Source: Gemmatimonadota bacterium
GTDB lineage: Bacteria; Gemmatimonadota; Gemmatimonadetes; Gemmatimonadales; Gemmatimonadaceae
DNA: 51,430 bases
Reading direction: 5' to 3'
Assembly (NCBI GenBank): GCA_031372565.1
Contig: JANMLN010000018.1
Location: forward strand, 1-51,430
Position 1 is the stretch's first letter; each line of letters starts with the position of its first letter. The notes beneath the pieces were generated by a model. That model had not been told where the DNA came from. It made no database searches and saw only the letters and a program-made list of their open reading frames with translations. Both the position numbers and the translations under genes were made by a program. This document shows, one piece after another, positions 1 to 51,430 of the stretch.

Positions 1-25
1 GGTCCTTCGCTTCGCTCAGGACGAC
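1..25 (-). repeat. REP-like hairpin repeat copy (GTCGTCCTGAGCGAAGCGAAGGACC), possibly cut by the window edge
   Basis: Reverse complement matches the copy at 16634 except for the GAA/GCA loop. It contains the TGA stop (16-18) of the adjacent gene. Confidence 0.85.
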
Positions 26-534
26 ATCGCTGACGACGGGTGCAGGGTGAACTCCCCCGCCCGGTGCCGCCCCTGCAACTCCACGTACGCCTCGGCGTTC
101 TTCCGCACGCGCTCGCGCATCGCCGCGTCCACCGGCTTCACCACCTTCGCTGGCACCCCCAGCACCATGCTCCCCGGCGGCACGATCATCCCCTCGGGCA
201 CCACCGCGCCCGCACCGATCACGCTGCCACTCCCGATCACGGCACGATTGAGAATGATGGCGCCCATCCCGATCAGGCAGTCGTCCTCGATCATCGCCCC
301 GTGCACGATCGCGCGATGCCCGATCGTCACGCGCGCGCCGATCGACACCGGGATGCCGAGGTCCACGTGGAGGATGGCGCCGTCCTGCACGTTCGAATCG
401 GCGCCGATCACGATCACGTCGCCGTCACCGCGGAGGACCGCCGTCGGCCAGACGGAGACGCGGGCGCCGAGGGTCACGTCGCCGATGACGATGGCTGCTT
501 GGTGGATGAAGGAGGTGGGATGGAAATAGGGCAT
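16..534 (-). CDS. Gamma carbonic anhydrase family (hexapeptide repeat) protein
   Basis: IGDVTLG..SVWPTAVLRGD, SNVQDGAILH, IGHRAIVHGA, CLIGMGA. Start moved to ATG 534 (MPYFHP). Confidence 0.9.
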   Translation of the reverse strand: MPYFHPTSFIHQAAIVIGDVTLGARVSVWPTAVLRGDGDVIVIGADSNVQDGAILHVDLGIPVSIGARVTIGHRAIVHGAMIEDDCLIGMGAIILNRAVIGSGSVIGAGAVVPEGMIVPPGSMVLGVPAKVVKPVDAAMRERVRKNAEAYVELQGRHRAGEFTLHPSSAMSS

Positions 535-567
535 GGGGGGGGAGTGGTCCGGTTTGGAGAAGGTCAA

Positions 568-774
568 GTGCGGGGGGGGAGACACAGAGCACACCGAGAC
601 GGACAGAGAACTACGGGAAATTGGGGCGGCGCCGACGGGACGAACCAACAAAAAAATCCTGCACCGAGCGCCAGCCCCGCGACGCGCGAGGCGCGCAAAG
701 GCGCCGTCACGCGCCGGACGCGCCGCCAAGACCTCTGTGAGCCTCCGTGTGCTCTGTGTCTCCCACCCCCGCAC
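568..774. repeat. About 42-bp imperfect inverted repeat (568-608 / 733-774) around a 124-bp core; MITE- or REPIN-like
   Basis: GTGCGGGGGGGGAGACACAGAGCACACCGAGACGGACAGAG versus the reverse complement of the right arm, GTGCGGGGGTGGGAGACACAGAGCACACGGAGGCTCACAGAG. Confidence 0.7.
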
Positions 775-802
775 TCCTCGACTGTGCTCCGATCACCTCC
801 GC

Positions 803-2731
803 TCACCTCCGAGCAACCCGCGCACGGAAGAACCCCTCCACCCCCTCCGCAATCCCCGCCGCATACGCCGCCTGGAACGTCGGCTCGCGCAGCGCCGACT
901 CGTGGTCGGGCCGCATGATGTACGCCCCCTCGCACAGCACCGCCGGGAACCACGGATTCCGCGCCACCGCGAGGTTCTGGTAGAGCACCCCTTCGTCCTT
1001 GAGCCCGAGGTTCACCACCAACCGCCGCTGCACGAGTCCCGCGAGCGGCGCCGAGTGCGGGAAGTAGTGGTAGGTGCCCGTGCCGCGATTGACGAACGGA
1101 TTCGCGCCGTCGGGCAGCGCATTGAGGTGAATGCTCACGAAGGCGTGCACGTTCTGTTGACGCGCGAGCGGCGCGCGATCGCCCAGCGGCACCGGCCCGG
1201 CGGTCGTGCGCGTCATGAACACGCGCGCGCCGCGTGCCTCCAGCGCCGCCTTGAGCTGCTCGCCCACCATGAGGGTCGCGTCACCCTCGTACAGCCCCGT
1301 GGGACCGGTTGAGCCGATCGGCGGATGCCCCGGATCGACCGCGATCGTCAGCCCGCGCAACGGCTGCTCCGCGTCCACCGCCGGCCACCGCCGAATGCGC
1401 AGCACGAGCGCCGTGCCGCTCCACAGCACCTGATACCCGTAGGGATCGTCGTGCAGGTCGATCACGATGCGCGTTCGGTCGCTCGCGGGCTGCTCGTAGC
1501 GCACCGACTTGAGGAGCGCGTCTCCGGCGGGCACGATCACGTTCTCGCTGGCTCCGACCGTTGCGTACAACGTGAGGACGAGCTGACGCCCGTCCTCGGT
1601 GACCAGGTACGGTGGTCGGTCGCCGGTCGGCACGGTGACATCCACCCAGTCGGCCTGTGCACGCGCGCGAATCACCCCGGTCGCGCGCCGCGGCAGCACG
1701 CTTCCACTCGGCAGCGGCGTGATGTCGGCATCATCGACCCACGCGTCGAGCTGCCGATCGAGCCGCACGCGCACCGCCGAGCCGTTTCGCCCCGTGATCG
1801 GGACCACGGTGCCTGGAAAGAGCAGCCACCGATACGTCCCTCCGGCGGTCGGTCGCGCCACCACGACGGCATCCGTGTCGCCCCCGACCCCTGGCGCCGC
1901 CTTGAGGGCGCCAAGCGGAAACTCCTCGTCATTCACCACGCGTACCGTCGCGAGCGGCACGGTCACGGTGTCCGCGCCTCGGCTCGCCACCAGCCGCGCC
2001 TTGGCCGACGCCAGCGCGCGGGCCGGAACGTCGGCAGCCCAGGCGGTGGAATCGCCGTTCGCGAGGCCGCGCAACTGCGCTTTCGCGAATCCGTTCCGCA
2101 GCGGGTAGAGCGTCCCGGCAGAATCGCGCACGACGACCACCGCGTTTGACGGGGCGCGCACACGCACCGCCACCGGCTCCGTTGCGGTGAGCTGCAGCGT
2201 GCCGCGCGGGCTGGCCGAGCCCGCGTCGATCTCGAGCCTGCCGGTGTTCACGAGCTCCACGCGCGGTGCGGGAATGCGGACGCTCAGCAGCAGCCGCGCC
2301 GTGTCCGCCCCGAGCACCGCCACGAGCCGATAACTCGCGATCGGATTCCCCGTGCGGGTCGGCGTCCCCGGCGGCACCGGCAGCCACCCGATGAAGGCGC
2401 CATTCGGCTCGACGGTGACCGGCTGATCGTTGATGGTGAGCTGCGCATCGCCGTGCCCCACCGACCCGAAGAGGAAGTTCGAGTCGCGGGCCGTGAGCTG
2501 CTGATTCTGGTTCGGGTACGTCACCCGCAGCGACAACGGCCCGGTCACCCGCGGAATCGGCGGCAGCGGGGGGGGCACGAGCGGCACCTCCTCGACCTTG
2601 GGCTCCGGCGCGCGCACGACCCCGCGGGAGGGGCTCACCGGTGTGGGCGTGCCCCCGGGAGCAGGCGCGCCGCCGGCGCAGGCGGTCACAAAAGTGACCA
2701 ATCCGATTCCGTACCGTCCCCAGAGGTGCAT
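803..2731 (-). CDS. N-acetylmuramoyl-L-alanine amidase (Amidase_3), probable lipoprotein with N-terminal beta/SH3/AMIN-like domains
   Basis: AVDPGH, LYEGD, FVSIHLNA and PAVLCEGAY zinc-amidase motifs; lipobox-like VTAC. Start is ATG 2731 or 2734. Confidence 0.9.
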   Translation of the reverse strand: MHLWGRYGIGLVTFVTACAGGAPAPGGTPTPVSPSRGVVRAPEPKVEEVPLVPPPLPPIPRVTGPLSLRVTYPNQNQQLTARDSNFLFGSVGHGDAQLTINDQPVTVEPNGAFIGWLPVPPGTPTRTGNPIASYRLVAVLGADTARLLLSVRIPAPRVELVNTGRLEIDAGSASPRGTLQLTATEPVAVRVRAPSNAVVVVRDSAGTLYPLRNGFAKAQLRGLANGDSTAWAADVPARALASAKARLVASRGADTVTVPLATVRVVNDEEFPLGALKAAPGVGGDTDAVVVARPTAGGTYRWLLFPGTVVPITGRNGSAVRVRLDRQLDAWVDDADITPLPSGSVLPRRATGVIRARAQADWVDVTVPTGDRPPYLVTEDGRQLVLTLYATVGASENVIVPAGDALLKSVRYEQPASDRTRIVIDLHDDPYGYQVLWSGTALVLRIRRWPAVDAEQPLRGLTIAVDPGHPPIGSTGPTGLYEGDATLMVGEQLKAALEARGARVFMTRTTAGPVPLGDRAPLARQQNVHAFVSIHLNALPDGANPFVNRGTGTYHYFPHSAPLAGLVQRRLVVNLGLKDEGVLYQNLAVARNPWFPAVLCEGAYIMRPDHESALREPTFQAAYAAGIAEGVEGFFRARVARR

Positions 2732-2737
2732 CATGTC

Positions 2738-2743
2738 ATTCTA
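2738..2743 (-). promoter_or_regulatory. -10 hexamer TAGAAT 6 nt upstream of amidase ATG 2731 (probable leaderless start)
   Basis: Minus strand reads TAGAAT-gacatg-ATG. Confidence 0.55.
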
Positions 2744-2813
2744 CAGCGCTGACGGGTCGTCAGCCACGCACGGGGATTCCAAGCGGTAGCCTCCGGTCCC
2801 GCACGGACTTGCG

Positions 2814-2842
2814 TTGCCGCCCTCCGGCCCGATTCCTATATT
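2814..2842 (+). promoter_or_regulatory. Sigma70-type promoter for the FHA-kinase operon
   Basis: TTGCCG (2814-2819), 17 nt, TATATT (2837-2842). Confidence 0.6.
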
Positions 2843-2888
2843 CGCCCCATCCGCTCGATCGTCCTGCTGCCCCGAGACCACCACGCAT

Positions 2889-3937
2889 TTGACCTGTGCC
2901 TTCTGCGGCGCTCAGAATGAGGCCGATGCGAAGCACTGCCAGGACTGCGGCAAGCCGCTGAGTCCGAGCGGCGCGCGCGTGATGTCGGCGTTGCGCGGCG
3001 TATCGCCATCAAGCGGGGCGCAGGTCCAGTCGGCCGCGCCGAGTCGCCCGTCGGGCGCGATGCTCGCCTGCCCGACGTGCGCGCGGCTGATCGGCGCGAC
3101 GCTCCCCTTCTGTCCGCTCTGCGGAAAGCCGACGTCGTTCAACGTCGCCACGGGGCCGTCGTGCAAGGTGTGCGGCTCGGGCTACCGCATGGGGGACAAG
3201 TTCTGCGCGCGCTGCGGGACCAAGACCGATGCGGCCATCGACGCGGCCGGCAGCGTGGGCGGGTCGACGGCCACGTTCAGCGCGCGCTCCTCGGTGACCG
3301 GTCCGAAGCTCTCGCTCCTGGCCGAAGATGGCGAGGTGATGCAGACCTTCACCCTCGACCGACCCGAGACCTCGCTCGGGCGCAACGACGGCGATATCCG
3401 CTTCTCCGAGGATGTCTTCCTGTCGCCGCTGCACGCGCAGATCTCGCATCGCGACGGCAAGCTGTTCGTCCGCGACCTGGGTTCGCGCAATGCCACCTGG
3501 TGCTTCATCGACGCGCCGCATCGCCTCATGGACGGCGACGTGATGCTCGTGGGGTCGCAGCTCCTGCGGTTCCGCCGACTCGGGTACCCGGGCCCGCATC
3601 CGCCAGAAGCGGACCAGACGCGCCGACTGGGCTCGCTCATTCCGAACGCGGACGTGGCCGTGCTCGCGCAGCTGCGCGGCGACGGCTCCGTGCGTGACAC
3701 GTTGCACCTCTCGCCGGGACGCAACGTGCGCATCGGGCGCGAGAATGGCGACTGGGTGTTTCCGTACGATCAGACCATGAGCGGCCGGCACGCGGAAGTG
3801 AATTCGCAGGACTCCGACTTCTACGTGCAGGACGCCGGGAGCCGCAACGGCGTGGCCGTGGCGGTGCGCGGCGAGCGGCAGATCAACAAGGGGAGCCGCA
3901 TCCTCCTTGGCGACCAGATGCTCCGCGTGGAAAGTCT

Positions 3938-3941
<4 letters not shown>
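2889..3941 (+). CDS. Zinc-ribbon plus tandem FHA domain protein
   Basis: Three CxxC...CxxC ribbons, then two FHA domains (LGR..SPLHA..DLGSRN; IGR..SGRHA..DAGSRNG). TTG 2889 chosen because the ORF-track start lies in the -35 box. Confidence 0.85.
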
Positions 3942-5665
<1,724 letters not shown>

Positions 5666-5848
5666 GGCCGGCGCAGATGCGCTCCGGGTCCGACGCACGG
5701 TGCGCGGCCGCTGAAACCTGCGGCGGGCGCGCAACGAACGGGAAGCCGTTGGCGCCGCATTTCGTGACCCACGTCCTTCCGTCCCGCGATTCCGTGTGGC
5801 AGCTTTGCGCCATCTGACCGTTTTCCACCCTCGCCCCCGAACCTCCTT

Positions 5849-7072
5849 GTGACCCTCCCGGACGCGGCAACGCCCGGCAGTGGCCCCGACAGCGACATCG
5901 TCGTGCACGTCTTCGGACGCACGGATGTCGGGCGCACGCGCGAGCACAACGAGGACGCGTTCGTGGTGGCCGACCTGACCACGAACAACGCGACGCTCCA
6001 GCCCGAGGTGCGCACGCATCGGTTGGGAGAGCGTGGCACGATGTTCATGGTCGCCGACGGCATGGGCGGCGCCGCCGCGGGCGAGATCGCATCCGCCATG
6101 GCCACCGAGGTGGTGCTGGCCGAGATGCGCAGGCGGTGGATGGATGGGTCCGACCTCAGTGCCGACGGGTTCGCCAGCGCGATCAAGGGATCGACGGAGA
6201 CCGCGAACACGCGGATCCACCAGTACGCGCTCGAGCACCCGGAGCACCGCGGCATGGGGACCACGGCGACCATCGCCGGCATCCTTGGCGACGCATTGTA
6301 CGTCTCGCAGGTGGGCGACTCGCGGGCCTACCTCGTGCGTGATGGCGTGGCGAGCCAGATCACCAAGGATCAGTCGCTGATCCAGAAGTTGGTCGAGGCG
6401 GGCGAGCTCACCCCCGAAGAGGCGGAACAGAGCGAGCGCCGCAACATCATCCTGCAAGCGCTGGGACCCGAGGCCAACATCAAGGTTGACCTCACGGTCC
6501 AGCAGATCCGCAAGGGTGATACGCTCGTCCTGTGCTCGGATGGCCTGTCGGGTCAGGTGCGGACGGAGGAGATCGCCGACTGCGTGAACCATCAGCCGGA
6601 CTTGGTGCAGCTCTGCAAGCAGTTGATCGACATGGCGAACACGGCGGGCGGACCGGACAACATCACCGTCGTCGCGGCGCGGTTCGAGGGCGCGGGGCTG
6701 GGGCGCGTCACGGACGGCGATGACGTGGGACACCGCAACTACCGGTTCAGTGGCGAGGCCCGGCCGACCATGCCGCTCGGCGCAGACCAACTGCCGCCCA
6801 ACGCCACCTCGGAAGTCCGCGTCCCGACGGTTCGCGTTGACCCGTCGGCGGTCACGCCACCCACCGGCTCGGCCATCATCGGCGGCGGAATGTCGGAAGA
6901 GGAGGCGAACCGCCCCACGCCTCGCGCGACGCCGGCACTCAACAAGCTCGACCTGGGCACGGTGAGCGCGATGCCCAAGGAGGCCGGCGGTCTCGGGATG
7001 ATGACCTGGGTCGGAATCGCGGCCGCGATCGCGATCGCCCTCGCGGCCTGGTCGTTCCTCTCGGGCAAGTAG
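5849..7072 (+). CDS. PP2C/Stp1-type Ser/Thr phosphatase with C-terminal membrane anchor
   Basis: GRTREHNED, VADGMGG, MGTT, VGDSRAY, LCSDGL, GGPDNIT; hydrophobic C-terminal helix. Confidence 0.95.
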   Translation: MTLPDAATPGSGPDSDIVVHVFGRTDVGRTREHNEDAFVVADLTTNNATLQPEVRTHRLGERGTMFMVADGMGGAAAGEIASAMATEVVLAEMRRRWMDGSDLSADGFASAIKGSTETANTRIHQYALEHPEHRGMGTTATIAGILGDALYVSQVGDSRAYLVRDGVASQITKDQSLIQKLVEAGELTPEEAEQSERRNIILQALGPEANIKVDLTVQQIRKGDTLVLCSDGLSGQVRTEEIADCVNHQPDLVQLCKQLIDMANTAGGPDNITVVAARFEGAGLGRVTDGDDVGHRNYRFSGEARPTMPLGADQLPPNATSEVRVPTVRVDPSAVTPPTGSAIIGGGMSEEEANRPTPRATPALNKLDLGTVSAMPKEAGGLGMMTWVGIAAAIAIALAAWSFLSGK

Positions 7073-7073
7073 C

Positions 7074-8552
7074 GTGGCGCTCGCGCTCACGGTGCGCACG
7101 GGCGCGCTCGCGGGGCGCACGTTCACCTTCGAGCATGCGATGATCTCGGTCGGGCGCGCCCCCGGCTCCGACCTCACCTTCGACGCGCAACGCGACATCG
7201 ACGTCTCGGGGAAGCACGCCGAGATCGTGGTGATCGGTTCGCGCGTGGTGATGCGCGACTTGGGGAGCACGAACGGTACGTGGATCAACGGCGTGCGCCT
7301 CGAGAGCGACAGCGAGATCTACGACGGCGACGTGATCGCATTTGGCGAGCACGGGCCGCAGGTCGTCGTCGCGGAGACCGGCCGGGCGCGGCCGGGGCGC
7401 GCAGGCGCCAGTGCGTCCGCACCCATGGCGCCGGCCACCCGCGTGTCGAACAGCGTGAAGGCACCAACGCCGTCGGTCGAGACGCCGCGCGCGTCCGCGC
7501 CGGTTGCGACGCCACCTCTCGCGCCGCCGACCGCACTGCCGACTCCGGCCGCGCCACCACCGCGCAGCACGCAGATGCGCATTGACGCGGCGGTCGAGAA
7601 GAGCACCAAGAAGCTGCAGTACACGATGATCGGCATCGCCACGGTGCTCGGACTCGGTGCGGTCGGCGCCTACGCCTACGGCAAGCGGCAGTCGGACGAG
7701 GCGATTCGAGCGCTGCAGGCGCAGGTCGATTCGTCCAAGTCGGCCTACGCGACCGCGATCACGGCAGCGGCGGGCAAGGCGGGCGGCTTCGATACCGTGC
7801 TCGCGCGCTACCAGGGCGAGATCGAGCGGCTGCGCGAGCAGATCAGCGTGGGCGGCAGCGGGGCGCGCGTCGAACAGCTGAAGCTGCAGCTCGACGAACA
7901 GCGGCGACGCGGCCAGCTCGTGATGGATGCCGCGAAGGTCGACTTCAGCGCCATCAACGAGCGGAGCGGCAAGGCGGTCGCCCTGCTCATTGTCGAAATG
8001 CCCGATGGCTCACGCTCGGCGGCCACCGGCTTCTGCGTGAGCGAGAAGGGGATCATCGTCACCAACCGGCACGCCGTGCGCGACGCGGCCAGCACCTCGC
8101 CCTCGCGGATCGCCGTGCTCTTCAACGAGACACAGGGCTGGTTGCCCGCGCATCTCGTGCGCACGAACGACGGCGAGGATGATCTGGCCGTACTGCAGAT
8201 CGACCGGCCCGGACCGTTTCCGGTGGTCGCAGGCATCGCGGGCAGCGGCGATGAGGTGAAGGTCGGTCAGCCGGTGGCGCTCATCGGCTTTCCCCTCGGC
8301 ACGGATCTCGCGCAGGAAGGGACGGGCACGAAGATTCGCGCGTCCGCGTCGCTGGGTGTCGGCACGGTGAGCAAGGTGCTCGGGCGGCTGGTCCAGATCG
8401 ATGCCTTCGCGACGCACGGGTCGAGCGGCAGTCCGGTGCTGGACGCCCGCGGCTTCGTGGTCGGCGTGGTGTATGGCGGGCCGACGGAAGCCGCAGGGCG
8501 CATCGTCTACGCGGTGCCGGCGGCGCGGCTGAACGCGGAGCTGGCGAAGTAG
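7074..8552 (+). CDS. FHA - transmembrane - coiled coil - trypsin-like serine protease
   Basis: VGR..SGKHA..DLGSTNGT (FHA); TM IGIATVLGLGAVGAYAY; catalytic triad TNRHAV, DDLAVL, GSSGSP; no PDZ. Confidence 0.9.
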   Translation: MALALTVRTGALAGRTFTFEHAMISVGRAPGSDLTFDAQRDIDVSGKHAEIVVIGSRVVMRDLGSTNGTWINGVRLESDSEIYDGDVIAFGEHGPQVVVAETGRARPGRAGASASAPMAPATRVSNSVKAPTPSVETPRASAPVATPPLAPPTALPTPAAPPPRSTQMRIDAAVEKSTKKLQYTMIGIATVLGLGAVGAYAYGKRQSDEAIRALQAQVDSSKSAYATAITAAAGKAGGFDTVLARYQGEIERLREQISVGGSGARVEQLKLQLDEQRRRGQLVMDAAKVDFSAINERSGKAVALLIVEMPDGSRSAATGFCVSEKGIIVTNRHAVRDAASTSPSRIAVLFNETQGWLPAHLVRTNDGEDDLAVLQIDRPGPFPVVAGIAGSGDEVKVGQPVALIGFPLGTDLAQEGTGTKIRASASLGVGTVSKVLGRLVQIDAFATHGSSGSPVLDARGFVVGVVYGGPTEAAGRIVYAVPAARLNAELAK

Positions 8553-8558
8553 CCAGCG

Positions 8559-10028
8559 CTACCGCCCGCGTCGCAACACCAACCACCGCGCGGCGGCCGC
8601 CTGCATGCCGGCCTCGCCACCCCACGCCGACGCAATGCACAGGTCGCCGGGAATCGCGCGCGCCCAGCGTGGATCACCGAACTGGAAGATCATCGCCTCG
8701 CGGTTGGCCTTGCGCGCTGCAAGGCTCAACTGGTCGATGCGCTGCAACGTGGCTTCCGTGTAGCCGGTACGTCCCTTGCCCGCGCGCACCTCGCCATAGA
8801 GCGCAATCACGAAGGTCGAGCGCGCACTCGGCGTCGGACCGTCGACCGGCCGCGCCTGCACCCCCAGTTCGCGCAGCGTGGTGAACAGCGGCTCGCGGCT
8901 CGGCCGGTCGGTGGCATCGGCGTCGTCGTCCACGACGACGATCTCCACGGGCGCGCGCACGAGCGGCGGCATGCCGCGCCCGATGTGAATCACCCGGTCG
9001 GTGAGCTGCGTCCCCCACTGGATGTCCGACGTGCTCGGCTTCCGGAAGTCATCGGGCGACGATGCCCACTGCGCCCACTTCCGACGGCGCCGGAGTGAGC
9101 GCTGCACGGCGGCCGCGTCCAGCACGTGTTCGTCGAGCGCCTGTGCGAGTGCCGCCAGCGTGCCATCGAGATCGCGCGGCGCGAGCAACAGGTCACAGCC
9201 CGCGGTCGCGGCCATCACCGCCGCTTCGCCCTCGGTGGCACCGTCGAGCACGGCGGCCATGCCCAGTGCGTCGCTCACGACGAGTCCGTCGTATCCGAAC
9301 GCCGTGCGCAACATCCCGCTCAGCAGGTCCTTGCTGCACGTGGCGGGCGCACCACTCGGATCGAGTTTCGGGTAGGCGACATGCGCGGTCATGAGCGCCG
9401 CGACTCCGCCGTCCATCGCTGCGCGAAACGGCATCAAGTCGCTGTCGCGCAGCTCTTCCTCTGTCGCGTCCACGCGCGGCAGCATCAGGTGCGAATCCAC
9501 TGTGGCGCGCCCATGCCCCGGAAAGTGCTTGGCCGTGGCCAGCACCCCTTCGCTCTGACATGCCTCGATCCAGATGCGGACCGTCTGCGACACCGCGACC
9601 GGATCGCTGCCCGCCGAGCGCGTACCGACGATCGGATTCTCGGGAGACAGGTCCAGGTCTGCCACGGGGCCGAGCACCCAGTTCACGCCGAGCGTGCGGG
9701 CCTCCTTGGCCGTGAGGCGCGCCGCACGGCGGATGGCATCGGCATCGCCGAGCGACGCCAGCGCACCCAACGGCGGCAGCCCGGTGCATCCGATGAACTG
9801 CTGCCCGGCGCCGCGCTCCAGGTCACTCGCAATGAGCAGCGGCGTCTTGCTGCGCTTTCGCAGGTCGCGCGTGAGCGTCCGCAGCGGGTCGGGCTCACCA
9901 CCGTAGATGATGAACCCGCCCACGCCGAGGCTCAAGGCGCGGTCGATCAGCGCCTTGTCGGCGGCATAGCCGGTGCCATCGCGCCAGTGCACGGCAACGA
10001 CGAGGAGTTCCGCGAGCTGGACGTTCAT
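8559..10028 (-). CDS. nagZ: Beta-N-acetylglucosaminidase (GH3)
   Basis: SDLERG, GPVADL, KHFPGHG..VDSH, MTAHV, SDALGM; next to anmK and murQ. Start ATG 10028. Confidence 0.9.
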   Translation of the reverse strand: MNVQLAELLVVAVHWRDGTGYAADKALIDRALSLGVGGFIIYGGEPDPLRTLTRDLRKRSKTPLLIASDLERGAGQQFIGCTGLPPLGALASLGDADAIRRAARLTAKEARTLGVNWVLGPVADLDLSPENPIVGTRSAGSDPVAVSQTVRIWIEACQSEGVLATAKHFPGHGRATVDSHLMLPRVDATEEELRDSDLMPFRAAMDGGVAALMTAHVAYPKLDPSGAPATCSKDLLSGMLRTAFGYDGLVVSDALGMAAVLDGATEGEAAVMAATAGCDLLLAPRDLDGTLAALAQALDEHVLDAAAVQRSLRRRRKWAQWASSPDDFRKPSTSDIQWGTQLTDRVIHIGRGMPPLVRAPVEIVVVDDDADATDRPSREPLFTTLRELGVQARPVDGPTPSARSTFVIALYGEVRAGKGRTGYTEATLQRIDQLSLAARKANREAMIFQFGDPRWARAIPGDLCIASAWGGEAGMQAAAARWLVLRRGR

Positions 10029-10057
10029 GCCGTGATCACGAGGAAGGATCGGGGAGG

Positions 10058-11194
10058 TCACGCTGGCGTGAACGCGCCGAGCACGCGCGGGCCGCGGGCG
10101 CCGGTGGCACCCGGCACGTTGCCCGGTCGTCGCTGGAGGTGCAGCCATCCCATCAGGGCAAACGCGACCGCTTCCTTCGCTTCGCCGTCGAAGAACAGCT
10201 CGTCGAAGCTCCGCAACCGACGCGGCGCCAACGCCTGCGCGAGCGCATCCATCATGGCCGGATTGCGCGTGCCGCCGCCGGAGGGAATCACCTCATCCAC
10301 GGGCTCGGGCACGAACCGCTCGAAGGCGAGTGCGATGGAGCGTGCCGTGAGGGCGACCGCGGTCGCGACCACGTCGGCGGCGGTGCATCCCGCGCGCGCC
10401 GCCATGCAGTCGTCCCAGAGCGCCTCGGCGTAGGCCGCACCAAAGCGCTCGCGTCCCGTGGTCTTCGGCGGGGCTTCGGCAAACCACGGGTCTGCGAGGC
10501 GGCTCACGACCGCGCTGTCGACGACCATGCCAGCCCGCGCCATCGTGCCGTCGACGTCGAACGGCAGCTCGGGCCGCGCGCGGCGCGCAATGAGGTCGAC
10601 GATCGCCATCCCCGGCCCCGTGTCGAGCGCGCGCACCGACTCCATGACGCCGCCCGGCGGCACCACGGTGAAGTTGGCCATGCCACCGAGGTTCTGCAGG
10701 GCGCGCCAGGTGGTCGGGTGACTGAACAGCAGCGCATCGGCAATCGGCACCAGCGGGGCGCCCTCACCGCCGGCGGCCATATCGCGCACCCGGAAGTCGT
10801 TGATGACATCCACGCCGGTGCGCTCCGCGATCACGGCGGCGTTCCCGATCTGCCATGTGGCAACGCGCGGCTCGTGCCAGATCGTCTGTCCATGGGAGCA
10901 GATGGCGCCGATGTCAGCGCGCGCCACGCCGGCCTCCGCGACCGCCGAGATGGCCGCCTGCGCGAGCCGTTCACCCATGGAGAAGTCGAGCGCCGTGAGC
11001 TGCGCCAGCGTCGCACGCCCCGACATCGCATGCTCCAGCTCACCGCGCTCGGCAGCCGTGTACGCGCGCTGCGTGAAGCCGATGAGCTGCGCAGCGAGCG
11101 GCGGCTCGCTGAAGCGCACCACGGCCGCGCTGATGCCGTCGAGGCTGGTGCCGGACATGAGGCCGACCATGACCGACTTGGGCGACGCGGTCAT
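10058..11194 (-). CDS. anmK: Anhydro-N-acetylmuramic acid kinase
   Basis: GLMSGTSLDG, SHGQTIWH, DMAAGGEGAPLVP, NLGGMAN, KTTGRE, KEAVAFA. ATGA overlap with murQ. Confidence 0.95.
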   Translation of the reverse strand: MTASPKSVMVGLMSGTSLDGISAAVVRFSEPPLAAQLIGFTQRAYTAAERGELEHAMSGRATLAQLTALDFSMGERLAQAAISAVAEAGVARADIGAICSHGQTIWHEPRVATWQIGNAAVIAERTGVDVINDFRVRDMAAGGEGAPLVPIADALLFSHPTTWRALQNLGGMANFTVVPPGGVMESVRALDTGPGMAIVDLIARRARPELPFDVDGTMARAGMVVDSAVVSRLADPWFAEAPPKTTGRERFGAAYAEALWDDCMAARAGCTAADVVATAVALTARSIALAFERFVPEPVDEVIPSGGGTRNPAMMDALAQALAPRRLRSFDELFFDGEAKEAVAFALMGWLHLQRRPGNVPGATGARGPRVLGAFTPA

Positions 11195-12117
11195 GTGGAG
11201 GCGACCGGCGGCGGCGCCTGCCCGGTGACCCGGCGCACCACGCCGCCGCCGTGGGCAATGGCGGCGTCGGCCGCGCTCGCATCCAGCGCGAGTGCGTGCA
11301 TCACGATGGCGCGCTTGACCATGCCGTCCGCGCGCGCGAGCAGGGCGCGCGCCGCGTCGCGATCGAGCGCGCAGACTTCCATCACGATCCGTTCGCTCCG
11401 GTCGGTCAGCTTCGCGTTGGAGGCCTTGAGGTCGACCATCAGGTTGCCGAACGTCTTGCCGATGCGGATCATCGCGCCGGTGGTGATCATGTTGAGCACC
11501 AGCTTGGTGGCCGTACCGGCCTTGAGGCGCGTCGAGCCCGTCACGACCTCGGGACCGGTCACGGGCACGATGGCGACGTCCACGGCGTCGATCATGTCGG
11601 GCGGCGGCGGCGTGCAGGCCACGAGCCCGGTTCGTGCGCCGCGCGCGCGCGCGCGAACCAGTGCTCCGCGAACGAACGGGGTGGTGCCACTCGCGGCGAT
11701 GCCGATGAGGACATCGTGCGCCGTGAGTCCTGCCGCATCGATGGCGGCGGCGCCGTCCTCGGGCCGATCTTCTGCGCCCTCCTGTGACCGCGTGAGCGCG
11801 GCCATCCCGCCGGCAATGATCCCCTGCACCATCTCGGGCTCGACACCGAAGGTGGGCGGACACTCGCTCGCGTCGAGCACGCCGAGTCGTCCGCTGGTGC
11901 CGGCCCCTGCGTAGAACAACCGACCACCCGCGCGAAACGCCGCTTCGACCAGCTCGATGGCCCTCGCCACGCCCGCACGCTGTGAGGCGACGGCCGTCGG
12001 CACGGTCGCGTCTTCGGCACAGATGAGATCGACAATCTCGAGCGGAGAGGCCAGATCGATGGCGGCCGTGCGCGGATTGCGATGTTCGGTGATGCGGGGA
12101 TCGCGCGCGAGAGGCAC
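11191..12117 (-). CDS. murQ: N-acetylmuramic acid 6-phosphate etherase
   Basis: TEHRNP, GAGTSGRLGVLDASECPPTF, GPEVVTGSTRLKAGTATK, GNLMVD. Confidence 0.97.
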   Translation of the reverse strand: MPLARDPRITEHRNPRTAAIDLASPLEIVDLICAEDATVPTAVASQRAGVARAIELVEAAFRAGGRLFYAGAGTSGRLGVLDASECPPTFGVEPEMVQGIIAGGMAALTRSQEGAEDRPEDGAAAIDAAGLTAHDVLIGIAASGTTPFVRGALVRARARGARTGLVACTPPPPDMIDAVDVAIVPVTGPEVVTGSTRLKAGTATKLVLNMITTGAMIRIGKTFGNLMVDLKASNAKLTDRSERIVMEVCALDRDAARALLARADGMVKRAIVMHALALDASAADAAIAHGGGVVRRVTGQAPPPVAST

Positions 12118-12195
12118 GGGAACGGGGCTCGGGAGGGCAGGCCCGGATTGCCTGGGCGTGCCGCGCGTGACTGTGGTGCCTCCACGCGAGGGGGT

Positions 12196-12225
12196 AAGTT
12201 ACCGGAGGCCCATGCGGCGCGCCAA
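12196..12225 (-). promoter_or_regulatory. Candidate sigma70 promoter for murQ-anmK-nagZ
   Basis: Minus strand TTGGCG, 18 nt, TAACTT. Confidence 0.4.
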
Positions 12226-12291
12226 GCGCGCGCGGGTCGCCGCATCGTGCGGCGGCGCCGGGGCCGTCCCAGCCAATGCGGAGCCTGCCTC

Positions 12292-12921
12292 GTGCGTCGC
12301 CCGATCGTCCTGGCCCTTCTCGTGCTGGCACCGCGCCTGGTCGCCGCGCAGATCCTCTCCCTCCCGAGTAACCGCACGGACGCGGGCAACTGGATCGGCG
12401 CCGGCGCCTCCCGTCTCAACTTCGTGAGCATGCGCGACGATTCGCGAGGCGCGGTCTGGAACGTGGGCGAGGTGATCGCGTACCGGGTGTCGATCGACAA
12501 GTCGTACGGGAGCGGCGCCACGCTGGGGGCGACGATCACGTGGAGCAACCCGTCCATGACGATCAACACCAACCCGACGGGCGTGTGCCCGGCGGGATGT
12601 GCGGCATCGGCCAACTTCCAGCACTATCAGCTGACCTACCGCAGCGGGGAGACGCGGGGCGGGACCGCGCCCGTCGCGGAGCTGGCGGTCGGCGGTTTGC
12701 GCGTGAGCGACGTGCGCGCGGGCGGAACGCAGGTGGCGCCCGACCGCACGTTGCTGACCATGGGCGCCGGCGGAGGGCTCGCGATCGCGACGAGCTCCAC
12801 CTTCCAGTTCGAGCTGGTGCAGGAGTACACGTGGATCTTTGCCGGCGGTGGCTTTTCCGGAGCCGCCACGCAGTGGAGCACGCGGCTCGGTGTCCGGGTC
12901 GGCTTCGGGAATCGCGACTGA
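12292..12921 (+). CDS. Secreted small outer-membrane beta-barrel-like protein
   Basis: Signal peptide RRPIVLALLVLAPRLVAA-Q; alternating amphipathic strands; C-terminal TRLGVRVGF. Start GTG 12292 inferred. Confidence 0.6.
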   Translation: MRRPIVLALLVLAPRLVAAQILSLPSNRTDAGNWIGAGASRLNFVSMRDDSRGAVWNVGEVIAYRVSIDKSYGSGATLGATITWSNPSMTINTNPTGVCPAGCAASANFQHYQLTYRSGETRGGTAPVAELAVGGLRVSDVRAGGTQVAPDRTLLTMGAGGGLAIATSSTFQFELVQEYTWIFAGGGFSGAATQWSTRLGVRVGFGNRD

Positions 12922-12929
12922 GCCCCCCG

Positions 12930-14765
12930 ATGTCGTTTCCTCGGCGCGTCCGCTTCGTGGTTGCTCGCTCGCGTGCTGTTGGCATGATTGGCACCGCGCT
13001 CCTGGTGGGCAGCGCGTGCACCCGGACCCCCGCCAGCAGTGACGCCGCGCTCCCGCCGGCACCCGGGACCGTGTCGCAGCGCACCATCCGCGACGACCGC
13101 GCGCCGTTCGTCATGGAGCCGCGCGTCCCGATGGCGCGGCCAGAGGGATGGCGCTGGCTGTCGACGCGCGTGGCCGAGGGCGACGCATCGATGGTCGTGT
13201 CGAACTCGCTCGAAGCGAGCGCGGCCGGCGACGAGATCCTGCGCGCAGGCGGCAACGCGGTCGACGCGGCGGTGGCCACCGGCTTCGCGCTCGCCGTGAC
13301 GCACCCGATCGCCGGCAACCTGGGCGGCGGCGGCTTCATGGTGATCCGTCTGAGCGACGGTCGCGCGTTCGCGCTCGACTTTCGCGAGACGGCGCCAGCG
13401 GCCGCCACACGCGACATGTTCGTGGATTCCGCCGGGCAGGTCGTGCGCGACCGCAGCCGCCACGGACATCTGGCGAGCGGCGTGCCGGGAAGTGTGGCGG
13501 GGATGGCCGAGGCGCAGCGGCGCTTCGGCACGCTGTCGCTGGCGCGCGTGATCGCGCCAGCCATTCGCCTCGCCGAGCAAGGCTACGTGGTGGATCGCGC
13601 GCTGTCGGCGATTGTCCGCTCGAACGCTGCGCGGCTCAAGCAGTGGAATGGCGAGCTGTTCTTCCGGCCGAACGGCGATGCCGTGGCCGCTGGTGACACG
13701 TTGCGGCAGCCCGACCTCGCGCGCACGCTGCAGCGGATCGCGGCGCGCGGTGCACGCGAGTTCTACGAGGGTGAAACCGCGGAGCTGCTGGTGGCCGAGA
13801 TGCAGCGCGGCGGCGGCATCATGACCAGGCGCGACCTGGCGAGCTATCGCGCGATCTGGCGCGATCCGCTGCGGGGGCGCTTTCGCGGGTACGAGATCAT
13901 CACGATGCCGCCGCCGTCGGCGGGGGGGATCGTGATGCTGGAAACGCTCAACATCCTGGGCGGCGTGGAGCCACTGCCGCCGTTCGGATCAGCGGCCGGG
14001 GTGCACCTGCTCGCGGAGTCGTTCCGGCGCGCGTACGTCGAGCGCAACACGCTGGTCGCCGATCCCGACTTCGTGCGCGTGCCGGTGGACCGGTTGCTCT
14101 CGCGTGCGCACGCGGACTCGCTGCGCGCCACGATCGACCCGATGCGCGCGAGCGTCAGCCCGTCCACGCTCCCACCGCGCGAAGGGCAGCACACCACGCA
14201 CTACATCACGGCCGACGCGTCGGGCATGGTGGTGAGCACGACCACCACGATCAACGATCTGTTGGGAAGCAAGGTGGTGGTGCGTGGCGCGGGCTTCCTG
14301 CTCAACGACGAGATGGACGACTTCACCGCCGCGCCGGGCCAGCCCAACCTCTTCGGCCTCGTGATGGGTGATGCCAACGCGATCCAGCCCGGCAAGCGCA
14401 TGCTCTCGAGCATGACCCCCACGATCGTGGTTGCCCCCGATGGACGCGCCGTGATGGCGACAGGTGCCGCCGGCGGCTCACGCATCAGCACGACGGTCAC
14501 GCAACTCGTGCTGGACGTGCTCGGCCACCGCATGGGAATCGCGGACGCGATGGCCGCCCCACGCATGCACCATCAGGCGTGGCCCGATGCGCTGGAACTC
14601 GAGACCAACGGATTCAGCGCGGCGGTCCGCGACACGCTCGCGCGCATGGGGCACCGGATCGTGCTGACGGACTCGCTGGTCAACGCGATGGGCATGCTTC
14701 GCCAGGGCGGACGCTGGATCGGCGTTCCTGAACCGCGCCGCGAAGGCGGCGCCGTGGCGCGCTAG
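12930..14765 (+). CDS. ggt: Gamma-glutamyltransferase (probable lipoprotein)
   Basis: GGNAVDAAVA, GNLGGGGF, DFRETAP, Thr nucleophile HTTHY, LNDEMDDF, PGKRMLSSMTP; lipobox GSAC. Confidence 0.95.
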   Translation: MSFPRRVRFVVARSRAVGMIGTALLVGSACTRTPASSDAALPPAPGTVSQRTIRDDRAPFVMEPRVPMARPEGWRWLSTRVAEGDASMVVSNSLEASAAGDEILRAGGNAVDAAVATGFALAVTHPIAGNLGGGGFMVIRLSDGRAFALDFRETAPAAATRDMFVDSAGQVVRDRSRHGHLASGVPGSVAGMAEAQRRFGTLSLARVIAPAIRLAEQGYVVDRALSAIVRSNAARLKQWNGELFFRPNGDAVAAGDTLRQPDLARTLQRIAARGAREFYEGETAELLVAEMQRGGGIMTRRDLASYRAIWRDPLRGRFRGYEIITMPPPSAGGIVMLETLNILGGVEPLPPFGSAAGVHLLAESFRRAYVERNTLVADPDFVRVPVDRLLSRAHADSLRATIDPMRASVSPSTLPPREGQHTTHYITADASGMVVSTTTTINDLLGSKVVVRGAGFLLNDEMDDFTAAPGQPNLFGLVMGDANAIQPGKRMLSSMTPTIVVAPDGRAVMATGAAGGSRISTTVTQLVLDVLGHRMGIADAMAAPRMHHQAWPDALELETNGFSAAVRDTLARMGHRIVLTDSLVNAMGMLRQGGRWIGVPEPRREGGAVAR

Positions 14766-16628
14766 ATGGTCCGCGCGCGACCGGCCAGCAAGGGCGCACT
14801 GCGCACCCTGCGTCGACTCCTGCCGTACTTCCGCCCGTACCGGCGGCAGCTGCTCCTCGGGCTCGTCTGCGTCGTGATCGCGGCCTGGTCCGCGAGCGCG
14901 ATTCCCAATCTGCTCTCCATCGGTATCGAGGGGCTTCGCGCAGGGGCACCGCTCGGGGCTGCGTGGCGCATCGGCGCGGTGATGGTGGCCGTGACGATCG
15001 GCACCGGCGCGCTCCGCTACCTCATGCGCGAGCTCATGAACGGGCTGTCGCGCCGGGTGGAGTATGACCTGCGGAACGCCCTGTTCGAGCGGCTGCTCAC
15101 CCTCGATGCTTCGTGGTTCGCGCGCATGCGCACCGGCGACATCATGGCGCGGCTCACGAACGACCTCGGTGCCGTACGGATGGCATCGGGGCCGGCGATC
15201 ATGTACCTCGCCAACACCGTGTTCGGCGGGTTGTTCGCGCTCCTGTTCATGTCGCGCATCGACCTCACGCTCGCCGGACTCGCCGTGCTGCCGGCGCTGC
15301 TCATCCCGGTGATGATGGTCCGGCTGGGTCGGATGGTGCACGACCGGTTCGAGGCGGTGCAGGAGCACTACAGCACGCTCTCCACGCGCGCTCAGGAGAA
15401 TCTGGCCGGGGCGCGTGTCGTGCGCGCGTACCGGCAGGAAGCGAGCGAGGTGGCACGCTTCGATGCGCTCGGGCAGGAGTACCTCAAGCGCAACATGGCG
15501 CTCACGCAGCTCAACGGCTTCATGCACCCGATGTTCACGATGCTGGCAGGACTGGGCGCCGTGATCGTGCTCGGGCTTGGCGGTCGGCTCGCGCTCGCGG
15601 GCACGATCTCCGTCGGCAACTTCGTGGCGTTCGGCATCTACCTCGGCATGCTCACATGGCCGCTCATCGCGCTCGGATGGGTCATCAACCTCTTCCAGCG
15701 CGGCGCAGCCAGCATGACGCGCCTGCTCGATATTCTCGACGCCGCGCCCGCGGTGCACTCCGCCAGCGTCCCGGTGGCGCTGCCGGCCCGCGCGGGGGGC
15801 GGGCGCACGATCGAGTTCCGACAGGTGGGATTCCACTATCCCGTGAAGGAGGGAGAGACACCGCGCTGGGTGCTGCGCGACGTGTCGTTCGTGCTGCACG
15901 CCGGGCAGACGCTGGGCATCGTCGGCGCGATCGGCTCGGGCAAGAGTGCGCTGCTCGACCTGATTCCGCGCTTCTTCGACCCGCAGGAAGGAACGATCCT
16001 GATCGATGGCGTGCCGCTGCCGTCGCTGGACCTCGCCGCGCTCCGGCGCGAACTCGGCATGGTGCCGCAGGAGAGCCTGCTCTTCTCGGAGACCATCGAT
16101 CAGAATCTGCGCTACGGCGTGGACGACGATACGGGCAGTGCGGCCGTTGATGCGGCGCGCTGGGCCGCACGTCTCGCGCAGCTCGACGAGACCGTGCGCG
16201 ACTTTCCCGACGGGTACGACACGCAACTCGGCGAGCGCGGGATCAACCTGAGCGGTGGGCAGAAGCAGCGAGCGGCGCTGGCGCGGGCGCTCGCGCGCAA
16301 GCCCGCCATCGTCTTGCTCGATGACGCACTCAGTGCGGTGGACACGCATACCGAAGCGGAGATCCTGCGCGGGCTGCGTGAGGCCTTTGCGGGGCGCACG
16401 GCGCTGATCGCGAGCCATCGGATCAGTGCGATCCGTGATACCGACCAGATTCTCGTGCTCGATCACGGGCGCGTCGTCGAGCAGGGGCAGCACGAGGCGC
16501 TGCTGGCTGCGCGCGGACGGTACTGGTCTCTGCTGCGTCGGCAGCAGTTGGCCGACAGCGTGGACAACGACGACGTGCTGCGCGACGCAATGGGGGAGTT
16601 GGTGCCCGCGCCGTCCTCGCAGACGTGA
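14766..16628 (+). CDS. ABC exporter, fused permease/ATPase (MdlA/MsbA-like)
   Basis: TM domain, GAIGSGKS, LSGGQKQR, LLDDALSAVD, SHR. Confidence 0.95.
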   Translation: MVRARPASKGALRTLRRLLPYFRPYRRQLLLGLVCVVIAAWSASAIPNLLSIGIEGLRAGAPLGAAWRIGAVMVAVTIGTGALRYLMRELMNGLSRRVEYDLRNALFERLLTLDASWFARMRTGDIMARLTNDLGAVRMASGPAIMYLANTVFGGLFALLFMSRIDLTLAGLAVLPALLIPVMMVRLGRMVHDRFEAVQEHYSTLSTRAQENLAGARVVRAYRQEASEVARFDALGQEYLKRNMALTQLNGFMHPMFTMLAGLGAVIVLGLGGRLALAGTISVGNFVAFGIYLGMLTWPLIALGWVINLFQRGAASMTRLLDILDAAPAVHSASVPVALPARAGGGRTIEFRQVGFHYPVKEGETPRWVLRDVSFVLHAGQTLGIVGAIGSGKSALLDLIPRFFDPQEGTILIDGVPLPSLDLAALRRELGMVPQESLLFSETIDQNLRYGVDDDTGSAAVDAARWAARLAQLDETVRDFPDGYDTQLGERGINLSGGQKQRAALARALARKPAIVLLDDALSAVDTHTEAEILRGLREAFAGRTALIASHRISAIRDTDQILVLDHGRVVEQGQHEALLAARGRYWSLLRRQQLADSVDNDDVLRDAMGELVPAPSSQT

Positions 16629-17722
16629 CCCCCGTCGTCCTGAGCGCAGCGAAGGACCTGCGTGTCGTCCTGAGCGCAGCGAAGGACCTGCTTGTCCCTC
16701 TCGCCATCGCCGCTGCCCTCACCCTACCCGCGCACGCGCACGCCCAAGTGCAGCCGCCGGCACTCCCGATGCCGGTGACCAACAACGCCGTCGCCGCCCT
16801 CCCACGCGGCCCCGGCGCAGGCCTCTACTCGCTGCTGGGTATCGACTCCACCAAACGCTGGAGCGGCATCACGCGTCGCGCCTTCCACCTCCCCGCCGGC
16901 GCGCGCGCGTGGCGTGAGCTTCCGCCAGTGCCGGGCACGGTCGGCCGGCTGGCTGCCATCGCCTTCGCTGTCCGCGGCAAGGTCTACCTCATCGGCGGCT
17001 ACACCGTCGACTCGGCGGGTGCCGAGCGCTCGCTACCGAACGTGGACATCTGGAACCCCGGGCGGCGAACATGGCAGTCCGGCGCACCGACGCCGGTGGC
17101 CGTGGACGACGCCGTTGGCGGCGTCTGGCGCGATTCCATCATTGTGCTCGTGAGCGGCTGGCACGACACCGACAACGTGGCGGACGTACAGTTGTACGAT
17201 GTCGTCAACGATCGCTGGATGCGCGGCACCCCCTTCCCCGGCGTGCCGGTGTTCGGCGGCAGTGGCGCGGTGTCTGGTGATCACGTCCTGGTCATGGACG
17301 GCGCACGACGCGCGCCGGGGCCGGTCACGTACGTGCTCGCGTCGCAGTCGTGGCTCGGACGTATCGATCCGCGTGACCCCACGCGGATCACCTGGGACAC
17401 AGTCAGCGCGCACCCGGGACCTGCCCGGTATCGTGCGGCGGCAGCGGGATGTGCCGGCGCGTTCGTGGTGGCGGGCGGCACCGACAACCCGTACAACTAC
17501 AATGGGGTCGGCTACGACAAGCGGCCAGCAGCGCCGCTGCGCGAGGTGCTGACGTTGGACGTGGTGCGGCGTGCCTGGCGCTCGGACTCGAGCGCCCCCG
17601 TGGCCACGATGGATCACCGCGGGCTCGTCGCGTGGCGCGGGAGTTGGTGGATCGTGGGCGGCATGCGTGCGTCGCAGACTGTCTCGGCGGGCGTCGCGCG
17701 CTGGCCTGCGGCCTGTCGCTAG
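16625..17722 (+). CDS. Secreted Kelch-repeat beta-propeller protein
   Basis: Repeated GG...W units (VYLIGGY, VVAGG, WIVGG); signal peptide ending AHAHA-Q. GTGA overlap with the ABC gene; the N-terminus carries repeat-encoded VVLSAAKDL twice. Confidence 0.8.
   Translation: MTPVVLSAAKDLRVVLSAAKDLLVPLAIAAALTLPAHAHAQVQPPALPMPVTNNAVAALPRGPGAGLYSLLGIDSTKRWSGITRRAFHLPAGARAWRELPPVPGTVGRLAAIAFAVRGKVYLIGGYTVDSAGAERSLPNVDIWNPGRRTWQSGAPTPVAVDDAVGGVWRDSIIVLVSGWHDTDNVADVQLYDVVNDRWMRGTPFPGVPVFGGSGAVSGDHVLVMDGARRAPGPVTYVLASQSWLGRIDPRDPTRITWDTVSAHPGPARYRAAAAGCAGAFVVAGGTDNPYNYNGVGYDKRPAAPLREVLTLDVVRRAWRSDSSAPVATMDHRGLVAWRGSWWIVGGMRASQTVSAGVARWPAACR
16634..16691 (+). repeat. Two tandem REP-like copies (period 30 nt) inside the Kelch ORF
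   Basis: GTCGTCCTGAGCGCAGCGAAGGACCTGC at 16634 and 16664. Confidence 0.95.
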
Positions 17723-17780
17723 CCATTCCGGGCGAACAGCTGGAAGCTGCGTGTGCTCTTGCGCTCGGCCACGTGCGACA

Positions 17781-17810
17781 AGCAGGTTCTTCGCTTCGCT
17801 CAGAACGACA
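17781..17810 (-). repeat. REP-like copy with a compensatory stem change
   Basis: Minus strand TGTCGTTCTGAGCGAAGCGAAGAACCTGCT (GTTCT/AGAAC stem). Confidence 0.85.
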
Positions 17811-17820
17811 ACGGGAGCCC

Positions 17821-19011
17821 ATGACGCCACGCCTCGCCTCGCTCGCGCTTCTCGCTGCGGTCTCACTCGTGCCAGCAGCCCGAGCGCAGAGCACCGCCAC
17901 GCCGCCTGTCGCGCGCGCGGCTGCTGCCTCTGTCCTCTTCTGGTCGCAGGCGCAGCGCGAAGCCGGCTACAGCGTGATGGACACGCTGTTCCCCAGCCGC
18001 ATCGTGCGACGCGGCGATCGCGTCATGCCTCTCCCGAACGGAAAGCCCCTCGCCGCCTTCACGCCGACCGGCGCCCAGAGCGCAATGTTCGAGCGGTACG
18101 TCGCCGAACAGAAGCTCGCGGGCATCGTGGTCGTGGTGGATGGCAAGGTGCGGCTCGAGCGCTATGCGCTGGGCCACACCCCCGCCAAGAAATGGACCTC
18201 GTTTTCCGTCGCCAAGTCATTCACCTCCACGCTCGTTGGCGCCGCCATCAAGGACGGCTTCATCAAGAGCATCGACGAACCGGTCACCAAGTACATCGCG
18301 CAGATGCGCGGCAGCGCCTACGACAGCGTGAGCATCCGGCAGTTGCTGACGATGACCAGCGGCGTGAAGTGGAATGAGGACTACACGGACCCCAAGTCCG
18401 ACGTCGCGATGCTCTTCTTCGCGCCGCCGGATTCGGGGCTCGACCAGACCGTGAGCTACATGCGCAAGTTGACGCGCGAGGCACCCGCTGGTTCGAAGTG
18501 GGTCTACAAGACGGGCGAGACCAACCTGATCGGCAACCTCGTCATGGAGGCGACGCACAAGTCGCTCGCCGAGTACCTGAGCGAGAAGATCTGGCGTCCG
18601 GTCGGCATGGAACTGGACGCCAGCTGGCTGATCGATCAAGTCGGGCATGAGGCGGGCGGCTGCTGCCTGCAGGTCGGACTGCGCGACTACGCGCGCATCG
18701 GCGTCTGGATCATGAACGGTGCCAAGGTCAACGGTGCACCCATTGTGCCGGATGGCTGGCTGAATGCCGCCACCGTCAATCAGGTCAACACGGGCGACCC
18801 CGGCCGCGGCTACGGCTACCAGTGGTGGACGGAGACCGAGGGAAGGTTCAACGCGGTCGGCATCAACGGGCAGTCCATTCACGTCGACCCGAAGCGGAAG
18901 CTCGTGGTTGCCATCAGCAGCGCATGGCCGCAGGCGACGAGTCGGGACCGCAGCATCGCGCGCGCGATGCTGTGGCAGGCGATCGCCGATGCCGTGGACG
19001 CAGATCCGTAG
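17821..19011 (+). CDS. Secreted serine hydrolase, beta-lactamase class C-like (NylB-like)
   Basis: SVAK (SxxK), LLTMTSG, WVYKTGET, YGYQWW, AVGINGQ; signal peptide ARA-Q. Confidence 0.9.
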   Translation: MTPRLASLALLAAVSLVPAARAQSTATPPVARAAAASVLFWSQAQREAGYSVMDTLFPSRIVRRGDRVMPLPNGKPLAAFTPTGAQSAMFERYVAEQKLAGIVVVVDGKVRLERYALGHTPAKKWTSFSVAKSFTSTLVGAAIKDGFIKSIDEPVTKYIAQMRGSAYDSVSIRQLLTMTSGVKWNEDYTDPKSDVAMLFFAPPDSGLDQTVSYMRKLTREAPAGSKWVYKTGETNLIGNLVMEATHKSLAEYLSEKIWRPVGMELDASWLIDQVGHEAGGCCLQVGLRDYARIGVWIMNGAKVNGAPIVPDGWLNAATVNQVNTGDPGRGYGYQWWTETEGRFNAVGINGQSIHVDPKRKLVVAISSAWPQATSRDRSIARAMLWQAIADAVDADP

Positions 19012-19059
19012 CGGATGAGAGCGGGGCGAAGGAGTTGCGTCCCGCGACACGGCACAAGC

Positions 19060-19085
19060 GGATCCTTCGCTTCACTCACGATGAC
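19060..19085 (-). repeat. Diverged REP-like copy
   Basis: Minus strand GTCATCGTGAGTGAAGCGAAGGATCC; a more decayed plus-strand partner (GAGCGGGGCGAAGGA) lies at about 19019-19033. Confidence 0.7.
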
Positions 19086-19108
19086 GTTGGTTTCACTCTT
19101 GGAGTCCC

Positions 19109-21130
19109 ATGACTGCTCGCCGTCACATCCTCGCGCTCCTCGGTAGTCTGGCCCTCGCGCCACTCGCGCGGGCCCAGGCCCCCTACACGCTCGACCACAC
19201 GCGCAAGCTCGTGGGCGTCGGTGGCGTGGACGTTGCCCCGGACGGCAAGACCGCGGCCTTCGTCGTGTCGCGACCCAACTACATCACCGACAAGAACGAG
19301 TCGCAGCTCTACGCGGTCGAACTCGCGGGCGGCGCACCGCGTGCGCTGACGCCGTCCCGCAAGGTCGTCGCTGCGCCGCACTGGTCGCCGGACAGTCGGA
19401 CCCTCGCCTTCATGGCCCCCGACTCCGCCGGCCTCATGCAGGTCTGGCTCCTGCCGATGACTGGCGGCGAGGCACGCAAGCTCACGGCGCACGTCACCGG
19501 CGTCGAGCAGTACAGCTGGCGTCCCGACGGCGGTGCGATCGCGTACGGCGCCGAGGATGAGGACCCGAAGAAGGAGGGTGAGGAGAAGTTCAAGACGACG
19601 TTCGAGGTCGGAGCGCAGGACCTCTTCCTCCGCAAGCCGATCCGTGCGCAGCACATCTGGGTGATGCCCGTGAACGGCGGCGACGCCAAGCGCATCACCA
19701 GCGGCACGTGGACGCTCGAGTTCGTGCTTCCGCCGGGCAGCCCGCCCTCCGGTCTCTCCTGGTCCCCCGACGGCAGCAAGATTGCCTTCGCGCAGACGGT
19801 GGCCCCCGAGAGCGGCAAGCTGGACTCGACGCACATCGCCATCGTGGACGTCGCGACGGGCACGGTGTCGCCGCTGACGGGAGCCCGCCTGTTCGAGAAC
19901 AACCCGGTCTGGTCGCGTGATCGCACGACCATCGCGTACTGGCAGCCGCGCGACGGCAAGGGAAACATCGGCTACGAGAACGAGGTGCACATCGTGAGCG
20001 CGTCGGGCGGCACGGGCCGCAGCATCACGCGCGCCCTCGACCGCAACCTGTTCGGCGCCGAGTGGATGCCGGACGGGAAGTCACTGCTCGTCGTGGGGAA
20101 CGACCGCACCACGACGGGCGTCTGGATTCAGCCCGTGGACGGTGCCGCGCGCCGGATCGACCTCGGCGATCTGGTCGTCAATGGCGCGTTCGGCTACGAC
20201 ATCGTGGTCGCCCGCACCGGTGCGCTCGTCTTCACGGCGACCAGCCCCACCCGACCCAGCGAGCTGTACGTGATGGACAGTCCCACGTCAAAGCCGCGCC
20301 GTCTCACTGATTTCAATGCATGGATCAGCGAGGTGGCGCTTGGCAAGATGGAACGCGTCACCTGGAAGGCGGATCAGTTCGAGGCCGACGGCACGCTGAC
20401 CTATCCACCCAACTTCGATCCGGGCAAGAAGTATCCGCTCGTGCTGGTCATCCACGGCGGCCCGACCTCGGCGTCCAAGCTCTCGTTCAGTTCGATGCCG
20501 CAGATCATGGCCGCCGATGGCATGATCGTCTTTCAGCCCAACTATCGCGGCTCCGACAACCTCGGCAATGCGTACCAGTCGGCAATCTGGAACGACGCAG
20601 GCGCAGGCCCCGGGCGCGACGTGATGGCCGGCGTGGCGATGCTGCGCGCCAAGCCGTTCATCGATCGCACGCGCACGGCGGTCACGGGCTGGAGCTACGG
20701 CGGCTACATGACGAGCTGGCTGATCGGGAACTATCCCAACGAGTGGACCGCGGCGATGGCCGGCGCGCCGGTGACCAATTGGGAAGAGATGTACAATCTC
20801 GCGGACGGATCGCTCACGATCCGCCACTCGTTCGGTGGCTCACCATGGACCGAGGGCCGGGAGAAGGCGTATCAGGCACAGTCCCCCGTCACGTACGCGC
20901 GGAAGATCAGGACGCCGACGCTGGTGATGTCGAACATGGAGGACTTCCGCGTGCCGCCGACGCAGGCGATGGCGCTCTATCGCGCCATGAAGGACAACGG
21001 CGTGGAAACCCGGTTCGTCGGCTTCCAGGGGCGCACGCACGCGAGCAGTGATCCGGTGAACGGACGCGAGCGGACGAGGCAGTGGGTGGAGTGGGTGAAG
21101 GAGAAGCTGGCGCCGAAGGTCACGCCGTAG
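19109..21130 (+). CDS. Secreted S9 family peptidase (beta-propeller plus alpha/beta hydrolase)
   Basis: WSPD repeats, IHGGP, NYRGS, GWSYGG, EDFRVP, RTH; signal peptide. Confidence 0.93.
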   Translation: MTARRHILALLGSLALAPLARAQAPYTLDHTRKLVGVGGVDVAPDGKTAAFVVSRPNYITDKNESQLYAVELAGGAPRALTPSRKVVAAPHWSPDSRTLAFMAPDSAGLMQVWLLPMTGGEARKLTAHVTGVEQYSWRPDGGAIAYGAEDEDPKKEGEEKFKTTFEVGAQDLFLRKPIRAQHIWVMPVNGGDAKRITSGTWTLEFVLPPGSPPSGLSWSPDGSKIAFAQTVAPESGKLDSTHIAIVDVATGTVSPLTGARLFENNPVWSRDRTTIAYWQPRDGKGNIGYENEVHIVSASGGTGRSITRALDRNLFGAEWMPDGKSLLVVGNDRTTTGVWIQPVDGAARRIDLGDLVVNGAFGYDIVVARTGALVFTATSPTRPSELYVMDSPTSKPRRLTDFNAWISEVALGKMERVTWKADQFEADGTLTYPPNFDPGKKYPLVLVIHGGPTSASKLSFSSMPQIMAADGMIVFQPNYRGSDNLGNAYQSAIWNDAGAGPGRDVMAGVAMLRAKPFIDRTRTAVTGWSYGGYMTSWLIGNYPNEWTAAMAGAPVTNWEEMYNLADGSLTIRHSFGGSPWTEGREKAYQAQSPVTYARKIRTPTLVMSNMEDFRVPPTQAMALYRAMKDNGVETRFVGFQGRTHASSDPVNGRERTRQWVEWVKEKLAPKVTP

Positions 21131-21568
21131 TCATCCCGTGCGGCACTTCGCGCACACGCCGTGAATCACCAGCCGGTGCCGCTGCCGCACATACCCGTTC
21201 GCCTCGGCCACGAGCGTCGTCATCCGCTCGAGGCGTTCATCGCGAAACTCCGCCACCGCGCCACACACCGTGCAGATCAGGTGCTCGTGGTGCGGCATGC
21301 CACGTGCCGACTCGAACCGCCGGAACCCCTCACCGAAGTCGCGCTCGACGGCGAGGCCGCTCTTGACCAGCACATCGAGCGTGCGGTAGACGGTGGCCGT
21401 GCCGACGCTCACGCCGAGGCCCGCGAGCCGCGTCTCCACTTCCTCTGCCGACAAGTGCTCACCCGCGCCGAGAACGACCTCCGCGACCGCAAGGCGCTGC
21501 CCCGTCACGGGCAGGTTGTGCGACCGGAGATAGGCCGCGAAGGCGTCGGTTATGCGGGGGTCGCCCAT
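21131..21568 (-). CDS. Fur family transcriptional regulator
   Basis: TGQR, HLSAEE, ATVYRTL, HHEHLICTVCG, HGVCAKC. Start ATG 21568. Confidence 0.93.
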   Translation of the reverse strand: MGDPRITDAFAAYLRSHNLPVTGQRLAVAEVVLGAGEHLSAEEVETRLAGLGVSVGTATVYRTLDVLVKSGLAVERDFGEGFRRFESARGMPHHEHLICTVCGAVAEFRDERLERMTTLVAEANGYVRQRHRLVIHGVCAKCRTG

Positions 21569-21936
21569 GCGCTGTCCTCGAGCGCGGCCCGCCACGCCGT
21601 CTGGTCGAGACGCTCCGGATCGCCCTCGTCACCCGAGCGTTCCTTCACCCCCTGCACGACGGTCTCCACCGTGAGGAGTGGCGCATCCGCTTCCGGCTTG
21701 CAGTCGAATTCCCAGCGTCCGCGTTCCGGCCCCTTGATGAGCAATCGATAGCGCGCCGTATACACGGCATGCCGCTCTTCGGTCGCCCCGTCGAGCGGCG
21801 CCACGGCGATCACGGCCACGCCGGTTTCCGCGTGCCCCTGTCGGCGCGGTGTGAAGAGATGCACTTCGACCACGCGATCGGCCGCGAGGGTGCCGGCCAC
21901 GGCGCGCAGGAACTTCTGGGTCGTCTCGGAGATCAT
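21550..21936 (-). CDS. Hypothetical protein (128 aa)
   Basis: Protein-like composition; TGATG coupling upstream and a 19-nt overlap with the Fur gene. Confidence 0.75.
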   Translation of the reverse strand: MISETTQKFLRAVAGTLAADRVVEVHLFTPRRQGHAETGVAVIAVAPLDGATEERHAVYTARYRLLIKGPERGRWEFDCKPEADAPLLTVETVVQGVKERSGDEGDPERLDQTAWRAALEDSAWATPA

Positions 21937-23060
21937 CAGACTGTCTGGTGCGCGGGCGTGGAGGCGATGGACGCCTTGCGGGCGTCGAGCTCGCGCTCGA
22001 CGAAGAGCCGGAGAATGTGCATGAAGTCCTGCGCGTTGGTGACGACACCGAACGCCTGATGTGTGCCGCGGTCCTTCAGCTTGCTCACGACGAACTCCGA
22101 CGAATCCACGCAGATCGTCGGGAGTTGTCGCAGCGTGCCATCCGCATCCTGCGTGAACGCCGGGAGCATGTTGCCCGTGGCAATCGCGTGCAGCGCCGTC
22201 GCGATGAGCACGGCCATGGTGGCCTTGATCGCGTGCGAGCGCATCGCGTCCTGTCCAAGCACGGCATCGGTGATGACGTCGGGCAACGGACCATCATCGC
22301 GAATGGAGCCGGTGAGCACGAAGGGGATCTGCTTGCGCACCAGCGCATGCATGATGCCGTTGGTGACGATCCCCTGCTCGACCGCCTTGGCGATCGACCC
22401 CGCGCGGCGTACCAGGTTGATGGCGCGCATGTGAAGCCCGTGGCCGCCGGCCGATGGCACCCCCTGCCCCGTCATCCCGAGCGTCGTACCGAAGATGGAC
22501 GCCTCGATGTCGTGCACCGCCACCGCGTTGCCCGCCAGCAGCGCGCCGACGAAGCCGTTGTCGATGAACCACGTCATGTCGGCGCGCGCGCGCGAGTGCA
22601 CGAGCGCCGGACCCGTGACCCAGATCGGATAACCGCCGCGGTCGCGCTGGTCCAGCAGGATGCGCGCCATCTCGACGTAGTCGATCGGCTTCTCGCGCGA
22701 GACCTCGCTCGACATGAACTGGAACTCACCGTCGCCGCTGCCGCCGAGGAAGGCACCCGCGTGCACGAAGATCCCCTCGGAACCGTCCTCCTTGGCTCCG
22801 ACGGCGATCAGGTCGCCGGCACGCACGCGACGTCCCTCTCGGACCCAGAGCTCGCCCTGCGCGTCGCGCACGACGGCCGAGTCCATCCGCGGCTCGCGCG
22901 GCAGCCGCCACGCGCCGTTCACGCGCACGTACGTGGGGAGGTTGGTCGTCGTGAAGAAGCCATCGGGGAGCACGCCGTCCTGCTCGGCGGGCACAAACCG
23001 GGCGTCCGGGGCCTGCGCGAAGCGCTCGGCGGAAAAGTCGGGGGGTGAGAAACTTGTCAC
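21936..23060 (-). CDS. TIGR00300 / LOR-SDH-like protein (putative ornithine cyclodeaminase, AgrE/ArgZ C-terminal type)
   Basis: DGVLPDGFFTTTNLPT, RMDS, FQFMSSEVSREK, GNAVAVHDIE, GSIRDDGPLPD, HAIATGNMLP, KLKDRG. Confidence 0.85.
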   Translation of the reverse strand: MTSFSPPDFSAERFAQAPDARFVPAEQDGVLPDGFFTTTNLPTYVRVNGAWRLPREPRMDSAVVRDAQGELWVREGRRVRAGDLIAVGAKEDGSEGIFVHAGAFLGGSGDGEFQFMSSEVSREKPIDYVEMARILLDQRDRGGYPIWVTGPALVHSRARADMTWFIDNGFVGALLAGNAVAVHDIEASIFGTTLGMTGQGVPSAGGHGLHMRAINLVRRAGSIAKAVEQGIVTNGIMHALVRKQIPFVLTGSIRDDGPLPDVITDAVLGQDAMRSHAIKATMAVLIATALHAIATGNMLPAFTQDADGTLRQLPTICVDSSEFVVSKLKDRGTHQAFGVVTNAQDFMHILRLFVERELDARKASIASTPAHQTV

Positions 23061-23131
23061 CCCCGAAAGATAGCCGGAGCCGAACCCGACCGGACCGCCC
23101 TCGCGGGGGTGGCGGCTACCCCAGCGCGCGC

Positions 23132-23914
23132 TTACTGCGCGGCCTTCCCCAGCACGATGATGGCCCCCGTGGGCTGCGGCATGCCGCCCAGCGGTTCCTC
23201 GGACACGGCGACGGCCTGTAGCGTCCCGGGCTTCACGGCGAACGTCTGGCGCACCTCGGCCGACCCCACCGCATTTGGCATGAACGTGCCGACACTCACC
23301 TTCTGCCCGGCGACCACGAGCCAGAGCTGGTAGATCCGCCCCGAGGGTGGCGTGGGCAGATGATGCGCCGTGAAGGTCCAGCGATCCGTTGCCTGATCCC
23401 AGAACATGCGACCCACCGGCTGCTGCGAACGGGCATCGGCCAGATCGACGACGCGCACGCGCTCGCCCGTGAGCGCGGCCACCTGCGCCTCACGCTCGGT
23501 GAGCCGCAGCTTCAGCGAGTCGATCGCGCGCGCGCGGTCCCGGTCGGCCATGGCGAAGGTCGACCGCACGGTCGCCAGTTCGTCTCGGCTCTGCATCATG
23601 AGCAGCAGACCCACGATGGGCACGAACATCGCGAAGGCGATGGCCCAACGCGGCATGAGGATGCCGCGCGAAAGCGGAACGGGCGACGTTGCCGGAGCGA
23701 CCTGCGCCGGCAGCACCGACGGCGCTGTGACACTGGACGCAGCGGCATCGCGACGGGCCCCCATGGCCGCATTGTCGGCAGCGGCGCGGGCCAGCAGGCG
23801 GGCGCGCGTGGCGTCGCCAACAGGCGCCCGCGCAGGCGTGAGCAGCATGCCGAGTTCGGCAGCGCTCACGTCGAGTTCCTCGGCGTCGTCTGGGCGCAAC
23901 GGCTCGTCGCTCAT
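23132..23914 (-). CDS. Anti-sigma factor, RskA-like
   Basis: Single TM, coiled coil, C-terminal YQLW..SVG..AVSEEPLGGMPQPTG. ATGA overlap with the sigma gene. Confidence 0.88.
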   Translation of the reverse strand: MSDEPLRPDDAEELDVSAAELGMLLTPARAPVGDATRARLLARAAADNAAMGARRDAAASSVTAPSVLPAQVAPATSPVPLSRGILMPRWAIAFAMFVPIVGLLLMMQSRDELATVRSTFAMADRDRARAIDSLKLRLTEREAQVAALTGERVRVVDLADARSQQPVGRMFWDQATDRWTFTAHHLPTPPSGRIYQLWLVVAGQKVSVGTFMPNAVGSAEVRQTFAVKPGTLQAVAVSEEPLGGMPQPTGAIIVLGKAAQ

Positions 23915-24543
23915 GCGAGCCCCCCGGCGGGGCCGTTGGCGCCCATCGTCTCGCGCAGCTTGATGAGCGCGAGGCGCATGCGCGTCTTGACCGTGCCGAG
24001 CGGCGTGCCGGTGCGCTCGGCGATCTCGCTCTGCGAGAGTCCCGACCAGTACGCGAGCTGGAGCGCCTCGCGCTGCTGCGGGCTCAACTCGGCCATCGCC
24101 GCGGCGATGCGCTGGGCGCGCTCTCCGTGCTCAGCCACGGCAAACGGATCGACATCTCCCGTGGAGAGCGATTCGTGCGGCACCCCACCGTCGGGGTCGT
24201 CGAGCGAGACGTTGGACGCATCACGTCGCAGCGAGCGCAGCCGGTCGAGCGACCGGCTGCGGGCGAGCGTGACGAGCCAGGTCCCGACGCCGCCGCGCGA
24301 TGCGTCGAACCGGTCCGCCTGCCGCCATGCCTGCCAGAACACGTCCTCGACCACGTCTTCAGCCTCCGCAGCTTCCCGCACGATGCGTAGCGCGATGGCG
24401 CGGACGCGTCCCGACCAGCGGTCATACAGTTCGCCCAGCGCCGCCTCGTCGCGATCGCGCATGCGCGCGACGAGACGACCGTCCACCATCGCGGCGTCAG
24501 GGTCTGTGGACTGGTACGCGGTGGGCACCGCGGGCGGTTTCAT
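23911..24543 (-). CDS. ECF sigma factor (SigK-like)
   Basis: AEDVVEDVF..AW, WLVTLARSR, LAYWSGLSQSEIA..PLGTVKTR. Confidence 0.95.
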   Translation of the reverse strand: MKPPAVPTAYQSTDPDAAMVDGRLVARMRDRDEAALGELYDRWSGRVRAIALRIVREAAEAEDVVEDVFWQAWRQADRFDASRGGVGTWLVTLARSRSLDRLRSLRRDASNVSLDDPDGGVPHESLSTGDVDPFAVAEHGERAQRIAAAMAELSPQQREALQLAYWSGLSQSEIAERTGTPLGTVKTRMRLALIKLRETMGANGPAGGLA

Positions 24544-24684
24544 GATGAGAGAAGCTACCGTGCAGTCCGTGCGAGGGCCAACGACGGTGCACGGAACCGA
24601 GTGCCGGATCCCGGGCTACCTCTTGAACGCGCTGGCGACACGACGAGCGTGAGCGGCCGCGCGAACCACCCTGTCACGGCGACC

Positions 24685-25578
24685 ATGCGAACCAATCCCG
24701 ACGAACAGCCTGCCCCGCTGCCCCGGTTCCGCGGCACCGCGTTCGTGTTCGCGGGCGGCGGCAGTCACGGCGCCGTGCAGGTGGGGATGCTGGAGGCACT
24801 TGTCCGCGCGGGCGTCAGGCCGGACTTCGTGGTCGGCACCTCGGTCGGCGCAGTCAACGGCGTCTGCTTTGCCGGCGACCCGACTCCGGCAGGGATCCGC
24901 CGGCTCGGCGAGATCTGGAACGGACTCTCCGCTGGTGCGATCTATCCCAACTTGCGACTGGGCTGGTTGCGCGCTTTCGTGCGTCGACGCTCGTACGTCG
25001 TGGATCCATCAGGCCTGCGGCGGGTGCTCCAAGATGCCTTTCATCACGAGCACATCGAGGACACCCTGGTTCCGGCTGCTGTCGTGGCTACCGACCTTCG
25101 CGATGGACGCGAGGTGGTGCTGACCCGCGGCAATGCCATCGACGCCGTACTGGCGAGCGCGGCGATTCCCGCGCTCTTCCCCCCAGTCGCGCACGAAGGA
25201 CGCATGCTCATTGACGGTGCCGTGGCGCGCAACGCCGCCATCGCGTCGGCCGTCAAGCTCGGCGCGGAGCGCGTCATCGTGCTCCCGACGGGATTCAGCT
25301 GCGCGAGCCGGAGTGCGCCGGTCGGCTTCACCGCGCTGGGCGTGCATCTCGTGACGGTCATGCTCGCCCGCCAGCTGTTTGACGAAGCGGAACAGTTCGC
25401 TGCACGGTTGCCGGTGATCGTGGTGCCACCGCTCTGTCCGCTGTCAGTGAGCTCGTACGACTTCTCGCACTCGGCACGACTCATGGCGCAGGCCGAGGCG
25501 TCCACGGCGCAGTGGCTCGATGACGGCGGCCTGGAGCAGCGCGCAATCCCGGCGTCGCTCGCACCACACGTGCACTAG
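24685..25578 (+). CDS. Patatin-like phospholipase
   Basis: GGGSHG, GTSVG, ASAAIP, IDGA. Start ATG 24685. Confidence 0.92.
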   Translation: MRTNPDEQPAPLPRFRGTAFVFAGGGSHGAVQVGMLEALVRAGVRPDFVVGTSVGAVNGVCFAGDPTPAGIRRLGEIWNGLSAGAIYPNLRLGWLRAFVRRRSYVVDPSGLRRVLQDAFHHEHIEDTLVPAAVVATDLRDGREVVLTRGNAIDAVLASAAIPALFPPVAHEGRMLIDGAVARNAAIASAVKLGAERVIVLPTGFSCASRSAPVGFTALGVHLVTVMLARQLFDEAEQFAARLPVIVVPPLCPLSVSSYDFSHSARLMAQAEASTAQWLDDGGLEQRAIPASLAPHVH

Positions 25579-25677
25579 CCGGACATCCCGGCACGCGGTG
25601 GCGAGACCGTGCTCGTGCGGCAACATTACCCGTCGTCCGCTCTCTCACGCCACGTTCCGATCACGGAGCCCTTGCCA

Positions 25678-27651
25678 ATGGTGCGCGTTCCCGCCTTCCG
25701 TCGCACGCTCCGCTGGTGGCTGGCAGCCGCGTCGATCGGGGCGCCGTTGCTGACAGCGCAGGCACAGTCACAGGCGTCCGCGCCGCCATACGACGTGATT
25801 CTCCGCCACGGGACGCTGATCGATGGTACGGGCGCCCCACGGCGCGTCGCCGACGTCGCCATCAGCGGCGACCGCATCGTGCGTGTCGGCAATCTGGCGA
25901 AGGCGCGCGCTCGAACCGAGATCGACATCCGGGGTCTCATCGTCGCACCGGGCTTCATCAACCTGCACAGCCACGCGAGCCCCGAGGGACTCAGGACCGC
26001 CGCGAACATGCTCACGCAAGGCGTGACCACCGAGCTGATGAACGCCGACGGCGCGAGTCCGCTCGACCTGACCAGGCAGCGCGCCGCGCTCCGCGACAAC
26101 GGACTCGCGCTCAACATCGGTACGTACATCGGCTTCAACTCGGTCTGGGCGAACGTGGTCGGCCAGTCGGACCGGCGCCCGAACACGACCGAGATCGACA
26201 GCATGCGCACGCTCATCCGGCGCGGCATGGAGGCCGGTGCGTTCGGCGTGTCGTCGGGGCTCGACTACAAGCCGGGATACTTTGCCAAGGTGGACGAGGT
26301 CGTCGCGGTCGTCGAGGCGGCCCGCACGTGGCGCACCAACTTCACCAACCACGATCGCCTTTCGCCCGAGAACGGCTACTCGTCACGCGCCGCGATGGAG
26401 GAAACCAAGGTCATCGGCGAGCGCGCGGGGCTCCTGCCGCTCTTCACACACATGAAGGTGCAGGGCCACGAACAGGGCACGTCGGGCGCCGTGATCGCAT
26501 GGATGACGCAGAGCGCTGCCCAAGGGCACTACGTGGCCACGGACATCTATCCGTACCTCGCCGGGCAGACGTCGCTCACGGGCCTCCTCATTCCCGGCTG
26601 GGCGCAGGATGGCGGTCGCGCGAAGATGCTCGACCGATTCAAGGATCCGGAGTTGCGCGCGCGCATCATCAAGGAGACCGACATCGGCATGACGGCGCGC
26701 CTGAGCGGCGGCGGCGGCGTCTTCCTCATGGAATCGCAGCGCGAACTCGTGGACGTCCAGCGCGAGCTGGGCGCGGCCACGCCGGGCGAGGCCGTCGTAC
26801 GGGTGCTCGAGACCGGCGATCCCGGCATGATTGCGCGCTTCGGTGCCGAGCCCGACCTGATTGCGCTCATGCAGTACTCGGGGGCGAGCATTTCGTGCGA
26901 CTGCGGTGCCGTGCCACCCGACGAACGTCGCATCCATCCGCGCTTCTACGGCACCTTCCCGCGCGTGCTCGGCCACTACGTGCGCGAGCTGCATACCCTC
27001 ACGTGGGAAGCGGCCATCCGGCAGATGACAGGCCTGCCGGCGAGCACGATCGGCATGGTGGACCGCGGCGTCCTCGCGCCCGGCATGCTCGCCGACGTCG
27101 TCGTCTTCGACTCGGCCACGGTCATCGATCACGCCACGTACGCGAAGCCGGCCGAGCCATCGGATGGCATCCGGCACGTACTCGTGAACGGCGTGTTCGC
27201 GCTGCGCGATGGTGCTCCCACGGGGCAGAAGGCGGGGCGCGCACTCGCGCGCTCGGCGCACATGCCGAGCCGGCCGCTGGTCGAGGTCGCCGCGCGTGCG
27301 GTGTCGGCCGAGGGCCGGATTGCCGATGCATCGGGCGCTCTCCAGCTGGTGCTGTCTGTGCGGCAGTCGCAGCGAGCGCCGATTGTCGGCCAGCTGCGCG
27401 TACGCGACGCCAGCGGCAAGCCGATCGTGACCGGCACGGCATTCGGTCTCATCCAGACGCACGATCGATGGGGGAGCGTGACCGGCCAGGTGCGCGTGGC
27501 CAGCGATCACAGCGAACGCGCGTTCACGATCATCGTCGAGGAGGCCGACCCGATGGCGGGTGGGTCGGCGACGGTGACGCTTCAGGTTGACGGCATGCCC
27601 GAAGTCAGCGGGCGCATCGTCGGCAAGCGCGTGATGATTCGCGCCAGGTAG
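25678..27651 (+). CDS. Secreted N-acyl-D-amino-acid deacylase family amidohydrolase with an extra C-terminal beta domain
   Basis: APGFINLHSH, QGVTT, SSGLDY, YPYLAG, HPRFYGTFPR, DRG..ADVVVFD; signal peptide AQA-Q. Confidence 0.88.
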   Translation: MVRVPAFRRTLRWWLAAASIGAPLLTAQAQSQASAPPYDVILRHGTLIDGTGAPRRVADVAISGDRIVRVGNLAKARARTEIDIRGLIVAPGFINLHSHASPEGLRTAANMLTQGVTTELMNADGASPLDLTRQRAALRDNGLALNIGTYIGFNSVWANVVGQSDRRPNTTEIDSMRTLIRRGMEAGAFGVSSGLDYKPGYFAKVDEVVAVVEAARTWRTNFTNHDRLSPENGYSSRAAMEETKVIGERAGLLPLFTHMKVQGHEQGTSGAVIAWMTQSAAQGHYVATDIYPYLAGQTSLTGLLIPGWAQDGGRAKMLDRFKDPELRARIIKETDIGMTARLSGGGGVFLMESQRELVDVQRELGAATPGEAVVRVLETGDPGMIARFGAEPDLIALMQYSGASISCDCGAVPPDERRIHPRFYGTFPRVLGHYVRELHTLTWEAAIRQMTGLPASTIGMVDRGVLAPGMLADVVVFDSATVIDHATYAKPAEPSDGIRHVLVNGVFALRDGAPTGQKAGRALARSAHMPSRPLVEVAARAVSAEGRIADASGALQLVLSVRQSQRAPIVGQLRVRDASGKPIVTGTAFGLIQTHDRWGSVTGQVRVASDHSERAFTIIVEEADPMAGGSATVTLQVDGMPEVSGRIVGKRVMIRAR

Positions 27652-27707
27652 GAACAGGTCGGCGAAGGCCAGGCGAAGGGCGGAAGGTCGCCGCTCTCGT
27701 TGCGAGC

Positions 27708-27736
27708 AGCAGCTGCTTCGCTTCGCGCCGGACGCC
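27708..27736 (-). repeat. Degenerate REP-like copy directly after the HDOD gene stop
   Basis: Minus strand GGCGTCCGGCGCGAAGCGAAGCAGCTGCT; 24/29 match to the consensus. Confidence 0.55.
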
Positions 27737-29017
27737 TCAGGCGACGGCCGTCGCCTTGGCCGTGCCACTCACCTTGCGCAGCATCGCATTGCCCTGATCG
27801 CGCGACACCGCCTCGGCCAGCTGCGCACGCGCCCACTCGATGGCCTCGACGTAGAGCGGCGGCAGCGCGGTCGGCTCCACGCCAACCGTCTCGCTGAGGC
27901 GGAGCACCTCCGGCCAGTCGCCGGTCTCGTACGCCTCCGAGAGCGCAAGCACCGCGCCATAGAAGTCGGCGCGCGAGGTGAGCGCGGCCGCCACATCCTC
28001 CGAGAGTTCGAGCCGCACCACGAGCTCGTCCATGTTGGCGCAGAGCAGCGTGTCCAGCATCGAGAACAGGCCGACCATGAACAGCGAACCGCCTGCCTTG
28101 CGAATGCCACATGCTGCGGCGACGGCCTCGCAGAAGCGCGCGCGTGTGAGCGAGAGATGCGCCACCTCGAGCGCAACCCCGCGTTCGCCTGCACCACTCA
28201 CGAGGAGCAGCGAGAGCCACCGATAGAGTGTCTGCCGACCGAGGAGTCTGATCGCGTGGCCGATCGTGTGGATATTGCGCCCGCCCATCGACGCCGTGTT
28301 CACCAGTCGCAACAGCTTGTACGTGAGGACCATGTCGCGCCGGAAGCCCTCCTCGATGGCCGTGTCGGACTGTTGCGGGTCGCGAATGGTCTTCATGAGG
28401 CGAAACGCGTGCACGTGGTCGATCCCCACATCGCGCCGCGGCAGCACTTCCGGCCGTGTCTGCCGATAGCCGTGGAACAGCTCGATGCCCGCCTCGAAGC
28501 ACCGGTCGCGCGATGTACTGTTGTACACGCCGCTGGCCAGGCAATGCGCGCCATGTGCGCCGAGCCCTCCCACGACACGAGCGAGCGCCTGCGGTGGCAA
28601 CGTCGAGGCGTCGAGCCGCACGATGTGGGCGAGGCGCAGCATGGCGGGCGCGTGCATGGCATCGGTCGCATGCACCGCGATCCGGTAGCCATCTGCCGCG
28701 AGCGACCTGCAGGCCGCCACGAGTTCGTCATCCACCGGTGTGCCCGGCAAGAGCGACAAGACCGCGCGCCGCGGATGCACCACACGCACGGCGCCGCGAA
28801 CCAGCACCGAGCGCGACACGGGCAGAAAGGCCGGACGACCCTCAGCCACGCGATCGAGACCAAGCGTGAGACACGCCTCGAGGATCACCCGCTCAGACGC
28901 AAGCGCCGCCTCCGCATCGTCGGCCACCACCTCTCCGGCGTCCAGGTACGACAGGTCGAACGCAACGAGGTTCTCGCTGGCGTCGAAGATCGGCTGGCGG
29001 GACAGGAGTAGCGTCAT
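27737..29017 (-). CDS. Degenerate EAL plus HDOD domain protein (YuxH/CdgJ-like)
   Basis: RQPIFD start, LTYKLLRLVN, AIRLLG, RARFCE, FMVGLFSMLD. Start ATG 29017. Confidence 0.88.
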   Translation of the reverse strand: MTLLLSRQPIFDASENLVAFDLSYLDAGEVVADDAEAALASERVILEACLTLGLDRVAEGRPAFLPVSRSVLVRGAVRVVHPRRAVLSLLPGTPVDDELVAACRSLAADGYRIAVHATDAMHAPAMLRLAHIVRLDASTLPPQALARVVGGLGAHGAHCLASGVYNSTSRDRCFEAGIELFHGYRQTRPEVLPRRDVGIDHVHAFRLMKTIRDPQQSDTAIEEGFRRDMVLTYKLLRLVNTASMGGRNIHTIGHAIRLLGRQTLYRWLSLLLVSGAGERGVALEVAHLSLTRARFCEAVAAACGIRKAGGSLFMVGLFSMLDTLLCANMDELVVRLELSEDVAAALTSRADFYGAVLALSEAYETGDWPEVLRLSETVGVEPTALPPLYVEAIEWARAQLAEAVSRDQGNAMLRKVSGTAKATAVA

Positions 29018-29121
29018 CTCTTCCGAGTTTCGGCCATGGGCGAGTGAGCTTGAGGTCACCAGCGGGGACAACTCCCCCGCCCCCCCTTGCGGCCGACGGC
29101 GACGAGGCGTTACCTAGAGGC

Positions 29122-29214
29122 ATGTTGATCGCCCCCGCCACGCGCCCGTACTACTTCTCGTCTACCAGCTATCGGTTTACACCGGGAGCTGCGGGCGCGT
29201 ACGTGTCGGTCTGA
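29122..29214 (+). CDS. Tyr/Phe-rich leader peptide (30 aa, MLIAPATRPYYFSSTSYRFTPGAAGAYVSV)
   Basis: Translated by hand (below the ORF-track cutoff); 4 Tyr and 2 Phe including YYF; lies upstream of a terminator and pheA. Confidence 0.8.
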   Translation: MLIAPATRPYYFSSTSYRFTPGAAGAYVSV

Positions 29215-29253
29215 GTCCACCACAGACAGCACGAACTCCCCAAGGCTCCCGGT
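29166..29253 (+). promoter_or_regulatory. Attenuator alternative structures (protector and antiterminator)
   Basis: 29166-29176 can pair with 29181-29191. Alternatively ACCGGGAGC (29181-29189) is perfectly complementary to GCTCCCGGT (29245-29253), the terminator 5' arm. Confidence 0.75.
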
Positions 29254-29276
29254 TTCTCCGGGGGCCTTTTTTGTTT
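29242..29276 (+). terminator. Intrinsic terminator (attenuator) upstream of pheA
   Basis: AAGGCTCCCGG-tttct-CCGGGGGCCTT followed by TTTTGTTT. Confidence 0.88.
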
Positions 29277-29296
29277 CCCGCTCTCTCTCCATCCGC

Positions 29297-30169
29297 ATGT
29301 CACGCTTGCCGTCGTCCGAGTCGCTGTCACCGGGGCTGGTCGCCTTCCAGGGCGCGCGCGGCGCCTACAGCGAGGATGCGCTCCGCCTCCTCTGGCCGTC
29401 GGCGCGTCCGGTTCCGATGCGGAGCAACCTTGATGTCGCGCGTGCGGTCGCGACGGGTGCGGTCGACGCGGGCGTGCTACCCGTCGAGAACACGCTCGCG
29501 GGGAGCGTCGTGGCCACTTGGGATGCCATCGTCGCCACCGAAACCGTCCACGCAATCGCCGAAACGGTCGTGCCGATCCATCACTGCGTTATGGCGCCAC
29601 ACGGTGCGTCGCTCTCTGACCTGGTCACGGTCGCGAGTCATCCCGTGGCGCTCGATCAGTGTCGTGGCTGGTTCCTTCGGCATCCGCACGTGCGCGCCGT
29701 GGCTGCCGAGGACACCGCGGGAGCGGCGGCCGTGGTCGCGTCGAGCGGGAACCGGACGTGCGGCGCCATTGCCGGGCGCGGCGCAGCGGCGCTCCACGGT
29801 CTTTCCATCCTCGCCGAGAACATCGAGGATCGGCCCGACAATCAGACGCGCTTTCTGGCACTGGCACGCGCACCACGGCCGGTCGTCGAGGGCGTACTCT
29901 GCCGCACGAGTCTCGTGCTCGCGACGGCGAACATTCCGGGTGCGCTCGTCGCCGCCCTCACGCCACTCGCGGCACACGGCCTGAACCTGACGCGCGTCGA
30001 GTCGCGTCCGACCGGCGAGCCGTGGACGTACCGCTTCTTCGTCGATGTGCAGCACGAGGCTGGCAGCCGCGCGTTCACCGATGCCTTGGCCGCCCTGTCA
30101 CACGTCGCCACGGTGCGACTGGTGGGCACGGTCCCCGCGCACGCATCACACCTCGGCGCGCCGTCCTGA
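29297..30169 (+). CDS. pheA: Prephenate dehydratase with ACT domain
   Basis: FQGARGAYSE, PVENTLAGSV, SHPVALDQC, NQTRF, NLTRVESRP. Confidence 0.95.
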   Translation: MSRLPSSESLSPGLVAFQGARGAYSEDALRLLWPSARPVPMRSNLDVARAVATGAVDAGVLPVENTLAGSVVATWDAIVATETVHAIAETVVPIHHCVMAPHGASLSDLVTVASHPVALDQCRGWFLRHPHVRAVAAEDTAGAAAVVASSGNRTCGAIAGRGAAALHGLSILAENIEDRPDNQTRFLALARAPRPVVEGVLCRTSLVLATANIPGALVAALTPLAAHGLNLTRVESRPTGEPWTYRFFVDVQHEAGSRAFTDALAALSHVATVRLVGTVPAHASHLGAPS

Positions 30170-30261
30170 CGCGCCGTCGTCCTTCACCATCCCCTCGCTA
30201 GTCCATCGCCCGCTCGCACGTCTCGCTCTGTCTGCGCACCCCTCAGCTCCGGAACACCCCC

Positions 30262-31347
30262 ATGATCCTGGTCATGTCGCCTCGCCACACCGACGCCGAA
30301 CTCGACGACCTGCGCGAGCGCGTCGAACGCACCGGCGCGCGCACCGTCGTCTCCCGAGGTGCCGGACGCACGATCGTCGGCTGCGTCGGTGACCACGACG
30401 CGCTCGAGTCGGTCGCGCGCCTCGCGCTCACCGGCGTCGAATCCGCCACGCCCATTCGCACGCCGTACAAGTTGGCCGCACGCGGCATCGCCGCCGATCG
30501 CTCCGTCGTGCGCGCGGGACCGGGCGCGGGCGTGGCGATTGGTGCTCATGCGCTGGCGGTCATCGCCGGACCGTGTTCCGTCGAAGGGCGCGACATGCTG
30601 CACACCACGGCGCGAGCCGTGCGCTCATCAGGCGCGGTCATGCTGCGGGGAGGCGCGTTCAAGCCGCGCTCCTCGCCGTACGCGTTCCAGGGGTTGGGCG
30701 TCGAGGCGCTCGAGATGCTGGCCGAGGTGCGCGCGGTGACCGGCATGCCCATCGTCACGGAGGTCCTCGACCCGCGTCAGGTCGACCTCGTTGCCGCGCA
30801 TGCTGACGTGCTCCAGATCGGCGCTCGCAACATGCAGAACTTCGCGCTCCTCGCCGAAGTTGGCAGGGTGCGACGACCGGTGCTGCTCAAGCGTGGCATG
30901 TCATGTACGGTCACCGAACTGCTGCTCGCCGCCGAGTACGTCCTTGCGCAGGGCAACCCCGACGTCATTCTCTGCGAGCGCGGTATCCGCACGTTCGACA
31001 CGGTCACGCGCAATTGTCTCGATGTCGGCGCGATCGCAGCGCTGAAGGCAGAAACGCACCTTCCGGTGATCGCCGATCCGAGCCACGCGGCTGGCCGCGC
31101 GGACCTCGTGCTGCCACTCGCGTGCGCGGCGGTCGCCGTCGGTGCCGATGGCCTGATCGTCGAGGTCCACCCGGAGCCCGCGCGCGCCCGCAGCGATGCA
31201 GACCAGACGCTCACGCCGCACCAGTTCGCCGAACTGATGGCGGCCATTGCACCGGTGGCGCGTGCGGTTGGGCGCGCTCTTTCCGAGCCTAGGGCAGCGG
31301 CGTTACCGAGCGCCGAGCCGACGCACTGCCGGCGGGCCCATGCCTGA
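30262..31347 (+). CDS. aroF: 3-deoxy-7-phosphoheptulonate (DAHP) synthase, type I-beta with N-terminal regulatory domain
   Basis: IAGPCSVE, RGGAFKPRSSPY, QIGARNMQN, CERGIRTF, DPSH, SDADQ. Confidence 0.95.
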   Translation: MILVMSPRHTDAELDDLRERVERTGARTVVSRGAGRTIVGCVGDHDALESVARLALTGVESATPIRTPYKLAARGIAADRSVVRAGPGAGVAIGAHALAVIAGPCSVEGRDMLHTTARAVRSSGAVMLRGGAFKPRSSPYAFQGLGVEALEMLAEVRAVTGMPIVTEVLDPRQVDLVAAHADVLQIGARNMQNFALLAEVGRVRRPVLLKRGMSCTVTELLLAAEYVLAQGNPDVILCERGIRTFDTVTRNCLDVGAIAALKAETHLPVIADPSHAAGRADLVLPLACAAVAVGADGLIVEVHPEPARARSDADQTLTPHQFAELMAAIAPVARAVGRALSEPRAAALPSAEPTHCRRAHA

Positions 31348-31684
31348 TTCGCCTGACACGCAGGTCGCCGCGTCGCCAGCCGCACCATCCGCGATGGCGG
31401 CCGACGCCGATCTCGCGCGATGGCGCGCGGACATCGAGGCGATTGATCGCCAACTCGTCGCGCTGCTCGCCGAACGCATGCGGTTGGCACGATCCGTCGG
31501 TGGTGCCAAGCGGGCGGCACGGGTGCCGATCGTGGACCCGGTTCGCGAGGCCGCCGTGGTCAGGCGCGCCGGAGCGCTGGCGCGCGACGCCGGGCTCCCC
31601 GACGAGGACGTACGACGGATCTTCTGGCAGGTGATCGAACTCGCGCGCCGCACGCAGCTCGAAGACGCGCCGATGACGGACTGA
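31340..31684 (+). CDS. Chorismate mutase (AroQ type)
   Basis: LARWRADIEAIDRQLVALLAERM..VGGAK..DPVRE. Start ATG 31340 overlaps aroF. Confidence 0.9.
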   Translation: MPDSPDTQVAASPAAPSAMAADADLARWRADIEAIDRQLVALLAERMRLARSVGGAKRAARVPIVDPVREAAVVRRAGALARDAGLPDEDVRRIFWQVIELARRTQLEDAPMTD

Positions 31685-31695
31685 CGACGCGACGC

Positions 31696-31719
31696 GCGCA
31701 GGCCATCGAGCGCCTGCGC
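31696..31719. terminator. GC hairpin between convergent genes
   Basis: GCGCAGGC / GCCTGCGC 8-bp stem; no U-tract. Confidence 0.3.
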
Positions 31720-31728
31720 CACGAGTGT

Positions 31729-34014
31729 CTACAACAGCGACACCGGATCGCGATCCCAACTCACGCGGACCCCCGACGACGGCGACGCGAACCGCTCGGC
31801 GAAGAACCGGCCGACGCGCGTCAGCGCCTTGGGGTCGGTGGCCTTCACCAGCAAGTGCCACCGCCAGCGCTTGTCCACGCGTTCGATGGGACAGGGCGCC
31901 GGTCCTACGAGGGTCAGTCCATTCACGCGCTTGGCCGCGAGCAACCGGGCCAACCAATCCGCGGCAAGCTGCGCGGCCGTCGCGACCTCGCCCTCGTGCT
32001 CGCCGCTCACCAGCACGTTGGCCAGCTGCACGGTCGGCGGGTACGCGGGCGAACGACGCGACTGGAACTCTTCCGCCACGAACGCGGCGTAGTCGTGCGT
32101 GCGTGCACAGCGCACGGCATGATGCTCCGGCGCGCGCGTCTGGATGATGACGCGCCCCGCTTTGGCGCCACGCCCGGCCCGCCCCGCCACCTGCGCCAGC
32201 AATTGGAACGTGCGTTCACTCGAGCGAAAGTCGGGCAGGTTGATCCCGATGTCCGCGTCGATGACGCCAACCAGCGTCACGTTCGCGAAGTCGAGCCCCT
32301 TCGCGATCATCTGCGTGCCCAGGAGAATGTCGACGGCTCCACTCGCCACGCGGTCGAGGATCTCCACGTGCGCCCACTTGCCACTCGTCGTGTCCACATC
32401 CATGCGCGCCACGTTCGCCTGCGGAAAGCGCTCGGCGACCAGTCGCTCGACCTGCTGCGTGCCGAGCCCGCGCATCGAGAGGACCGGTGTGGTGCAGCGC
32501 GGGCACTGCGTTGCGGGTTCCTGCTGGTGCTGGCAGTAGTGGCAGACCCAGCGCGGCGGCGCCTTGTGGGCCGTGAGCGAGATCGAACAGTTCGGACACT
32601 CGGCCACCCATCCACACCCGGGGCACTGCACGAAGCTGGCAAAGCCGCGACGGTTGAGCAGCAGGATCACCTGCTCGCGGCGCGCCAACGTTTCCCGCAT
32701 GGCCCGCTCGAGCGGTTCGCTGATCGCGACGCGTACCGGATCGACGGTGGGGGGCTGCGGCGCCGCAAGATTCACCACCTCGACCGTGGGCAGCTCGCCG
32801 GCACCCGCGCGCATCGGCAGCGACAGTCGTCGGGTGCGCCCCTCTTCCGCGGCACGCCAGCTTTCGAGCGACGGCGTGGCACTGCCGAGCACCGCGATGG
32901 CCCCTTCGTGGCGCGCCCGCGCGATGGCGACGTCGCGCGCATGATAGCGCGGCGCTTCGTTCTGCTTGTACGACGCCTCGTGCTCCTCGTCCACGATGAT
33001 CGCGCCCAGCTCCGCGATCGGCGCGAAGATGGCCGACCGCGCCCCCACCGCAATGCGCCGTTCGCCACGATGCAGCGCTCGCCACGCGTCCAGCCGCTCG
33101 CCATCCGACAGCGCGCTGTGCAACACGGCCACCTTGTCACCGAAGGCCGCCCGGAACCGGTCCACGGTCTGCGGCGTGAGCGCGATCTCGGGCACGAGCA
33201 CGATGGCGCCCTTGCCCAGCACGTCGACCACATGCCGCAGCAGTTCGATGTACACCAGCGTCTTGCCGCTTCCCGTGATGCCGTACAAAAGTGCCACGTC
33301 GCCGGGGGCACTCGCAATCAGCGCGTCGATCGCGACCCGCTGCGCTGCCGACGGTGCAAGCGGCACGGCGTCCCTCGCTGCCTCCCGTTGCGCTTCCGCC
33401 CGGGCGGCAAATGGATCGCGCATGACCGCCTGCTTCGTGATCATGAGGGCGCCACGTTTGGCCAGCGCCGTGATCACCGCACGCGCGATTCCCAGTTGGC
33501 CCGTCACATGCGCCACGGTGCCGTGCCCGCCGAGCGTTTCGATGGCTTCGTAGGCCGCGCGCTGGGCGGGGGCGCGCTTGAAGAACGCATCACGTTCGAG
33601 CAGCGACGGGAACTCGCGCATGATCCGCACATGGGCCGTCTCGCGACCGGGGGGGGCGGCGCGGCGCGCCACGCCGAGCGCGCTCGGCAGCATGGCGCGG
33701 TACACGAGTCCGACGGGCGTCGCGTAGCGCTCGCTGATCCAGCGCCCCAGCTCCATGAGCGCGCTCGACAGCGCCGGTTCAGCGTCCGGGGCGTCGAGGA
33801 TCGCCTTGGCGCTCACCCCCTCGGGCAGCGCGGCATCGAGGGCGGTGACGATGCCGACTTCGCGTCCCCCGCGCAGCGGCACCACCACGCGGGCGCCCGG
33901 CACCGCGCGATCGGCGAGCGTCTCCGGCACCGCGTACGTGAAGGACGTGAAGAGCGGCACCGGCACCGCGACGGCGACCAACCGCGCCGTGCTCACGCGT
34001 GGCGACGTCCGCAT
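31729..34014 (-). CDS. priA: Primosomal protein N'
   Basis: GITGSGKT, LVPEIALTPQ, DEEHE, GSATPSLE, four CxxC, GTQMIAKGLDF, QVAGRAGR. Confidence 0.97.
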   Translation of the reverse strand: MRTSPRVSTARLVAVAVPVPLFTSFTYAVPETLADRAVPGARVVVPLRGGREVGIVTALDAALPEGVSAKAILDAPDAEPALSSALMELGRWISERYATPVGLVYRAMLPSALGVARRAAPPGRETAHVRIMREFPSLLERDAFFKRAPAQRAAYEAIETLGGHGTVAHVTGQLGIARAVITALAKRGALMITKQAVMRDPFAARAEAQREAARDAVPLAPSAAQRVAIDALIASAPGDVALLYGITGSGKTLVYIELLRHVVDVLGKGAIVLVPEIALTPQTVDRFRAAFGDKVAVLHSALSDGERLDAWRALHRGERRIAVGARSAIFAPIAELGAIIVDEEHEASYKQNEAPRYHARDVAIARARHEGAIAVLGSATPSLESWRAAEEGRTRRLSLPMRAGAGELPTVEVVNLAAPQPPTVDPVRVAISEPLERAMRETLARREQVILLLNRRGFASFVQCPGCGWVAECPNCSISLTAHKAPPRWVCHYCQHQQEPATQCPRCTTPVLSMRGLGTQQVERLVAERFPQANVARMDVDTTSGKWAHVEILDRVASGAVDILLGTQMIAKGLDFANVTLVGVIDADIGINLPDFRSSERTFQLLAQVAGRAGRGAKAGRVIIQTRAPEHHAVRCARTHDYAAFVAEEFQSRRSPAYPPTVQLANVLVSGEHEGEVATAAQLAADWLARLLAAKRVNGLTLVGPAPCPIERVDKRWRWHLLVKATDPKALTRVGRFFAERFASPSSGVRVSWDRDPVSLL

Positions 34015-34063
34015 CCGCGGTGCATCGCCCGCGCGCTCCGTCCGCGCCGCGGGCGCACGCGCG

Positions 34064-35086
34064 CTATCTCCGTGTGACGCCGAGCCCCGGGCCGGACGGC
34101 AGCGTCGTCACGCCGTTGGCAATCGTGGCGCCGACGAAGGGATCGTCCTTGAGCAATGCCGCGCCGTCCATGTCCACCGCATCGAGCAACGGCGCGAAGT
34201 GCGCGGCCGCCGAGATCCCGAGCGATGACTCGATCATGCAGCCCGTCATCACGATCATGTCGTGGGCGCGCGCGATGTGCACCATCTTGATCGCCTCACC
34301 CAGCCCGCCGCACTTGGCCACCTTGATGTTGATGCCGTCGACCACACCGACGAGGTTCTTGATGTCGCGGCTCGTCACGCACGACTCGTCGGCGATGATC
34401 GGCAGCGTCGAACGCTCGCGCACGAACCTGAGCCCCGCCAGGTCGTGCGCCGGCAGCGGCTGCTCCACGAACTCGACCCCCAACTCCTGCAGCAGCGGGA
34501 TCATCGCGAGCGTGGACTTGGGCGTCCACGCGCAGTTGGCGTCGACCCGGATGATCTTCGCGGGCGCTTCCTCCCGGACCGCGCGAATGATCTCGCGATC
34601 GCGATCGCTCCCGAGCTTCACCTTGAGGATCGGATACTGTGCCGCCTCGCGCACCCGGGAACGCGTCGTGCCGATGTCCGGCTGGATGCCGATCGTGAAG
34701 CTCGAGTGCGGTGCCGCCGCCGGATCGAGCCCCCAGAGCTTCCAGAGCGGAATGCCCAGACGCTTGCCGATGATGTCGTGCACGGCCGCACTGATGGCGC
34801 TCTTGAGCGCGCCGTTGCCCGTGATGTTCCTGTGCATCGCGGCCTCGAGCGCCTCGATGCTCCAGCTGTCCGCCTCCTCCACGATCGGGCGCAGCCGCTC
34901 GAGCACCGCGATGTTGCTGTCGACGGTCTCGCCATACAGGCCACTGGGGGCCGCCTCGCCCCATCCTTCCACGCCGTCCCGGTCGGTGATGCGGACCATC
35001 AACGTGCGCCACGTCGATTGGCCGCCCCGCGCAATGATGAACGGGTGCGTGGTCGTCAGGTGCAGCACGTCATGCGAGAGCTTCAT
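34064..35086 (-). CDS. Dipeptide (L-Ala-D/L-Glu) epimerase, enolase superfamily
   Basis: GWGEA, LKVKLG, VDAN, EQP, ADES, NIKVAKCGG, GCMIES, DMDG. ATGA overlap with the kinase. Confidence 0.9.
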   Translation of the reverse strand: MKLSHDVLHLTTTHPFIIARGGQSTWRTLMVRITDRDGVEGWGEAAPSGLYGETVDSNIAVLERLRPIVEEADSWSIEALEAAMHRNITGNGALKSAISAAVHDIIGKRLGIPLWKLWGLDPAAAPHSSFTIGIQPDIGTTRSRVREAAQYPILKVKLGSDRDREIIRAVREEAPAKIIRVDANCAWTPKSTLAMIPLLQELGVEFVEQPLPAHDLAGLRFVRERSTLPIIADESCVTSRDIKNLVGVVDGINIKVAKCGGLGEAIKMVHIARAHDMIVMTGCMIESSLGISAAAHFAPLLDAVDMDGAALLKDDPFVGATIANGVTTLPSGPGLGVTRR

Positions 35087-36093
35087 GGTCGGGTCGGGGT
35101 CGAGGCAAAGGGAGACCACGCCGCGCCGGCCGCGCGCCACTGCTCCGTGGCCGTCCCCGCACCCAGATAGCGCAGGAGCGCATCGGCCAGCTCGGCGCCG
35201 CGCTGGTAGCGGTCGTCGGGGTTCTTGGCGAGGCAGCGCATGATGATCGTCGACAGCGCCGACGGCACGCCCGAGTTGACGACGTCCGGCGCGACCGGCG
35301 CTTCGTGCACGTGCTTGTACCCGACGGAGTAGGCATCGGCGCCGTCGAACGGCGGGAAGCCGACCACGCTCTCGTACAGCATCACCCCCACGCCGTAGAG
35401 GTCGGAGCGTCCGTCGACGAGCTTCCCCATCGCCTGCTCCGGCGACATGTAGTGCGGCGTGCCCATGGCACGACCGCCCGCGGTGAGCCGCCCGTGGAAG
35501 CGCGCCGTGGCGATGCCGAAGTCGGTCAGCCGCGCGTTGCCGTCGTCATCGAACAGCACGTTGTCCGGCTTGATGTCGCGATGCACGATGCCGCGCCGAT
35601 GCGCATAGTCGAGTGCCACCGCCACCTGCGCGCTGGCCGCAGCCGCCTTCTCGGCCGACACCGTGCGCGTGGCCATCAGACGCCCGGCCAGCGAACCACC
35701 GGACAGGTAGGGCATCACGAGATACACCGTGTTGCCCGCTTCGCCGAACTCCTCGATCGGGCAGATGAACGGGTGGACGAGACGACTGGCCGCTTCGGCC
35801 TCGCGACGGAACCGCTCGCGCATCTCTTCCTCGCGCGCCAACGCTTGGTGCAGGACCTTGACCACCAACGGTCGCCCGAGCACTTCATGCTCGCCGTAGT
35901 ACACGTGCGCCATGCCGCCGGAGCCGAGGCGCTTGATGATGCGGTACCGGTTACCGGTGGCAAGGCGCAGCGCCCCCGTTTCCTCGTCGGGCTTCTCGAG
36001 GGGCGGCTCGGCCAACACCGGCAAGTCGGTCGCGCAGCGCACGCAGTTGGCCGCGCGCGCACGATTCCAGGTGCCGCAGTCAGGACAGAACAT
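35083..36093 (-). CDS. Soluble Hanks-type Ser/Thr kinase with N-terminal zinc ribbon
   Basis: CPDC..CVRC, LGSGGMAHVY, HRDIKPDN, DFG, GTPHYMSPE; no TM. Confidence 0.95.
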   Translation of the reverse strand: MFCPDCGTWNRARAANCVRCATDLPVLAEPPLEKPDEETGALRLATGNRYRIIKRLGSGGMAHVYYGEHEVLGRPLVVKVLHQALAREEEMRERFRREAEAASRLVHPFICPIEEFGEAGNTVYLVMPYLSGGSLAGRLMATRTVSAEKAAAASAQVAVALDYAHRRGIVHRDIKPDNVLFDDDGNARLTDFGIATARFHGRLTAGGRAMGTPHYMSPEQAMGKLVDGRSDLYGVGVMLYESVVGFPPFDGADAYSVGYKHVHEAPVAPDVVNSGVPSALSTIIMRCLAKNPDDRYQRGAELADALLRYLGAGTATEQWRAAGAAWSPFASTPTRP

Positions 36094-36114
36094 CCAGTCG
36101 TCGCCTCCCGAGGT

Positions 36115-37152
36115 CTAGAGCCACCGACGCCACTTGAGCAGCCCCACGAGGCTGGCGCCGAGACCCAGTTGCAGCCCGAGCATCCACCAGAAACCGTGCG
36201 GAGAGTGGGACAGCGGAATCTGCTCGAAGTTCATCCCCCACATGCCGCTGATCACCACGAAGGGCACGCTCAGCGTCGCCACGACCGAGAGCCCCGTCGT
36301 GATGCGGCCCAGGCGGATCGACACTTGCGAGAGGTAGCTGTCGAGCGTGCTCGAGAGCAGGTCCCGGTACGTATCGAGGTTGTCGTTGATGCGCAGCACG
36401 TGGTCATACACGTCGCGGAAGTACACCTGCATGTCGGACGTGAGCAGCGCGGACGGCCGGTTGGTGAGGACCGACAGCACTTCGCGCTGTGGTGTGAGGT
36501 GACGGCGCAGCGACAGCACCAGCCGCTTGAGCGCGAGGATGTCGCCCAGCGCCTTCTCATCGAAGGATGCCACGACACGCTCTTCGAGGCCATCGAGCAG
36601 TTCGTCGACCTTGTCCATGACGGGGAAGTAGGCATCCACCGCCATGTCCATCATCGCGTGCAGCATCCGGTCGGCACCGCGCCCGAGCACGTCGGGACTC
36701 CGCGTGACCCGATCCACCATCTCCTCGATCGGTGCCGCGCGCCCCTCATGCGTCGTGACCAGAAATCCGCGACCCAGGAAGAAGCAGATGTTGTAGGTGT
36801 TGATGTCGTACGGGTCGTCGGTATCGTGCCGGTAGGTCACCCCGCGCACGATCAGGAACAGATACTCGGGAAACTCCTCGAGCTTGACGCGCGACTGCGG
36901 ATTGAGCACGTCCTCCACCGACAGCGGATGGAAGCCGAACAGGTTCTCGAGACACGCCACCTGATGCCGGTCCGTCACATCGAGGTCCGCCCAGAGCGGC
37001 GCTCCGCTCGAGCGCGCCGCTGCCAGATCGCGCGGCGACATGTCCGTCACCAACTGCCCGTCGTTCCGCAGCATCCACGAACGAAGGCCGCGCGCGGGGG
37101 GGCGCACGGCGGCGTCAACGACGCGCTCCGGAGGCAGGGTCGGCACAGTCAT
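36115..37152 (-). CDS. corA: Magnesium/cobalt transporter
   Basis: FHPLSVED, YFRDVYDH, GMWGMNF and two C-terminal TMs. Start ATG 37152. Confidence 0.95.
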   Translation of the reverse strand: MTVPTLPPERVVDAAVRPPARGLRSWMLRNDGQLVTDMSPRDLAAARSSGAPLWADLDVTDRHQVACLENLFGFHPLSVEDVLNPQSRVKLEEFPEYLFLIVRGVTYRHDTDDPYDINTYNICFFLGRGFLVTTHEGRAAPIEEMVDRVTRSPDVLGRGADRMLHAMMDMAVDAYFPVMDKVDELLDGLEERVVASFDEKALGDILALKRLVLSLRRHLTPQREVLSVLTNRPSALLTSDMQVYFRDVYDHVLRINDNLDTYRDLLSSTLDSYLSQVSIRLGRITTGLSVVATLSVPFVVISGMWGMNFEQIPLSHSPHGFWWMLGLQLGLGASLVGLLKWRRWL

Positions 37153-37186
37153 CTCACTAGCGATGAAAGCTACCCCGCTCCCACTC

Positions 37187-38113
37187 TCAGGCCAGCGCCT
37201 TGAGGTGCGCGACGGCCGCGGCCCCGACGGCCGGCGGCGCGTAGCCCCCTTCCAGCGCACTCACGAGGCGTCCACCCGCGGTCCGCTCGGCCAGCGCCAC
37301 CAGCGTCCGCGTCAGTCGCTCGACATCGGCAACCGTGAGCGTGAAGCCACCCAACGGATCGCCCGCCAGCGAATCGAAGCCGGCCGACACGAGCACCAAC
37401 TGCGGGTCCCATCCCGCCGTGGCCGCCCGCACCGCCCCTTCGAGCGCCTCCACGTAGGTCGCGGGAGACAGGCCGGCCGCCATCGGCACGTTCCACACCG
37501 AGTCGTGCGGGCCGCGATCTTCGGCGCCGCCTGTGCCCGGGTACCACGGCCATTGGTGCATCGACACGAACCGGATCGCGGGATCATGCTCGACCAGCGC
37601 CTGCGTCCCATTGCCGTGGTGGACGTCCCAGTCGACGATCAGCACGCGATCCAGCCCGTGGCGCGCGCGCGCGTAGTGCGCTGCCAGCGCCACATTGCCA
37701 AACAGACAGAAGCCCATCCCTGCCGCGCGAAGCGCATGGTGCCCGGGCGGCCGTACGGCGCAGAAGCTTCGCAGCACCGTGCCGTCCAGCGCGAGATCCA
37801 CCGCATCAAGCAGACAGCCGGCGGCGGCCGTCGCCGCGTCCCACGACCCGTCGCTCACCACCGTGTCGCCGTCCAGCGCGCCGCCGCCTGCGGCGGCCAG
37901 CTCGCGTACCCGCGCGACATAGGCCGCGTCATGCGCGAGCGTGAGCTCGTCTGCCGTCGCGTGACGCCCTTCATGGTGATGCAGCGCGAGCATGAGTTCC
38001 GGCTCGTCGCGCAGCGCACGCGTGATCGCCCGGATCCGGCCCACGTGCTCCGCATGATCCCAGCCGGTGTCGTGTCGGCCGCAGTCGCTGTGCGAAATGA
38101 AGCCGGTGGGCAC
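37187..38113 (-). CDS. Histone deacetylase family (Zn-dependent lysine/amine deacetylase)
   Basis: HAEHVGR, RPPGHHA, GFC, DWDVHHGNGT, SAGFD, LEGGY. Confidence 0.95.
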   Translation of the reverse strand: MPTGFISHSDCGRHDTGWDHAEHVGRIRAITRALRDEPELMLALHHHEGRHATADELTLAHDAAYVARVRELAAAGGGALDGDTVVSDGSWDAATAAAGCLLDAVDLALDGTVLRSFCAVRPPGHHALRAAGMGFCLFGNVALAAHYARARHGLDRVLIVDWDVHHGNGTQALVEHDPAIRFVSMHQWPWYPGTGGAEDRGPHDSVWNVPMAAGLSPATYVEALEGAVRAATAGWDPQLVLVSAGFDSLAGDPLGGFTLTVADVERLTRTLVALAERTAGGRLVSALEGGYAPPAVGAAAVAHLKALA

Positions 38114-38119
38114 GCGCCC

Positions 38120-38446
38120 CTAGCGGACCGGGCGTCGGCGACGGTGCGAAATCGAGAGCGTCGCGTGCGCAGGGATCCCCGCGTCAGCGAGTCCAAGCGA
38201 TTCGTCACGAAGCTCCACGCCACGGTGCTTTACCACGAAGTCGTCGTGAAAGTCCGCTGCCGGATCGAGCGCGGCGAGCGCGGCCACCTTCACCGCCAGC
38301 ACGGGCTCGTTGGCCGGCGCATCGACGAGCACGGTGTCCCAGGCTTCGAGCAGCTGGACGCGTACCGTCGTGCGCGGCGCACTCGCGGGCGCCAGCACGA
38401 TCGGCTCGCCCTGCGTGCGCAGATGATCAGGAAACGGCGTGCTCAT
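38120..38446 (-). CDS. Stand-alone ubiquitin-like (beta-grasp, YukD/EsaB-like) protein, 108 aa, with no C-terminal GG
   Basis: C-terminal part of the 38120..39253 ORF from ATG 38446 (ATGA overlap). By-eye alignment to ubiquitin, e.g. [24 protein letters not shown] versus [23 protein letters not shown]. Confidence 0.75.
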   Translation of the reverse strand: [108 protein letters not shown]

Positions 38447-38739
38447 GGCTCGGCGGCAGGCGGCAGCGTGGACAGAAAACGGGCCAGCTGCTGATCGAAC
38501 AGGTAGCTGCCCCCGGTCACTTCGGTGGCCCCCTCGTGCAGGCGGGCGGCAACCACGACCTCCTCGCCGCCCTGCCCCCGGAGCGCCACGTATCCGGGGC
38601 CTTCGCGCTCGAGGAAGGCGACGTACACGCTTTGCGCTCCCGAGAAGAACGCCTTCGCCGCCGTCATGGCCGCGTCGGGTGACAGCGAGGTGCGGGCCAC
38701 CTGCATCGTTCGGTGGCTCTGGAGGTGCGATGTGGTCAT
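38443..38739 (-). CDS. Small hypothetical alpha/beta protein (87-98 aa)
   Basis: ATGA-coupled on both sides; protein-like sequence. Confidence 0.75.
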   Translation of the reverse strand: MTTSHLQSHRTMQVARTSLSPDAAMTAAKAFFSGAQSVYVAFLEREGPGYVALRGQGGEEVVVAARLHEGATEVTGGSYLFDQQLARFLSTLPPAAEP

Positions 38740-40106
38740 GGCGGGTTCGCCGCGAGCGCGCGCGCGCGCCGGGGCTCCTCGTATTCGAGCGGCAGCTCGA
38801 GGGTGAAGGTGGAGCCGGCCCCCTCGACCGACTCGAGCGCAATGTCGCCACCAAGCAATCGGGCGAGCCGACGCGCCAGCGCGAGCCCGAGCCCGGACCC
38901 GCCGTAGCGGCGCGTCGCGGACCCGTCGACCTGACGAAACTCGTCGAAGACCATGCCTTGTGCGTCCAGCGGAATGCCGATTCCGGTGTCATGCACCACG
39001 TACCGGCCGCGCCCCTCGACCACGGACGCCGACACCGTGACGTCGCCACGCCGCGTGAACTTGTAGGCGTTGCCCAGCACTTCCTCGAGAATGCGCGCCA
39101 GCTTCGCCTTGTCCGATCGCATCGACGGCAGCACCCCGTCCGGCTCGTCGATCCGCAGCAGCACGTCAACGGAGCGACCGGGGGTCGCGGCAATCGCGTC
39201 GCGCAGCGGCTCGCGCACGTCGAACTCGCTGACCGCGACCGGCAGCGTGCCATGCTTGAGCGAGGTCAGCTCCAGCAGGTTGTTGACGAGCACGACCAGC
39301 CGTTCGCTCGAGGCACGCACCTGGGCCAGATCACTGCGCTGATCGGCGGTCAACGGGCCGCTGACCTCCTCTTCGAGCAGCGCGAGATAGCCCAGCGTCG
39401 CCGTGAGTGGCGTGCGCAGCTCGTGCGAAATGTTGGCGAGAAACTCGTCCTTGATCCGGCGCGCCTCGCGCACCGCCACATACTGTGCATCGAGTTCCTC
39501 GTTGGCATCGGCCAGCGCCGCCTTGGTGCGGGCGAGTTCTTCGGTGAGCGCAGCCTTCTCCGCCGTCGCTGCGAGCTGTTCCGACACCATCTTGAGCAGG
39601 GCACGCCGCTCGGGCCCCGGACTTCCGGGCTGCGCGAAGTAGAAGGTGGCGGTGCCGAGCACCTGGCGACCGATCGTGAGCGGCAACGCAACGAGCGCAC
39701 GGAACCCGATCTCCTGCGCCACTTCAGCCCAATCCTCGAGCGAGGGATCCGCCGTGATGTCGGGAATCTCGATCGGGCGGCGCTCACTCACCGCTTCGCC
39801 GCTCGGCCCGAAGCCGACGCGAACGCGCATCTGGCCCAGCCACGGCTGATACTGTTCCGGCCAGTTGCTCGCGGCCACCAGCCGCATCAGCTCGCTCGCG
39901 CCATCGACGAGGTACACAGAGGCGAACGATGCGCCGACCAGCGGCAGCACGCGATCGAGCGCGAACTGAAAGACCTCCGCCGGCTGATCCGCCGTGAGGA
40001 ATGCGTGCACGATCTCGCGGACGGCCCCCAACTCTTGTTGGGCCGGAAGGGCAGCGCCGCCGGACGGGCGCGCCCGCTCGCCATGGGACCTCGAGGCGCG
40101 AAGCAC
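38736..40106 (-). CDS. Soluble GAF-domain sensor histidine kinase
   Basis: GAF region, coiled coil, SHELRTPL, GNAYKFT, DTGIGI, FRQVD, GGSGLGL. Confidence 0.95.
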   Translation of the reverse strand: MLRASRSHGERARPSGGAALPAQQELGAVREIVHAFLTADQPAEVFQFALDRVLPLVGASFASVYLVDGASELMRLVAASNWPEQYQPWLGQMRVRVGFGPSGEAVSERRPIEIPDITADPSLEDWAEVAQEIGFRALVALPLTIGRQVLGTATFYFAQPGSPGPERRALLKMVSEQLAATAEKAALTEELARTKAALADANEELDAQYVAVREARRIKDEFLANISHELRTPLTATLGYLALLEEEVSGPLTADQRSDLAQVRASSERLVVLVNNLLELTSLKHGTLPVAVSEFDVREPLRDAIAATPGRSVDVLLRIDEPDGVLPSMRSDKAKLARILEEVLGNAYKFTRRGDVTVSASVVEGRGRYVVHDTGIGIPLDAQGMVFDEFRQVDGSATRRYGGSGLGLALARRLARLLGGDIALESVEGAGSTFTLELPLEYEEPRRARALAANPP

Positions 40107-40112
40107 AGGGGA

Positions 40113-40118
40113 AAGCTA
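40113..40118 (-). promoter_or_regulatory. -10 hexamer TAGCTT 6 nt upstream of the histidine kinase GTG
   Basis: Minus strand TAGCTT-tcccct-GTG. Confidence 0.5.
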
Positions 40119-40331
40119 CAGGTCGCGGTCGAGTGCGGCCAGATAACCTGATTCAGGCGTGAGGGTTGCGCCCGTTGGGGAAACGTGTGTTTCCATCCGA
40201 TGGTCAGCAGGACGTCTGCTGGCGGTCACGGCGGTGTGACGGTGCGGTCACCTGTCCACCCGGTCAACCGCCCACCGCGCCCAGACGCCGCACTCCCAAA
40301 CGTCTCGAGGCCGTTGTCGTGCCCGTTTCGA

Positions 40332-41693
40332 CTATCCCGCTACCCGCACGATCGCCTCGTAGATCAGCCGCGTCCCGAACGCGAGACTCGCCAGCGGCAC
40401 GCGCTCATCGTTCCCGTGCATGCGATCTTCGTCGTCCTGCGTCATCGGGAAGGGCAGCACGCCAAAGGCCTGCATCCCCAACTGCCGCAGCCGTGCGCTG
40501 TCGGTCGCGCCCGTACTCAGGTACGGCACCACCACCATGTCCGGGTCGAGCAACGCGGCGGCCTCGCGCAGCGCCTCGAACATCGGCGAGCGGAAGTCCG
40601 ACACCGGCGCGTCCTCGCCGTGCTCCGTGATCGAGAAGGTGACGAGCGGATCGCCCACGGCTGCTTCGAGCCGCGCCACGACATCGACCACCGACTGCTC
40701 CGGCAACGTGCGGATGTTGAGCGTCGCGATGGCGTCCGTCGGGATCACGTTGGAGCGGATGCCGCCGCCCAACAGCACCGGTGAGACCCCCGCGCGCAGC
40801 ACCGCATTGAACACCGGGGTGCGCGACAGCACCGCATCGCCCCGCACCGCGCGCGCCACGTCGCCCGATGCCAGCTCCGCCATCGCGCCCGCCACCTCCG
40901 GCTCGGGCCACACCGCCGCCAGCGCACCGAAGAACTGCTGCGTGGTCGGCGTGAGCGTCAACGGCTCGCGGTGCGCACCGATCACCGCGAGTGCGCGCCC
41001 CAGACGCGTGATCGCGTTCCCCTCAAGCGGAATCGCGGCGTGGCCACCCGGGCCGCGAGCGGTGACCGTCACCACGTGCGGCACCTTCTCCGTGTTCTGC
41101 ACCGCGACGTACAGCGGCTTCCCCGCGACGATGCGCGTGCGACCACCCTCGTTGAGCGCGACCTCGGCCTCGAGCAGCTCGGGGTGCTGGGCGAGTAGCC
41201 ATCCCATCCCCCACTCACCGCCAGCCTCTTCGTCGGCGTTGGCCACGAAGATCACGTCGCGCGAGAGCGTCCCACCGGCACTGACCACATGGCGCTGCAG
41301 CAGCAGCATGGTCATCAGGTTCGCCGCCACCATTCCCTTGTCATCGATCGCACCGCGACCGATCAGGTAGCCATCCCGCACCGCGCCGCTGAACGGGTCC
41401 ACCGTCCAATGCTCGGCTTCGACCCCCACCACGTCGAGGTGCCCCATGATGATCACCGGCCGCGCCGAGCCATTCCCGCGCAGCCGCGCCACGATTGCAC
41501 CCCGTCCGGGCGTCGGCTCGAACAGCTGCGCGCTGATCCCCTCACGTCTAAAGCAGTCGGCGAGGTACTGCGCCGCGGCCAGTTCGTTGCCCGGCGGGTT
41601 GACCGTGTTGAGGCGGATGAGCGCCTGCAGGTGTGCGAGCGTCTCGGCCTCCACGGCGGGCCAATCAGGGGCGGTCACTTGGGCGGTTCGCAT
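40332..41693 (-). CDS. M20/M25/M40 family metallopeptidase
   Basis: GHLDVV, RGAIDDKG, DEEAGG, NEGG, GATD, HGNDER. Confidence 0.93.
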   Translation of the reverse strand: MRTAQVTAPDWPAVEAETLAHLQALIRLNTVNPPGNELAAAQYLADCFRREGISAQLFEPTPGRGAIVARLRGNGSARPVIIMGHLDVVGVEAEHWTVDPFSGAVRDGYLIGRGAIDDKGMVAANLMTMLLLQRHVVSAGGTLSRDVIFVANADEEAGGEWGMGWLLAQHPELLEAEVALNEGGRTRIVAGKPLYVAVQNTEKVPHVVTVTARGPGGHAAIPLEGNAITRLGRALAVIGAHREPLTLTPTTQQFFGALAAVWPEPEVAGAMAELASGDVARAVRGDAVLSRTPVFNAVLRAGVSPVLLGGGIRSNVIPTDAIATLNIRTLPEQSVVDVVARLEAAVGDPLVTFSITEHGEDAPVSDFRSPMFEALREAAALLDPDMVVVPYLSTGATDSARLRQLGMQAFGVLPFPMTQDDEDRMHGNDERVPLASLAFGTRLIYEAIVRVAG

Positions 41694-41702
41694 CCGCCCA
41701 AT

Positions 41703-41801
41703 ATGTCGTCCTGAGCGCAGCGCCGAAGGCGCGAAGTCGAAGGACCTGCTTCATGTCGTCCTGAGCGCAGCGCCGAAGGCGCGAAGTCGAAGGACCTGCT
41801 T
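41703..41801 (+). repeat. Two tandem copies (period 50 nt) of an extended REP-like variant
   Basis: ATGTCGTCCTGAGCGCAGCGCCGAAGGCGCGAAGTCGAAGGACCTGCTT twice. Confidence 0.95.
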
Positions 41802-41864
41802 TTCTCCCGCACCTCCCGATACTACCCCGAGAAGCGCTGCCCACCTCTCCACGCCCCACCGCCC

Positions 41865-42647
41865 ATGCCCGCCGCGCCCGCCTCAGTCCCGCCGCGCCCC
41901 TCGGGCGCCATCGCGTCCCCTCCCCCGCTCACGAACGCTCAAGGCAGCCCGGCGGCGACCACCAGCCCGTCCGATCTCGCGACCGAGCCGACCCTGGTCG
42001 TCGTGGCGTCGCTGTCGCTTGAGATCTATGCGGCCCCGCTGGAAGTCGCGCGGCGGGTGGAGCAGTTCCTGCTCGCCAACCACTACCTCTCGGCCGGCCT
42101 CATCGCCGACACCTTTCTCCGCGGCGTGCCGGGGGTCAGCCGCCCGTACTGGGCGCCCGTCGACGATTACAGCGAAGTGAAAGCCATCATCAAGTCGACG
42201 CTGAAGGGGGCGAAGCTCGACGTGACGTGGTGGGTTGAAGGGGTTCCAGGTGCGGTCACCGCCGCGCCCCTGCCTGGCCGCGCGGTCTACTTCGGGGCGG
42301 AGAAGAGCGCGCTCGTGGCCGCAGCCGAGGGCCGGGCGCACGCCAGCCCCGAGGAGCTGACGCTGCGCGCGCGCCGAGCCGTCTACACGCCCACTGGTGC
42401 CAGGCGGTGGAGGTTGACGGGGCTGGCCAGCGCGCTGATCGGGATGTCGCTGTTCTTCATCACGGAGATGGTGCCTGGACTCGGGGGCGACATCACCGGC
42501 ATCTCACTCTGGGTCGGCGGTTGGGTGGCCGCCGCGTGGTGCCTCTGGCGCGCTCGGCAGACACCGAGTGACCTGGTCGCGCTCGAGCGCGAGATCGCCG
42601 CACTCTCCGGTCATCGACCGTCCGCCGCGATCTCCCCGTCGTCCTGA
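41865..42647 (+). CDS. Hypothetical membrane protein (two C-terminal TM helices)
   Basis: Ordered central domain, then LTGLASALIGMSLFFI and ISLWVGGWVAAAWCLW. Stop codon lies inside a repeat copy; start uncertain. Confidence 0.7.
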   Translation: MPAAPASVPPRPSGAIASPPPLTNAQGSPAATTSPSDLATEPTLVVVASLSLEIYAAPLEVARRVEQFLLANHYLSAGLIADTFLRGVPGVSRPYWAPVDDYSEVKAIIKSTLKGAKLDVTWWVEGVPGAVTAAPLPGRAVYFGAEKSALVAAAEGRAHASPEELTLRARRAVYTPTGARRWRLTGLASALIGMSLFFITEMVPGLGGDITGISLWVGGWVAAAWCLWRARQTPSDLVALEREIAALSGHRPSAAISPSS

Positions 42648-42705
42648 GCGCAGCGAAGGACCTGCTTCTCCGTCGTCCTGAGCGCAGCGAAGGACCTGCT
42701 TCTCC
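42638..42705 (+). repeat. Two tandem REP-like copies (period 34 nt)
   Basis: GTCGTCCTGAGCGCAGCGAAGGACCTGCTTCTCC at 42638 and 42672. Confidence 0.95.
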
Positions 42706-42751
42706 CGTCCCTCCTCCCCCCGCTCACGCCATCCTCACCCGCTCCACACCA

Positions 42752-44122
42752 TCACCGGATCCGCTCGTCCAGATACGCGCTCACCGCACTCGCCGCGATC
42801 CGATCCTGCGCCAGCGTATCGCGATGCCGCACGGTGACCGTGCCATCTCCCACCGACTGATGGTCCACCGTCACACAGAACGGCGTCCCGATCTCGTCGT
42901 GTCGGCGATACCGCTTGCCGATGCTGCCTGACTCGTCGTAGTCCACCGTGAACCGCGCACGCAGCTCATCCCGCAGCTTCGTCGCAAACTCGGGCTGGCC
43001 ATCCTTCTTGGTGAGCGCGAACACCGCCGCCTTGATCGGTGCGATCGTCGGGTGAAAGCCGAGGACCACGCGCCCTTCGTCCTCGCCCGGAACCGCCTCC
43101 TCGCGGTACGCATCCACGAGCGCCGCGAGTGTCACGCGATCCGCCCCCACGCTCGTCTCGATCACGTACGGCAGGTAGCGCCGATTGGCCACCTGATCCA
43201 CGTACTCGAGCCGCTTCCCCGACGCCGCCTGATGCGCGCCGAGATCGAAATCGGAGCGATGGTGAACCCCTTCGATCTCCTGGAATCCGAGCGTTCCGCC
43301 AAAGTCGAACTGGATGTCGAACGCCGCGCGCGCATAATGCGCGAGCTCCTGCGGCGTGTGCTGGTGGAAGTGGAGCCGGCTCTCGGTGAGGCCCAGCGCG
43401 CGATGCCACGCCATGCGCTGGTGCTTCCAGAACTCGAACCACTCCATGTCCGTCATCTGCCCCGCCGGCGCCTGCGGGTCGACGAAGAACTGCATCTCCA
43501 TCTGCTCGAACTCGCGCGTCCGGAAGGTGAAGTTCCCGGGGGTGATCTCGTTGCGGAACGCCTTGCCGATCTGCGCGATGCCGAACGGCACCTTCTGGCG
43601 GCTCGCCTGCTGCACGTTCAGGAAGTTCACGAAGATCCCCTGCGCCGTCTCTGGACGCAGATACACCACGGCGGCCGAGTCTTCGACCGGCCCCATGAAC
43701 GTCTTGAACATGAGGTTGAACAGCCGCGGCTCGGTCAGCTGGCAGTCGGCATGCTCGCCGGGCTTCTTGCTCGGCTTCCGCGGGCACTGGCCATCCTCGA
43801 GCTTGTCGGCGCGGAAGCGCGCCTTGCACGCCTTGCAGTCCACGAGCGGATCGGTGAAGCCGGCCACGTGACCGCTCGCCTCCCACACCTTCGGGTGCAT
43901 GAGGATGGCGGCGTCGAGTCCCTCGATGTCATCGCGCTGGCGCACCATCGCATTCCACCAGCGATCCTTGATGTTCTTCTTGAGCTCGACACCCAGCGGA
44001 CCGTAATCCCACACCGAACCGGTGCCGCCGTAGATCTCGGAACTCTGGAAGATGAAGCCGCGCCGCTTGGCGAGCGACACGAGCTTTTCCATCACGTCGG
44101 GGTGGTTCGTTGCGGGTGCCAT
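42752..44122 (-). CDS. glyQS: Glycine--tRNA ligase, homodimeric type
   Basis: [59 protein letters not shown]. Confidence 0.97.
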
Positions 44123-44266
44123 GAGACAATCCGGGGGCGCACGCCGCTGGGTGCGGTGTGCCGGGGAGCTGCAGAATGAAGCGTGAACCGGAAAGATGGC
44201 GACGTGCCCGCCTCGCGCTCAAGGAGCCGCGGTCGTGACGGCAGGCCGCCAGTCGAGCCGCGCCGC

Positions 44267-45268
44267 CTACCCTCGGGCGATCGGCGCGCCCGAACGGGCC
44301 GCAACATCGGCCGCGATCAACTCCCCGTGGTCGCGCCCGTTCTCGATGAAAATCCGGTTCGCGTCGTTGCCGCTCACCAACACCCCGGCCACATACACCC
44401 CCGGCACGTTCGTCTCCATCGTCGCCGGATCGTGCTCGGGCACATTCGTGGCGGCGTCGAAGCGCACGCCCAGCGGACCCGTCAGCTCGGAGCTCGGGCT
44501 GAAGCCGGTCATCAGGTAGACATGATCGCCTCGCACTGCCGTGGCGCCGGTCGGCCCCAGCACGTCCACCCACCCTGTCCGGATTGCGGTGACACGCGTG
44601 TCCCACAGCATGGTGATCGTGCCCTCCTTCACGCGCCCCTCGAATTCGGGGCGAACCCACGGCTTGATGTTGCGGTCGAAGGTCGGCCCGAGATGCGCGA
44701 CCGTCACACGGGCGCCCGCGCGCACCAGGTCGAGCGCCGTCTCCACCGCAGAGTTGCCGCCTCCCACGATGAACGCGTCACGCTGGAACGCGTCGTGTCC
44801 CTCGCGGAAGTAGTGCGTCACGTGCGGAAGTTCCTCGCCGGGCACACCGAGCCGGCGCGGCGTCGCGAAGTAACCGGTCGCAATCACCACAGCGCGCGCA
44901 TGCGTCACATGCACCCCTTCCGCCGTGCGCGAGTGCAGCACGAACGGGCCGTCCATGCGCTCCACGCGCTCCACCTTCTCGTACTGCCGCACACGCAGCT
45001 GCGCATGCGTTACGACGCCACGATAGTACGCCAGCGCATCGCGTCGCGTCGGCTTGTCCGCGGCAACCGTGAAGGGAATACCGCCGACGCTGATCTTCGC
45101 GGCGGTGGAGAAGAAGGTGACGTACGTCGGATAGGCCGCAATCGAGTTCACCACGCTCCCCTGCTCGAACAGCTCGGCCCGCAGCCCGCGGACCCGCGCG
45201 GCCACCCCCACCGCCAGACCGCACGGCCCCGCGCCGATGATGGCGAGGTCGAGCGCATCGCCTACCAC
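44267..45268 (-). CDS. ypdA: YpdA family putative bacillithiol disulfide reductase
   Basis: IGAGPCG, YP..TFFST, PTRRDALAYY, ATGY, GGGNSA, FIENGRDHG. Confidence 0.88.
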   Translation of the reverse strand: MVGDALDLAIIGAGPCGLAVGVAARVRGLRAELFEQGSVVNSIAAYPTYVTFFSTAAKISVGGIPFTVAADKPTRRDALAYYRGVVTHAQLRVRQYEKVERVERMDGPFVLHSRTAEGVHVTHARAVVIATGYFATPRRLGVPGEELPHVTHYFREGHDAFQRDAFIVGGGNSAVETALDLVRAGARVTVAHLGPTFDRNIKPWVRPEFEGRVKEGTITMLWDTRVTAIRTGWVDVLGPTGATAVRGDHVYLMTGFSPSSELTGPLGVRFDAATNVPEHDPATMETNVPGVYVAGVLVSGNDANRIFIENGRDHGELIAADVAARSGAPIARG

Positions 45269-45296
45269 GTGCGCATCATCCTGCAGCCGACGCGAC

Positions 45297-46598
45297 TCAC
45301 CGCGTCGCGGTCGGCGCCGCCAATCCGATGATCTGGTCGCGCCGCGTGCCGACGCTCACGAACCGGATCGGCGCCTCGACCAGCGCCTCGATCCGATCGA
45401 GATACACGCGCGCCGCCTTGGGGAGGGCGTCCATGGAGCGCGCATCCGCTGTCGACTGCTTCCAGCCGTCGAACCACTCGTAGCGCGGCGTGATCCGGTC
45501 GAGCGCGGTGATGTCACCGGGAAACTCGTCCATCACCTCGCCGTCCACTTCGTAGCCCGTGCAGATCGCCAACCGGTCGAGCGTGTCGAGCACGTCGAGC
45601 TTGGTGACGGCGAGTCCGGTGAGGCCGTTCACGCGCACGGCATACTTGACCACGAGTGCATCGAACCAGCCGCAACGGCGCGGGCGTCCCGTGGTGGCGC
45701 CGAACTCGTTGCCAAGCCGCCGCACCTCCTCGTGCAGCGGGCTCTCGAGCTCGGTGGGGAGCGGCCCGTTGCCCACGCGCGTCGTGTACGCCTTCACCAC
45801 GCCAAGCGCAGCGTCGAGCGCCGTTGGTGGCAGGCCGGTGCCGATCACGGCGCCGCCGCTCGTCGTGCTGCTCGAGGTCACGAACGGATAGGTGCCGTGA
45901 TCCACGTCGAGCAGCGACCCCTGCGCACCCTCCAGCAGGATGGCCGCACCCGTCTTCCGTGCGCGATGGAGCGAGAGCCCCACATCGTCCGCCAGCGCGA
46001 GCAGCCGCGGCGCCAGCCGCTCGAGCAACGCCATCGTTGCCTCGACGTCGGCCCGCTTCTCGCTCCCCATCGCGAGCAGCTTGGCGTTCGCGTTGGCCGC
46101 GCCCGCGCTCACCAGCTGCCGCAACCGGTCGGTGTGGCGGAGGTCGAGCACGCGCACGCCGCGCCGCCCCACCTTGTCTTCGTACGCCGGACCGATGCCG
46201 CGCCCCGTCGTGCCGATCGCCTTGGACGCCTCGCTCTCCCCGTCGACCAGCTTGTGGTAGGGCAACACGAGGTGCGCACGGTCGCTCACATACAGGCGCC
46301 CCTCGACATCGATGCCGTCCTGCACCAGCTCGTCGATTTCCGTGAACAGCGTGTCAGGGTCGAGCACCACGCCGTTGCCGATGGCGCAGCGCACACCGGC
46401 ATTCAGGATCCCGCTCGGGATCTGGTGCAACACGAACGAGCGCTCACCGATGTGCACGGTGTGTCCCGCGTTCGCCCCGCCCTGATAGCGCACCACCCAA
46501 TCGGCGCCCTCGGCGAGTACGTCCACGAGCTTCCCCTTGCCTTCGTCGCCCCACTGGGCGCCAACGACAACAAGGGTGCGGGTCTGGCTATCGAACAT
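45297..46598 (-). CDS. purA: Adenylosuccinate synthetase
   Basis: QWGDEGKGK, GGANAGHT, GTTGRGIGP, EGAQG, GATTGRPRRCGW. Confidence 0.98.
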   Translation of the reverse strand: MFDSQTRTLVVVGAQWGDEGKGKLVDVLAEGADWVVRYQGGANAGHTVHIGERSFVLHQIPSGILNAGVRCAIGNGVVLDPDTLFTEIDELVQDGIDVEGRLYVSDRAHLVLPYHKLVDGESEASKAIGTTGRGIGPAYEDKVGRRGVRVLDLRHTDRLRQLVSAGAANANAKLLAMGSEKRADVEATMALLERLAPRLLALADDVGLSLHRARKTGAAILLEGAQGSLLDVDHGTYPFVTSSSTTSGGAVIGTGLPPTALDAALGVVKAYTTRVGNGPLPTELESPLHEEVRRLGNEFGATTGRPRRCGWFDALVVKYAVRVNGLTGLAVTKLDVLDTLDRLAICTGYEVDGEVMDEFPGDITALDRITPRYEWFDGWKQSTADARSMDALPKAARVYLDRIEALVEAPIRFVSVGTRRDQIIGLAAPTATR

Positions 46599-46647
46599 GA
46601 GCGGCGCTCAGGCGTTGGAGAGCGAAGCGGTCCCGGAATCCGGGCAT

Positions 46648-46680
46648 GAAAAACGCCCGGGGGGCGTTGCCCCGGGCGTT
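46648..46680 (-). terminator. Terminator-like hairpin with U5 tract in the purA leader
   Basis: Minus strand AACGCCCGGGG-caacgcc-CCCCGGGCGTT-TTT. Confidence 0.65.
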
Positions 46681-46685
46681 GATAA

Positions 46686-46714
46686 AGTCTACCCGCTGCA
46701 TGGCATCGGGTCAA
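46686..46714 (-). promoter_or_regulatory. Sigma70 promoter for purA
   Basis: Minus strand TTGACC (46714-46709), 17 nt, TAGACT (46691-46686). Confidence 0.7.
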
Positions 46715-46722
46715 ATCCGGGC

Positions 46723-47214
46723 TCAGGCCAGCGCGGCCACCATCAACGCCGCCGCGATCACGCACCCCAGAATCACCTTGGCCCCGGCCGCGACCGCGCG
46801 GCCCACCACTGCGCCCCAAGCCGCCCGCGCGGCCCGGGCGCGGTCGCCGTGCACCGTGGCCTCGAGCACCAGCGCCCCCACGAACGCCCCGGCGAACGCC
46901 CCGATGATCGAGCCGACCACGGGGACCGGCACCCCCAGAAAGGCCCCCACGAGCCCGCCGACGATCGCACCCCACGCCGCCCGCTTCGAGCCGCCGTACT
47001 GCTTGGCGTACCTGGACATGAGCACGAAATCGAGCACCTCGCCGACGATCGCGAGCAGCCCGACCACGGCAAGCACCCCCCAGCCGAGGCCGCCGAGCGG
47101 GAGGACGAACTTGTAGACGACGCCCGCCACGAGCATCAGCCAGGTGCCGGGAAGCCCGACGGGGATGAGCAGCAGGGCGCCAAGCAGTGCGGCGGCGAGC
47201 AGGATGGGGGCCAT
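46723..47214 (-). CDS. DUF456 family membrane protein
   Basis: GLPGTWL, KQYGGSKRAAWGAIVGG..G..IGAFAGA. Start ATG 47214. Confidence 0.85.
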   Translation of the reverse strand: MAPILLAAALLGALLLIPVGLPGTWLMLVAGVVYKFVLPLGGLGWGVLAVVGLLAIVGEVLDFVLMSRYAKQYGGSKRAAWGAIVGGLVGAFLGVPVPVVGSIIGAFAGAFVGALVLEATVHGDRARAARAAWGAVVGRAVAAGAKVILGCVIAAALMVAALA

Positions 47215-47304
47215 GGTGGACACTACGGCGCGCGAGCGCTCACGGTTTCCAGTCGCGAGGTACGCGGGGTGGCCGGGGGCGCGCGCGACACGGATACTTC
47301 CCCC

Positions 47305-49971
47305 ATGCGACCGCTTCCCCTGCGCCATGCGCTCTACACCGCGATCCTCGGCGCGACGCTCCACGCGTCCCCGGTTCACGCACAGCGGGACGCGTCGACG
47401 CTCGCCGGCCCCGGCGTCTCGCTCCCCCTCGCGCGCCTGCGCGCCGCCACCGTGCACGACGTCCGCTACGACCTCGCCCTCGACCTCACCGCGCGCGACT
47501 CGGCCGTCGGCTCCGTCACCGTCCGCTGGCGCCGCACCGGGACCGGCAGCGCGCTCCTCGACTTCCGCGGCCGACGCCTGACCGCACTGTCCATCAATGG
47601 CCGCGAAGCGCCGCCCGCGTGGGCCAACGGCGCGCATATCACCATCCCATCCACCGCGCTCCAACCCGGCGAGAACAGCGCGACGGCTCGCTTCGTCACC
47701 GACATCGCGCCGAGCGGCGCCTCGATCATCCGCTCACACGACGCAGACGGCAGCGACTACCTCTACACCCTGCTCGTCCCCGCCGACGCGAACCAGCTCT
47801 TCCCCTGCTTTGACCAGCCGGACCTGAAGGCGCGTGTCACCACGACGCTCACCACGCCGCGGCTCTGGCGCGCGATCGCAAACGGCAGCGAACGCTCGGC
47901 CGACACGACCGACGCCGCCGTCACGCATCGCTTCACCCAGACCCCGCCGCTCTCCACGTATCTCATTGCCTTCGCTGCCGGACCGTGGACGCGCTTCGCC
48001 AGCACGGTGAACGGCCGCACGCTCGCGCTCTACGTCCGCAGCTCGCGCAAGGCCGAAGTCGATGCCGACACGCTGCTCGCCTTCTCGCACCGCGCGCTCG
48101 CATGGATGGAGCAGTACTTCGATCGCCCGTACCCTTTCGAGAAGTTCGACCTCGTGCTCAGCCCCGCCTTCCCCTTCGGCGGCATGGAGCATCCGGGCGT
48201 CGTCATGTACAACGAGAACGGCTTCATCTTCCGTGAACGGCCCACGCTCGCGCGACGGGTTGGCCGCCAAGCCACGATTCTCCACGAGACCGCGCACCAA
48301 TGGTTCGGCGATTTCGTCACCATGCGCTGGTTCGACGACCTCTGGCTGAAAGAAGGGTTCGCCACCTACATGGCCGCCAAGGCGCAGGTGACGCTCGACT
48401 CCACCAGCGGCGCGTGGAAGACCTTCTACCAGCAGAACAAGCCGACCGCCTACGGCGTGGACCAGACGCGCGGCACGACCCCACTCTGGCAGGAGCTGGG
48501 CAATCTCGATCAGGCCAAGAGCAACTACGGCCCGATCGTGTACAACAAGGCGCCGAGCGTGCTCAAGCAGCTCAACTTCCTCGTGGGCGATGACGCCTTC
48601 CAGCGAGGCGTGCGCGCCTTCCTGCGCGAACACGCCTACGCGAACGCCACGTGGCAGCAGCTGTTGGGGTCGATCGGCGCCGCGTCGGAGCCACGCGCGC
48701 CGCGCGACCGCGAGGGACTCACCCCGACCATGCGTGCCTTCGGCAACAACTTCATGCTGCGCCGCGGCATGCCCGCCGTCGAACCATCGCTCTCGATCGC
48801 CAGCGGCCGCATCACGCAGCTCTCGCTCACGCAGCGCCCCGTGCGCGACCTGTCCGGCCCCGCTCCCTGGCCGATGCGCGCGCAGCTGCTGCTCTGGTAC
48901 GGCCCCGACAGCAGCGTGCAGTTCCCGGTGACGTTCACCGGGCACACCGTGACGGTGACCGCGGCGCGTGGCCTCGCGGCGCCACGATTCATCTTTGCCA
49001 ACGCCGACGACTACGGGTACTTCCTCACCTACCTCGACACGGCCAGTACCAACACGCTCGAAGCGGGGGCCCTCCACGATGTGCGCTCCCCCTTCCTGCG
49101 CAGCATGCTCTGGGGCGCGCTCTGGGACCAGGTGCGCGATGCACGCCTCGATCCGGCGCGCTTCGCCCGCCTCGTTCTGCGTGAGGCCACCAGCGAACGC
49201 GACGAGCAACTCCTGCCACAGCTCCTCGGCCGCCTCGTGCGCACCATCAACGCGTATGCCGCCGACTCCACGCGCGATGCGCTGCGTGCCGACGCCGAAC
49301 GTGCGCTGTGGGCGCTGGCTGGCGACCGCAGCAAGTCGTTCGGCCTGCGGCGTGCCGGCGCCGACGCGCTCATCGCGGTCGCCGCGACGGCGAGCGGCAT
49401 CGCCACGCTCGAGCAACTGCTCACCGCCGACTCCCTCGCCGGCGAACCGCTGCGCGATCCGACGCGCTGGGACGTCGTCAACCGACTCCTCGTGCTCGGC
49501 GCCCCATCAGCCGATCGCGCGCTCGTCGCGCAATCGGCGCGCGATACCACCCCCGACGGACGGCGCCGCGCCTTCATTGCGGGTGCCGCGCGCCCAGACT
49601 CCGCCACCAAGCGCGCCTACTTCACCCGCTACTTCGCCGATCTGGCCCTCAACGAGGACTGGGCCTCCGGTTCGCTCGGCGCGTTCAACGCGCCAGAACA
49701 TGCCGCCCGTACACTGCCCTTTCTGCGTCCGGCACTCGACTCGCTCCGCTACATCCAGGCCAACCGCCGCATCTTCTTCCTCGGCAGCTGGCTCGGCGCT
49801 TTCGTGGGCGGTCAACAGTCCAGCGCCGCACTCGACATCGTCAACCGGTTTCTCGCCGACAACCCGCAGTTGCCGCGCGACCTGACGCTCAAGGTGCTGC
49901 AGGTCGCCGACGATCTCGATCGCACCGTGCGCATCCGCGCCCGGTACGCGACAGGTGCCTTGGCCCCCTGA
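47305..49971 (+). CDS. pepN: Secreted M1 family aminopeptidase N
   Basis: FPCFDQPDLKA, GGMEH, HETAHQWFG..WLKEGFA, YNKA; signal peptide VHA-Q. Start ATG 47305. Confidence 0.93.
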   Translation: MRPLPLRHALYTAILGATLHASPVHAQRDASTLAGPGVSLPLARLRAATVHDVRYDLALDLTARDSAVGSVTVRWRRTGTGSALLDFRGRRLTALSINGREAPPAWANGAHITIPSTALQPGENSATARFVTDIAPSGASIIRSHDADGSDYLYTLLVPADANQLFPCFDQPDLKARVTTTLTTPRLWRAIANGSERSADTTDAAVTHRFTQTPPLSTYLIAFAAGPWTRFASTVNGRTLALYVRSSRKAEVDADTLLAFSHRALAWMEQYFDRPYPFEKFDLVLSPAFPFGGMEHPGVVMYNENGFIFRERPTLARRVGRQATILHETAHQWFGDFVTMRWFDDLWLKEGFATYMAAKAQVTLDSTSGAWKTFYQQNKPTAYGVDQTRGTTPLWQELGNLDQAKSNYGPIVYNKAPSVLKQLNFLVGDDAFQRGVRAFLREHAYANATWQQLLGSIGAASEPRAPRDREGLTPTMRAFGNNFMLRRGMPAVEPSLSIASGRITQLSLTQRPVRDLSGPAPWPMRAQLLLWYGPDSSVQFPVTFTGHTVTVTAARGLAAPRFIFANADDYGYFLTYLDTASTNTLEAGALHDVRSPFLRSMLWGALWDQVRDARLDPARFARLVLREATSERDEQLLPQLLGRLVRTINAYAADSTRDALRADAERALWALAGDRSKSFGLRRAGADALIAVAATASGIATLEQLLTADSLAGEPLRDPTRWDVVNRLLVLGAPSADRALVAQSARDTTPDGRRRAFIAGAARPDSATKRAYFTRYFADLALNEDWASGSLGAFNAPEHAARTLPFLRPALDSLRYIQANRRIFFLGSWLGAFVGGQQSSAALDIVNRFLADNPQLPRDLTLKVLQVADDLDRTVRIRARYATGALAP

Positions 49972-50003
49972 GCGCACCCGGCTGGACTGGGCTATCTTGC
50001 AGC

Positions 50004-50291
50004 ATGTCGATGGCCTTCCTCCGCGATGATCCTCCCGATCTTCGCCCGCAGCTGAACCACCGTCTACCTCCGCGCGACGACCCGTCGTACGACGCGTCTG
50101 CGGCGCGCGCCCTGCTTGAAGGCGCTCGCGTGAGCGAGGTGATGGTTGCGGAGGATGAAACCGGCTATCGCTGGGGCGAAACGAAGCTCCGCCCGCACGT
50201 CGAGCGCATTCTCGCGGAGGCGCGCGCCGAGAAGGACGATCGGCTGGAGCAGGTGGCCGAGCGGTTTCTTCGTCAGCCCACGACCACGTAG
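50004..50291 (+). CDS. Small hypothetical helical protein (95 aa)
   Basis: Tail of the 49308..50291 ORF from ATG 50004 (MSMAFLRDD...), with TATCTT 5 nt upstream. Confidence 0.7.
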   Translation: MSMAFLRDDPPDLRPQLNHRLPPRDDPSYDASAARALLEGARVSEVMVAEDETGYRWGETKLRPHVERILAEARAEKDDRLEQVAERFLRQPTTT

Positions 50292-50303
50292 CGCGCTGGA
50301 CCT

Positions 50304-50330
50304 GTGCCGCGCGAAGCGTTCGCGCGGCAC
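50304..50330. terminator. Perfect 12-bp hairpin between convergent genes
   Basis: GTGCCGCGCGAA-gcg-TTCGCGCGGCAC; no U-tract. Confidence 0.5.
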
Positions 50331-50342
50331 GTCGCGATCCCG

Positions 50343-51248
50343 CTACGCGCCCGCGGTGGCGGTCAGTCCCGCCTCGGCCAGCAACGCCTCCACACGCGCG
50401 ATCCCCGCCGCGTCCAGCGGCAGCAGCGGTCCGCGCGGCATGCCGCCGTGGAGCCCCACGCGATCCATCGCCACCTTGACCGCCGGCACGCCCATCACGC
50501 CCACGATCTCCTTGGCCATCGGAAAGAGCACCGCCTGCGTGCGCGCGGCGCTCGACGTATCGCCAGCCTTCATGGCGTCGTACGTCGCCTTCGCGAGCGC
50601 TCCCGCAAACAGCGAGACGGCCAGGATGCCGCCGCGTGCGCCGGCGGCCATTCCTTCCGCCAGCGCCTGACCGCTCCCCGTCATCACGGCGAACGTCGGC
50701 GACTGGTGCACCAGGTACTGCTTGAGCAGTTCGAGATCGCCGCTCGAGTCCTTCATGCCGATCACGTTCGGGTGCTGCGCCATCTCGCCCATGAGCGCCG
50801 GCGGAAACACGAAGTGCGTGTACTTCGGAATGTTGTAGACCAGGATCGGCAGCGGCGCTGCATCCGCCACCCTCGTGAAGTGCGCCCGCAGCACGTCCGC
50901 CGTCATGTTCGGCGTGTAGTAGTGCGGCGACACGACCAGCGCCGCGTCGGCACCGAGCCGCGCAGCATCGCTGTTGCGCGTGAGCGCCTGCCGCGTGCTC
51001 TCGGCCCCCGTCGCCACGATCAGCCACTTGTCCGCGGGCACCTCCGCACGCGCCACCTCGATGAGCGCGCACCGTTCATCGTCGAGCACGAGCGGGTTCT
51101 CTCCCGTGGATCCGCACAGCACCACGCCGTCGAGACCAACCGCGAGGTGTGCGCGCACGTTCGCGCGAAAGGCATCCAGATCCAGGGCACCATCGGTCGT
51201 GAATGTCGTCACGACCGGGGCCATCACTCCCTGCAACACCTTCGGCAT
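50343..51248 (-). CDS. Dihydrodipicolinate synthase family aldolase
   Basis: GSTGE, ATGAEST, PHYY, YNIP, Schiff-base GMKDSSG. Start ATG 51248; substrate unknown. Confidence 0.9.
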   Translation of the reverse strand: MPKVLQGVMAPVVTTFTTDGALDLDAFRANVRAHLAVGLDGVVLCGSTGENPLVLDDERCALIEVARAEVPADKWLIVATGAESTRQALTRNSDAARLGADAALVVSPHYYTPNMTADVLRAHFTRVADAAPLPILVYNIPKYTHFVFPPALMGEMAQHPNVIGMKDSSGDLELLKQYLVHQSPTFAVMTGSGQALAEGMAAGARGGILAVSLFAGALAKATYDAMKAGDTSSAARTQAVLFPMAKEIVGVMGVPAVKVAMDRVGLHGGMPRGPLLPLDAAGIARVEALLAEAGLTATAGA

Positions 51249-51288
51249 CGTCGTCTCGCGTGCGGGTAAGCTCGGCGCCGTCCGGCGT

Positions 51289-51429
51289 TCAAGCGGAGGG
51301 TTCGTCGTCCAGGAATGAGTTCGAGCTGTGCGAGCCGCGGGGCAACTCAAGATCGACAAGGCGTTGCCGCGGCTCATCGAACGTATCAATCATGGCGGAG
51401 TCGAAGGCGAACTGGCTGCACAGTCCGCC
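51289..51429 (-). CDS. Possible 3' end of a gene running off the window
   Basis: Open frame GGLCSQFAFDSAMIDTFDEPRQRLVDLELPRG...EPSA*; too short to identify. Confidence 0.35.
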   Translation of the reverse strand, partial: GGLCSQFAFDSAMIDTFDEPRQRLVDLELPRGSHSSNSFLDDEPSA

Positions 51430-51430
51430 G

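Follow-up and report, generated by a model that had tools for sequence, protein, structure and literature searches.

Leader-peptide attenuators with mixed control codons, such as thrL (Thr/Ile) and ilvL (Ile/Leu/Val), bring several end products of a branched pathway under one leader. The leader described in this work differs from these in its amino acids and in the operon that it would control, which includes the entry enzyme of the shikimate pathway.

The aroR-aroF operon of Corynebacterium glutamicum has a Phe-Tyr-Phe leader for which, in the account given in PMC11802643, Phe limitation is effective and Tyr limitation is not; the aroR leader is also noted in PMC4046766 and PMC3890552. As described there, it resembles our locus in having adjacent Phe/Tyr codons in a leader before a DAHP synthase operon, with stalling leading to read-through, and it differs in its phylum and in its FYF order, the comparison being one of descriptions. 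Compared with aroR-aroF, the Gemmatimonadota family reported here typically has 4-10 aromatic codons, includes Trp in 38/68 leaders and precedes an operon that also holds pheA and a chorismate mutase (CM) gene. In Escherichia coli, according to PMC11802643, aroF and aroH are under the TyrR and TrpR repressors.

The enterobacterial pheL-pheA (RF01859), trpL and pheM-pheST systems share with our locus a leader ORF, control codons and a protector/antiterminator/terminator arrangement, with pheA downstream in the first of them. However, the window (the whole 51,430-nt stretch of Gemmatimonadaceae DNA analysed here) is not a member of the Rfam Phe_leader family, since it scores 17.7 bits (E 2.2) where the gathering threshold of the family is 55. 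The working definition of pheL in PMC3082878 is at least five Phe codons, two of them adjacent, within 60 nt, and the survey in that paper places pheL outside the Gammaproteobacteria in Bacteroides and Desulfobacterium only; the window's leader, with two non-adjacent Phe codons, falls outside the definition as given there.

Leaderless sensory ORFs are described in Actinobacteria. Mycobacterial leaderless poly-Cys ORFs are reported to control translation by unmasking a ribosome-binding site (10.1101/834739), and PMC4046766 cites an ilvB leader of C. glutamicum that lacks a ribosome-binding site. As these accounts present them, such attenuators have a sensory ORF at the 5' end of a leaderless mRNA, which is also what we predict here, whereas the translational control of the poly-Cys ORFs contrasts with the intrinsic terminator of the window's leader. 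The comparison literature further included PMC1173090 and PMC1183508. In the literature searched we have found no description of an aromatic leader attenuator in Gemmatimonadota; Lopatovskaya 2010 may mention Gemmatimonas, and the string 'Gemmatimonad' is absent from the main text of PMC4833913, whose supplements may list the phylum.

Here we describe a classical ribosome-coupled transcription attenuator ahead of a pheA-aroF-CM operon, which we hold to be real and very probably functional. The mechanism is a textbook one and not new; the family to which it belongs is spread over several Gemmatimonadota families, and with it leader-peptide attenuation, and probably leaderless sensing too, would reach a phylum abundant in soil and sediment that has little regulatory annotation. 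Its sequence, predicted folds, conservation and genomic specificity are presented below.

Materials and methods

pheA was searched in 41 and then in 301 genomes, and to the loci returned we added 100 extra regions, which were picked from the matches and are not a random sample; Gemmatimonadota-like loci from DAHP synthase matches were also taken in. The codon-window count leaves out 26 duplicate loci, 1 deltaproteobacterial locus and 7 loci with less than 300 nt upstream. Upstream regions were anchored on the hits; extrapolation of aroF starts from full-length seeds misplaced the genes without the N-terminal FXD domain. Loci of genomes marked as unpublished enter the search tallies only, and no claim is built on them. 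The set of 68 leaders consists of 59 aroF-operon loci, one short locus, seven clear pheA-first loci and the same-genus relative G001. A held-out set was obtained by a phylum-wide aroF search with 40 further regions, two short loci being excluded.

To model ribosome positions, we took each codon in turn as the A site, masked the mRNA to 12 or 15 nt past its first base and folded the rest at equilibrium under a thermodynamic model. As a stand-in for co-transcriptional folding, the transcript was cut ahead of the terminator 3' arm. In the covariation test the register was set by the antiterminator core alone and the columns scored were held out.

Results and discussion

The leader region

The leader and its hairpins (Table 1) occupy a 280-nt gap that separates pheA from a divergent gene with an HDOD domain (27737-29017, minus strand), and a convergent priA lies beyond the operon. 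The operon genes belong to the pathway that makes the amino acids presumed to be sensed, as expected of an attenuator. Among the closest DAHP synthases, those with informative titles come from Gemmatimonadaceae, Gemmatimonas, Gemmatimonadales and Longimicrobiales, at 60-66% identity, in agreement with the phylum assigned to the window. No Shine-Dalgarno-like sequence precedes pheA (29277-29296), and a pyrimidine-rich stretch lies before its start, likewise in G001.

Table 1. Features of the leader region and operon in the window
Feature	Coordinates	Strand	Description and basis
Putative -35 hexamer, TTGCGG	29087..29092	+	TTG/TTT -35 in the same register in 56/67 relatives' leaders
Degenerate -10, TTACCT or TACCTA	29110..29116	+	5-6 nt ahead of the leader ATG; register as the TANNNT-like box of relatives
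Leader ORF	29122..29214	+	30 codons, MLIAPATRPYYFSSTSYRFTPGAAGAYVSV, 4 Tyr + 2 Phe; predicted, probably leaderless
Protector (anti-antiterminator)	29140..29200	+	Inner helix 29166-29191, outer helix 29140-29148/29192-29200; predicted fold
Likely control codons Y10-Y11-F12 and Y17	29149..29172	+	Masked-ribosome folding and cut-transcript model
Antiterminator	29181..29253	+	29181-29190 pairs with 29244-29253, enclosing the inner hairpin; predicted fold and held-out column test
Inner hairpin with leader stop codon	29202..29233	+	-11.9 kcal/mol; counterpart in G001
Intrinsic terminator hairpin and U-tract	29242..29276	+	Terminator search and folding
pheA, prephenate dehydratase (PDT + ACT)	29297..30169	+	Domain matches
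Family I DAHP synthase of the aroF type, carrying a ferredoxin-like domain (FXD) at its N terminus	30262..31347	+	Second, patchily distributed paralogue
Chorismate mutase type II (CM_2)	31340..31684	+	Domain match

The initial annotation had recognised here the short ORF with TAC-TAC-TTC (29149-29157) and three more Tyr/Phe codons, which we locate at Y17, F19 and Y27, and had drawn a protector, a 9-bp perfect antiterminator and a terminator with a U-tract, all of which the folds reproduce at the same positions. The predicted energies are -11.7 kcal/mol for the inner protector helix, -41.5 kcal/mol for the whole antiterminator hairpin (29180-29256), in which 29181-29189 is perfectly complementary to 29245-29253 with one additional U-G pair, and -21.1 kcal/mol for the terminator, whose stem (29242-29268) has 11 pairs, 8 of them G-C. 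Two elements had been overlooked, namely the outer helix, which closes the protector and leaves YYF unpaired in between, and the inner hairpin with the stop codon, possibly a pause element or one that keeps basal read-through low. The stop-to-terminator distance is 29 nt, against a median of 28 (range 16-49) in 59 leaders; at this spacing a ribosome at the leader's stop would not reach the terminator.

These features are rare by chance. When the intergenic region was shuffled by dinucleotides, an ATG/GTG ORF with at least five aromatic codons in 10 arose in 1/1000 shuffles, and one with at least four in 26/1000; a perfect complement of at least 9 nt to the terminator 5' arm was seen in 2/2000, and the folding z of 29122-29296 is -2.84. 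A comparison of aromatic content among frames (0.213 vs 0.038 and 0.060) was discarded as evidence, being partly circular, as the frame had been picked by its aromatics.

Ribosome position and terminator folding

Folding with a masked leader, as the initial annotation had suggested, gave the expected switch in the window. The predicted terminator probability is 1.00 with no ribosome, with a ribosome on the early codons, from R18 onward and at the stop codon, and it drops to 0.41-0.62 when the A site is at F12-S14 (mask +12) or at Y11-S13 (mask +15). The proposal that a stall at YYF frees the antiterminator therefore holds at equilibrium for Y11-S14 and fails at Y10, where neither mask gives a switch, nor is there one at Y11 with the +12 mask. 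In the cut-transcript model, the antiterminator persists through Y17 and disappears over R18-P21. In these models, YYF and probably Y17 would be able to sense, whereas F19 and Y27 would come too late, because a ribosome stalled beyond Y17 would cover the antiterminator, which stays free only for stalls at Y17 or earlier. Thus, in silico, antiterminator and terminator exclude each other, the former being freed at the control codons and covered beyond them.

The same tendency was found among relatives. The codon with the lowest terminator probability is aromatic in 33/59 leaders, when 17.8 were expected and 2/20000 simulations were as high. At equilibrium only 26/59 leaders go under a terminator probability of 0.6 at any ribosome position, so most would need kinetic, co-transcriptional folding. 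In the cut-transcript model, upstream pairing of the terminator 5' arm averages 0.86 when an aromatic codon holds the ribosome but 0.30 when the ribosome has reached the stop codon, a drop that is in part trivial because masking takes away the pairing strand; this pairing is greater at aromatic codons than at the stop in all 59 leaders.

Recurrence in the phylum

Upstream of the loci whose operon contains an aroF of the window's type (the window counted in), at least four Phe/Tyr/Trp codons in 10 were present in 59/62 and at least five in 42/62, kin being non-independent, so that these locus counts and those below overstate significance and are not probabilities. The corresponding values are 90/926 and 10/926 for genes of the window's own genome, 22/62 and 8/62 for pheA loci without aroF, and 1/11 and 0/11 where pheA is divergent from aroF or lies apart from it. 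Inspection of the 62 aroF-operon loci showed three (L157, L189 and L193) to have no leader. A perfect-stem terminator was found in 59/68 leaders, and the remainder have bulged stems or weak U-tracts.

The phylum has two DAHP synthase paralogues, a universal housekeeping copy (~50% identical) and a patchy second copy (58-69%). Among the held-out loci of the second paralogue, a terminator lies downstream of an aromatic codon window in 22/40; in 18/40 this has at least four aromatics, and the other four positive loci have three per window and were judged by eye. The 22 come from families f1, f2, f4, f7 and f8. Leader and terminator together were found in 0/18 housekeeping-paralogue loci and 0/7 unassigned loci of the held-out set. 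Of the 18 negative second-paralogue loci, 15 are in family f7, where the element is missing from 15/17 loci (L266, L268, L274, L277-L281, L285, L287, L289, L290 and L292-L294, mostly with a 160-350 nt upstream gap and neither leader nor terminator). It is possible that the second DAHP synthase of this family is under another control mode.

In the window's own genome, the housekeeping DAHP synthase (G000:C38:11890-12942, L230) has no leader and is flanked by a metallo-beta-lactamase-fold gene before it and a LolA gene after it; the same order, with a LolA-like gene after it, is seen in L232-L236. An smc-like gene lies ahead of this group in G000, G002, G003 and G004.

Some variants of gene order were also noted. 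In one genus (L131, L145, L146, L149, L151-L153, L166 and L024), pheA and aroF(-CM) are divergent, and the attenuator is on the aroF side only, the pheA side having no leader. pheA and the DAHP synthase form one long ORF of 568-710 codons, a possible fusion, in L007/L206, L009 and L012/L193, that of L193 with an extra N-terminal part of ~120 residues. A prephenate dehydratase fused with a type I chorismate mutase (PDT + CM_1) occurs in L129, L143 and L195. The terminator-like hairpins of L205, L024, L152 and L153 have a weak U-tract, and in L205 an additional hairpin covers the region ahead of the translation start, which may add a translational component to the control of this locus.

Codon content and covariation

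The 68 leaders are 20-41 codons long, and 37 of them contain all three aromatics (Phe, Tyr and Trp); 27 have Phe with Tyr, three Phe only and one Tyr with Trp. When only codons early enough to free the antiterminator are considered, all three aromatics are present in 25/59 and Phe plus Tyr in another 25/59. Ahead of the antiterminator core, 30% of the leader codons are aromatic, whereas the share falls to 5% beyond it and is 6.9% in the genes of the genome. The stretch that best complements the 5' arm of the terminator starts 3-23 nt past an aromatic codon, typically near codon 20. The peptides are conserved in composition and position and not in sequence. U-ending codons are over-used (TTT in 99/192 Phe codons, TAT in 74/172 Tyr codons) with respect to the own-genome genes (13% and 21%); this genome has one GAA and one GTA tRNA, and the bias may serve to slow decoding through wobble or to keep the structure weak.

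The held-out antiterminator column 2 is Watson-Crick in 32/57 leaders with four pair types (16.1 when shuffled, 0/5000), and columns 1 and 3 in 34/57 and 22/57, which is modest relative to the shuffle (176 and 72 of 5000). Cognate against swapped terminator arms gave a mean z of -1.2 and best rank in 7/59, a weak test because the G-run/pyrimidine-run core is common to the loci. The aligned sequences thus point to a partial covariation of the antiterminator. The comparison of orthologues proposed in the initial annotation bore out the Tyr/Phe-rich short ORF, often with Trp as well, and bore out covarying helices in part.

Promoter and probable leaderless start

The weak promoter proposed just upstream of the leader survives in its -35, TTGCGG being a fair hexamer, and not in its -10, which in either frame (TTACCT or TACCTA) is non-consensus; a promoter scanner returned 0 promoters in 28500-29700. 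Among relatives, whose leader starts were chosen blind to promoters, a -35 and -10 pair ends 5-8 nt ahead of the start in 40/67 leaders, compared with 3/1619 control positions, and a Shine-Dalgarno sequence precedes the start in 0/67. Furthermore, in the window's own genome TANNNT peaks 6-8 nt ahead of the ATG (58, 35 and 32 of 1283 genes vs about 4 per position), so leaderless starts are ordinary there. The leader mRNA is therefore probably leaderless, judging from the relatives and the genome-wide signal and not from the window's own -10.

Proposed mechanism

The in silico switching at YYF, the recurrence of leader and terminator in the phylum and the partial covariation of the antiterminator all support attenuation of the trpL/pheL type, as the initial annotation had held. 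We infer where transcription starts, that the leader is translated and stalls ribosomes, how strongly and in which sense the operon is regulated, and to which amino acids it would answer. The transcript would begin at or beside the leader AUG. With ample charged Tyr- and Phe-tRNA, the ribosome would pass codon ~18 and cover 29181-29190, and the terminator would form. If charged tRNA were scarce, the ribosome would stall at YYF (or Y17) and occupy the protector 5' strands, leaving 29181-29190 free to pair with 29244-29253 before the terminator 3' arm exists, and RNA polymerase would continue into pheA-aroF-CM. With no ribosome, the protector would form and termination would be favoured. The cassette would then provide an inducible extra DAHP synthase and Phe/Tyr branch enzymes alongside the housekeeping DAHP synthase, which has no such leader, and the shikimate pathway of these bacteria is probably rationed between a housekeeping enzyme and an attenuated second copy.

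That the window's leader senses both amino acids is plausible, and we regard it as reasonably likely, although for Tyr we infer the sensing. The same attenuator could report a single amino acid (Phe, or Tyr), the other codons being structural or weak. As presented in PMC11802643, the Phe-Tyr-Phe leader of aroR responds to Phe and not to Tyr limitation, and F12 is the clearest equilibrium switch of the window at the +12 mask while Y10 gives none; this variant of the attenuator is nevertheless doubtful in our view, because the 68 leaders contain nearly as many Tyr codons as Phe codons (172 vs 192), runs of Tyr with little Phe occur in several of them, and Y11 and Y17 are inside the permissive zone. 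The roughly 90 natural variants found here (Phe-only, Phe+Tyr and Phe+Tyr+Trp) constitute a panel for asking, beyond the C. glutamicum case, when mixed control codons give multi-amino-acid sensing.

A relative with a single aromatic codon

In G001, pheA is found at the same site beside the HDOD gene and neither aroF nor CM accompanies it there, the genes directly after it being convergent and threonine-pathway-like; the sole DAHP synthase found in this genome (79% complete) is of the housekeeping type. G003 and G004 have no cassette at the equivalent site. The G001 leader is within one codon of the window's in length and retains the protector, the outer helix (preserved through changes on both sides), the antiterminator and the terminator. 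Its single aromatic codon, for Phe, corresponds in position to Y17 of the window and is, in the cut-transcript model, the last one where the antiterminator survives. This leader would be the outcome of decay or else of a retuning to Phe. Set side by side, the two leaders of the genus suggest that pheA-aroF-CM in the window has a YYF...Y leader where pheA alone in G001 would have a sensor with a single Phe codon. Phe-only leaders occur in 3/14 pheA/CM-first loci and 0/54 aroF-first loci, very small numbers that give hints of control codons being retuned with operon content.

The helices retained in G001 without YYF, and the weak -10 of the window, would also agree with a constitutive premature terminator or general translation-coupling device capping basal expression, with the aromatic codons as a remnant in the genus. 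We consider this very improbable, as the window keeps five aromatic codons in 10 (the density reached in one of the 1000 shuffles) exactly where the model switches, and the loss in G001 accompanies that of aroF and CM from the site and spares a Phe at the last permissive codon. Competing helices are also general to switches controlled by a protein or ligand (T-box, TRAP-like, riboswitch or TnaC-like stalling of the nascent peptide by a free amino acid), with an ORF that is incidental or sequence-specific, but this is hardly credible here, given that the Rfam scan of the window gave no family at gathering score, no T-box or known riboswitch and only chance-level matches by E-value, that the peptides are not conserved in sequence, and that the aromatic codons are in a frame whose start keeps a fixed distance to the promoter.

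As a tentative picture, which we would not call likely, the phylum would possess a widespread family of leaderless attenuators. Each leader would work as an OR-gate, responding to Phe, Tyr or Trp at the entry of the shikimate pathway, and its codons would be retuned with the operon.

Other loci of the genome

Among 1078 scanned genes of the window's own genome, 41 have a 5' terminator-like hairpin and, by inspection, only the window's leader is convincingly amino-acid-rich. A Phe-rich stretch before C56:28604 was rejected as a leader, as it has no ATG start and the hairpin is upstream of the stretch. The 160 bases before the trpE-like gene (G000:C162:3168-4703) showed no evident leader rich in Trp; this gene is a solitary one, with genes of the opposite strand on either side, and is not near the attenuated operon. 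A prephenate-dehydrogenase-like gene (G000:C132:45571-46617) is likewise distant from this operon, at the end of a dap cluster.

Follow-up and report, generated by a model that had tools for sequence, protein, structure and literature searches.

What does a bacterial protein with the ubiquitin fold do when it ends in RRRRPVR rather than in Gly-Gly, and is the gene that encodes it real? These questions are raised by a locus in a 51,430-nucleotide stretch of DNA from a Gemmatimonadota bacterium, referred to herein as the window. To our knowledge, the ubiquitin-fold proteins of bacteria fall into two kinds: sulfur carriers or conjugated modifiers, which have Gly-Gly and E1-type enzymes, and a few non-conjugated adaptors, e.g., YukD. 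A sequence-only reading had described a hidden, stand-alone ubiquitin-like (Ubl) protein of 108 amino acids ending in RRRRPVR, and its placement was exact: the open reading frame (ORF) occupies positions 38120..38446 of the minus strand, stop codon included, with its ATG at 38446-38444, and encodes 108 amino acids.

The reality of this gene had to be established against two longer shadow ORFs, where the sequence-only reading had noticed one: an ORF of 377 amino acids in the same frame (38120-39253, minus strand) and an antisense ORF of 484 amino acids (37040-38494, plus strand). The part of the 377-amino-acid ORF upstream of the Ubl gene has a GC content by codon position of 0.63/0.82/0.67, which is a non-coding pattern. 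GC by codon position left the sense and antisense frames of the Ubl gene itself inseparable, and substitution patterns were used instead, compared among the 47 genes with exactly 108 codons in a set of 80 (79 related loci and the window). The frequencies of differing sites at codon positions 1/2/3 in these genes are 0.34/0.28/0.50, and the differing codon pairs comprise 26707 synonymous and 53953 nonsynonymous pairs in the sense frame vs. 7665 synonymous and 72995 nonsynonymous pairs in the antisense frame, which is interrupted by stops in 15 of the 47 homologs. The sequence-only reading had made the ORF depend on its conservation, and conserved it is: 133 of 232 candidate proteins are homologs at E<=1e-3, most of them 107-113 amino acids long, and a search of species-representative genomes using a 16-sequence sub-alignment as the query found relatives encoded in 185 of 338 candidate stretches. 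Owing to the third-position variation, the synonymous substitutions, and the 185 genome relatives, the sequence at 38120-38446 on the minus strand is a genuine protein-coding gene. It is hidden in so far as it lies within shadow ORFs, but not in the databases: its relatives appear in NCBI records as hypothetical protein, and the name "EsaB/YukD family protein" is used there for a shorter subfamily. Neither a second Ubl copy nor a paralog of the short subfamily was found in the window and the 80 loci.

Translation and homologs are joined by structure prediction in identifying the product as a β-grasp protein. The AF2 model (pLDDT 90.5, pTM 0.83) has the order β-β-α-β-β of the β-grasp core, in which a helix packs across a mixed sheet; its strands span residues 25-32, 37-44, 70-74, and 96-101, and its helix spans residues 49-60. 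Briefly, the protein comprises an N-terminal extension (residues 1-24), the core (about 25-101), and the terminal RRRRPVR. Foldseek returned 338 matches in the PDB at E<=0.001, and the top matches are ubiquitin and ubiquitin variants, ISG15, NEDD8, and the bacterial Ubl BilA, with E around 1e-5, 76-88 aligned columns, and 15-23% identity; TM-scores, for single-domain targets and normalised to target length, are 0.71-0.84, and for 8tyx_A the TMq is 0.66 and the TMt 0.84. The β-grasp fold that had been anticipated was thus predicted, and the likeness to ubiquitin noted by eye is, in the predicted structure, real at the fold level. Searched against PDB sequences, the Ubl family profile matched 5zmb_A, a "ubiquitin-like protein" (E=4.7e-5), on which nothing was found in the open-access literature, as well as FAT10 (E=2e-3) and BilA (E=0.018). 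Giant proteins carrying, by Pfam, 14-17 copies of the ubiquitin domain PF00240 were also retrieved with this profile.

Profile searches place the family near named β-grasp families. The window protein alone stays below the Pfam thresholds; its best match is DUF2604 (PF10790), at 17.1 bits vs. a gathering cutoff of 25 (E=0.0074; residues 26-100 align with positions 4-78 of the 85-position profile), and YukD is absent from its matches at E<=1. Among 32 family members, 22 match DUF2604 (best E=4.8e-5), 19 match YukD (best E=5e-6), and 14 match UBL_UBAC1. DUF2604 is an uncharacterised β-grasp family; no full-text mention of it was found in the open-access literature, and its name therefore carries no functional information. 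YukD/EsaB (PF08817) resembles the Ubl protein in being a small β-grasp protein that lacks a C-terminal Gly-Gly, and the similarity of the profiles is weak but repeated, extending to two short-subfamily proteins of 30.9 and 25.3 bits (cutoff 27), the former above the cutoff and named "EsaB/YukD family protein" by NCBI. These matches would favour a conventional YukD/EsaB protein that serves type VII secretion, a reading to which we nevertheless give scarcely any credence. Neither the window nor the recurrent neighbours of the 80 loci contain an FtsK/EssC-type ATPase, WXG100, EssB/YukC, or another type VII gene, the window protein itself lacks the PF08817 match of YukD/EsaB members, and the Ubl family differs from YukD/EsaB in its RRRRPVR end of the invariant type, its N-terminal extension, and its fixed 98-amino-acid partner. 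The taxon differs as well. Gemmatimonadota are diderm bacteria that are not known to have type VII secretion systems. As a functional analogy, YukD remains the best one. The abstract of PMC12637312 describes YukD as a non-conjugated Ubl that keeps the secretion complex assembled and links it to a pseudokinase, and passages of PMC1779556 are likewise cited as precedent for YukD as a non-conjugated Ubl; a non-covalent assembly role of this kind may, by analogy, be that of the Ubl protein.

The feature that distinguishes the family is its C-terminus, encoded at 38123..38143 on the minus strand and assessed by conservation, synonymous codon variation, and a motif scan. In 32 sequences, R102-R104 are invariant and R105, P106, V107, and R108 are each conserved in at least 90%, and no other part of the Ubl family is as conserved as RRRRPVR-COOH. 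The exact motif followed by a stop codon ends 51 of the 80 genes, with synonymous codon variation at all of its positions, and the pattern RRR[RQ]P[VI]R plus stop occurs 56 times in 749,017 bases read in six frames, always at the end of a Ubl gene. Furthermore, the tail is retained in the shorter subfamily of 83-100 amino acids. Near-invariant residues, synonymous codons, confinement of the motif to the gene end, and retention in the short subfamily together show that the tail is under selection at the protein level. The description of a polybasic tail in place of Gly-Gly was therefore apt as to the arginines and the missing glycines, but it fell short of a specific, nearly invariant motif. 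In the AF2 model, a flexible tail of seven residues follows the last strand (mean pLDDT 74 over the last eight residues); its net charge is +5, against a family median of -4.5, and -7 in the window protein, for the domain once the last eight residues are removed.

A flexible tail raises the possibility of conjugation. Ubiquitin, ISG15, NEDD8, FAT10, and BilA share the fold, and in them too the last strand is followed by a short, flexible tail; arginines in the tail of ubiquitin itself contribute to recognition by E1. The Ubl protein might thus be a modifier whose unusual C-terminus is attached covalently, be it once proteolysis has trimmed it or with the help of an unlinked ligase. This reading would agree with the resemblance in fold and tail length, with those arginines, and with the presence of the conjugated BilA among the structural neighbours; we consider it very improbable. 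Conjugatable Ubls (ubiquitin, SAMP, ThiS/MoaD, BilA) would be expected to offer a C-terminal Gly-Gly or Gly for adenylation and to have E1/ThiF, E2, or JAB/deubiquitinase genes as neighbours, whereas Gly-Gly ends not one of 79 homolog tails and a single terminal Gly occurs in two, both atypical extended variants. As the sequence-only reading had stated for the window, the gene sets of conjugation and of type VII secretion are missing: no E1/ThiF, E2, JAB (deubiquitinase), or type VII gene was found in the 40 other window ORFs scanned, nor in 20 representatives of the recurrent and upstream neighbours of the 80 loci, and no other ligase turned up in the window or among recurrent neighbours. PADLOC returned no defence-system match, Bil-type included, and membership of the Ubl gene in a defence system was rejected on this ground. 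Conservation extends to the final residue, and loss of the tail by trimming is disfavoured accordingly.

If the enzymes of conjugation are missing, which gene does accompany the Ubl gene? Here, the term stand-alone proved wrong. The Ubl gene directly follows a gene for a 98-amino-acid protein of no known family (p98; 38443..38739, minus strand; assigned by translation, alignment, AF2, Foldseek, and synteny) in 78 of the 80 loci, and in 73 of these 78 its ATG overlaps the TGA of p98 by four nucleotides, in the window as the ATGA at 38443..38446 on the minus strand that had been noted as a coupling. The Ubl gene is thus the downstream half of a conserved two-gene module, and the overlap of its start with the p98 stop implies that both proteins are made together. 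An exception is locus L045, in which a kinase gene is followed directly by the Ubl gene with no room for p98, so that the pairing is not absolute unless the L045 contig is misassembled. In alignments, the p98 core R-G-x-G-x-E-E is invariant (consensus FRGQGGEE), and 6699 protein clusters among 8000 candidates scored are relatives at E<=1e-3. The window p98 has no Pfam or NCBIfam match, 41 members yielded no real Pfam family (one spurious match, E=0.2), and no PDB sequence was matched. Its AF2 model (pLDDT 88.1) has a predicted β-α-β4-α fold whose topology may resemble that of KA1, CIPK-regulatory, and SRPBCC (START) domains; Foldseek against the PDB gave no match at E<=0.001, the best being 2zfd_B (E=3.1e-3, TMq 0.65), with 2ehb_D, 4yom_A, and 5wi2_A also among the best and interspersed with SRPBCC/AHSA1 proteins, all at E>0.001. 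Mutual homology of p98 and Ubl was rejected (hhalign probability 0.06), their merging in single-linkage clustering being an artefact. A prediction of the p98-Ubl complex, run without controls, scored 0.01 vs. a mark of 0.32 and is evidence neither way. Among 8000 candidates, two apparent fusions (p98-Ubl-MoxR, and kinase end-p98-Ubl) were rejected as frameshifted read-throughs of adjacent genes; this left no natural fusion of Ubl with p98 or with the kinase, which counts, though weakly, against joint action.

The putative fold of p98 and the basic tail of Ubl bear on a second alternative, namely that the arginine-rich end binds a non-protein polyanion such as RNA or the ribosome, acidic lipids, polyphosphate, or a second messenger like c-di-GMP, with the Ubl-p98 pair acting as a small sensor or tether. 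Binding of RNA or the ribosome has been proposed for the β-grasp proteins TGS and RnfH, the pattern RRxxxR occurs in PilZ c-di-GMP-binding proteins, and KA1 domains bind acidic phospholipids. Five of the seven terminal residues are arginines conserved at the protein level, the last six residues (RRRPVR) fit RRxxxR, in 4 of the 80 loci the second gene upstream of the neighbouring kinase gene encodes a TPR-GGDEF protein, and the fold matches of p98 include KA1 and the ligand-binding SRPBCC/START domains; however, all of those matches lie above E=1e-3, and neither PilZ nor another nucleotide-binding family was detected by Pfam in the window ORFs or in Ubl family members. Furthermore, the globular domain, being acidic (the median of -4.5 given above), would itself be ill suited to binding nucleic acids. 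An architectural precedent is described in passages of PMC1779556, in which the gene pair of RatA (START/SRPBCC) and YfjF/RnfH (β-grasp) lies next to smpB in beta/gamma-proteobacteria. At the E. coli locus, as at ours, a small α+β gene is followed by an overlapping stand-alone β-grasp gene without conjugation enzymes, and the fold matches of p98, all at E>0.001, include SRPBCC/AHSA1/START proteins. By contrast, no smpB lies beside the p98-Ubl pair in the window, and RatA is longer than p98 by about 60 residues. Homology to the E. coli proteins was rejected at hhalign probabilities of 0.12 for p98-RatA and 0.11 for Ubl-YfjF, the sensitivity of which is limited because the templates were single sequences. 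On balance, polyanion binding appears unlikely, though it is the strongest of the competing explanations.

Upstream of the pair, the ATGA chaining continues, as the ATG of p98 overlaps the stop of a gene for a soluble histidine kinase (38736..40106, minus strand), the first gene of the trio, with Pfam domains GAF_2 (4.4e-18), HisKA (6.5e-19), and HATPase_c (5e-25). A survey of homolog neighbourhoods, as the sequence-only reading had proposed, showed that a kinase ortholog of the same orientation immediately precedes the pair in 65 of the 72 loci with enough flank and is absent beside it in the other seven, so that the Ubl gene usually belongs to an operon with this GAF histidine kinase. The region is syntenic across the Ubl family (HisRS, PurA, M20 peptidase, and others), and the kinase may therefore owe its position in part to inherited gene order and not to function. 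Downstream, in the window, a histone-deacetylase-family (HDAC; PF00850) gene at 37187..38113 on the minus strand (Pfam 2.2e-84) starts six nucleotides after the Ubl stop. This is a variable neighbour outside the conserved core: the gene downstream of Ubl is an HDAC gene in 26 of 62 loci and a MoxR AAA+ gene in 36, and the p98-Ubl pair persists as its flanks change, whether by absence of the kinase or by exchange of the downstream gene.

The MoxR gene suggests a further alternative, in which the pair is an accessory of a MoxR AAA+/DUF58 (VWA-like)/BatA operon and Ubl serves as an adaptor or substrate-like element for the ATPase, in the manner of the Ubl and UBX proteins that work for p97 or the proteasome. 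In the 36 loci, MoxR AAA_3 follows Ubl directly on the same strand; among the loci listed, its start in L042, L044, and L073 lies three nucleotides before the end of the Ubl ORF, which gives a four-nucleotide overlap. After MoxR come DUF58, BatA, a 742-amino-acid protein, and DUF4159. Moreover, the end of a MoxR/DUF58/BatA operon lies just upstream of the pair in the kinase-less loci L018, L025, and L041. We nonetheless regard this alternative as rather improbable: the adjacency could be conserved gene order, the 51 kb of the window contain no MoxR or DUF58 homolog, and no MoxR was detected within the fetched 6 kb on either side of the 26 HDAC-type loci, 23 of which also show no part of the operon there.

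The reading that we prefer, at roughly even chances, is that Ubl is a non-conjugated ubiquitin-fold adaptor that acts with p98 and uses its basic tail as a docking peptide. The missing enzymes and the missing Gly suggest the non-conjugated role. Ubl would not be attached covalently to targets; by analogy with YukD/EsaB, it would act as a non-covalent structural adaptor, working with and probably binding p98, and its flexible basic end on an acidic domain may dock onto an acidic surface of a partner. Foremost among the candidates for this partner is the co-transcribed kinase, whose activity might thereby be affected. A bolder reading, in which RRRRPVR-COOH is the functional counterpart of the ubiquitin tail in a system not described so far, a recognition peptide for a dedicated partner (the kinase, the MoxR AAA+ protein encoded next to Ubl in most genomes, or an unlinked enzyme) with p98 as its receptor or chaperone, is a speculation of low probability; were it true, it would imply a ubiquitin-fold signalling module specific to Gemmatimonadota, in which a two-component kinase is linked to a Ubl with no E1/E2 chemistry.

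To the two kinds of bacterial ubiquitin-fold proteins mentioned at the outset, the Ubl family adds a third signature, i.e., an almost invariant arginine-rich C-terminus together with a partner of its own that is translationally coupled and belongs to no known family. If the tail is a docking or recognition element, this would be another bacterial use of the ubiquitin fold in signalling and would provide a function for two abundant families of "hypothetical protein." In kind, the finding is unsurprising, since stand-alone β-grasp proteins are widespread and the function of Ubl is not demonstrated. With its ubiquitin shape, its conserved arginine-rich end, and its one small partner gene, the Ubl protein is an uncharacterised, lineage-specific relative of the bacterial ubiquitin-like adaptor proteins. 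Nothing on the family was found, as judged from titles and the beginnings of abstracts, in the open-access literature on ubiquitin-like or β-grasp proteins, histidine kinases, and Gemmatimonadetes. All named relatives, including one in Roseisolibacter sp. H3M3-2, belong to Gemmatimonadota, the only phylum in which this uncharacterised family has been seen so far; it is common across this whole soil phylum and usually lies beside a histidine kinase. In the ESM Atlas, p98 retrieved unnamed Gemmatimonadota clusters only, and Ubl retrieved unnamed Gemmatimonadota clusters together with low-share DUF2604/YukD clusters.

The gene for the ubiquitin-fold protein (Ubl) lies at 38120-38446 on the minus strand of the window and encodes 108 residues and a stop, and its translation ends in RRRRPVR, exactly as the sequence-only reading had it. 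The ATG overlaps the TGA of a 98-aa ORF, that of the partner protein p98 (38443-38739, minus strand), as ATGA, which bears out the coupling claimed earlier, and the p98 ATG in turn overlaps, in the ATGA manner, the stop of a 456-aa GAF histidine kinase gene (38736-40106, minus strand). The Ubl gene had also been described as buried in a longer shadow ORF; two such ORFs enclose it, i.e., a 377-aa ORF in the same frame (38120-39253, minus strand), whose upstream part displays a non-coding pattern of GC by codon position (0.63/0.82/0.67), and a 484-aa antisense ORF (37040-38494, plus strand). In window DNA of 69% GC, composition alone (GC by codon position) does not separate the Ubl sense frame from its mirror antisense frame, and the reality of the gene was therefore judged from its relatives. 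A word-indexed search retrieved 133 relatives at E ≤ 1e-3 among 232 candidate proteins, mostly of 107-113 aa and with identity as low as 44%, and all those carrying an organism name belong to Gemmatimonadota lineages. A relative is encoded in 185 of 338 candidate stretches (one genome per species), and among the 80 loci retained, 79 bear the title Gemmatimonadota or that of a lower rank, the other (L012) being titled "uncultured bacterium." Furthermore, when 1.84 billion cluster representatives were searched exhaustively with the profile, 262 proteins reached E ≤ 1e-3, of which 150 had E ≤ 1e-10 and 19 had E ≤ 1e-30. For codon comparison, 80 Ubl genes (79 loci and the window) were assembled and the 47 with exactly 108 codons were used. 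Among these, the fractions of sites differing at codon positions 1/2/3 are 0.34/0.28/0.50, and differing codon pairs number 26707 synonymous versus 53953 non-synonymous in the sense frame and 7665 versus 72995 in the antisense frame, which is interrupted by stops in 15 of the 47 homologs. The conservation on which the earlier reading had staked the ORF is found across these proteins and genomes with substitutions of the coding type, and the comparison marks the ORF as a real, conserved gene.

Residues 102-108 are the best-conserved block of the whole protein: an alignment of 32 diverse sequences has no variation at R102, R103, and R104 and a conservation of at least 90% at R105, P106, V107, and R108. 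RRRRPVR followed by a stop occurs exactly in 51 of the 80 Ubl genes, and most other tails are one-position variants (e.g., RRRRAVR, RRRQPVR, and RRRRPIR) or carry an extra Ser. Synonymous variation is present at every tail codon in the 80 genes, with at least four of the six Arg codons used at each Arg position (five at tail positions 1, 2, 4, and 7 and all six at position 3), and the genes downstream of Ubl vary between genomes; on both grounds, these alignments attribute tail conservation to selection on the peptide and not on an overlapping DNA signal. In six frames of 749,017 bases (the window and 80 loci), RRR[RQ]P[VI]R-stop occurs 56 times, always as the C-terminal end of a Ubl gene. Thus, the tail is basic and lacks GG, as had been claimed, although it is a conserved specific motif rather than the mere basic run first described. 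Its charge is +5, and the protein minus its last 8 residues is acidic, with a median net charge of -4.5 and a value of -7 for the window protein. In a shorter subfamily of 83-100 aa, the 24-residue extension at the N terminus is missing and the same RRR(R/Q)PVR end is present; one member, named "EsaB/YukD family protein [Gemmatimonadales bacterium]" by NCBI, passes the Pfam YukD cutoff (30.9 versus 27 bits). The database proteins P0301, P0303, P0313, P0317, P0334, and P0343, from Gemmatimonadales, are among its members.

The AlphaFold2 model of Ubl, based on a 32-sequence alignment (mean pLDDT 90.5, pTM 0.83), comprises strands at residues 25-32, 37-44, 70-74, and 96-101 and a helix at 49-60, and the mean pLDDT of the last 8 residues (74) is consistent with a flexible tail. 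Foldseek returned 338 PDB matches at E ≤ 0.001, headed by ubiquitin and its variants, ISG15, NEDD8, and BilA, a bacterial Ubl; the alignments to these span 76-88 columns with 15-23% identity. TM values normalised to target length are 0.71-0.84 for single-domain targets (8tyx_A: TMq 0.66, TMt 0.84). Searched against PDB sequences, the family profile matched 5zmb_A ("ubiquitin-like protein") at E = 4.7e-5, FAT10 at 2e-3, and BilA at 0.018. Among the 32 family members, Pfam matches were obtained to DUF2604 in 22 (best 4.8e-5), YukD in 19 (best 5e-6), and UBL_UBAC1 in 14, all of them beta-grasp families; the window protein alone reached DUF2604 below threshold (E = 0.0074; 17.1 bits versus a cutoff of 25) and matched nothing in NCBIfam. 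The predicted structure places Ubl in the ubiquitin-like beta-grasp superfamily at the fold level, where the earlier likeness to ubiquitin is upheld, and the profiles place it there weakly. The Ubl profile also retrieved three giant metagenomic proteins, P0287 (1662 aa), P0318 (1378 aa), and P0360 (1423 aa), made up of 14-17 PF00240 ubiquitin domains in tandem (Pfam E as low as 8.9e-255).

The claim that Ubl stands alone did not survive, since p98 is encoded immediately upstream in 78 of 80 loci, its stop overlapping the Ubl start by 4 nt in 73 of these 78; of the remaining two loci, L040 is cut by a contig end, and in L045 the kinase is followed directly by Ubl with no space for p98. Ubl is made together with p98, and the two families display no homology (hhalign probability 0.06). 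No Pfam or NCBIfam family was found for p98; 41 members gave no real Pfam family (a single match at E = 0.2 is spurious), and nothing better than E = 0.77 emerged from PDB sequences. A profile search that scored 8000 candidates placed 6699 protein clusters at E ≤ 1e-3, by which p98 is a member of a large family without a Pfam or NCBIfam model. The family alignment has invariant residues A28, F31, Y39, R54, G55, G57, E59, E60, Y79, R87, and F88 and the motif consensus FRGQGGEE. The AF2 model of p98 (pLDDT 88.1) is of beta-alpha-beta4-alpha topology and has no Foldseek match in PDB at E ≤ 0.001; the best matches, all above this value, are the CIPK regulatory domains 2zfd_B (3.1e-3, TMq 0.65) and 2ehb_D, followed by the KA1 domains 4yom_A and 5wi2_A and SRPBCC/AHSA1/START proteins, a modelled likeness that may serve as a topology lead only. 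P0430 (534 aa) and P0431 (320 aa), in which p98 and Ubl are apparently joined to MoxR or to the kinase end, were rejected as natural fusions, being frameshift-garbled read-throughs that run across neighbouring genes in error-prone contigs.

Upstream of p98, the window encodes a soluble GAF-HisKA-HATPase_c histidine kinase (Pfam), an ortholog of which adjoins p98-Ubl on the same strand in 65 of the 72 loci whose upstream flank extends to 1.5 kb or more (gap -39 to 353 nt); Ubl is usually in one operon with this kinase. The upstream genes of the seven loci without it are unrelated: they encode an alpha/beta hydrolase, an ABC ATPase, or an M20 peptidase; in L064, NikA-like and small unknown proteins; and in L018, L025, and L041, a 415-aa protein without a Pfam match, preceded by the end of a BatA...DUF4159 operon. 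In 5 of 80 loci (L011, L013, L031, L046, and L048), an NtrC-type sigma-54-dependent response regulator (REC-Sigma54_activat-HTH_8) is encoded just upstream of the kinase, directly or one gene away, approximately 1.5-3.5 kb upstream of p98; it is possibly the cognate regulator, and no such gene was found in the window.

Downstream, each of the 62 loci with 1 kb of flank or more has one of two mutually exclusive arrangements: 26, like the window, have an HDAC-family gene there (HDAC-CorA/GvpLF-Ser/Thr kinase-enolase-superfamily), and 36 have a MoxR AAA_3 ATPase (MoxR-DUF58-BatA-742-aa unknown-DUF4159). The latter, in 36 of 62 loci, would suit a p98-Ubl pair serving the MoxR/VWA operon; the window contains no MoxR or DUF58 homolog, and we consider this role improbable. 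Further out, the loci and the window share recurring genes for HisRS, a thioredoxin-reductase-like protein, PurA, and an M20 peptidase; gene order thus identifies the region as a syntenic part of the core chromosome, and any adjacency other than that of p98 and Ubl consequently calls for caution. Recurrent neighbours without a Pfam match at E ≤ 1e-5 are a 506-aa protein (28 loci; representative L077:78-1598), the 742-aa protein inside the MoxR/Bat block (21 loci; L060:9262-11490), and a 263-aa protein encoded on the opposite strand (13 loci; L025:11542-12333).

Conjugatable Ubls have a Gly-Gly end and E1/E2/JAB neighbours, whereas the window Ubl has neither. The claimed absence of E1/E2/JAB and type VII secretion genes holds, with no E1/ThiF, E2, JAB, or type VII secretion domain in the 40 other window ORFs scanned, nor in 20 recurrent or upstream neighbour representatives; PADLOC matched none of Ubl, p98, the kinase, and the HDAC gene. 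Unconventional conjugation is accordingly given very little credence. An orthodox type VII secretion role is harder still to credit: unlike YukD/EsaB, the window Ubl falls below the model cutoff and lacks a type VII secretion context. YukD is not conjugated (PMC1779556) and keeps the type VIIb core assembled by binding YukB and helping it to join the pseudokinase YukC (PMC12637312). The pair of RatA (START) and YfjF/RnfH (beta-grasp), next to smpB in proteobacteria (PMC1779556; E. coli locus), is an architectural analogue only, hhalign probabilities with p98-Ubl being approximately 0.1.

By analogy with YukD, Ubl, which has the ubiquitin fold and a conserved, non-Gly peptide at its end, may act non-covalently; we propose that it forms a complex with p98 and that its acidic domain would use the basic tail to dock onto an acidic surface, the first candidate being the co-transcribed kinase. 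The tail might instead bind a polyanion such as RNA or the ribosome, acidic lipid, polyphosphate, or c-di-GMP, which appears unlikely. The identity of Ubl is near-certain and the adaptor mechanism with p98 and tail docking tentative, well short of an even chance; the statement as a whole is evenly balanced. The observation of the sequence-only reading is confirmed, and its interpretation, a non-conjugated adaptor, holds in part only, Ubl being paired with p98. Ubl is an uncharacterised, phylum-restricted ubiquitin-fold family defined by its RRRRPVR terminus and fixed small partner. In the open-access literature searched, no publication on this family and no mention of DUF2604 or 5ZMB were found; the matches, judged by title and abstract start, were general beta-grasp and bacterial Ubl papers only, and PMC11601603 deals with Ubls encoded in E1/E2 operons. 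Beta-grasp proteins that stand alone are common in bacteria. What is noteworthy in Ubl is that its non-Gly tail is invariant and that it is coupled to a partner and a kinase, features that are testable.

Elsewhere in the window, a gene set resembling peptidoglycan recycling (803-2734 and 8559-12117, minus strand) comprises Amidase_3, a glycoside hydrolase family 3 (NagZ-like) protein, AnmK anhydro-MurNAc kinase, and a SIS-domain (MurQ-like) protein; the 757-aa ORF at 10058-12331 is mostly shadow, with support for its C-terminal half (AnmK) only. A four-gene signalling cluster (2814-8552, plus strand) encodes a double-zinc-ribbon/FHA protein, a Ser/Thr protein kinase, a PP2C phosphatase, and an FHA-trypsin-like protease, and a further Ser/Thr kinase, bearing a zinc ribbon at its N terminus, is encoded three genes downstream of Ubl (35083-36093, minus strand).
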